From Sphyrna mokarran (Eukaryota), in the NCBI GenBank assembly GCA_024679065.1, contig JAGIQG010000032.1, positions 12,276,001-12,340,000 of the forward strand: a DNA stretch of 64,000 nucleotides. The letters run 5' to 3'. Below, piece by piece: positions 1-64,000 of this stretch; position 1 is the stretch's first letter; each line of letters starts with the position of its first letter. The notes beneath the pieces are model-generated. The model had not been told where the DNA came from and did no database searches. It saw nothing but the letters and a program-made list of their open reading frames with translations. A program made the position numbers and the translations under genes.

Positions 1-688
1 GATTCAATAGTCCTTCTGAGTTGTAATGATTCTACGATAAGGATATAGTAATTGATCCTAACCCTTGTAGGATCACAGAATCAGAAAAAACCCTTGAGCC
101 TAGTCTGCATTGACAGACAAGAAGCACCTGATTTTCCACTTAATCCCATTTACCAGCACTTTGCCCATAGCCTTGAATGTTGTGATGTGCCAAGTGCTCA
201 TCCAGGCATTTTTAAGTTAGCTTCAGACATTTGTAATAAAAATATTCTGTCTCCAAACATTTTTCGCTTTATAAGTTCTTCTTCACAACTTGTCAATGTC
301 ATCTTTGTGATTACACCCTCTCTCCAGCAGAGGTGCTGCAGCATTATCACAAACAAGACGCCACATATATCTCAATGAGTTTGTGTTGGAATTTTCCATG
401 AATATTCAATTTTTAACAGGAAAACAAATGTAAGGACAAAATGTATAATAAAATAGGAGTGTCATTACCTGATAAATTTCTCCCCCTTTGGTATTTGGTC
501 TTGTATTTTATCAAAATTAAACTTTAAATGAAAATCTTCAACATTGAAAATTTTTGAATGGTGTTTGTGTGTTTCTGCTAACATATCTTGTGAATGATTA
601 ATATAAATTCATTTTGGCAATCATTAGTTTTTTAGAGAAATTATCCAAATGGATTTGGTGGTTAATGAATAATATGATCTTTTTCCAG

Positions 689-813
689 GCTCCAGAGCTA
701 TTTGAGTCACAACCTTATACAGTCACCGTAGACTACTGGAGCTTTGGAACATTAATTTTTGAATGCATCTCAGGATTTCGACCATTTTTGCACAATATGC
801 AGCCTTTCCAATG
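689..813 (+). CDS. CHUK: CHUK exon (~human exon 7), kinase subdomains VIII-IX
   Basis: ttccag|GCT...CAATG|gtaagc; [42 protein letters not shown]; 125 nt. Confidence 0.96.
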
Positions 814-3800
814 GTAAGCAAACTGCCCACATATCCTATTTTTGCATTGTGACTTTATGTTGTGGCTTTAACATGAGAAAACAATCAAATGCATTTCACA
901 GATAAATAATTAAACAAAAATTAAGCTTTGAAAGAGATGACTAAAAGCCTGGTGAAAGAGGTGAAGCCTACATGGTTGAGGCACAGTCCAGTGATAAGGT
1001 GAAAGAAGTGGACAATGCAGAGCAGAGGAATTCAGATTCTCAGAAGGTAGTAATGCTGGGTTAGATTACAGAAATAAAGAGGTCTGAGGTTTTTAGAGGA
1101 AGAACTTGAACATGAGGATGAAAATTTTAAAATTGGCCCCAGTGTAGTTTATTTATTAGTGTCACAAACAGGCTTATTTTGACACTACAATGAAGTTACT
1201 GGAAATCCCCTAGTCACCACATTCCATCGTCTGTTTGGGTACACTGAGGGAGAATTTAGCACGACCAATACACCTAACCAGCGCATCTTTTGGACTACGA
1301 AGGAAACCAGAACACGTGGAGGAAACCCACACAAACACGGGCATCAGTATACAATGAAAGCCAACAAAGTCATCGTAGTGGGTGAGCAGTGCTTGTGTAG
1401 GTTCAATTACAGCATCAAAGTTTGGATGAAGTCAAGTTCAAAAGGTAGAAGATGGCTAGTTAGTCGAATATTGAAATATTCAGATCTGGAAGAAAAGCAT
1501 GCATAAATACTTCAGCAGCAGATAAACAAAGGCAGGGATTATGTAACAAAAGCAGACTATTTTGATGCCAGAACAGGGTTGGAAAGCTGATTAAAAAGGT
1601 TCAACCTGGTTTTGGGTGGCACCAAACTTAAGCATTTTGAAGAGCAAGGTGAGGTACAACATGGGATAGTACTTTGCAAGGAGAGTGGGATCAAAGGTGG
1701 CTTCTTTAGAGGAGGGATGATGATGTTAAATTTAAATGGGAAAAACAGAGCAGAAGGAAACATGTACAACATTAACCAGCACGAAAACTCGAAGTGACGT
1801 TAGATGGCTTACAATTTAGTGCATGTAGGGTCCAGAAAACTGGAGCTGAGTCTCTTGAAAAAGACAAGTTCAGAACTGGTTTGGATTGCTGTTTTTATGA
1901 GCTTTTGGTTTAGAGTCTATATCGCTTATATTGTTGCTGGGTCAAAATCCTGGAGCTCCCTGCCATCTGCACTGTGAATGTACATAGCTTATATACTTGA
2001 CTGCAGCAGTTAAGAACATGGCTAACCATCACCTTTTCAAGGGCAATTAGAGATGGGCAATAAATACTGGACTTGCTATTGATGCCCTCATTCCATGAAC
2101 AAATGAATCAAAACTGAAAGGCAAGCGCTGCTTTCAAAAATAAACCTGACCTTTCCTTTCAAAATTAGAAATGTACAATACTCACCTTTTTATTTGGGTC
2201 TATATTATGTGAATAGGACTGCATTAAAAGTGCCACAGTAGTAATGCTATTAAGCTTCTTTAAGGATGAAATAGTTGTGCTGAAACCTACTGCTGGTTTT
2301 CATTTGAATTTCTTACATAAGACACTCAGGTTATTTTTGGAGAGAAATTAACAGTATAAATACATTTATTTTTAGGCATGGCAAAGTTAAAATCAAAGGC
2401 CAACAAGATATTATGGCTGTTGAAGAGATGAATGGTGAAGTGAAATACTCCTCAAATTTACCACAGCCCAATGGTCTTAGCAAGTGAGTAATGTAATTTT
2501 CACATTTCTTTCATCTTGTCCAAGGAATTTTCACATGTTCCTTTTCTAAAACTTATTGTGGATCTATTTTGACATTATTGCAGAAGGCGTCAGATCTTTA
2601 ATTATTACAGAAGCTGTCTTTTATTACACTCATATGCACATCTTGTCATAGGCTGAATAATTGCCGTGTTTGATCTACAACAATCTATCAAATTTACTGT
2701 GTTAATTTAAGAAAAGCTTTAATTTTATTCCACTTTTTTGAGGAGGGTTGTTGTACCAGATTGTTATAGGAAGCACCTGGACTTTCAAAAAAATCCTCAG
2801 TGTAGGACTGAGAGAAGTCCCTTGACAAAATAAGTTGAGTATCAGAGTGAGGGATAAATATGCGTTGGCAACTTCATAAAAATAATGAAACCGGCTTTAA
2901 CGTTAATCTAGGATTACAGGGATATGTGAAGTGGTGTATCCTGGAGGTCTGTACAGGGCCACTCTTGTTTCTGTTGTATATAAATGGTCTGAATTTATAG
3001 TCTGATTGCAAGGCGATGCAATAACAGATGACACCGAGCTACAGAGGGGAAGAGCGATTAGGATTTCAAAAGGACAGTTATGATTTTGCAAAAAGTTCTA
3101 TTGGTTATGCATCTGAGTGTTCAGTGTTAAAGGAAGTTGAGCATGGAGAAGTGAAAGGCATTATGTTGAAATATGGATGAGAAAGATTTTGCCAGAGAGA
3201 AGTTGAGTTAAATGATCAAAACTTCTCCTTTTATCCCCTGTGCATTTTGAAGATTTTCCTTTTTAAAATACTTTAATTCTCCTCTTATCATTTTGCTTTT
3301 TTTGAATGTGACAACCCATGTCATTAACAGCAGCCTGAAATACTCTACTAAATTATCATTCTTACTCTGTCAAACTGAATGGTAACTGTGAAACCACTGC
3401 AGATGAGTTTGACTCTCTCCTATACAACACAAATTTGGATATACTTGCAACAATAACAACATTGAAAGTGTTGAGGAGTAGAACTCTTTGTGCTTTGTCT
3501 GAACAATAAAAGAATCAGTTGTATCACTCCTCTATCTACCTCTGACTGTGATAAGCAAAGTCAGCAGAAAACAAAAATTGTTGCTTTGGTTCATGAAAAT
3601 ACACTTTTGCTGATCTCTGTGTCAAATGATGGCATGCATTATATCTTATAAATTGTAGTTTCTCTGTTTTTTAAAAAAAATGTGTACAGTAAGCTAAAAA
3701 ATTGTAGCATTTGTCTGACCCTACCATGTCTGTATGGCAAATACTGTTTACTGCACGTGTGCCAGTGAGAAGCAGTGAGCGGAGTGATATAATCTGAAAC

Positions 3801-6800
3801 CAAAACATCTATGGTGTTGAGTTATCTCATTCCCTGAAGGCATTTTAGTTTAATTATCCAGCCTACTCTTGGCTTAATTGAATAAATTCTATAAAATATT
3901 ATGATACGTAAATTGCACAATCCTGAATTCCCACATTAACTGAGCCTTCTCTGCTAATAAATGTCAGAATAGACATGTCTTAGTTGAACTGGTGACTTAA
4001 ACTTTTGATTCTTAGGTAGGATGAATTTTTAGCGCTTTATCATAGGGAAGTTATGAAACTTTGTCAGATTTGGACACAAGGTCAGAAATTTACGTTACTT
4101 GGGCTGGCACATATCCGATCTGTAAGCATATAAAATCACGTGAAAGGATGTCAGGCACGTGTCCTGATGTCATTGTGCACTCAATTAGCTGGCATGTTAG
4201 TCAGAGGTGCGCCCACTGACAAGTAAGTGGGTGATTAAGTCCATTAACAAGCCAATTGAAAGCTATTTTGCATGGCCTGTCTACTTCTACAGTTGACAGG
4301 CAGGGTGATTGGCCAGGTGGCCTTTACATTTTAGCTAAAACTTCAAGTTAGGATAGGATGAAATGTCAATGCTGAAATAAAATTTCAAAGAAATGTCTGG
4401 AGACTGAGGCTTTCTGAATTCTGCTGTCAGGTGTTTGAATGTGCTGCCTAGTCACAGTTAGCTGCATTTTATCAGGATTAAATTGGCAGCTCCCAGAGAC
4501 AGTTCCACCGCAGCTGTCTGCATTGAGGGAGCCCATTTGAAGCACCAGCCCACCCTCTCCCTTTTCTCGGCAGCTGCTTTTTTCCAACACCACCCTCTGC
4601 AGCACTGAACCTTTCTCAATGCATGTTTAACAATGGCTATCTGTAATTGGCCAGTGAGTGTGATATCACATTCCAGGGCCATTCTGCTTCAGTTGCTGGG
4701 TTCACTGAATGCCTGTATCCAAAGACACAAAATTCAAGCCAAATATCCAGGAATAGGAATCTGATGCTTGAAGCTATTAGTATCTAGTTTTAGAGTTGTT
4801 ATTTGCAGGCAGCTGATGACTGTTAATTTATTTTTATCTTTTTTGTTCAATGTTGCATAACAATGTAGTATTTCAGTATTGTGTAGTGGCAGAGCATTGG
4901 TTGAGAATTGAGAGTTCAAGACATAACTTGAACATGAGTCAGAAGTGTAGTCCACAATTGATGGGAATTTTAATGTGGTGTTGAGGATTGACCAGTATGC
5001 CCATAGAATTGACTACCTCATTCTGTAAGGAGATACAAAGACGATATGCTCATTTGTGATCAAGACCTTGGCCATCCTTGTGCTTATTGTGAGTAATCAC
5101 ATCAATATCATGGCCTTGACAGAATCAGGACTAAGCAGTGATTGGCATTTTTTCTTTCATGAAACTCTTAGTTATTTACATCATCATCATCATGGCAGAT
5201 TGAGCAGAACAAGTAGTGTAACCATGGGTTACACTATATTTCTGAATCGCAGCTTGGTCTGTTTTATCTCCTGTCTGATTTCTTCTTCTTTGAGCTTCCT
5301 GCCTTGTTTCATCCCACCAGCCTTTTGTTTGACATACTGTTTTATACCACCTCCTAAGTATCAAGCTAAGTTTCTCACTGGTGCTCTCTCTCTCTTGTTA
5401 TAAACTCACATACTCATATGTGTAACACCCTTGCATCTTGCCAGTTGACAATACCTTGCTTCTCCCATCATGAATATCATTGATAAAGGTCCACTGTTTT
5501 CTTGTAAATTCCCATTCTTTCCCCCCTCCCAATTCAACTTCCTTCTGTGCCTGCCCTGAACAGAAAAGAACTCTCCCAAATTCTTTCTCAAATGACTTGC
5601 AACCGTTACTTCTATATTCACAACTATCTAACCTTTGGCCCATAAGCCAGGACATTTCTGTAGCTATTGATCTGCTAAATCACAACTTCCCTACCAGCTC
5701 GTTCCCCCTTAAAACCAATTCTCTCATACTATCTCTCTCACGTGCTTATTTGTTCGCTCACTCTCTCACACATATACACCCTTGTCTGTTGCACTGATTA
5801 ACTCTCGTTTTCATGAATTCCATAAAGAGATGCAGATTTTAATACCTGAGGTAACAACTGCTTTCACCTTCCATTACTAGATCTGGCTGGAGCATGTCAA
5901 GTCCTGCTCTTAATTGCTAAAACTGCTCAATATTCAGAGATCATTCTGGAATGGAAAGGTAACCCTAGCTGCTTTTCTGCATCACAGACAGCCTTTGTAA
6001 ACCACCTGTCCATGCCTCCTATTTTCACCTCCAAGTGCGAGGAGTTCATGGATTTTTTTGTCACAGACACCGAGAACATCCACTTAGCTTCTCTTTGACC
6101 ACCGTGATAAATTTCTCCTATTGATCCTTGCTGCTCTAACCCTGAACTGATTTGCTGCATTTAAGTCATCATTCGAGTAAGTACAGTTTTGGTAACCCTT
6201 ATTAGTCTAATTCTTTAGTCATAAGCATATAAATTAACTAATTAAATTGTGAAAAGGGACATTGATTTCCACTACTACCCATGCAGAGATAGTGAGGAAG
6301 GATAAGAGTTTGAAAAGAAAAAAAATATTGATTTAATAACTCTTTAATTAAAGTAAGTGTTAGAACATAGGATAGCTCCCACAGATGTGTGGTGAATCGT
6401 CTGCTGGCAGGAATTATGTGCAGCCAAATTTGAATTAATTCCCTTTTAAGTTCCATTTGAGGCTTGGACAATATGAGCATATGTTTTGTTCTTCTATTAA
6501 AGTAACTGAATTAGGATTCAGCAAAATGAATGGTAATGGCTCCACGCTCCCCACTCCCAAAATAAAGCAGAGATGCAGTTAGGTCTGTCTATACAGGTAC
6601 TTGCATTTGTTGTTTTATAAGTTGCTCGAGTACTGCAAAATTCCATAGTTATCAACCCAAATCTCTTCAAGAGCCCTGTGTTAGAAAATGCCAAAGAAAT
6701 GGGTGGGTGACTGATGGTACATGTGTAATTATGCTGCAATGTGTAGGATTTTTTAAAAAGAAACTTCATAGCAGACAGCATGACAACACCAGTTGTCCTG

Positions 6801-9800
6801 CAACATAACTTTATATTTTATGGTATGTGTGCTGTGTAGCAAGGCTATTATATAATTAGATAATTCCACTGAATTACAGTGAATGCAATTACATTCTGTA
6901 ACTTGAATTTGAAAAAGAGTGTTAAAAATGTTACTAATTTTTGGTAACTGTATATTGTAATGCAACAAGTTTAACTTTTGATTTCCAATGTTTTTGCTTT
7001 CTCTTGCAGCCTAATGGTAAAACCACTGGAGTCATGGCTGCAAATGATGCTGAAATGGGATCCAAAACAGCGAGGTGGCAATACAGATCCCCACGTAAAT
7101 CGACCATCATGTTTTTTACTTCTGGAACACATTTTAAGTCAAAAGGTTAGGAATATTGAGATAGCATAATAAAAAAAATCTTGGTTAAGTACACAATGTG
7201 CAATGTTGCTTTTCATTTGAATTGAATGACAAGAAAACCTCCTCTTTGTCTTAGCAAAAGTATTCAATTTCAGCCAAATGAGAATTTGTTTTATAATTTC
7301 AGGATTAGAATCATACAGAATGTTAATATACAGCCTTGTTTCAGAAGTGTTAGATTTTCATTGTGAATCTGAAGTCCCATACTTGCATAAAGTAGAACTG
7401 TTCAGTGTGGAAAAACACTCACTATTTTAGATTTTCTTTTCTATAAATAAGAACATTCTATCAATAAGATTGAGGCAGATTGTTGAATTTATAGCATTTA
7501 AGTTGGAACATAGGCAGGAGATCACTTTGCAGAGTGATTAGTGGATAGTTTGGGGCCTGATATACATGAGAAAACACAGTAAGAAGTCTCACAACATCCA
7601 ACAGGTTCGACAGGTTTATTTGGTAGCAAAAACCACTAGCTTTCGGAGCACTGCTTCTTCATCAGTAAGTGGAGTTCTGTTTACAAACCGGGCATATAAA
7701 GGCACAAGCTCTATTACAAGATAATGGTTGGAATTCGAGTCTTTACAGGTAATCAAGTCTTAAAGGTACAGACAGTGTGAGTGGAGAGAGAGTTAAGCAC
7801 AGGTTAAAGAGGTGTGTATTACCTCCATCCAGGACAGTTAATGAAATTTTAGTGAGATTTTGCAAACCCAGGCAAATGTAGGGATTACAGATATATCATC
7901 ACAGTTGGGTCTTCTGAACAATTAGTGTCAGTAGGTGTGATGACATGTCACACTATCTGTAACCCCCCACGACTTGCCTGGGCTTACAAAATCTCACTAA
8001 CTGTCCTGGCTGAAAACAATATACATCTCTTTAACCTGTGCTTAACCTCTCTCCATGCACATTGTCTGTACCTTAAAGAATTGATCATCTTTTAAGACTC
8101 GAATTCCAACCATTGTCTTGTAACAGAGCTTGTGTCTTTATATGCCCTGTTTGTGAACAGAACTCTCACCTACCTGACGAAGGAGCAGCACTCTGAAAGC
8201 TAGTAGATTTTGCTACCAAATAAATTGTTGGACTTTAAGAAGTGTTGTGAGACTTCTCACTGTGTTTACCCTAGTCCAACGCCAGCATCTCCACATCGTA
8301 TATGGGAAATCCAGAACTAAGTGTAGCCAATGTGCAAGTGGGTTTTAACTTATCCACAGAATTACATCATTTCCAGGTCTTCTGATCAATTAGCGTCATC
8401 GATTGTGATGACAACGTGCTTGATGCTATTTCAACTCCAGTGCTTAAGGGAACACTCCAAACATATGATTTGAAATTTGTCACCAGTATATAATTTGGGG
8501 CAATAAATATCACGTTCTTTGCAAAAGTAACACATTCCCTGCTGTCCTAAGAGGTGTCCCTACGTTTAAAAATACTCTGCTCTCCATAGTTGCTATTGCA
8601 TAGTGCCAGTACTTTTCCAAAGGCTCTATCACAACCTCAGGCCTTATTGCTCTCGATTCATTTGGATATATCTTTCATCTGATCCCAGAGCTTCATTCAT
8701 ACTGAGCAAATCAACAGATTGAAGTTCTGAGCAATATAGTTGTCCCTGAACATCTGCGCTTTCATTACGGTCTCACTTTCACCTTTTATGTGCTATAATT
8801 AACCCCAAATTTTACATTAAAAATAATTTGTTGCTTTTAAAGGTGAATTCTTATGTAATTATTCAAATGTTGCAAGTTGCTGAAATCATTCTTTGCCTTT
8901 GAGTGCTCTCTAGTGGTCAAATGCAAATAACCTGAGTGTGGGAAGAGTTCCAGGATGGGATTTTCCAATTTGTGCTCACTTGTAGGTAATTTTCCCCCAA
9001 TTTGATAAGCTGAAATCACTCACCCTAATGCTAATTTAATGTCAAGAAATGTGTTTGCACCTCACAGTTGTTCAAATTCTTTTACTGGGTCAATTAGATT
9101 TATAACTCTTCCAGTATTGGTGCACTTAGTGATAGACAGCCAATGCAATTCTGTGTTAAAGACAATAAGTTCTTTTAGAAGCTACCATTAAGTGCAGTCT
9201 TATTCTCGATTCTCATCCCTACTTTGCATGCAATAAAAGTAATCGAAATTTGACTCTTCAACCTTAAAGAAAGACGAGAAGCTCCTTTTACTCTTAGTCT
9301 TTCAGTCAAGAATAACACAGCTTGGGAAACAGACCCTACAGCCCAACGAGTCCTTGAAGGAATGTGGCCAGGTTTAATGTGGACTCAGCCAGGACTGTTG
9401 AGTATCAATATAAGTCAATAACTGGGGCAGATGTTGCTGGTTTCTTGTTGTTAAGATCTTCCCTTGAGTTTTGCAAAGTTGTAATATCTCTCTTATGAAC
9501 CTATCATCAATCCAGCCTTGGACTGCTGTAACAAACAGTACAGTTACAATGGGATGAATGGTATCTTGCCTTGCTATTAATTTTTATGATTATACATCCA
9601 TTATTATTCACTTTTATTTCTGTTTTCCAGCTGCTGAGCCACAGGGGTATCTTAGTTGTGCTTTGAACCCATCCTAAATTACTTCTATCCTTCAATTAGC
9701 AATCAAGTCTGAAATGATATTAGTGTCGCTAGTATCATTCTGATTCCTACATAGACAAATCCAGTCGAATTACAAAAAAATTAGCCAAATTATCAGTCTT

Positions 9801-12800
9801 ACTGTGGGGCCATGATGTGGCTTTTCTTACTAGTTACTTGTTATGCGATGGAATAAAAAACCTTCACAAGTTTAAAAGAAAACAAATGGATAAAGGAGAA
9901 GCAATGTGAAACTATTAGAATCACTTGTTAAGGAGTCTGACAGGAAGGTTAAAAAGATAAACTAAGATGGGCTAATTGTCTTTTGTGCAAAACATTACAA
10001 TATTATATCAATTCAGGCATGTAAAATAAAAACATCTAATTTTGTTACAGTACGTGCACATATTAAATATGACCTCTGCCCGCATCCATTCCTTTCTGAT
10101 CAAACCTGATGAAAGCCTCCATTCCCTTCAAATGCGTATTGAAAGTGAAACAGCAATTGCTGCAGCAAATCAGGAATTGCTTCTTGAAACCGGAATTTCC
10201 TTAGATCCTCGTAAACCTGCCAATCAGTGTGTGCTGGATGTGGTATGTATTGTCCGTTTTTAATAACAAGAAGTACAATAACTTTTTTTTTGTGTGTTTA
10301 TGGAACTGGTATGGCTTTATCTGAGTCTGATGGTCTTATTACCAAAAATCATCCAAATTTACTTAGTATCTGAAAGAAGTCTAAAGAGTGAAGAGAAATT
10401 GATGTGAAAACACTAAACCGTACTGAAGTTAGTCATGTATTTTTGAAAAATAAAAAGGTAAGTTACATTAGAAAAGTTTTTGTACTTCATTAATCTATTT
10501 TAAAGAACTTTGCAAGTAGGGTGAAATTTGCTGCCCTTAATTTTTAAATTAGAAAATTTGCATTTTCTATGTGCTCTATGATCATTGTAATTATTTTGAA
10601 ACATTGATGTTTAGGGGTGCAAATTATTCAGCATTTATTGGAACTACTAGAAATATGATAAATAGCCTGATAGTATGACAGATACCTTGAAATTATTTTG
10701 TGCACTAATAAAGCTTAATATATTTGCACAAAATTTCTCTGATTTTAGTAGCCATTAACCTATGTAAATCAGATCGTGTCAATATCTCTTGTATGCTAGT
10801 GGACATCCAAAAAAGTCTGAACAATGCCAGTACAACAAATTGCATTGAGTCTTCAATTTTTATGATTCTTATGAGCTACTTATAAATTTGTGCAATAAGA
10901 TGTATTGTTTTGAAATATTGTTTTCTTATTTTTGTAGAGAGGCTGGGATAGCTACATAGTGTATTTATTTGACAAAAGTAGCACTGTCTATGAAGGACCC
11001 TTTGTTGCCAGAAAATTACCAGAACATGTCAATTACGTTGGTAAGAATGCAATTGCTTATGGAATTTGAATTTAATATTTTAGCAAGATTCAAACGTTTT
11101 CATATCAAATGATCTAATCAAAATAAAATTTATTGTATACTCGTGAACGAGCTTAGTAGACAATTGCATCAATGCCTCTGATGTTAAGTGATCACATTAC
11201 AAATTTTCTGATCATCCTTACATAATTGGTGTGTATTCCAGAAATAGTTTTGATAAAGTATATAAAAGTGCATTTATTATTAATCACAAGTAAGATTTAC
11301 ATGAACACTGCAATGAAGTCACTGTGAAATTACCCAAGTCACCACGTTCCAACGCCTGTTCGGGTCAATGCACCTAACCAGCACGTCTTTTGGACTGTGG
11401 GAGGAAACTAGAGTACCCGTAGGAAACCCACACAGACACAGAGAGAACGTGCAAACTCAATGCAGACAGTGACCCAAGCCAGGAATTGAACCCAGGTCCC
11501 TGGCGCTGTGAGATAGTAGAGCTAACCCATTTTGCCACTGTGATAAATTGTTTCTTCGAATTTCACTAGCTTTCAAGCATATTGACAGTGCCTTTCAACC
11601 CTCTTTTTTTTATGCTCATATTAAGACTTGCATTTATTTATCCAGCTATTGGACTAATTTAATGCTATATTCAAGCACGAATGAATACCTTTCTAAACAA
11701 TTAGAAGTTGAAATAGTTTACATTTTTGAAGAAAATCAAGCCAGCACAATGTTTGGTTATGAGATGTGATAACTGAGTGGTGTTAGCTTGAATAGTCAGA
11801 AATTCAAACCAAAATGGAAATCTCTTTAAAAATTACAGGTTACCTGAAAATCTGTACTTATTTTAATACCACAAAGGCAATCTCATATTTTAAGAAGAGT
11901 CAGTTTGAAATTTATTAACTAGTTAAATACCAGGATGTGGCTGCAATCGTAACACACACAAGAACGTCAAAGTATCGAGAAATTGTGATTTTGTTTTTGA
12001 ATTGAATTTTAAAAGTAAATACAAAAATGCAACGTGCTGCTCAGACGAAAGTCTTTTGGTGGGCTTGGAGTTGGTTGAGGTTTGCAGGGTGAGGCAAGAG
12101 AGTAAATAGGAAGCAACCCGAGAGGAGGAGGTCCTGGAGTATTGAGATAGAGAAGCCAGGACAAGACTTGGTGTTAGGAGCTGTGCTTCCAACATGACAA
12201 TTTGGATTGGAAATACTATTAACTTAATAGTCGGATCGGGAAGCCTTGACGGGGGAGAAGGAATTGTCTTCAGTAAGTCAGACATTTGTCAATGACACAA
12301 AGTCAGTTTCACTTTAAATGAAATTATATGTGTCAAGCCTTATTGGTTAGGAAATAAACATTCTGTAGGGCAGTATGGGATGGAACAATGATTCATGATG
12401 AAAGAGCCAGGTGTGTAGGAAGGAAGAGGAATAGATTTGAGACAGGCTTGAGCCTTGGTCACAGGGCACAGGAAAAAAAATACTGATAGTATGTATGGAA
12501 TGGTGCTGGTAAATGAAGATGTAAAAGGGCATGGCTGGAAGTGATGGAAGAGGAGTGCAGTGATTGAAAAGGAAACATGGGAGTAGTGGCATTGGGTCCT
12601 AAGTAGCAGGTACATTCATGCAGATGGACATTGAGAACGGCTTAAGTTGCAGGGACTAGTGGCAGAGATCTTGGCATGGCAAAAAAAATTAGTAAGGTAG
12701 AGGCTGATGAAAGAAAGGTAACAAAAGACTTTCTTGAGAGTGCTGCCTTTGGACAGGAAGCAGAGAAAAGAAATGAACCATATTTAACTGAATGGAGCTT

Positions 12801-15800
12801 TATGATTTAATTACTACTGAGTGAGACCTGAGGCCAGTTTCAAAATCAGTAGCTCTTTAAATATATTCCTTTTGACGAAGTCTTATATGGAACGCTTTTA
12901 ATTAAACTAAAAAGCATAAGGAATCCAGGACAGTGTGAGTCGGTTTCAAACAAAAGGAACCAATATAATTTCAGATGTATAGAAGGAATGAGAGATGATG
13001 ATCCATTTCAGGCCCTCTGTCCTGATATAGCACAGCCTTGTGCATACCCCCCAAGGCATAACGTCCTAGCAGGAATTACTGAGTTGGATTCTACAGGTAC
13101 TTGAGCCTCTGTTGCATGTAATATACCTTGATGATCTGGCTATCAAAGGTAAACATTACACTATCAGATATACTGACGTCACTGAAATGGAGAAAGCATT
13201 GCAACAAGAGAAATTTGAATTTATATAGCACCATTGACGTAGTAAAATGTTCCAAAGTGCTTCACAGATGTGCGATCAATCAAAGTTGATACTGAGCTTA
13301 AGAAAATATTTAAGCAGGTGACCCAAGGCTTGATCAAAAAGCTAGATTTGAAGGAGTAGATAGAAGAAGAGGGACTGAGGGAGAGAATTCCAGAACTTGT
13401 CACAATCCACTCTTGTCTCTGTTTAAACATCTGAAGTGTTGCTATTAGCTCCGTGCTGCTCAAGGGCTGGGGATCAGAGTGGCTCCAGGAGCTGCTGATA
13501 GCTTGGTGCAGCTGAGGGCTGGAGCTTCTGGAGGCCTGGAAGCAGTGGTGTTTAAATAAACATTAATCCCCCTGAGTGAAAGAATAAACTTTTTTTTGAA
13601 CTGCTTTATTTTAATACTTTATTTGTTTTAATATCAAAATTAGAAGTCAGCAACATTACATTTTGATTGCAATTAACATTTATTATGATATTGTTACAGT
13701 GAGGGATGCTAAGATAATGTTGCCTAATGTACAACTGAGAAAGGTGTGGGGTGAAGCTGTGAATTACGTCTGTGGATTGAAGGAGGACTACAGCAGACTT
13801 TTCCAGGGACAAAGAGCTGCCATGTAAGTCAATATTGGAGTGGAGACTAAAGATGATAGACTAGGAAATCAGCTAATACAAGACAGAAGACTCATTTAAT
13901 TTTATATTCACCTCATCATTTGTTCGTTTGGAACCATGGGCAACTCTTTATAATTTTTGCACTGTTCAGTTATTTTCCCTTTGTACACAAATTATCTATT
14001 GATGACAATCTATTTCTTCCAAAACCCATTTGGCTTGTATCAGCTTTCCCAATCTTTAAAGCCTCTTTGAAAAACCACCTTGAATCATCTTCCTTAACTC
14101 TTACAATTCTTGCCTCAGTTCCAAATTTTCTCCCTATTCCCGCCTGTTAGACTCACTGATCTTATTAAGAAAAGCTATACCCACCTGTACCAAAGACATG
14201 TGAATGAGGGAAAGAGGGCAACATCTGTGTTTTCTGCCACCTTCCTTCGTAGAGGACTGGCTTCAAGGCCTGGGCTTTCAGAGATTGCCACGTGGAATCT
14301 GGAGCAGAAATTGAAAAACATCTGTCCAAATGATCTGTGTGGCTGTGCTCAGGTTCCATTAGTGAAATTTTAAAAATTTAAATGAGAAATTTCTGTACAG
14401 GCAGCTCGCTGGCCATCTGTTGGTCAAACTGCAACAGGCCTTGAGAAGGCAGAGGCCCAGACCTGCAGGAAATGCCCCCTCATCAAGGTGGAGCTTGAAA
14501 ACCTAGGCTAATATCTCCATTTTATTTTCGAAACAAAGCTTTTTTCCTTCCATTTTTCATCTCTGCTAACTATTACGATTTCATGCGCAATAAGAGCACT
14601 TTTCTAATGGAGCACATTTCATGAAGCTGTCCAGAACTTGACCAACAAAAAAAGAGCTAGTATTGATTTTGCATATACTGTGGCCTTAGGACCACTCAAA
14701 GCACTTTACAATTAATGAAGTGCTGTCAGTGTCATAATGCAAGAAAATGTGATGCTTAAATTTAGATTTGCATTTCTGAGTTCCAGTGTTTGGGCAATCT
14801 TAATTTCCTTTATGTATTTTTAATTTGGATTATAAAATTCTGTTATTTTATCCCCAGGCACCCAGAATGGGACAGAAGTGGGGCATTTCTTTTTATGGGG
14901 TGTGGGCTTCACTGTCTCGTCTAGCATCTATCACCTATCCCTAATTGTTCTTGAGAAGGTAGTGATAAGTTGCCTTCCTGAACCACTGGAGACCATGTGG
15001 TGTAGTGTAGGTGCACCCATAGTGCTGCTAGAAAGGGAATTCCATGATTTTGACCCAATAATAGTGAAGGAGTGGCAATATAATTTCAAGTCAGGCAGGA
15101 GGGGAATACACAAGTGGCAGTGTTCCTCTGCAAATACTGCCTTTGTAGTTTGAAATGGTTGCGATCATGGGTTTAGAATGTGCTGTTGAAGGAGCTTTGG
15201 TGAATTATGACAGTGCTTGTTGCAGATGGCATACACTCCAACCACTGGTGATAGAGGGAGTGAATGTGTTGATACTTTGCCCTTGCATCTAGGCAGGTGG
15301 CATCCTGACTTGTGTCTTGTAAATGGTAGACAAGCTTTTGGGAGTAAGCAGTTGAGTTATTTGCCACACAATTCCCAGCCTCTGACCTACAGTTACAATA
15401 CTTATTGAACTAGTCTAGTTCAGTTTCTGTTCAACGGCACCCTCAGGGTGTTGACAGAAATTCAGCATGAGTAATGCCATTGAATGTCATGGGAAGATGA
15501 TTAGAAAAGGTGGAAAAGGTGATTACCTATGTAGCATGAATGTTACTTACCACTTATCTGCCCAAAGGTGGCACATTGGTTAGTACTGCTGCCTCACATC
15601 TTCAGGGACTTGGGTTCAATTCCAGCCTTGGATGACTGTGTGGAGTTTGCACGTTCTCCTCATGTCTGCATGGGTTTTTCTGGTGCGCTGGTTTCCTCCT
15701 ACAGTCCAAAGATGTGCAATTTAGGTTGATTGACCATGTTAAATTGCCACTCAGTGACCCAGTATGAGTGATTTAGGGGAATTAGTGGGGTAAATACATA

Positions 15801-18800
15801 GGCTTAAGTAGATTTACATTTACATTGCAATGAAGTAACTGTGAAATCCCCCAGTCACCACGTTCTGGTGCCTGCTCGGGTACACTGAGGGGAAAATTTG
15901 CAGGGAGATGTCCTGGATGGGATGCTGTGCTGGAGAGTTGGTGCTGACTCAGTGGGCCTAATGGCTTCCTTCTGCACTGTAAGGATTCTATGAATGTTGT
16001 CTAGATCTTGCTGTGTATAGATATGGACTGCTGAGGAATTGTGAATGATGCTGATCATTATGCAATCGTAAGTGAACAGCCACACTTCTTACCTTATGAT
16101 AGAAGGAAAGGTCATTGATCAAACAGCTGAAGATGGTTGGACCTTGGGTATTCCTCTGAGGAATTCCTGCAGTGATGTTCTGTGACTGAGATGATTGACC
16201 TTAAACCACCATGATTATCTTTCTTTTGCCCAGTATAACTCTGCCCTGTGGAAAGTTTTGTCCCTGCTTCTCATTGACTCCAGCTTCGTTTGGGAAACCT
16301 TGATGCCACTCTTGGTCAAATGCTGTCTTGATGTCAAGGGAACTCAGTCTCACCTCTTGAATTCAGCTCTTCTGTTCATGTTTGGACCTCCTGTAATGAG
16401 GTCAGGAGCTGATTGGTGCTAGTGGAACTCAAACTGAGTGTCAATGAGCAGGCAATTGCTGAGTAATCGATACTTGTAAATGTCAATGATCCCTCCCTTT
16501 GATCATTGAGAGACAGATCTATAGTATCTCATGATATGTCTAAAACTTAAATAGTTCATAAAAAAATTATATGTAAAATGTAGCGTGAGGTTAATAGGGC
16601 ATCTGAGATCTTAGTGAACAATGGAACCATTAGTCTTTCTCCGTAACTGATGAGATTAATGGATTAAGAAATAAGAATTAGTGAATGAAGCTAAATAAAG
16701 TATAGAAGGAGCAGGGAAGTGATAAACAAAGGAAAATGAGAAAAACTCAAAAATGCTAAATTTTACATTTTTTTTTAAATCTAGTACAATTTGCAACCTG
16801 AAAGAATGACTCATTTATTTGAATGAAAAATTTGATTAACAGCCATTAACAATTACCATATGATTTGATTAACTAATAGACCTGACTTTCTGTGATGAGA
16901 TTAATATGTAATTAATGTGAAAATACAACAGCTTTATGAACGAGGTTAAGAGTGAGATTATTGCAAAGGGAAATCATCCAGCAACTTAGAATCATGGAAT
17001 CCCTACAGTGCAGAAAGAGGCTGTTCGCCACATCAAGACTGTATTGATTCTCTGACAGTATGTCTTCTCCAGGCCTTATCCTCATAACCCTGCATGTTGC
17101 CGTGCTGATCCATCTAACCTACACATCTTCAGACACTAAGGGACAATTTAACTTGGCATGTCTTTAGACTGCAGTAGGAAGCCAGAGCATCCAGAGAAAA
17201 CCCGTGTAGAGACAGGGAGAATGTGCAAACTCCACATAGTCACCCAAGGCTGGAATTGAACCTGGGTGTCTGGCACTGGGACATAGCAGTGAGTTGCCAC
17301 TTTACCAGCCCTTGTTTGTGATTTGGAATTCATGAGCTGCCTCTTCCTCATCACAATTGTGATAACACAATTGTTATCAATTGTGCATTTATAACAGGAT
17401 GCATCATTCCGATTATCTTTTCAGCACAATCTTGTTCTCTGAGCTCAACATGCATTTTACAGAACTAGCCACTGGATGGCACACAAGAGCAATCTGGAAG
17501 TGACTTTCATTTCAACTAAATGATTTTCCCATGTTCCATTGCCTCTTTTTTAGTGTCTGGCCTCATGCAGTGGCTTTAATTGATGGTCTTTCTGGGGGTG
17601 TCATTCCTCAAAATTAATTTACAGCAAAACTATATGGAATACTTTAGGAATTGGTGGTCAAATGTGTTGTTGACATTTTCACAAGAGTTTTGTAACAAAT
17701 AGAGCTTTTAAAAGTAACATGATTGTTTAATTAGAAATGCCTTTCCAAAAAATCAGTTGTTTCTTTAAATACTATATTCCTGAAGGCAACGTTTTGGTCA
17801 GTGTGAAGAGCAGTAACATGTGTTGAGGCTACTTAGAAGAAGTGAGCTGAAATGCACTGCATCAGTGAACTGCTTCAATTAGTCTGAGAGGCTTAAAATT
17901 GAGCAAAAATTCACCACTAAATATTTGTATTGCATGTGTCATTTTGGAACTGTGAAGATATAAACCTCTTTTTATACTTAATTTTTTGTTTTTTGCCTTC
18001 TCCCATGGAGTGTGTTTAACTTTCCGACCAAGTTCGTGTATGTTTGAAGTGCAACAGAACAGGTAGTTCACCTGTTACTGAGGTGACAGGAGGGAGAAAA
18101 TTATAATAGATTTTTTTTTAAATTGTCTTAATTATTTGTCTACTTCTTCCTACCCCTTTCACGACTTGTGCTACATTGTTTCCAGTCACCCAGTATAAAA
18201 GAGCGTTATCAATATATGCAACATTCCAACTTCCCTGCAAAATCCAGGATTGATATTTTTTGACAGGGTTTAGTTTCAGTTTCTATTCATGTGTGTTTGA
18301 GCCAAGTAGCTTTGGTCTGAGATGGGAAACATCTTTTGGCTGAAAATAGCTTAACACTCATAATATTTGGACGTGACTGTCGGACAGGGAGAATACATTA
18401 ATACTGCTAGTTTAGTCATGGTGTAAATGGGACCCAAATGTTCTGTTTGGAAAGTGTATTTTTAACTATTCAGGAGTAGTTTTTCTTTTTTTTTCCCTTT
18501 CTGTACAATTAATGATTTTCATTCCTGTGCATTTGGCACAAATGTAGGCTGCATTTTTAAGCTACGTTGGCTTGCAAGAATATTTGGTTTCATAAGTGGA
18601 TTTTATTAATTGTTTTGCAATATTATTTTCACATTTCTGGTCATTTCAATGGATGGAATTTTATCCATTTTTTTTTCTTCTCGAGGGCCGAATTAAGCAA
18701 GCAAAGTAGTGTACAGAACACTGGCTACACAGCCAGCTTTTCTCTGCTCGTTGTCCAGAGCCTAAATGAAAAAGAAACCTGGAGGTGCGTCCCAGATGAG

Positions 18801-21800
18801 CACTTGAAGAGCCAACAGCATTGACTTTCAAAAATGTAAAAGTAAAATGAAAAATTCCTTCCCATGGACACAGAGACAATCCCCAAGCACCACGGGAACC
18901 CCACCCATGGAGCCACCTACCTGGTACTGCCTCGGCATGTCCCTCTTCTCCTGGGGCTGTACTTATCTACAGGCCCCTACTGTGATTTCTTCGCCTAGTT
19001 CCCATCACCCAGACCTGTTACAAACCTCACCACCAGGGAGAAATTCCAATCTGGAAGAACAGTATTGTGGGGAAGCCTGCTAATTACGTGGTAATGTATA
19101 GAACATAGAACATTACAGCACAGAACAGGCCCTTCAGCCTTCGATGTTGCGCCGACCAATATAAAAAGCAATGCCCCTCAAAACTAAACCATTCCCTTCT
19201 CTTCCATATACTTATCAACTAACCTCTTAAACGCCACCAAACTTGGCGCATCTACAACTGCTGCAGGCAGGGCATTCCACTCCCGAACCTGCCTCTGATA
19301 TCCGTCCTATAACTATCACCCCTTAATTTAAAGCTGTGTCCCCTCGTGCTAGCTTTTTCCATCCTAGGAAAAAGGCTATCACTGTCCACCCTCATATTTA
19401 AATGAGTTTCCTCCCTTCCTGTGCGGGAACCCTATTATGGCAGGGGTGATCGTGTTGTGAGAGCCTATGGACTTGAATCTCACTTTTGAACTCGTGGGAT
19501 TTTGTGCCCAATTTGCCATTTCCCCAGGTGCAAAATCCCAGCCTACTTGTTTTTAGTTGCCTGTGTTTGAAAATTATTATACAGAAGTTATATAACTGGC
19601 TTACTTCACCATCATTTTAAGGGATATTTTCTGGTATTACAGTGAAGAGACAGATCTTCAATGGCATATTCTTTATTTCACTTGTATATACATATCCAAA
19701 TATTCCATAGGCCCTCAGTGTGATTATGAATTGTAATTTATTCCCAGGCTGAGTCTCCTTCGTTACAACAATAACCTTACAAAAATGAAGACAACAATGT
19801 TTTCTAATTCCCAGCAGTTAAAGGCCAAGTTGGACTTTTTTCAGTCAAGCATTGGGCTTGATCTGGTAAAATATCGTGAACAAATGGCATGTGGAATATG
19901 TAAGTTTCAACTTTTAATTTGTTTAAAATGTATAGTAAGTACATTAAATCATAATGGCACCTTCAACAATTACATTGATTTTAAGTGATCAGGTAACCTT
20001 CATTTTCATGGCGTTCCCTAATAAATCCTGTTGACCACAGTTAATAACATGAATGACCTGGCTATTCATTGTTTAATAGGTGGAAGTGTAGGTGAGAGCA
20101 GGAATTTCTTGAATTTATACTGTACAGCCAATAACCACTTGTCTGTTCATGTGCTATTTTATCGTGAGCATAGCAACTGGAAGTAGTATGACAGGAGAAT
20201 CCTCATGTGTCATTGATCCCGAGAGACCAAATGGCTGTAAAAAGAAATAACATCACAAGAACAAAATTACTTGCTGAAGCAAATAATTTACCTGATATGT
20301 TATCAGGATCATGTAAATAACTACAACTTAAATTGTTAGAGGAGAATTCAATGTCTTCTTCCCATTTATCTTGTTCATGAGCCCCATAAGCTGTTCCTTT
20401 GGCCCTATTTCCATTAAACTGCTGACATCCAATTTTCCTTCCTGCGTCTACACATGTTGATAGTATAAATGGTTCCTCTCCAATGTTTCAAGACTGCCAT
20501 CCTTCATCACCCTCCTCAAAAAAAAGGTAGCCAATTTAAATCGTTCTGGCCTTGCAAACTGTGGTCTCATCCCCAGCTTACCTTTTCCTTACCAGATTCC
20601 TTTAGTGTAGTTACCTCCCATAGCTATTTTCACATAGCTTCATATTGAATCTCTCATCAAGAATCTTTCTCTGCCATTTAAGCTACAGCCCAAATAGTAA
20701 CCACAAATAACAAGTGTGGTGACTACGACTGTTGTGCAGCCTTTGATCATCCTTCCCCAAGTGCCTTTCCTCTGTTGGTCAGAGGCTGAGGTGTGCATGA
20801 TTTATCCAGTTTTAGCTTGACCGTCATCAACAATGATATTTTTTCCTGCCTCCACACGTCGATCCAACAGGATTTCTCCTTGGCCTTTTTTTATTCTTCA
20901 TCCAGCTGGCAATGAAAATTAGAACACTAAAGGAAAGATAATACAAGGCAAAGGAGATGATGATGGAATAAAAAAGATAAGATGGATTTGGAGGAGATGC
21001 AAATAAATAGTGGAATTATTACCAACAGCTGCTTTCTGAAAAAATTGAGCAGATGTTATAATCTGACATAGATGTGTCCAAAAGTCTATAACACCATCAG
21101 TTGGAGTAAGAAGGTGCCATGCACAAGCTTCATGTAGCAGACTGCAGACAGAGAGATCAGAGTGGGAGTGGGACTTGTGGAATAAATGGAGGTGATCTAC
21201 AAAGTGCTCAGCCAATCTGCATTATTCGTCCTGACATCAATGAGATCACGTCATGAGCAGCGAATTCTGTCTCCTAAATTGAAAAATCTACAAGTTGTCT
21301 TCACCAGTTTTCTCGCCCCAAGATTGGAAATCCCGCCTAAGATCAATGGACCTTAGTATGGTCCTGTCGCTCCAACTCCAAATGTTCATAATCACAGCTT
21401 TTAATTCAGGCATAGACCAGCAATTAAATTTTTAAAAAAGCCAATATCATATAGGAAGATCATTCTCCTTCTGTTAGAGAAGGGAATTTTTAATAAGATG
21501 TCTAATGATCAACCCTCCCTAACTAAGGGTTAATATATAAATAAAGCGGGATAAGATAATTCTGCCCTTGGTCCTTTTTTGGGAAAATTCCACCCAGTAT
21601 GTTTAGTGTAGTTCTTGTTTTCGGAATGTTTGGATGAAAACTGATTTTGAAATTTGAGTAAAGTAAGCTGTTTATTAAGATCCTTGTGAATTTAAATTGG
21701 CAATGAAAATACATTTTTATTCTTAGCTTCTGAGAAGATGTTGAAAGCGTGGAAGGAAATGGAGGAGAAGGCAGAAGCTTGTAAACAGGTGAGTAAATCA

Positions 21801-24800
21801 TAAACTTTGCTAGTGCTTACAATTGTTGAACTGGAAGGAATCATTCTCATAATGCTTCAAAATCTATTGAGTGATAAGTAACAAATTAAGAATACATTGC
21901 AGCCTACAACACTCTGAGATGACTTAGCAGTACGAAGTGGAATATTATCTCCACTAAATGAATGACCTGTTTGAATTAATGGATATTTCTGGTGACCTTT
22001 TACACTACTGTGAAATGTGTTTTGGGATGATCAGCTTTTTATTGGATCTGTCACAAGGAAAGCTCAAAATGCAGTGTTTTATTTGTACGGTGTTTGCGCA
22101 GGAGATCATGACAGTAATGCTGTTTACAGCAGTGCACCTGGGATAAGGGTGTGGAAAGTTTATGACTCAGCTTTGTGCCAACTAAATAAAAACATTCCGA
22201 AGATACTTAGGTTCTCAACAGACATTCAGTCCAATTTGTCTAACATTTTCCTCTGACTTCGCCTTGTTACTTGTTTACGGGCTCCTGCTGTGATCTCTTT
22301 GCCTAGTTCGCATCACCAGACCTGTTACAAACCTCAACAGGGAGAAATCCCAATTTTGGGGTGAACTTAATTTGTGAAAATGAAATGTCAGTATCTTTCT
22401 GATTTTTCCCTTGACTTAGTGTCATAAAATAATACAGTTGTTTGTAGATGAGGAAAACTAAAGTGCCACTTGGTAGAATGTATGCTTTTTAAAAAATACT
22501 TATTGACACATATGATCCCGTTTTGGAGCTGGTACAGTGACATGAATAAATGTCTTTTCTGACCAGCCACTAGTACAAGAACAGCATTTAAATGTAATGT
22601 TTTTTCTCTATTGAAGAATATATTAGCAGCTGTTTGAAATAAAGGTGGATTTTAAAATTTACCCTCCAGAGAGTTAATTTCAATGTTTGAGCTATAGCAG
22701 GAAGTAAAATGCAAGCAAATATATGTGTGTATGAGGCAACAGGCCAGTTTCTAATGCCTGTAGATGTGAGATGAATCCTGAAAAAAGTTTTTTTTAAAAT
22801 TAAGTATTTGGATGTGCCATTTCACACACTTGACATCCTCATTGTTGTATTCTAAGAACATACTAACTTATCCATACCACATCAAAGGTAGTAAAGGATA
22901 AAATACGAGGGACGAGGCTGATAAGTTGTTGAAAGCAGTGTTGTTCAGCAGTAGAGGTTTAGAGCATGGAAATAGGCCCTGTGTCCCAACTTGTCCATGC
23001 CGCCCTTTTTTTTAAAAAACCCCTAAGCTAATCCCAATTGCCAGCTTTTGGCCCACATCCCTCCATGTCCATCATACCCATGTAACTATTTAAATGCTTT
23101 TTAAAAGACAAAATTGTATCTAAATCTATACTTCTTCTGGCAGCTTCTTCCAGGCACTCACCACTCTGTGTGGAAAAAATTGCCTTATGGACACTTTTGT
23201 ATCTTTCCCCTCCCACTTTAAACCTATGCCCTCTAGTTTTAGACTCCCCTACCTTTGGGAAAAGGTATTGACTACCTAGCTGATCTGTGCCTCTCAATGT
23301 TTTTGTAGACAACTGTAAGATCACTGCTCACTTTCCTATGCTCCAGAGGAAAAAGTCCCAGTCTATCTAGCCTGTCCTTATAACTCAAACCATCAAGTCT
23401 GTTAGCATCTTAGTAAATCTTTTCTGCACTCTTTCTAGTTTAATAATATCCTTTTTATACTAGGGTGACCAGAACAGTATTCCATGTGTGGCCTTACCAA
23501 CGTCTGGTGCAACTTCAACAAGACGTTCCAACTCCTGTATTCAGTGTTCTGATCAATGAAACCAAGCATACCAAATGCCTTCTTCACCACTCTGTCCACC
23601 TGTGACTTCACTTTCAAGGACCTGTGAACCTGTACCCCTAGATATTTGTTCTGTAACTCTCCCCAGGCCCTACCAAATGTATCACCTCGCATTTGTCTAA
23701 ATTAAACTCCATCTGCCCAATTGATCAAAATCCCATTGCAATTGGAGATAACTTTCTTCATTGTTCACTATGCCACCAATTTTGGTGTCATCTGCACGCG
23801 CACGCACGCACACACACACACACACACACACATACACACACACACACACCTGCACCTTTGTGTCTCTTTGCATCAGTTTTGGGGGGAAAGGGCATTTGAT
23901 TCCTTTGCAGTTGAATTCACACAGTTGATTCTTGCATCTACTTAGCAATATCGTGTCCATCCAACAGTAAGGATACTTCAGTTGCAAGAAATAAAAGAAC
24001 TAAGTTCATAAAGTGAATCCATGAAAATAGTTTTTAATAAAGTAACTTCATTACACCAAAACTCAGACCATGCCCTGAGCCACACTAGCTCCCACATCTA
24101 TCTGCTTTTTATTTATTCTGGGTCAGCTAGTCACCTGACCACTGTCATTTCGCCATTAGTTACATTGTCTACTGGCCAGCCGACCCTCACAGCATGTTAC
24201 CATTGGTTACATTATAGCAGATTCCAATGTTATCATTGGTTATATTTTAACAATATGCAATGTGTTCATTGCATTTTAATTGGCCAACCCAAATGGAAAG
24301 GGATGAAATGAAATGTATGTTGGTTAATAGGTAGATGAATTTTAAAATCTTTGCCAATTGCTGCACTTAGTTTAAAAGCAAATAACTGCGCTTGTTGGAA
24401 ATCTCAGCTGGTGTGACAGCATCTGTGAAGAGAGAATAGAACCAAAGCTTTGAGCCTGGATGACCCTTAAGCTGGAGCTAGGAGCTGTAAAGTCATGCAG
24501 ACTTGAAACAATAGCTCTATTCCCTCTCCACAGATGTCACCACAGTGAACATGTTGCTAGCAAAGAATTGAGGCTCATTTTTCTGTCTTACTGGAAGCAA
24601 AATAGTAGAAGTCAAATAGACTTTGATATTTGACCACATTCATTGGAGCTGGCAGAGGAACTTTGATACAGGACAATCTGTGTAAGGAGGTCCGAGTTGG
24701 AGAGTGAAATCTGTCCAGTTTAAAAATTGCTGTAATACCAACGCAGCACCACTGTGCTATTGCAATGCCCAAAATCTAAGTGCCATTCTTCTTAGGAAAA

Positions 24801-27800
24801 TAGTGCAAGACAATGGGAAGAAATTAGACCGTTAATGTCTATTTAGATAATGATGTGGAGATGCAGCGTTGGACTGGAGTAGGCACAGTAAGAAGTCTCA
24901 CAATACGGTGATGAGTCATTTGGTGAAGGGGCAGCACTCCGAAAGCTTGTGGCTTGTGCTATCAAATAATCCTTTTGGTATTGTGAGACTTTTTAACTGT
25001 ATTTCAATAATGATAGGGAGGAAGAAGTGCAACCCAATTACTGTCCATCACATATTCCATATGTATGTTTAAGCAACTGAATAAACTAATTATTCCATAT
25101 GTAACGGCCTTTTTGGGATAATTTACTTCAAGGATAACAACAATAATGAAATCTACAGCTCATTTCATTTTCAGAATTTTTTTTGGACATTTTAGGCTGC
25201 TGAAATTGGTCATTTGGAAGAACAAATCGTGGGACTGCACAGTGAAATAGTGGAACTGCAAAGAAGCCCATATGCGAGGCGGCAGGGAGATGTTATGGAA
25301 AACCTGTGAGGAAAAAAAAATTCCTAATACAATAGATTTCTGCATAATCTAAAGTGGCAACTTGTATCTTCCTAAAATAAACTTGTGGAAATCAGTGGAT
25401 TGCCACAGTGTCTGGTCAAAAGTGCCAACTTCATACTTGCGGCCGTCTTAATTCAACGAACATGAACGCATTAACTGCCTAAAGTCTAACTCCATTTTGT
25501 TCATTTCTTTTAAGTTTAAAGTTTATTTATTAGTGTCACAAGTAAGCTTACACTGACACTGCAATGAAGTTACTGTGAAAATCCCATAGTCACCATCCTC
25601 TTATACCTCTTCAGGTACAATGAGGGAAAATTTAGCATGGCCAATTGCTCTTCTCCATTCAAAAGTGATAAATAATAGAAGACACAGTAAAATGATATTA
25701 CACACAGTGTCAAATATGTTAGTTTTCACTGCCACGGCAATTGTGAAAATATTTATATGTGCTTTAATTGTCACCTGTATAAAAGCCAAGTAGCTGCGGA
25801 GGTGACAGTAGATACAGATTTATAAAGCATTTTGTCTGTTCTCGATCATCCTTTCAGAAAATGCCTATAGTTTTCCTGTTAGGGAACTCAAGTATTTTTA
25901 AACAATCCCAGGAGTTATGCCTCCAACTCTGCCACTTTAAGCTTTTCCATCTTAAGTTTTCTTTGCAAAACCTTGGATACTGAAGCCAATTGTCATTCAC
26001 CTGATAATGATTGAAGTCATATTTTTCCACAAAATATTTAAATAAGCTTTTATGTGCACGAGATATAATTAAAAGAGGTGTTTCTGTTTCAAGTTCCACT
26101 CCCTTGGTAGGGCGTATGTCGATTCCTAGAAAAAAACAGTAAACTCCATTTTCAACATCATGTAAATCTGAAGTCAAATGTAATATAAACCACTAAATCT
26201 AATTCTATCACTTAGAATCATAGAGTCCTACGTGCAGAAAGAGGCCATTCGGTCCATCAAGTCTGCACCAACAATTATCCCACCCAGGCACTTTTTCATA
26301 GCCCCATATATTTACCCTAGCCAGTTCCCCTGACACGAAGGGGCAATTTATCACGGCCAATCCACCTAATCCACACATCTTTGGACTTGGTGTGTTTTTG
26401 ACTTTGTCAAAAGATGTAATTTCATTGAATAACATAGAATCCGTTTTTGAGTAGGAAAAAGAAGTCCCAATTCTGGTTAAGACAAGCAAATCTATCATTG
26501 AACAGTTGTGTTAATTAGTGTAAAATCTGAAACTGCGAATACGGAAATGGGAAGTACTTTACTCTTGAAGTAGAAGGGTAAATATATTTCTAAACTTAAA
26601 GGAAAATGTATTGTGCTGTTGCACAGAAAGCAATAATTTAGTTCGGAGCTTTCATGAGGACAAATGCTTTAAGACAGTGCTTAGATTGAATAAGACCCAG
26701 AAAAATCTATAAGTATGCTTTCAGCACAACAGTGCAATCATCCACATGTTTAGATTAATTTATGAAAGGAATTATTTATGGCAAGTAATGGTCCTTCAAC
26801 AGACATAACAATTCATTAGATTGATTTACAAGTATGTTGACGTAATAAATCATTTCACTAATCATAATTTTCCTTTCTAGAGAAAAGAAAGCCATCGATT
26901 TATACAAGAAGCTCAAGGGAAAACCTAAAGGTATTGTGCACATTTTTAACCCTGCAGATTTAGCTTAATCGTTGTGAACATATAACAGAATATAAAATAC
27001 ACTTCTCAGATTTCTGATTAGATTTTATCCTAGACAACCCATAAACAATCGATCCTCGTTGACTTTAACCTGGTATAGGGGCCTTCTCAGAAAGAAGAGT
27101 AACCAGTTTTAATGTGTGGTGCTCCAGTTTGTCTGAACTCAGTCTGTCATTGAGGGCACTTGCGTGGAAAAGCGTGGAGATTTGTTGGATCATGTTAAGA
27201 TAGAATAAATGATGAAAATGAGCAGCAAAACTCTCGATGTATGAATGCATTATGGTCATCTTTCTGACTGACATTTGAGCACACACTATCCCATAGCAAC
27301 AATTAGAAGTTGGCAGTTTCACCAAAAACCATTCTTGCCTCTTTTCAACCCAGTTACGATAAAGTTTTGAGTTCTAAAAATGTGACTGATTTCTTGCAGC
27401 CAATCTTTGCATAATGCATTCCAGTAGCCAAGCTGCAAGTGTAAATCCAAGTATTTCTTTTATGCAGTGTAGGTTTCTGCTTCTGTCACCCTTTCGGGCA
27501 GAGTAACAGAAATAAAACAGCATCATTTGTTGTCCAAGTAATTTATTAGATGACTTTCAATTTAATAACTTATTTTTGTGTCTGCATCTTTAGTTATATA
27601 GTTTATAGATGTGGCTCACATCAAGTTCATTCACTGCCACAGAATTCATTGCTTTTGTCTGACTTGAGCAGGAGTTTTAGTATTAAAAACATACATTGCA
27701 ACATCTACTAATGACTGAAATGTCCTGGGTTGGATCCCTCACAAAGCAATCTTAATCCTTGGCACTGCACACATTTGATCCTCATCTAATCATTTAAAGA

Positions 27801-30800
27801 CTTGGTGTATCTACTCAGTAACATTAGTGGCAGTGAAGTTGGTGTATCTTTGATCTGTTAGCAGCCTGGTTATGGGCAATTTGTTTTTGTCTCCACAAAA
27901 CAAATAACCTCAGAGCCTAAAAGATGAGAAGCCCATGATTTGTCTGTTAACAGATGGCACCAATCCCACTGCCATCAATATTATTGAATAGACGTGCTCC
28001 AGTGCATCTGGCCTTTTGAAATATTTCAGTGCAGGCTCCATGTACAAGTGCTCGAAATAGGATTATTTTACAAAATAATTGATGGAGCAGCTTTCTTCTC
28101 TTTATCGTTCGAACTTCAACGCATTCCAAAAAATATCCTTTCCAAGTGTAATAATAATACATTATTCTGTTTTAAGATTCACATCAATATGGAGACAGTA
28201 CAGAAATGGTAAAGATCATTGTTCAAACAGTACAGAATCAAGATCGGGTGCTGAAGGAGCTTTATGCCCATCTCAGGTATGTATACTTGAGATTTTTGTT
28301 ACTGTTTTATAGGTAGTTGAAAGATTTGTTAACATTTCAGGGTATATTTCATTTTTATGTGATCTAACGTATGTTTTGGGGAGATTGTCATTGAACCTAT
28401 GAGAATGATTTTAAAAAAGCATAGAAAGCACAGGTAAAGTTCCTATGTTGTGTTTTTGTAGCTCAATCTCTCACTCACTTGAGCTACTTTAAAGGAGAAT
28501 TCATTTGAGCTCATTGCAGTAGGCTTAGGGAACAGAAAAATCAGCCGTAATTCTTGCCTTAATTCCTGACTATTGACCCTTGCAGAATGCCTGCATGTAT
28601 CAATGTTGGACTAAAGTGAGGTCAAGCTTGGCTGCAATACCTGTTTCCTTCCCTCCCACCTTTCTCACCATCAGTGTCAAGTCTTGCATATGAATAATGG
28701 TTCTTTGATGTAAACCATTTATAGATTGTTGGCAATAAACCGTCAGAGTGTCCAAGAAATTGGGCATTAATTTATTGTTTAAAACAAATGCATTCATGAA
28801 ATAACTATAGCAGATCAAATGTCTGTGTCACTTGTGAGATCTTAATGGTCTCGTGCACCACTGCGTTCCAAGAATAGATTTGAAAATTCTGTTAATGATC
28901 ACAACAAATATTTCAATGAGCTCTGTGCTGCATTAGGGCACAGTAGTAATTAAAATGTTCAGGCATACCTCCCGCTTAATCATCTTGTCATCCAGCATTT
29001 GTTATATTGAAAATTGTATTTGCTTCAGTTCTAGCATTAATTTAAGTTACCAGTTTTCTTTCCACCCACCGATTCTTATACAAAACGTGTTGTATTTGTT
29101 CAATTTTGCATGTAAAGTGTGTCATTTTGAAAAGCCAGAGTACTGCAGTTTTAATATTTTAGTTATGCTTTTAATGCAAAGACGTACACTGATTTATGTT
29201 CCTACTTCAAAATGAAAGTATGTAAATATGAATAATTTTGCAGGAGTTGTAATGAGGGCCCTATTGATTTGCATCATTTGGGAAGTGGGCTGAGTTTCAT
29301 CTCCTATTGATCATTATTCATTGCTAATGGAGTCACCTTGGGTGTATGGGTGTGACTCATTCACTATTTATTGGCTCAGCTTCTTCCTAATTGTTCACTC
29401 TAACTCCATGATTCTTTGAATTCATCCTTGGATTGGAGATGTTATTACAAAGCCAGCATCTCTATTGCTTTGTCCTCTCTTTGTCTCTCTCTCTCTCTCT
29501 TTGTCTGTCTGTCTCTCTCTCTCACTCTCTCTCTATTCTCCCCTCCACCTTGTCCTTGAAAAAGCTATAATGGAAGCTTTCCTGAATGACTGTCATAGTG
29601 CTGTAGGAAAGGGAATTGTTATTCAGCAATGATTAAGGACAGTAATGTATTTCCAAGTCATGATGGTGGAATTTGCAGATGACTATAAATGTGTGCCTGC
29701 TATCCTTATCTTTCTGATTGGAGGTGATGGGAGGTTTGGGAGCTGCTGTGAAGTCTTTCAAAATTGCTGCAATACATCGTTATAAACATGGTAGCCACAA
29801 TACACCAGTATTAGAGAAGGTGGATGCTTCGGCTTGTGGATGAACCATTGACTAAGCAGGACTGTAGCTGTACCAATGCAGGCAAGTGGTGTGTAGAAAG
29901 TCCTCCATCGACCTCTTGACTTGCACCTTGCAAGTGCTTAAGAGGCCTTGGGAAGTCCAGATGTGTGCAACTCACTGGAAAATATTTAGCTTCTGACCTT
30001 TTTTTGCAGTCACAACATTTATACGGCAGGCTCATTTTAGTTTCTGATCATTGTAATTCAACTATATTGTTAACTGCTTTACATTATTAATAGTGCAGCT
30101 TGACCAATCGTAAGAATTTTAATACTGTCTCTTTAAGTACGTACAGAATCTTTGATTCATTGCACAATGTTTCAAAATTGCCAATAATGTTGTGGGCTGC
30201 ACTAGATCAAATCTGTAGGACTGTTTTCACTCTATTTATTATCCCAGGGCTGAAGAGACGATCCCTTAAAACAGAAATGAAGGGAAATGTCTTCAGCCAG
30301 GGACTGCTGAATCTGTGGAACTCTTTCCTCAGAAGATTGTGGAGGCCACGTCATTGAGTGTCTTTAAGAAAGAGATTCTTGATTAATAAGGGGATCAGAG
30401 GTTGTGGGGAAAAGACAGAAGAATGGGGATGAGAAAAATATCAGCCATGATTGAATAGTGGAGCAGATTCAATAGACCAAGTGGTCTAATTCTGCTCCTG
30501 TGTTTTCTGGTCTAATTGGGATGGCAATATTTGCTTGGTTTTTCAATACTAAAAGCTTGTTCCCATCAGTCATAAGCTGCAATGTATTTTGTGATATATA
30601 GTAAACATTCCCTTAGCAACGGCATCATGGCCAGTGACTAGAAGATCTGGACTATTCAACAGATGCCACATTCTGTCATGGAAACCCTCATGAACTAATG
30701 ATGTTTTATTAATTTAGATAATGTCTTCTGTGATGTCATAAGCATTGCATACTGCACTTTGTTCACAATAATTGTTATGAGTGATGAAGCTCACTCACTA

Positions 30801-33800
30801 GATGAAAATGAGATCCAATGAACATATTAATCTCTGACTTCTAAATGTTGCTTCTAAATGGTAATAACAGTACAATTTCTGATCTGGTGATGTTTCCTAC
30901 TAGTGAGCTTTTAAAGGTAGAGTGAAGGAACGTTAGTAAAAAAGTGCCCTTTTTATGTTGCGCAGTACATTTACTGGTATCCTGTATTTTTATATCATCT
31001 TTAATATTAAATACCCCAGGCTCTTCTCAGTTGGTCATAAAGCAAAATTTAACACCAAGCCACATGAGAAAGTAAAAGGTCAGACGAACAAAAACTTAGT
31101 CGTAGAAGCAGGTTTTAAGGAGTGACTAGGGGAAGAAAGAATGATAGAGGTTTAAAGGAGGAATTCCAAAGCTTAAGGTTTTGGCAGTTAAAGCCACCAA
31201 TGATGGAGCAGTTAAAACTAGGGATACTTAGTGGTCAAAATTAGAGTGCAGAGATGTTGGAGGTTACAGGACTGGAAGGGAGGGGCAAAGTCATGGAGGT
31301 TTGAAAACAAGATTGAGTATTTTAAGATCGAAACATCACAACAGAGAGAAGTTGTAGGTCACTGAGCATAGGGGTGACAGATGAACAGGACCTGATGTGA
31401 CTTAGGGTATGAGCACAGAGTTTTGAACGACTGAGTTTACAGAAGGTAAATGATGGTAGGTCAGGAAGGTGTGCGTTCAGATAATCAAGTCTAGAGATGA
31501 CAAGGACGTGGCTGAGGATTTCACAAGTGGATGAGGCAGGGGCAGAGTCAGGCAAAGATATAAAGGTAGAAATAGGCACAGATGCATGGTTGGAAGCTCA
31601 TCTTGGGATAAAGTATCACATAAGGTTATAAGTAGTCTGATTCAACTCATAGATGCTGGGGAGGGAGAGCGTGTCAGTGACTAGGGAACTCTGTGTGTTC
31701 AGGGGATTAAAGACAATGCTTTTGATTCTCCCAATATTTAATAGTCCCAAAACTGAAATACTGCAATAAACCTTTAGTTTGTTCTAGGCCTGGCAAACAA
31801 AGTTTTACAGTGTTGCCAAGCCAAGTGTGTTGATTTATTTTCTCGCTGCATGTATTTTGATCATCAATGTTTCCTTTTCAAATGATATATTATCATCAAA
31901 CTGTCTTGCGAGGTCTTTCTTTAACCATTATCTTTTTTTCTGTCTTATAGTAAACTTTTGGCTTGCAAACAGAAGATCATTGATCTTTTTCCAAAGATTG
32001 AACAAGCACTTGATAATATTAGAGAAAATGAAAAAATGTTATTGAGATCGCAAGAAAAGAGGCAGAAAGAAATATGGTATTTGTTAAAAATTGCTTGTGT
32101 AAGTATTTTGTTCCACAAATCTAGAGGTAATGAGATTAAGTAAAACAAAATCTATCACTACCGTCAATCATATAATAATAGCATGATTATTGTCATCTCA
32201 GGAAACCCATTAGGGTATGTTCCATTCTTTGCACTTCATACTATCACAAAATAGTAAATCTTTAAGATAATGAATGTTCATACATTTTAGTGTTGTTTTT
32301 CTCTTTATATCCCCAGTCTTTTGTTCACTGTCACATTTACTTAATGATTTCTCCCCATCCACGTTACCCCATGCTAACTTCTATGACTGGGGAGTGAACA
32401 GATGACTTGACTTTTGCATCAGCAATAAAGCTTTTGAATAGGATAATTTCACTTCTGAACTTCCTGTACTTGTCCTGTCATGTACCTCATAATTAGTTTA
32501 TCTTTTCATTAAATTTGGTTATGATTGCTGGGTTCCAGTACGATGATCTTGTATTTCAAGTCCTGTCAAAGTAGTTAGATGTGCGAAGGTCTTTGATTTG
32601 TGAAAACCTAGCATTTCATATATTTCAGTGATCACTTACACATCACCATGTAATACCATAAAACTTGCTAATACTGCTGCTTATTGCTTGACAACAAAGT
32701 AACCTGGAGGGACATATAATAAATGCTGGAAAGTGGGATTGGGCTCAGTGGATTGTTTTCCAACTGGTGCAGACTCGATGGACCAAGTGGACTCTTTCTG
32801 TGCCATAGATCTTCTATGATTCTGTAGCAAAACATGAATCTGTTCTGAAAATCTAATTATGCTGTCATTAAGCTTTCTCCTGCCCCCGTTATACTGAAAT
32901 TTAGCAGAGTTAAGGCCCACGCAAACTTAACTTCTGCTTTAGGAAGATGAGGGGAGACACTTTTTCCTCAGGCACAACATTCATTTATATGTAATGTATC
33001 TTCTAATGCCTATGCTGTGTCTCTCCCATTTTGTAGCTTACTAACAATTGAATAGTCACCTTTTAAACAAGAGGCGTTTCTATAGCTCTTTCTTTTCCAA
33101 TGATCTTATACCACTGCACGTCATCCTCTGCCACGTGAACTGATGGATGACAAGCTTCCAGAAATCCTTTTGAGCAAATTTGACATCAGCCTATTCAATA
33201 TCTGTGAGCGTAACTAGGATGGATTCACTGCCAAAATTTCCTGCCTTCTTGGTGCTGCTTCGACCTGGCCTAGCCATTATCAGAAATTTATTATGGAAAA
33301 GATTTTTGATTACAACTGATGTTCCTTGGTGTAGAAATTCATATCTGTTAACTCTTCCTATTGGGATAAACTTGTGCTTAGGATTGGAACAGGAAGCAAC
33401 TTGAACTTGCATCCATGCTTGTTATATTGCAATGAGCTTTAACACTGCTCACCTCTCTTTGAAATGAAAATAATCTGTTTAATGCAACGAGTTGATCTTA
33501 AACATTCTGTTGAATATTTCATTCCTTTCAGAGCACAGCTCGAGGCCCTGACAGTGCAAGTCCAATGTCTTCTGGTTCACCCCATGGTTTAGGATGGGCA
33601 CAGCAAGGGCAGAATTTTATTCCACAAAATGCCTTGCCTAATCCTTTGTCCTCAATGTCTACAATGAAAAACAGGTAGGAAGTACCAGCATTTTGCCTAC
33701 TTTTACTTTGTAGGCATTTTTGTATTTGCATTGATATTTTAATGTTCTATACTTCTGTTTCTGTGAATATTTGAAATGTGCTGTTTCCTTCAGATGCTAA

Positions 33801-34855
33801 TCATCATGTCTGAAATGTTTTCAAAATGTGTAAACCCAAATATGTGAGGAGAAAAGCTAATAAAGAGCATGGTGTTCACATGTCTTCTGTAAAAAGACAT
33901 TGGTTTTTAAAATGTGATGTCTGTTATGTACACTGCCAGTCTTGCTATTAACCCCAATTGTTGAACACAAAATAATCCACTTGATGAGCTCATTCTTTAT
34001 TCCCTACAGTGAATCTTCAATGTCTGTCATTGAAGAGAACCAAACTTTCTGCAGCCAGTTGCACAATTTGATGCGGGAAACTCTATTAGAACAGAATAAT
34101 AGCATATCGGTAAGAACTATTCAGAATTTCAAATAATAGATAATATTTTTAGAAAATACTAATTCTTTAGAGCACTGAAATTTCCTTCAAGTAATATTTT
34201 GCTGTACGTTTTTTTCTGAGATTTGAATTATGTATGACCTGGCACACTCTAATCGCTGGCATTACAACAACATGGTTTCTTTAGCAATATTGTCAAAGTT
34301 ACTACTGCAATAGATAACCATGTCTGCTGCAATGCAATTTTGCTACAAATCCTGGTAGTATAATGATCTACACTAAAACACTCCAGCAATTCAACAGTTT
34401 TTGGAAAGTAAGTTTCAACTATTACTAAATATCTTAACATTATGAATTAGTATAAATTTCAATAATATAAAATCAATATTAAATCTTCTATGATAAAATC
34501 AATGACCATCACACTATTTCTTGATGACAATGTAAACATTTTCATCAAAGTTAAAGGATATTGATGTTCACAAGATTGTTCAGAGTCTGTAATTTGTTTT
34601 GTCTAGACGTAAGAGCAGTTTGGTACCTTTGTAAGTACTCGATCTCTCATGTCTATTGCTTAGTTAACCTGAAGGTTTATCATTTTCACTATTACAATGT
34701 GGAAGTCTATTCATGGTAAGATAAAAGATGGGTAGAGTGAATGAAAAATTGACTTTCATTATAGTCATTGACCCAGTAGTCAGTATTGATCAACTCTTCT
34801 TTTTCAGTCTCTAGATTGGAGCTGGCTTGAAGAAACGTTATCAGACAGACACTGA
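689..34855 (+). CDS. CHUK: IKK-alpha (CHUK), 5'-partial spliced CDS; exons 689-813, 2376-2483, 7010-7145, 10051-10242, 10938-11040, 13700-13823, 19748-19899, 21727-21788, 25196-25305, 26881-26930, 28177-28276, 31951-32098, 33532-33674, 34010-34109, 34808-34855
   Basis: Manual translation gives one continuous frame across 15 GT-AG exons with matching phases. IKK-alpha-type peptides: [63 protein letters not shown]1 lies downstream on the same strand, as in human. Confidence 0.96.
1147..1341 (-). mobile_element. 5'-truncated V-SINE (HE1-like core, tail type b)
   Basis: Reverse complement of the core gtgggtttcctcc...ggttaggtg plus tail ...tgtgacactaataaataaac. Confidence 0.8.
2376..2483 (+). CDS. 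CHUK: CHUK exon (~exon 8), kinase C-lobe
   Basis: tttag|G...AA|gtgagt; (W)[35 protein letters not shown]; 108 nt. Confidence 0.95.
7010..7145 (+). CDS. CHUK: CHUK exon (~exon 9), end of kinase domain
   Basis: ttgcag|C...AAG|gttagg; [45 protein letters not shown]; 136 nt. Confidence 0.95.
7574..8298. mobile_element. palindromic non-autonomous Penelope-like element (family A) with ~315-bp inverted arms
   Basis: 7574-7893 is the diverged reverse complement of 7954-8267. Each arm has a hammerhead core. Degenerate TSD tacatgagaaa (7563-7573) / tatatgggaaa (8299-8309). Confidence 0.8.
8170..8206 (+). ncRNA. minimal type I hammerhead ribozyme motif
   Basis: CUAC-CUGACGA-A-GGAG-CAGCA-CUCU-GAAA-GC-UA-GUAG: stem I CUAC/GUAG, intact core, stem II, palindromic AGCU in place of stem III, UA cleavage site. 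Confidence 0.65.
10051..10242 (+). CDS. CHUK: CHUK exon (~exon 10), ubiquitin-like domain
   Basis: ttacag|TAC...GTG|gtatgt; [34 protein letters not shown]...[14 protein letters not shown]; 192 nt. Confidence 0.94.
10938..11040 (+). CDS. CHUK: CHUK exon (~exon 11)
   Basis: ttgtag|AGA...G|gtaaga; [34 protein letters not shown]; 103 nt. Confidence 0.95.
11272..11542 (-). mobile_element. near full-length V-SINE (tail type b)
   Basis: tRNA-derived head (ggttagc...gggttcaattcc), V-domain core and AATAAA-type tail on the minus strand. Confidence 0.85.
13700..13823 (+). CDS. CHUK: CHUK exon (~exon 12), scaffold/dimerisation domain
   Basis: ttacag|TG...AT|gtaagt; (V)[40 protein letters not shown](M); 124 nt. 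Confidence 0.96.
14880..16480 (-). mobile_element. CR1/L2-group LINE 3' portion interrupted by SINEs
   Basis: Tail cccta-attg-cttgagaaggtagtg is shared with 1940-2110 (+), 29545-30060 (-), 47190-47640 (-) and 57555-57610 (-); minus-strand peptide [13 protein letters not shown]. Confidence 0.7.
15567..15992 (+). mobile_element. HE1-like V-SINE (CR1 tail) nested in the LINE, carrying an antisense tail-b fragment at ~15812-15900
   Basis: ggtggcacattggttagtactgctgcctcac head; core; tail gggcctaatggcttccttctgcactgtaaggattctatg. Confidence 0.85.
16987..17300 (-). mobile_element. HE1-like V-SINE (CR1 tail)
   Basis: Reverse-complement similarity to the 15567 copy. Confidence 0.85.
19748..19899 (+). 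CDS. CHUK: CHUK exon (~exon 13), leucine-zipper region
   Basis: tcccag|G...T|gtaagt; [50 protein letters not shown]; 152 nt. Confidence 0.96.
20940..21295 (-). mobile_element. Penelope-like GIY-YIG endonuclease C-terminal relic
   Basis: Minus-strand translation AEHFVDHL...[14 protein letters not shown]...[10 protein letters not shown] resembles the end of a vertebrate PLE ORF (recognised, not searched). Confidence 0.55.
21727..21788 (+). CDS. CHUK: CHUK exon (~exon 14)
   Basis: tcttag|CT...CAG|gtgagt; [21 protein letters not shown]; 62 nt. Confidence 0.96.
22960..23795 (-). mobile_element. 5'-truncated CR1 LINE (RT C-terminus and 3' UTR)
   Basis: Frame-shifted peptides [20 protein letters not shown]...[10 protein letters not shown]...LVRPHMEYC and KTRGHRFKV. 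Confidence 0.9.
23796..23849. repeat. (CA)n microsatellite
   Basis: cgcgcacgcacgca followed by an interrupted (CA)n run. Confidence 0.95.
24374..24540. mobile_element. decayed palindromic family-B element
   Basis: catctgtgaagagagaatagaacc...ggatgac inverted to gtcatgcagacttgaaacaatagctctattccctctccacagatg. Confidence 0.65.
24852..25000. mobile_element. short palindromic Penelope-like element (family A), opposite polarity
   Basis: gatgtggagatgc...acagtaagaagtctcacaatac paired with gtattgtgagactttttaactgt; decayed hammerhead (tggtgaaggggcagcactccgaaagctt); TSD-like atttagataatgat / atttcaataatgat. Confidence 0.75.
25196..25305 (+). CDS. CHUK: CHUK exon (~exon 15)
   Basis: ttttag|GCT...CT|gtgagg; [36 protein letters not shown](L); 110 nt. 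Confidence 0.95.
25512..25643 (-). mobile_element. V-SINE tail-b fragment
   Basis: aagtttatttattagtgtcacaagtaagcttacactgacactgcaatgaagttactgtgaaaatccc. Confidence 0.8.
26213..26386 (-). mobile_element. truncated HE1-like V-SINE
   Basis: tagaatcatagagtcc...gaggccattcgg...ccaatccacctaatccacacatctttggact. Confidence 0.8.
26881..26930 (+). CDS. CHUK: CHUK exon (~exon 16)
   Basis: ttctag|A...G|gtattg; [16 protein letters not shown]; 50 nt. Confidence 0.93.
28177..28276 (+). CDS. CHUK: CHUK exon (~exon 17)
   Basis: tttaag|AT...AG|gtatgt; [33 protein letters not shown](S); 100 nt. Confidence 0.94.
29474..29540. repeat. (CT)n-rich microsatellite
   Basis: Interrupted ctctct and gtct runs. Confidence 0.9.
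30250..30515 (+). mobile_element. CR1 LINE 3' end
   Basis: Peptide [19 protein letters not shown] followed by a CR1-type tail. Confidence 0.8.
31010..31745 (-). mobile_element. L2 LINE 3' portion
   Basis: Minus-strand peptide [23 protein letters not shown] (L2 SRLDYCN motif). Related debris lies at ~920-1900, 13220-13400 and 39500-39950. Confidence 0.75.
31951..32098 (+). CDS. CHUK: CHUK exon (~exon 18), helix-loop-helix region
   Basis: ttatag|T...TGT|gtaagt; [49 protein letters not shown]; 148 nt. Confidence 0.96.
33532..33674 (+). CDS. CHUK: CHUK exon (~exon 19), divergent Ser/Pro-rich linker
   Basis: tttcag|AGC...AG|gtagga; open frame [47 protein letters not shown]; phases 0/2 fit its neighbours; sequence poorly conserved. 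Confidence 0.82.
34010..34109 (+). CDS. CHUK: CHUK exon (~exon 20)
   Basis: ctacag|T...TCG|gtaaga; [33 protein letters not shown]; 100 nt. Confidence 0.92.
34808..34855 (+). CDS. CHUK: CHUK last coding exon with NEMO-binding domain
   Basis: tttcag|TCT CTA GAT TGG AGC TGG CTT... = [15 protein letters not shown]; TGA at 34853-34855. Confidence 0.96.
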   Translation, partial: SLDWSWLEETLSDRH

Positions 34856-35149
34856 AATACATATTTCGGCATTGCAGTTGATTTCTTGAGTGCTGAACAC
34901 CAGAAAACATTGAGTCAATCGTGATTTGTTGTGAACACTATGAAGAAAAGCATAATTCTGGAGTCTGGAACTTGAATCCTGCTGTGCCTCAGACCCACAT
35001 CTCTTGGACTTCGCTTTCACTCTTCCTGCAGGATAATGCATGAAAATACTGCACCTGTTTATTAAACTGCTTTTGGCTTTGTCATTCTTCATTTTTTTTA
35101 TACCACAGTTACAATGATAGTAGTTCAAGTAAAATTCTGTTAGGTGTTT

Positions 35150-35155
35150 AATAAA
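35150..35155 (+). terminator. candidate proximal polyadenylation signal of CHUK
   Basis: AATAAA about 300 nt after the stop codon; usage not shown. Confidence 0.4.
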
Positions 35156-35523
35156 ATCAGAAATTTCTGGAAATAGAAAACAAGTCTGTCAGCAATTGAA
35201 AGAGAAAAGGTGGATTTACCTTGAGTGGAGATTGTTCATTGAAATTGAAAGATCTACACCTCAAATGTCTTGCAATTTTTATCAACAACTTCTAGACCTG
35301 TTGTATACATCTACTACTTGTAGTGTATTTTTTATTCTGCTTGCTATTTTACATCAGTATTTATTTAATGGGGAGGAAATTTCAAGATGTAACGTTTTTC
35401 CAAATTCTCTTCTATATTGTCGCTGAAAAAAATTTTAATTATTAAAAGAATATACATTACTTGGAAATACACTTGGTCCCCATATAGCAATTAAAATGCA
35501 CCTCCCTACTAAATCACTTAGGA

Positions 35524-35840
35524 AATCATAGAATAGAATCATTGAATACCTATAATACCACTATAGCCACTCGACCCATTGAGTCTGCACTGACCACAAT
35601 CCCACCTAGGCCTTATTCCCATAACCCCACATATTTACTCTGCTAATTCCCCTGACATATGAGGGTCAGGTAGCATAGCCAATCCACCTAACCTGCACAT
35701 ATTTGGACTGTGGGAGAAAAGCAGAACACCCAGAGGAAACCCAGCAGACACAGGAGAATATGCAAACTCCACACAGACAGTGACTCAGTCCGTGGTGCTG
35801 TGAGGTAGCAGTGCTAACCACTGTTCTCCCATGCTGCCCT
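35524..35840 (-). mobile_element. HE1-like V-SINE in the putative CHUK 3' UTR
   Basis: Head ggttagcactgctacctcacagcacc, core and CR1 tail on the minus strand. Confidence 0.85.
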
Positions 35841-37311
35841 GGAGGGTTAAGTACTTTACTGCATCTTGTAGTAGTCCTGAGGGGCCATGACTTTAAAGTG
35901 GCCAAAAATCCATAGAACCCTCGGGAGCGGTGTCCTATAATTGGTCTGATGTGAAGTTGTGACCCTTGTACAATGGCATTCCCTACTGATAGTGTACACA
36001 GAGTAATCTACCAAGGATGGAAAACCAATTAAGGCTTTGCACACAGGTTTCAAAATGAATTTTATACAAACATCAAAAATGAAATTCTCTTGGCTGTTAC
36101 TTTATTCAATAAAAAGACAGCCTGCAGATTTTCCACTACAGTTTGTTTCTGAAAAGCAACCACAAGCATTCTTCATAGCTTAGAAGTTGCATTCATTTAG
36201 TTGCATTTTATAAACTTTACTGCAATATTTATGATGTGTGTCATTGTCTGAAGTTTTAATTTTTAGGAAACTTCCATGATGTTTATAGAAATCAATTATA
36301 AAACCTGCTGTGTCTCTAAATTGCATCAGTTACCATTTAGAATAGGATTCTATGCAGCTATAATGTTCAATGATACAAATTTGTATACTATTATGATATC
36401 TGAGATTACTGCTAAAGCATCATGATTTAAAAATAATGGAAATATAGTTTCTACTTGTGGAATGTAGTAAGACTAAGCAGGTCAATGAAAATGACCTTTG
36501 TCTTTGTAAATGACACTGCATATATAAAACATCTTTCTGGTAAATTTGAAACTTGTTCCTGGTTCAAATTGAGTGTCCTACCTCAATCCTCACTTTAGCT
36601 TTTAACATTCGTAAGTTTAGGTGCTGCAATTTTAAATTGTTCAACTCTTTACAGGTTGAGTAAAAAGTTAGATTTCAAAGTTCACTCAATATTTGTTTCT
36701 TTCTTCATCTTAAGCTAAAAGGCTGAGATAAATTTTCAGAAAATCCGTAGTTTGGAGGGAACTGTGGAAAACAGAACTAAGAAATCTAACTGGAAGTAAG
36801 ATCAAACTTTGAATAAAGATTACAATGAAAGATGTTTTATATGCAGAGGCAAGAAAAGTTTGCACTCTACAATGATTTCTTCTACTTTGGGAATATATTT
36901 AAAGGCATTTTGTTCCCTTGTGATTAAGTAATTAATGCTGTTCTCCACAAATATGCTCTTGGTCAATTTGAGGTTTACTCTATCCATTTTGAGCACTAAA
37001 ATTCACCAATTGTGTTTGAAGCAAAATAACTTCCATGTACAATGATTTCAACTCCCCAGACAGTTCCCAGTGTTGCTCAGTGAGTTTGTCTACTTTATTG
37101 AAATTATTCAGATTGAGAATCGCGGTAATGCAGGATCAATGTCTTCACATTTCATATATTAAATGTTTTTGTATCTGTGACAGAATGGATGAGACTTCAT
37201 CCTGTCCCTAAGGGTTTGCTGAATTGTGTTCTGCAGTATAAATATCCTATTTGTTGGTTATTTCTAACTGATCTAATCTAACTAATAGTTGAATGAAAAG
37301 TGCTAAGCTGT

Positions 37312-37452
37312 GGGTGGGATTCTCCAGTTTTATTAGTGGCGGAACACATTGCTAGCAAGAATGGAAACTTTGGCATTCCAGCCAAAACCCCAAATTTACT
37401 TTCAGCAGCACCTGAACATCCCAGCCACAAATGAAAATGGAGAATTTTGGCC
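37312..37452. mobile_element. short MITE-like element
   Basis: Imperfect TIRs gggtgggattctcc / ggagaattttggcc; internal similarity to the reverse complement of 43510-43638. Confidence 0.6.
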
Positions 37453-39486
37453 TATATAAGAGCTACATCTCCCTGTACTTCATTATTTTTGAGGATGAAA
37501 CTCTTTTGAGTATATTTTTCCACATCTTTCCTCATCTTCCTGGATCAAGTACTTGGCTCAGAATAGATTATTGCTCCAGGAACACTGCCAGTGATGCTAC
37601 AAAACTGATTGCTGATTTGACCCAGCAGCTTGAGGGATTGCTGAACATTTTTTAGACTTGTGATGGAATCTGACATTAGCAACACAACTGAAATTGGCAA
37701 CTTGACTGATGGAAATTTTGGTCTTGACCTTGTATGACTCGCTGCTTAGCTCAACGTTCTTTATATTCCTAACTGATCCAGTACCTTTTAACCAATTTCC
37801 ATCTTAGTGTAATAATAACAGATGCAAAAAGACATTTTTCACTTATCTGTTCAGTCAGCCATCATGCTAAAACCTTTTGCTAGTTCTGTGACCAACTGTG
37901 AAATGCATCTGCCACTGTAACTAATCCATATATTTTTGTTTTTATAGACGTATATAAATTGAAATAATATAACTGACAAACGGTGAGAGGGAGAGAGAAA
38001 TATTTCTGGCCATGGGTTGGTTCTTTAGGAATCATTGACAACCGCAGTTATTTTATTATTTTTGTCATGCAAACAATGTAAGTGGAGAATACACTTATTT
38101 TTACTAAATAACCCAATGTTTATGCGTAATAATGTTGACTACTGTTTTGTGAGTTGCCATGACCTGACATGCTATAATTACCTATCCCCTGGGCTATTGC
38201 TGTTGAATTAGTATGAACAGGAAATTTCTTTTTATCTAATCTTGTGCGTAATTCTGCTGTCATGCTAGTTGAGGCTGGACCTTGAAATATGAAATCAGAT
38301 GAAAAGTTTTGCAGTGATCCCTTACAAATTAGTTTGCTTTTCTGATTTCTTAAGACAGTGACCATAAGTTGTTGCCTGTATCATTTTGTAAAGCAGTGTC
38401 ATGAGTGCATACATGTTTACAATAGTTTAAGGGGGGGGAAAAAAGCTTTCAATGAAGGCATAAACCACTTTAAACCTTGTGTATAAACTGGGATTGCACA
38501 GAGATAATGCAACAAATCTTGGGATAAGTTGGAAGCACATTTTAACACTTATCTAAATTTTATATATGATGTAAAGAATACGCAGGATCAGTGGAGAGAG
38601 ATAGTGAATATACTTAATTCTTCATAGCACACTGACATCCTCTTTTACACAACAAACAGATTGTGCTGCTGTCAGTCATGTATCTCTTGTAAATTTTCCA
38701 GTTTTACTTCTGACAGTGTTGATTGCACTTTTAAAATGTAACATTGTTTGAATCTTGTTTTAATTTTTGTTTGTTTGTTATATGAAATGCTTCACATCGT
38801 TGCGATGTATGCAATATGTTAGACAATGGGTATATTATCCACCACCACAATGAAATTGTTGACATGCCTGCTTTGTATTCATTTTTTTTCCATCAATAAT
38901 AGCAAATATAAGAAAATATACATTTTACTCTTATCCTGAAAGCTGTTGTATGATTGGTTTAATTATCATAAAACAAGAAGCTATTATTCAAGCACAAAAA
39001 TGATTCAGCAAATTCAATTGATGAATATTTCATTTAAAAATCACGTCCAAATTTCTTTAATAACAGATCAACAGATATGAGAGTATTAGTATAATAAACT
39101 TAAATTTTTGTTTTTTAATGCATTTTAAGTTCTTAATTGCTCATGTTGAATTTGTTATTGTCTTTGTACTTTTATGTTTTAAACTTTAATTTGTATTTAT
39201 ATAGCTCTGAAGTAGTAAAAATATATAATTTTGTTTCTGTCATTCATTTGTATATTTGATATCTTGCATCTATTGTATGCACCAAGGTGACTTTGATAAA
39301 TGATGTAAATTGTGTAAAATGTAAACGGTTCTCAAATCCACTGCTGTGGAGTTTTGTTGCAAATTGACATGAAAAACTTATAAAGTTAAATATTGTTCTC
39401 TTCATTTGGATCAGTTTTTCTCTTCTTTCTGTTCTTAGGGTGCAATTTACCGACAATAACTTGTGTTTATATAGTATCTTTACCAT

Positions 39487-39492
39487 AATAAA
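39487..39492 (+). terminator. candidate distal polyadenylation signal of CHUK
   Basis: AATAAA closing a repeat-poor, U-rich UTR-like block (about 38.7-39.5 kb), just before L2 debris resumes. Confidence 0.4.
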
Positions 39493-40524
39493 GTATTCCA
39501 AGTAATTTCACAGGCATGATCAAATTAAATTGAACACTAAGCCAAATTTTAGGGCAGATTCAAAGTGGTAAATTTTAAGAGGCATATTGAAAAAGGAAAG
39601 ATAAGTGTGGAGGTTTAGAGATGGAATTGTAAAGCTTTAGTGTTTTAGCAACTGAAGGCATGACTGTCAGTGATAGCGCAAATAAAATCTGTGATGGTCA
39701 GTAAATTTGAATTGGAAAAGTGCAGAAATCTCAGGGTTGTAAGGCTGAAGGAAGGAAGTGTTGAGGAATGGCGAGGCTATCGAATGATTTTAAAATCAAG
39801 ACATTACTTAACTGGGTGTCAGTAGAAATCAACAAGAATACCAAAAGTTTATAGTTAATAGAACATGGGAGGCTGGAGAGCAATGCATTGGAAAACCCTA
39901 TATAGGTATTAAAAGTCTTGGATAAGGAGTTCAACAGTGGGTGAACCTTGCTTCTATTCAGCCCCTTTGTAATGATCTCGTTTGTAAAATAATTTTAGTA
40001 TGTATGTGAAAATACCAGCGAGTCTTTCTGTACCAAGCTCCAGCCTTCACTATGAGAGTTCCCATGTTCTCTATAATAAAAATCCTGATGAGAAAACTTC
40101 TTTTAATTTTTTAAAAGTTTATTTTTATAAGGGGGAGAATACATTTCTGGCATATCTCTAGTTTCCCTGACAACTGAATGGTTAGGCCACCTCAAGACAT
40201 CAAGAATCAACAGTTAAAGACCAGAGTCACACATAGACTTGGTCAGCAAGAATTGACAACTTCCTATGTTAGTAGGGATAATGAGTAGCTTTGACAGTTT
40301 TTATATGCTTAGTTATTTCAAATGCATGAAACCTAACTTTCTTGACTAGAATGTTGATTTAATTTGAAGATGGATTTAGTTTGACAGTTACACAGATAAG
40401 ATCATATAGAGGAATATGGGCCAAATGTGGGCAATTGGGTTTTTAAAAAATGGGTGGCTTAGACAAATTGGGCCAAAGAGCCTGTTTCCATGCTGTAAAC
40501 CTCTATGACCGAGCATTCATAATC

Positions 40525-40955
40525 TAAACTCAAAATGCTCTAGATGCTGGACATCTGCAATATAAACATGTTAAAAGTCCTCTGGTCAGACTATCTGTGG
40601 AAAGAAAAACAGTGTGTTAAGTTAAGGACCTTTCTTTTGTCCTTGCTTTTTTAGTAGACACTATTCCATTGTCTTAAACCACTCCTCCATCACCCCAGGA
40701 TCATGCTCTTTTTCCACAACACCTTCCCATGTGAGTGAAGATGCAACAACCTGCCTTTCCATGATCCATGGATCCAAATCCTTTCCACATGAAACATTGA
40801 TCTAACTGGGTGTAATTTGCTGCTGCTCATAATGTGACCTCTTTTACATTAGAGAGATCAAACATAAGATAGATGCTTGCTTTATATAACATTTGTTCCA
40901 TCCAGAAGTGTAACCTTGAACTTCTGGTCACTTGCCATTTTAATTTTCTGACACT
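40525..40955 (+). mobile_element. Penelope-like relic: terminal-repeat arm followed by a degenerate GIY-YIG segment
   Basis: Family-B-like arm at 40525-40635; LFYIREIKH at 40839-40865 (compare YIGETKR) and VTCHFN near 40927-40944. Confidence 0.55.
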
Positions 40956-41842
40956 GTGCACATGCTTTTTTTTTTAACCTCAGTCACAGGAGACTAGTTC
41001 ATGTTATTCTGCATGGTTGGTCATATGAACAGGTATGAACATCTTGCAGAAACATGGCGACACCTTTCATTCTTCCATTTTATCTTGAATAAAAGCAACA
41101 ATGCCAAAATGCAGGAATCTTACAAAATTCACATTTTCCATGGGCTTGTGGCCCATAAATATATATATATATATAGTGGTTTAAATGTTCCCATTACTAT
41201 AGAGATCCATTTACATGTCAAAATCCAGCAGAACGTAGGGCAGTTATGGGACCGTTTCATTGGTTCAGTTGGAAATTCTATTGGATTTTTTTTTTTATAC
41301 TTGCTGTTGCGTAATTAGTTGATACAAAACATTCCCATTTGGCTTTGAGACAAACTATACCAATCTATGGAGTTTCCAATGGACCTCTTTTTCACAACTA
41401 TTACATCCAGTTCTAAAGGACTCAATTTGATCAAAGTTGGTATGTATCTAAAACAGAAACTCATCACCAAAGTAATTTCTAATTGATAGATTTGCTTACT
41501 TGTGACTCCTAACCCACAGCAACATTAATGGGCCGACCAAGTAAGTCAACTGTGTTCAAGGGGGCAAATCACCATCACCTTCTCAAAGACATTAAATGCG
41601 GATTTGCCAGCAATGCCTACGTCCTGTGAATGGTAAATAAAGTGGGAGACAAGACAAAGAGAGCGTAAAAAGTTCGGTGCTGAAAAGCAAAGAAGTAAAC
41701 ATTACCTTGTTGATTTATTTGTGTGAGTAACAGAGTATATGAAAATGCAATACATCTTGATTTTTAGAAAAGATGTCCAATAATAGACTAATGAATAAAG
41801 CTAGAGAAGTTGAAATGACCGGCTGACCTCAAGACAGAAAGG

Positions 41843-42060
41843 ACACTGTTGCACAGTGGGTAGCGTCCCTGCCCCTCAGCCAGAAGCTTTGGGTTTGAAT
41901 CCCACTGTGAAAAGATGCATTCATAATGTGATCAATTCTCCCAAAAAGCTGCTGGCAGGCATTAAGAATGGGAGAGTCTCCTGGTTGAATTGAAGTGACA
42001 TTCCTCAGGCTGTAGCCTCTGGCAGCAGACTGGTGATCCATTCCAAAAAAACCAATGGAA
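41843..42060 (+). mobile_element. tRNA-derived SINE
   Basis: A/B-box-like head gttgcacagtgggtagcg...gggtttgaatccc. Confidence 0.55.
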
Positions 42061-42079
42061 ACAGACATACACACATGCT

Positions 42080-43090
42080 TTGTCTCCCTCGTGTCACTAG
42101 ATATAGATAAGCCTATAATTAAATCAAGGCAAAAAGTTGAGGATGTGAGAAAAGGGTAGTTATTCAAAGCGGCAGAAAGTGGGAAGCAATGTTCCACAAG
42201 GATCATTGCTGTTTAAAATTTACATTAACAATTTGGACTTTGGAATCAAAAATATAATCTCTAGATTTGGGCACAGTCAATACTTTAGGCCTGCAACAAG
42301 CTACAGGAAGACATTAATGAATTGCTAGAATAGACAAACAATTAGTAAATGAGGTTCAACACAAACATGAGATAATACATTTTGGTAGGCAGAATAAGAA
42401 ATTACATGGAAAATGCAAGATGAGATGTTATAGAGGAACAAAGTGACCTTGGATTACAAATACATCAAGCATACATAGTTGTGCTACGGGTTAGCAAGGT
42501 CATAAAGAAAATAATTCAATCGCTCAGCCTTATTTTTAGATGGATACAATTTAAAAGTAGGGAACTTACCTAAGCTCAGACTGAACCTTGGCCAGGCCAC
42601 TCCTGGAGAACAGTATGCACTTCTGGTCATTTAATTATAAACAAAGTATAGAGGTATTGGAGAAGTTGCAGAGAAAATTCATGAGGTGATACCAGAAATT
42701 TGTGGGTATAGGTATCAATTTGTGGGAAAGATATACAAGCTGTGCCTCAGGCTAAGGTATGACTTAAAAGAGTATTTAAAATTGAGATGTTTTGACAATG
42801 AATGTTTGTTGTGAGGAACAGCATAACTTGAGATAGTGACCAAGAAATCTAACAGTGAATTCAGAAGAAACTTCTTTGCTCAAAGAATGGTGACAATGTG
42901 GAGCTTGCTACCAATAGGAGGGATTGAAACAAATAGCTGTATGTTAGTGGAAGATAGACAAGAATTTAAGGGAGAAGGGAATAGGGTATTACAGTAGTAG
43001 ATGAAGAAAGATGGGTGGAGGTTCAACTGCAGCACAAATAGTAGTATAAGACTGGTTTGGCCAAATGGCTTGCTTCTGGGCTGCATTTCC
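42080..43090 (+). mobile_element. degenerate CR1 LINE
   Basis: Decayed RT motifs (gttccacaagga, catttt-ggtagg, cagaagaaacttcttt-ctcaaagaatggt) and tail ggccaaatggcttgcttct. Confidence 0.7.
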
Positions 43091-43509
43091 TACGTAATCT
43101 TATGCGTAATTTTCCTCTAACTGGTTACTGCCTTAAGAACAACTTTGTTAACTGAGTCCACAAAATTGTTTTACTCTCATTTGAGTGTGATTACAAAAGT
43201 GGAACAGTCTTGATAAATTTATTTACTAAAACTGCTAGAAATGCACAGCAGGATGATAACCACAGAAGAAAAAGCAGATTAATCAATGTCTTGAGTGGAG
43301 AATTCTTTGAGCAATGCAGTAGTGTTTCAATTCCTCACTAAAGGGCCAGTCTGGATAAGGTATTGGAATTTCTTTAGGAAAAGCATTTGATTTTATAAGT
43401 TCTGACTTTGCTGTGTGAAACCATATTTTTGGTTATACAAAGCTGCAAGTGATTAAATACTGCTGTGTAACACTGTAAGTAACTGTATTTAAGTGAGTGT
43501 AGAGGTTAT

Positions 43510-43638
43510 GGCTGGAATTTTCTGACCTCGCCTGTGACTAGGATTCTCCAATCGCTTTGCAGTGAATGGAGATTTGGCTGAGCACCAAATTCTCTGTTCT
43601 TGTTGGTAGTGGGGTGTACAATACTGGAGAATTCTGCC
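43510..43638. mobile_element. short MITE-like element
   Basis: TIRs ggctggaattttct / ggagaattctgcc. Confidence 0.6.
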
Positions 43639-44301
43639 AATATCTTTATCTGTATTATATGTGTAAATATGGTAAAGATTTTGCACTAGACCACACTTTT
43701 TGGTACATTTCAATTCACATTTTAGTTATAATTCTCTCAGTTTTACTATGTTTTAAAATACTAATTTCCACTGGTCTGTCATGTCTAAATTCCTCTGCAG
43801 CTTATCTTTGAACTCCATTCACTAATGATAAATGATGAACAAACACTGTAAACCATCTATTATGCAATTGTGTTGCTCTTAAAGGAACAATCACCACAAC
43901 AATGTGTCAAATAGAATATAAAAATAATTTACACCATTTTCATTCCATTCAGTTTCTCAATGAAAGATTCAATAATAGTTTGTACTTCATTTTTCATTCT
44001 GTGCCTGGAAACATTCTGCCAATCCAACTCCATAGTACCCACAATTATAATAGAGATCTAATCCAGCTTTCCATAATGTTCAGGATGACACTTCCTCAAG
44101 ATTATTTCTGTAATCTACTTCCCTTTTTCATAATCCTTGCAGTACTGCAGTTTAGAGCAACTCAGTTTTGCACACCTCCCATCCTCCTGTACCTTGTTTT
44201 TTCATAATCTGATCATGTGAGGAATGACTCCCCTACCATGCCATACTGACCACAGCAAGGCTTTTTTTGTGAATTTACATGGATTAAGATTTTTATTCAT
44301 C

Positions 44302-44416
44302 GGGCTGAATTTTCCCATGCTGCCTGCCACAGGGCGGGACAAGATCATACGAAGGTCCGTTGACCTCAGGCAAGATTTTCCGGTTTTGGAGCGAGTGTGA
44401 CCACAGAATCACACCC
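44302..44416. mobile_element. short MITE-like element
   Basis: Shares internal gttgacct-ggc-agattttcc with 48346-48463; GGGC-GAATTTTCC-type terminus. Confidence 0.6.
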
Positions 44417-45124
44417 ACCATCTGTGCTGTTACAATCACAACTGATCCTAATACTCGACAAGCCAGATCCCATAACTTGATGGATCCTAAATTTGTTTTT
44501 CTCAAAGTCATGGTTGTCACTCACTGAGCACATTCACAAGAATCTGCCAATGTACTTTTAACACACAGTAACATATTTATTAAACAAGAAAATGAACAGT
44601 ATTACACCACACAAAAAAACTAGGAAAGAATTTGATACAAATGTCCGAAAATTATTTCAACGCAGACATTTCTTTTTATCCCTGCAATGCCTTTAAGACA
44701 CATAATCCCAGTGAAGATTTATCCACACCAAATTTCCTTGTTTGAATTGCAAATAGTTTTCTTCCAGTAAATTTCTGAGTATACACTGAATGTTTTTTTC
44801 CCCAAGTAGCATCCCTCCCTGAGACATCTAAAAACTGCAATCTAAAATCATCATTGTTTCAGAGCAAACATGAGTTCCCTAAATTCAGTTTCCCAGTGGT
44901 CTTTTCAGGATTTCTTATGAGGGAGTTTATAACTCCTGTCTTCACTCTCTGGCATGCACACACTGACTAAACTGCTCTTCTCTTTTTCTCCACGTCTCCA
45001 TAAGCAACAGCAAAGTTTCTTCTTTTATTTTAATTCACCAAACTCTTAACTCCTTTGCAACCCATCAAGAGTTGTAATACCTCATTAAAAATGCATGTAT
45101 ACAATCACAGCCTCCAGACTTCCT

Positions 45125-45358
45125 GGCATCAAGGTTCAACACAGATATGTAGGGGACGTATTTTACACAGACGGTGGTGGGGGCTTGGAATGCACTACCA
45201 AGCAAGGTGGCTGAGGCAGACACACTAGGATCATTTAAGACTTATCTAGATAGCCACATGAGCAGACATGGAATAGAGAGATGGTTTAGTTAGGGACACA
45301 TGATTGGTATAGGCTTGGAGGGCCAAAGAGCTTGTTCCTGTGCAGTATTGTTCTTTGT
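45125..45358 (+). mobile_element. CR1 LINE 3' end
   Basis: ttttacacagacggtggtgggggcttggaatgcactacca...gggccaaagagcttgttcctgtgcagta. Confidence 0.8.
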
Positions 45359-46844
45359 ATCAAGCTCACAAAAAAAACTCTAAATGAAACAAATGAAATT
45401 CCTCCTTTCTTTAACTCATAAATGCAAATATAAATTAAACTTAAAGTTATATACATTGTTCCTAATGGCACTTTGACTATTTATATGCTGGCTGCAAACA
45501 AACCAGTCCTGCAGTTGTCCATGAGTTTAAAACACAAAAGGACAAGTTTTGATTGAGCTAAAAACCCACCCAGATACAGATATAAAGATATATTGAAAGG
45601 TAAAAGCCTTGCCTGATCTTTGCAGCATTTACACATGCACCCGAACATACAAATTACAAGTTGTACAATGACAAGTTACTGAGGGCAAATTATAAATTCA
45701 ATTCCAAAAGGTAAAAAAGAGTTCACTATTTATGAATCATTCACTGATATCAATAGCTGAAGCTGAATATTTTTCACGGGTAGTCTTGAAATTTCAAGAG
45801 TTGGATTCCATGTAGACTGTATTTCTAGAGGTGGTCTCTGTTTAAAAACTTAGTCTGTTTTTTCCAAAAGTCGAAGATTTTTGTACCTGAGTTTCCTATT
45901 GATGAAAATTCTCTACTTCTTGCCAGATTTCAAACCATGATAAAAGTAGGATCTTGAAGAAGGGACAGGGAGAGTATTTCTGCCCCCCTGGCTTTCTTCC
46001 AGACAATCCCTTAACAGCTTGTTTGTTGTAATAAAAGAAACTTCAGAAATAGCTATTCTGCTCACATGAACTTTCTCCCCGTAATGATTTTGGAAGGTAT
46101 TTGCTTGCTGTATGTCTGGACAGATCATGGCTATTGCTTTATGGCTGAAGTGATTAAATAATGGGATGTCTTAGTCATTATTTCCTGACTGACCCTTTAT
46201 CCATCTAGATGAGAAAGGAAGAACAACTTTCCATATAGTTATTTTCCTGGTAGACTTTCTGTCTCTGCATGAGAGATAGTTTCATAGAATCACAAATGTT
46301 GAGCAATAGTACAGTTATAGCTCATCCTTTAAAGTAGTTTTTGACATTAGTAGATGTGAAATTCCATAGGAGGCTGCCTGGACACAGTTTAATTGTATTC
46401 CACATTAGAACCTTCCAGAAAATTGACAACTCATAATACCAGATGTCAAATGACTTTATAGCTATCTTAAAACAGAATCCTTGCTTGCTTTTTATAAGTT
46501 CCTTTTAAATAGTTCAATATGTGTTTGATCAGGTGACCAAATTAAAGATTAATATCAATCATTGTGATATTTTTATATGTCCATGCTATGCTTTTGCATT
46601 TTAATCAATAACTGTAAAAAATATTTCAGAAAAATATTGCTTTTAATGGTTTATTTTTGAAAAGAATATTCTCATAAATCTTAAAGCACAGGAATTAATT
46701 TTGGTTGATATGCAAAATGTTAGTTTTTCCTAAATTGTAAACAATTAGTTTTATTACATAATACAAAAAACCCATACCAGTAATATTACATCCTTTGTTT
46801 CATATCCTAATGTGGAAGAATAAAATGTTGAGGCTAGCAACTAG

Positions 46845-46978
46845 ATAAAAGCAAAATTACTGTGGATACTGGAATCTGAAACACAAACAGAAAATGCTAG
46901 AAAATCTCAGCAGGTCTGACGGCATCTGGAGAGAGAACACAGCCAACATTTTAAGTCTGGATTGCCCTTGATCACAGC
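46845..46978. mobile_element. single arm of a family-B Penelope-like terminal repeat
   Basis: aaaagcaaaattactgtggatactggaatctgaaac...gcatctggagagagaacacagcc resembles the 24374 and 61560 left arms. Confidence 0.6.
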
Positions 46979-47189
46979 ACTGTTTGAGTTAATCAATACA
47001 GCTATTCACTACTTTTATCATTAAATGACTTATTTTTAACACTATACCTTATCTTCTTCAGTGCATGCGTGATGCCCTGTACGCGGGGTGTACATGCATT
47101 TGGTACACATTTTCAGTCTAAGTTTCAAGGGGTTTAGATGCTACTTTCCTGGATTATGTGATCATACAAACAGTTTATTTTTGTTTATT

Positions 47190-47640
47190 TAGGGATGTTG
47201 GCATCGCGGGGCTGGGTCAGTCGTTATTGCCTATTTCTAATTGCCCTTGAGAAGGTGGTGGAGAGCTGCCTTTTTGAACCACTGCAGTTCGTATAGTGTA
47301 GGTACATCCACAGTTCTGTTACGGTGGGCATTCCAGGATTTTGACACAGCCACAGTGAAAAAAAGGGTGATATTTTTCCAAGTCAGGGTGATAAATAAAT
47401 TGAAGGTGAACTTCCAAATGGTGGTGCTTGCATGTGTCTATTTTCCTTGTCAGTTTTGGTCAATGCTAAGTCCCAGGATGGTAATAACGGGGGATTCAGC
47501 AAAAGTAATGCCATTGAATGTCAAGGGGCAACAGTTAGATTCTCTCTTGTTGGAGATGTTGACACTTGTATGGTGCAAATGTTATTTGCCACTAGTCAGC
47601 CCAAGCATGGATATTGTCCAGCTGTTGCTGCATTTGGACA
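47190..47640 (-). mobile_element. LINE 3' end (same family as 14880); accounts for the 163-aa ORF
   Basis: tattgcctatttctaattgcccttgagaaggtggtgg tail. Confidence 0.75.
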
Positions 47641-48345
47641 TAAATGTAAGATCATACATGTTAACTCTCATGAAAGGATATAGGGTCAGAAGTTCAACTC
47701 AGAATCAAATAAGATGTTACAGTTGCAAATAACTCATTTCAAATGAAATTATGTTGGGAAAAGGAATGGATTCAGTGGCAAGAGTATGAAGTTAGTGGTA
47801 GACACTGAAGATAATGGCTAAGGTGTTTAACTGGTGGAAATTGCAGTTCATTCAAAACTAGACAAGCAGTCAGACAACATAGTTGCAGTGGAGGGATTGA
47901 GACAGGTGGTGGAGAGTTACTTATTTTGAAATACATTTTGACAGCTCGTCCATCTTGTTCCACATTGCTCTTCCCCTTCCAGCCATATTTGCTGCTTCTG
48001 TCTTCCATACGAAGTGTAATCCAATACCAATGATAGGGAATGAAGCAGACAAAATAGGAACAGCTGAGTCTACCCAAAATAGTTGGCATGTTTAATACAG
48101 TATGAGCTGTACCTTTGTCAATGAGATTTGCTGTTCGGACAGCGTAGAGAGAGTTTTATTCTGAATCTGGCTGTCTTGTCTGTGATCCAGGAATGATTGA
48201 TGCCGGTACCATTTCGCAGTACTAGCCTGGGGCACAGAAAATATGTAACTTAGCAAGAAGAGACTTTTGCATTTACATAGCACCCTCCACAACCTCAGGA
48301 CTCTTCCAAAGCAGTTTACAGCCACTAGCTATAAAGTAGGAAACA

Positions 48346-48463
48346 GGCAGAAATTTCCAGTCCCACCTGCCATGGGAATTGTAACAGGCAGAACAGAACC
48401 ATGCAAAGATCTGTTGACCTTGGGCGAGATTTTCCTGTCTTGGGGTGAGCGGAAAATCCGCCC
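48346..48463. mobile_element. short MITE-like element upstream of the ERLIN1 promoter
   Basis: TIRs ggcagaaatttcc / ggaaaatccgcc. Confidence 0.65.
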
Positions 48464-48764
48464 CCAGTGAATTTGCTGTGCAAACTCCCACAAGCAGCAA
48501 TGTGACAATGACTAGATAATTTAAATGATAGAGTGGGGCATGGTCCATTGTGATAGATCACAATGCATGGTCGTATCTTTTGATTTAATTCCCAGGAGGG
48601 TCACTTTTTTTTCCTTGCAGTAGCTTCTTCCTTTGTACAACAGGCAACTTGGAAAGATTTTTTTTAAATAAATCATATGGAAAATAATTTTTTTAAAAAA
48701 ATTGGTTTCTGATAGCCAGGAGTATCGGAGTATTGAGATTTGTGTTTTGGTTAAATCATAAAAC

Positions 48765-48973
48765 TTGGGTGGCGGGGGAAAAGAACAAAACACGAATCAG
48801 TCCTTGCAAAGACTTCTTGTCTGGTGCAGTGAAGGTCCTGAATTATATGTCGGCAGGGCGGTTAAAGGGGATGTGGGGGATCTCCCCTTTAAGGAGGGGT
48901 TACTGAATGATCCGGAAGTGAAGAAGCTGGTGCTGGTTGGGGGCAGTCGGTACTGAGGAAGGCGGCGGAATCG
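48765..48973 (+). promoter_or_regulatory. ERLIN1: ERLIN1 promoter and probable non-coding first exon
   Basis: Local GC/CpG enrichment, GC-box-like GGCGGGG near 48771, ETS/GABP consensus CCGGAAGTG at 48912-48920 and a strong donor TCG|GTGAGT at 48973/48974. The ATG exon has its own acceptor, so an upstream exon is expected. Confidence 0.7.
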
Positions 48974-50680
48974 GTGAGTAGCGGTTGCGGTTGGAGGTGA
49001 AAGCTGCGGTTCCAGACTTGGAGAGGCTCAGTCTCAGACTCAGGGGCCTTGCCACCCTCTAATCCCCAACTTTTATTTCACGTAGGGGGAACACTTGGTT
49101 TATTTTTTTTAAGACTTTGGCGGGGAGAGCAAAGCCCCTCTTCCTCAGCCCAACCACCATTCTCAGCTGCAGCTCCACATTTCCATTCCCCCTCTCCCCC
49201 CATTGATTGTGTTGAAATGTTTCCTGTTTGTGTACAAACTCCTAATTGTGCTCATTTCCTGCTCTGTGCTTTTATCTGTATCCAGAATTGCTCTTTCCAA
49301 TCATTCACCCTTTCCATACTGCATTCCACGCAAGCCTCTGATTAATGTATTGTAGCTGTCAGATTTGCTGAGCCCATCTCCTGTCTGTTAATTCAGCACA
49401 GCAGACTTCTAAATCCCCTTCCCTTTCCACACTACTTGATGGGTGCAGCTTTATCCAGTTCTGAATTTGTGTGGCTCCTTTGTTTTTCACCAGACAGTTC
49501 ACTCTCTTAAGCTTTTCTGCTCTTACTAATCCTCGCTGCTTCTGAGGCCTCTTATCTCAAAGCCCCAGTCACCTCCCCCTGCCTAGTGTCATAATACCAC
49601 TTTGCCAGATGTCAATTTATTTTCTGTTTTCTCGGGTGTTGTTGGAGTAACTTAGACGTTTTGATTTGCTGCTAATTGCTAAGACGTAACCAGAAAGTGA
49701 ATATTTGCCACTTGAGAGGTTTGAACAAATATTAAAAATCCAATTTAAAGTGCATGGCATGTGCAAAAATGCTAGGATCGGGTTTGTGGATGAGATTGCT
49801 GGGTGAGCTTCAAATTGACTTCAGAGAGGTGATGTTGCTTAGTTGGAAGGCAAGTTAATTATCACTTGAGCATTCGAGCCTGTAATCCATTGCCATACTC
49901 TTGCAATTTAAGGTACTTCTCCTTTTCTACAATATTTATAATCTTCTATAAAATCCCTCTCACTAATCTACTTCCAAGGTTAAAGAGCCCAAATTTCTCC
50001 ATGATTGACAACTGTTGAGGCTTGTACATTATCACCGGAACATAAATGATTCAGTGACCAGAACTGGGCACTTCTGATGCACTCTGACCAGAGTATTGTA
50101 AAGTTTGATCAAATCTGATGTATTGTATTGTTTTGGCTGAATAATTCAGTGGATGTAAAAGATCCCACAATGCTATTTTTCCTTGACATCTATACCTCAG
50201 CTATTTCTTGTGATGTTGGTCATTTTCACTTTTTTGTGGCACTTGATGTGCTAATTGGATGTGAATCCTTCATTACAACAGTGACTGCACTTTGGAAATA
50301 CTTCCTTAGTTGTAAAGTGCAAAATAACTACAAATTATTTTAATCTGTTGGCACCCTGCCATTTTGCATGCGGTGTACAAAGGTCTTTTTCAGCTTCATC
50401 TTTTGCTATTTCACCCAATTCTGCTGCGTGGGTGTTTTCCACTTTTTTTGAGTGTTTCACTTCACATATATTGACATCAAATTTAATATCCCTTTGTTCT
50501 GACCACTTAGTCATTTTATTTAGTTTATTCTGTAATTTGAGCTGCCATTTTCTAGTTCGCTAACCCTCTTGGTTTGGTATCAGCTGCAAATTTGATTAAT
50601 TTGCATAGACTGTCTGATTTCAAGCCATTCTGCACTGGAAACTGTAGTAGATTGTACTGGAGGCATAACTAGAATGGAGT

Positions 50681-50914
50681 AGAAAACTCTCTTCAACACC
50701 AAGTTAAAGTCCAATAGGTTTATTTGGCAGCACAAGTCATTAGCTTTTGGAGCGCTGCCCTTTCTCAGGTAAGTGGGCCTTACTTACCTGACGAAAGGGC
50801 AGCGCTCGGAAAGCTGGTGGCTTGTGCTACCAAATAAACATGCTGGACTTTAACCTGGTATTGTGAAACTTCTTACTGTGTTTACCCCGGTCCAATACCA
50901 GCATCTCCACATCT
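50681..50914. mobile_element. palindromic Penelope-like element (family A) with perfect 15-bp TSD
   Basis: Near-spacerless hairpin centred on 50778; TAACTAGAATGGAGT at 50666-50680 and 50915-50929; hammerhead-like CTGACGA at 50788-50794 and GAAA at 50809-50812. Confidence 0.85.
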
Positions 50915-51081
50915 TAACTAGAATGGAGTCAGACAGTCACTTGATAGTATGGAACTTGAGTATCACTGAAAAGAGAGACGTGTCCAAGAATTTTGTCTTG
51001 CACTCATCAGGACACTTCGCAGAAATGTCAGTGTAAGGGGAAACAATTTATGCTGTTTGAAAAGAGAATTTTGCTTGTTGA

Positions 51082-51380
51082 AGGCCATGGCGTAGTGGTA
51101 TAGTCACTGGATGTGTCCTTTAGAGACCCAGCCTAATGCTGTTGGACTCTGGGTTCGAATGCCACCACAGCAGATGATGTTTGAATTCAATAAAATTGGT
51201 CTAATGGTGATAGTGAAAACATTGTCGCTTGTTGTCAAATAATCATTCTAAGGAAAAATGCCAACCTTACCTGACATATATCCACACAAAATGCCTCCTG
51301 AAATGGTTTACCCACACATTATGAGGGCAGTTGGAATAGGCAATAAATGTTGGCTGGTCGGTGATGCCTGTATCCCATAC
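51082..51380 (+). mobile_element. tRNA-derived SINE with LINE-type tail
   Basis: A box tggcgtagtgg, B box gggttcgaatgcc; tail gggcagttggaataggcaataaatgttggc resembles the LINE end at 2041-2100. Confidence 0.75.
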
Positions 51381-51814
51381 TTTTTTAAAAAGAAGTTGAT
51401 GGTGACAAATGACTCCCAGGCATTGTTTGAAATTTAAACCAGGGCAAAGAATGAATTAGTGATTGGCTGTCGCTTATTTTTGTTTAGCTGAAACAGGTTT
51501 ATCCTGTCTACAGCTTCTAATACAAGCAAATGCACCATGCTCTGAGCCTAACTTAATCTTAAATTTCTTATCAGTGTACTTAAAACACAGAAATATTTAG
51601 AAAATATTGCCAATATTACACACTGTTTTGAGTTTTGCGAGCACGGGCTGGATGGATACATATCATGTCCCAGGTGCACTTTGGTTTGATATGATCTGCT
51701 GGTCTTCAGGGTATACAGCCTATGTATCTAGCATTGGTACTAAAATTCATGTATCAAGTTACTCATTTGTGTGATAGGACATCTTTTTGGCCTGATTGTG
51801 CCACCTGATGCTGT

Positions 51815-52091
51815 AATAGTTAGCATTGCTGCCTCTTAGCACCAGAGATCCAGGTTTGATTCCTGGCTTGGCTCATTGTGCGGAGTTTGCATAATCTCCC
51901 TGTGTCTGCATGGGTTTTCTCCGAGTGCTCTGGTTTCCTCCCACAGTCCGAAAGATGCGCTGGTTAGGTGCATTGGCTGTGCTAAATTCTCCCACAGTAT
52001 ACCAGAACAGGCACCGGAGTGTGACCACTAGATTTTCACAGTAACTTAATTGCAGTGTTAATGTAAGCTTACTTGTGACACTAATAAATAC
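51815..52091 (+). mobile_element. near full-length V-SINE (tail type b)
   Basis: Head gttagcattgctgcctc, core, tail ttttcacagtaacttaattgcagtgttaatgtaagcttacttgtgacactaataaata. Confidence 0.88.
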
Positions 52092-52849
52092 ATTTTTAAA
52101 CAGTTAAACATAATTTTATGATGTTGGGATAAGGAAGCTCTGAGGTCTGTTTGTTGCCACACTAGATCAGTGATAATATGTTAAACCTCTGGATAATCTA
52201 ATCAGACAACCAGATTATGAATTAAAATTCCTCCTGTGAGTTTTGTCAACTGTCAGTATGTGGTACCACCCTTGTCAGTGACAGTTTGAACATAGAGAAT
52301 CCAACCTGTAGAGATGATATCTTGACCTGGGAGGGTAATATGTTTTTGTTTTTGAGTTACGTCCACTATTGACACAGGCTTTCCTACATTCAGTGGTCCT
52401 TGGAGGGAAATAGTTTTTTTTATCCTTTCACCCCTTTCTTAATGCAATAAAGGAGAGAGGGAGTAAAAGGTGGATGGAATGCAGCAGAACAACACCTGGA
52501 GTTTGATTTAGTGTCAGAATTCTGAGAGCAGGAAGATGATGGCTGAGCTAAATTCACGTTGGAATGCAGAATTGTAACTAATCCAGGATGATGGAATGGG
52601 CTGGGGCTGAGGGCAGTCAAGAGTTCTCATTTATACTAGTACACATTGATAGTGCTAAAGTGGAAATGGGAGTCTTTTATTGTAGTGGAGTACTATATCT
52701 CTGTGCTTAGGGAACCAGTTGTGTCTGATATTTTATTCTCAAGACTTTTAGAACACTGCTTTTGTTGAATAATTTGGTGATGCCATCATATAATTATTCA
52801 ATTATTCTAACCTGCAAGAGGGACAAAGCAAATCAAAATATTCAAGGAA

Positions 52850-53034
52850 ACAAAGATGTGTGAGTTAGATTGATTGACCAGGCTAAAAATTGCCCTAAGT
52901 GTCCTGAATGCAGGATACTAAGGTTAGAAGGATTAGTGGATAAATATGTGGGGATAGGGCCTAGTTGCAATTATGGTCGGTGCAGACTCAATGGGCCGAA
53001 TGGCCTTTTTCTGTACTGTAAGGTTTCTATGATT
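52850..53034 (+). mobile_element. truncated HE1-like V-SINE
   Basis: caaagatgtgtgagttagattgattgacc...gggccgaatggcctttttctgtactgtaaggtttctatgattc. Confidence 0.8.
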
Positions 53035-54896
53035 CGGCACAGTGAAATGGCAAAGGAAGACTTGGAGCTTTGAGTGAGAGTGTGACCCCTTGCTAAAGTA
53101 CAAGGAGGTAGTGTAAAACTAAAAGACATTGAATTTTATCGTAGGGAGAAAATTAAAATCCTAAAGTGAAGTTGAAAATATGGGTCACTATGTACTAAAC
53201 ATGTTAAAGGATTACTTCTGGGTTGGGTTTACGTACTAGCTTTAGTATCTACACACACAGCAGCTTTGGCTTTGCTGCTGCAATGGGGTAAAAAGGCAGT
53301 AGACTCAGAATCATTTCAATACAATATTCAAGCTATGGAAATGAAAGCCTAGCATCTGGTGAAAATGTCAAGCTCAAAAGAGGAAACATTGTGTGCAACA
53401 TTAACTTAATTTGGCTTTTGGACAATTCCTGGTTCGTGTGCAGAATTTTGTCAAACCAGTTATTTCCCTGTGATACTGAATATTGATTGCAGGATCTGTA
53501 GGGCTACAGGGCGTACATGTGGTATTTACCGTATCTGTAAAATGTAATACTAAAGAATCCTGCTCCTTTGGGTGCTATGCTCGAGGGCTTTGGCAACCAT
53601 GGATTTCCATTTGATTCATCTGTGATTATAGTAGGCAAAGTATTGTAATGCTTTGCCATTGCCTTTTGCATTGTTGCTGACCAGGAAAAACTCTCACACT
53701 CTTACAGCCTGGTGTCAGGTATGTTGGAAAGATTTACAGACTGATAACCTACCTGTTGGATCGTGTTATGCACATTGTTTGCACGGCCATCAAGTCTGGA
53801 ACTGGAACATGATTCTGGAATTTCTGGCTTAGAGGTGGGGAAGCTACCCACTGACCTGTCTGATATTAAAAACGTCTGACTTGGGTAATGTGCCACTTGA
53901 GTTGATGGTCTGTGATCTAACATCTAGCACGATTACTTGATTAGGGAAAGCAGTTTTGAGTTTGAAATTGCATGTGTACATCATGATTTATAAAAATGCT
54001 GTTTCTACTGAGATCAGGCATTTATAATGGGAATAATTTCTCAATCTTCTGAGCAATGTTAGGCACAGTATCTACAGTATTTTGAACTATGAAAAGTATT
54101 TAAATTATTTACTGCTACAGGTATGATTGACGCAGTTTGTTGTCAAATTACTTCATTGTTTGGTTCAACATGTAGGAAACCAGTAAAGTTGTCTTGCCTG
54201 AAACGGGTTTTGCATGGGTTACTAAGTAACTTGTTGGTAATTTTTTACTATGATAGGATCTTTTTTCTCATAATGTGTGACCGTTTCACAATTGACAGCA
54301 AATATTGCACTCTTGTCCTTGAAGATTAAGAAACCAGAAAGTTGGGTTTGATATTGACGGTGCAAATTGGCCTATTAAAAAAAGCTTTGTGTTCCTGAAA
54401 CTAGATCGGATTCTGAAAGGAGAAGCATGGAAACTTTACTAGGCAAAGTTTGAACCTTTGCACATTCCTTTGGTAGAGTCGACTCAACAATGCTGATGCT
54501 ACCAAGACATTGAAAGCGGTTCAGAAAATGTTCCAGTGTCAAAGTTCAGTTTCTGGATGATTAAGCATAAGACTCTGCACTTTAATTTCTTTTATATTTA
54601 AGATGCTAAGTAAGTGCACATACCTGTCATCTTTATAAATATATAAGTAGGTTTTTCTAAACATTTTGCTAATTAATTGAATGTCAGAATCCTGCTTAAG
54701 CCGTTTCAATATTGCAAAGTTATGATATGAAATTGCTTCTCCAGCACTTGTTCATTTCTGAACATTCTATGCTTTCATGCTTAGAGACATAAATGCTAAC
54801 TTGTACATCAGATTATGATTGTGAAACATTTGTTTCAATGTAGCCCTGCTTTGTTATCATCTGCTGTTCCATCTTCTTCTTCCTTGCAGTTAAGGT

Positions 54897-63545
<8,649 letters not shown>

Positions 63546-64000
63546 TAAGTTGGTTACTTCACAATCTTATTTAATATTATATCAGTTCAATATTTATTTG
63601 CTTTTCGAATGAGAGTTTTATACAGAGTACAACAGCTACAAGCTCAGTGAACTCTGGGACAAAAAGCAATGCTTTGCTGCAGGAGATTGTAGTTTGTAGT
63701 TAAGCTCAATTTTTAAAAAGAATCTTCGTTCTAATCTCAATAACTCTACCTGTTATATATTTCCACCTATATTCTATAATCTTTATATCCTCCGTTTGTA
63801 TCAGTTTTTATCCAGAAGTTTCTGTTGCTGGAATCTAGCAAAAAACCACGTATCTGTTATAGCTGAACTGATAACCTAGCCTTGAAGTATGTGCGTTTAA
63901 CTTCAAAGTCAAGCTGTTTGTGACTGCTGTGAAATTTTTCATTGTGGGTCAATTTCTGCAGATTTTAACCTTGGGACTTAATACAAAATTGACCCATTTG

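Follow-up and report, generated by a model that had tools for sequence, protein, structure and literature searches.

The three palindromic insertions recognized in the 64,000-nt stretch of DNA analysed here (the window) are, judging from their sequence, very probably truncated insertions of a Penelope-like retrotransposon (PLE). Integration itself, and not the RNA, is the likely source of their mirror-image form, and the family is possibly already present in repeat libraries. Several traits of PLEs were found, namely an inverted 5'-truncated copy beside the pseudo-LTR (pLTR) at all three loci, a tail on one side only, target duplications of variable sequence and a minimal hammerhead motif. PLEs typically show, according to PMC8557442, an inverted 5'-truncated copy next to a pLTR together with a tail of 30-40 bp on one end. 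Derivation from a PLE, as put forward in the original prediction, is supported by the inverted truncated copy, the one-sided tail and the minimal hammerhead, and also by a run-on of the arm repeat into an open frame.

Structure of the three insertions

Three related head-to-head insertions, referred to as copies A, B and C, were located at 7572-8297, 24852-25004 and 50681-50913, with copy B oriented oppositely to the other two. Their arm segments are 78-85% alike in all ten of the ten pairings, which bears out the expectation of three related insertions sharing one layout. The differences among the copies are mostly transitions, and the two arms within an insertion are no closer to each other than are arms from separate insertions. 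Given a likeness of 81-83% between the arms within a copy, A, B and C are old and decayed. No further substantial copy of the arm repeat was found elsewhere in the 64,000-nt window.

The tailless arm of copy A (7572-7893, - strand), interpreted as an inverted 5'-truncated pLTR, shows 81% likeness with the right arm across 327 columns. The tailed arm, the putative pLTR itself (7944-8267, + strand), pairs with the left arm over 7954-8267 and is followed on the right by a tail of 30 nt (8268-8297, + strand), with the 3' end of the family at 8297. A filler occupies the centre (7894-7943, + strand) and matches the right flank at 8356-8413. Copy B carries its tail at 24852; its tailed arm (24852-24906, - strand) comprises the 30-nt tail and 25 nt without a hammerhead, and is separated by a 7-nt filler (24907-24913) from a tailless arm of about 90 nt with a decayed hammerhead (24914-25004, + strand). 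The arms of copy C are about 95-100 nt long and 83% alike, the tailless one (50681-50774, - strand) having a damaged hammerhead core and the tailed one (50782-50913, + strand) an intact core at 50788 and a 36-nt tail (50878-50913). The 7 nt between them (50775-50781) form the centre of a near-perfect hairpin.

Head-to-head arms of which one runs on for about 30 nt had been anticipated, and the one-sided tails of 30 (A), 30 (B) and 36 nt (C), present in three of three loci, agree with this. The arm lengths first given (about 315, 25 and 95) hold for A and C but not for B, in which 25 nt plus the tail stand against about 90 nt. No open reading frame of at least 100 aa overlaps copies A, B or C, in line with the earlier statement that an ORF is lacking; this statement needs amending only for the right arm of A, at the start of which the final codons of a frame and its stop appear to lie (7945-7962).

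Candidate target duplications flank each insertion on the + strand, at 7562-7573 and 8298-8309 in copy A (9/12 positions, with three transitions), at 24840-24854 and 25000-25014 in copy B (13/15) and at 50666-50680 and 50915-50929 in copy C (15/15). They are 12-15 bp long and each of different sequence, compared with the 11-15 bp duplications of differing sequence reported previously. Scored without anchoring against 3000 random sequence pairs, the duplications of C and B are significant, with 1/3000 and 6/3000 pairs respectively scoring as high. That of A (267/3000) is not significant in the unanchored test alone, yet it lies exactly at both junctions. Furthermore, at six of the six primed ends of the three copies, 2-5 nt are common to element and target.

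Hammerhead motifs

The exact CUGANGA...GAAA core is intact in three of the five long arms, at 7665 on the - strand and at 8174 and 50788 on the + strand, whereas the left arm of copy C has lost one base and the G of GAAA and the core of copy B is substituted. The claim that every arm of sufficient length bears the core thus holds for three arms and fails for two. The minimal motif of copy A spans 7633-7669 (- strand, core starting at 7665) in the left arm and 8170-8206 (+ strand) in the right arm, where helix I has 4 bp, an extra A is present, helix II has 5 bp and a palindromic AGCU stands in for helix III. In minimal PLE hammerheads as described, helix I is short, an additional base precedes helix II, there is a G-C closing pair and a palindrome replaces helix III, and close hammerhead pairs on opposite strands have been attributed to truncated PLEs (PMC4209133). 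The motif features accord with the minimal PLE-type hammerhead that had been claimed.

The bare core motif is not rare, eight occurrences being found in the window against 5.2 ± 2.0 expected by chance. Searching Rfam for the predicted hammerhead gave no match at gathering level, nor any at E ≤ 10 around copies A and C; microRNA-like Rfam matches at A and C fell far under their gathering scores and were rejected as reflecting the hairpin only. Covariation of the helices in decayed copies was not above that of shuffled controls (82% of cells paired, with 275 of 500 shuffles as high). The two hammerheads of one copy are on opposite strands and fall within predicted hairpins of -429 kcal/mol (A) and -124 kcal/mol (C); if A or C were transcribed throughout, both ribozyme motifs would be locked into one long hairpin. 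On the PLE reading, the motif is carried along with the pLTR.

Abundance of the arm repeat and its probable link to a coding frame

Four public runs (X1, X2, X10 and X22, the last of which is RNA by guess only) supplied contigs that were placed on 7300-8700 at 80% likeness. The numbers placed were 50,025 (X1), 59,362 (X2), 13,774 (X10) and 1,544 (X22), nearly all of them on the arms, and the flank depth was about 10-17. Although depth is not copy number, the great abundance of the arm repeat is clear for at least three organisms. A sharp 3' end is evident at 8297, where 1133 (X1), 816 (X2) and 77 (X22) contigs exit into diverse flanks with an agreement of 0.37. The weak consensus past this point opens with ATG, possibly the first codon in the frame of the element.

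Upstream of 7944, 24 contigs of X10 extend with an agreement of 0.74, among the best 24 of 2281 loose ends ranked by support. Read by hand, this run-on gives an open frame to a stop at 7960-7962, which L-N-R precedes by twelve codons. The terminal residues of Neptune endonucleases are GLNR or GLNE (supplement of PMC8557442), and, based on the X10 run-on and these Neptune termini, 7944-7962 (+ strand) would hold the last codons and stop of a likely PLE GIY-YIG frame, the link being one 30-letter loose-end consensus in one of the four runs, with R where the motif has G. The arm is thus likely the 3' pLTR of a coding PLE, the main evidence being this run-on into an open frame with L-N-R. A homologue search with the arm translation returned no PLE protein, and no full element was recovered.

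Contigs from the X10 flanks cease matching at 7573 and 8299. Copy A is common to organism B, with X2 contigs entering the element from both flanks. One X1 contig joins the end of the tail to the start of the inverted arm (8297/7576) through 12 other letters, possibly as a tail-to-tail or tandem unit.

Arm starts near the ribozyme

A preferred 5' start of short arms was noted at 8167-8169 (+ strand; 8168 in copy A), 6 nt before the hammerhead core. The tailless arm of copy B and both arms of copy C all start no more than about 2 nt from the position corresponding to 8168. Four of the five readable fillers near the ribozyme, taken from the best 12 of 411 fillers, begin likewise, and the fifth begins near 8161. 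Overall, seven of the eight readable arm starts near the ribozyme fall within about 2 nt of one base, in a small sample chosen for its support; the reference also carries an indel near 7665/8165 that bears on this clustering. It is tentatively suggested from these positions, at somewhat less than an even chance, that the cluster represents run-off at an RNA 5' end. A defined RNA 5' end at about 8168, with priming at the upstream pLTR tail, would cause short copies to resemble one family.

A G directly before the arm start, a possible copy of a cap, was present in three of eight readable arms, which is within chance. The sequence at 8137-8144 is TATA-like, but more convincingly so on the antisense strand, and the Penelope promoter of D. 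virilis is described as TATA-less and internal (PMC2377424), so that a transcription start at 8168 is a guess.

Centres, joints and filler

Copies A, B and C have three different centres. For other copies, joints were read from the best 15 of 554 joints and the best 12 of 411 fillers, by support. Five of these 15 joints skip from left to right on one strand and so represent head-to-head centres in other copies; the other ten, opposite-strand switches at equivalent arm positions, were dismissed as artefacts of the two-armed reference. The 12 fillers comprise four more head-to-head centres, two repeats of joints already counted, four ambiguous cases and two other events. The strand-ambiguous cases (7598/8173, 7628/8143, 7738/7967 and 7875/8006) were left out of the head-to-head count. 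At least nine distinct head-to-head centres occur among those listed, of which 7790/8137, 7763/7943 and 7596/8172 are strongly asymmetric. Considering these joints together with the three differing centres of the window, the proposal that the palindrome is rebuilt at each insertion is mostly upheld.

The centre joints of X1, with 7, 3, 5 and 6 contigs at 15-22 each against a flank depth of 14-17, look approximately single-copy. A few junction contigs were found at 5-10 times flank depth (56-74 in X10, 97 in X2 and 159 in X1), which hints at re-amplified palindromes or may reflect segmental duplications. These high-depth junctions are 7654/8173, 7628/8143 and 7738/7967 in X10, 7790/8137 in X2 and 7875/8006 in X1.

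The filler of copy A at 7908-7945 is a same-strand copy of the insertion's own right flank at 8376-8413 (33/39 columns). The match scores 44, as high as none of 5000 shuffles, and the best match elsewhere in the window scores 23. It extends to 7887-7945 versus 8356-8413 (45/60 columns), and the filler was likely templated by the host flank at 8356-8413 (+ strand), on which flank contigs from X2 and X10 also lie. Five nucleotides are shared between the filler and the left arm end, and two between the filler and the right arm start. The simplest reading would be that the cDNA growing from the left target end of A used the resected right end as template before it was joined to the cDNA from the right. 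Such a course would need priming at both target ends. Copy B points in this direction too: neither of its arms could have been folded back from the other, because the tailless arm carries about 65 nt which the tailed arm lacks.

Other elements in the window

The relics at 20.9 and 40.7 kb had been proposed as the source of the mobilizing enzymes. An inverted tailed terminus (40520-40635, - strand) adjoins the 40.7 kb relic (40690-40946, + strand). This terminus gave z 7.4 against the palindrome at 61.6 kb, compared with z 1.9 and 0.3 against the arms of A and C, and by these scores belongs to a second PLE family, different from that of copies A, B and C. The relic itself appears by eye to resemble Neptune endonucleases; its homologue search gave one spurious match (E 7e-4) whose relatives added nothing. 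No homologue of the 20.9 kb relic was found in the protein search, and Pfam and PDB searches recognized neither relic as a PLE protein. Mobilization by these two relics is not borne out, the terminus at 40.7 kb being of another family and the 20.9 kb relic unmatched. The second family also includes mini-palindromes at 24420-24536 and at about 61570-61760, centred near a hammerhead, with an intact core at 61681, a 5-bp helix II and a possible 10-bp duplication (9/10).

The window is rich in interspersed repeats, including the SINE-like families D1-D8 with many copies, which may resemble shark SINEs. A coding exon of an erlin (SPFH) gene was recognized at 61932-62051 (+ strand; E about 1e-20 to Erlin-1 and Erlin-2 chains). 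A fold-back palindrome at 59274-59410 (80%, with a 5-nt spacer and a 9-bp direct repeat on each side) stands at the 5' end of an apparent truncated LINE frame at 59311-59679 (match to Pfam PF09004). A metagenome scan with the tail motif gave a single match (L001 4038-5252, - strand), which lies in what looks by eye like a CheB-like gene of a bacterial chemotaxis cluster with 64% GC and was set aside as chance.

Proposed integration mechanism and alternative explanations

Given an origin by PLE truncation, we lean slightly towards priming at both target ends. The GIY-YIG domain would cut AT-rich DNA with a stagger of 12-16 nt, and both target 3' ends would prime reverse transcription using microhomologies of 2-5 nt, the first at the end of the tail and the second 30-36 nt further in. 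The two cDNAs would stop early and be linked head to head by host end-joining; in copy A, about 50 nt of the resected right flank would be copied before joining, and the short arms of B and C would likely stop at the RNA 5' end, 6 nt before the ribozyme core. The resulting copies would be dead ends. The PLE protein of the anole is reported to cut and extend both target strands, with reverse transcription starting at two internal sites that bound the tail; it is a predicted dimer, and ribozyme cleavage is not needed in vitro (PMC11167929). How PLEs build inverted ends has been described as still open (PMC8557442, PMC11167929). A more far-reaching proposal, which we regard as somewhat doubtful, is that the mini-palindromes, present in thousands, would preserve, like fossils, the traces of PLE dimers carrying out target-primed reverse transcription from two ends, with cDNAs primed at the upstream pLTR tail running off a capped RNA 5' end that lies 6 nt ahead of the hammerhead, 'strong-stop' arms of 100/130 nt mimicking a MITE family, flank-templated end-joining and possible re-mobilization of some copies.

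The same PLE origin might instead be combined with a second arm made by fold-back or self-priming of one cDNA, or of an antisense template, stopping 30-36 nt short. The arms of copy A end within 10 nt of each other and those of copy C within 2 nt, the latter around a near-perfect hairpin centre, and self-priming has been proposed for the palindromes at the inverted junctions of Adineta PLEs, which have a 31-bp tail and 8-10 bp target duplications (PMC3846280). Such a course is nevertheless rather unlikely, considering that the tailless arm of copy B is the longer one, that the joints 7790/8137, 7763/7943 and 7596/8172 are strongly asymmetric, and that the filler of A would presumably have to be copied from a strand lost to end resection. 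The near-equal arms of A and C fit fold-back of a single cDNA equally well, and the arm asymmetry of B could stem from a later deletion. It is less probable still that short palindromes such as copy C are a non-autonomous family, transcribed and re-inserted in trans by PLE enzymes. Arm starts clustered at one base would give stereotyped units of about 230 bp, some junction contigs reach 5-10 times flank depth, pLTR ends are described as sufficient in cis for trans-mobilization (PMC3846280), and non-autonomous PLEs exist (PMC8557442). However, the three window centres all differ, most junction contigs of X1 look single-copy, the arms in one copy resemble other copies no more than they resemble each other, and the high-depth junctions may be segmental duplications, all of which makes this explanation improbable.

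A retrozyme proper, in which monomers cut by the ribozyme circularize and are reverse-transcribed into tandem arrays, would account for the type I hammerhead motif, the large target duplications and a GC content under 45%, and retrozymes are reported to be related to pLTRs (bioRxiv 10.64898/2026.07.22.740005). This origin is very improbable for the insertions studied here, given that no tandem units occur at the three loci in the window, that the hammerheads lie on opposite strands and are minimal rather than canonical, and that the ends do not fall at the predicted cleavage site near 8202; a one-sided tail is also not among the retrozyme features described in the available part of PMC7229834. 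The original prediction of a separate, non-autonomous retrozyme-like family thus found no support, the arm appearing to run into a coding frame. It fared better in denying that these are MITEs, as fixed-length terminal inverted repeats and short fixed duplications were not seen. Although a MITE or other DNA transposon with terminal inverted repeats would also be palindromic, non-coding, high in copy number and flanked by target duplications, the tail on one side only, the arms varying from 25 to 320 nt, the duplications of 12-15 bp with differing sequence and the apparent continuation of the arm into a coding frame make this hardly credible.

As an element, the PLE described here is ordinary, and its main extra value lies in what the junctions hint about PLE insertion. 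Hammerhead-centred palindromes of this kind belong under Penelope in repeat annotation, not under MITE or retrozyme. In a genome with very many such junctions, two-ended priming versus fold-back becomes countable, the readouts being arm asymmetry, arm starts and the origin of the filler.

Comparison with known systems

The closest resemblance is to the insertion units of EN+ PLEs such as Neptune and Poseidon (PMC8557442, Fig. 2; PMC3846280), with which copies A, B and C share head-to-head arms, a one-sided tail, long duplications, junction palindromes, a minimal hammerhead in the repeat and heavy 5' truncation. They differ from these units in the absence of RT, in a frame reduced to six codons at most, in arm starts that cluster before the ribozyme, and in the centre of A, which copies the local flank. 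Neither the cluster of arm starts next to the ribozyme nor a centre copied from the flank was found described in a literature search that covered few subscription papers.

The hammerheads are alike to the minimal type I hammerheads of metazoan PLEs in the 4-bp helix I, the extra base and the G-C closing pair, and those hammerheads also occur as pairs 100-700 bp apart on opposite strands with palindromic bases replacing helix III, as here (PMC4209133). Helix II has 5 bp and a 3-nt loop in this family, compared with 7-8 bp in Schistosoma (PMC4209133), and two of the five motifs found here are damaged.

Retrozymes are known as head-to-tail arrays with circular RNAs (PMC7229834; bioRxiv 10.64898/2026.07.22.740005). 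The non-LTR retrozymes of metazoans are alike to copies A, B and C in being non-coding, in the type I hammerhead, in their kinship with pLTRs and in large target duplications. They are described, however, as head-to-tail arrays of a fixed monomer with circular RNAs, whereas A, B and C are single head-to-head insertions with variable arms; no head-to-tail tandem monomers were found at the three loci on searching the window.

The twin-priming inversions of L1 offer a parallel, in that each of the two target ends would serve as primer on the element RNA and microhomology closes the centre. The inverted part of such an L1 insertion does not repeat the 3' part, whereas the two arms of copies A, B and C both copy the same 3' end.
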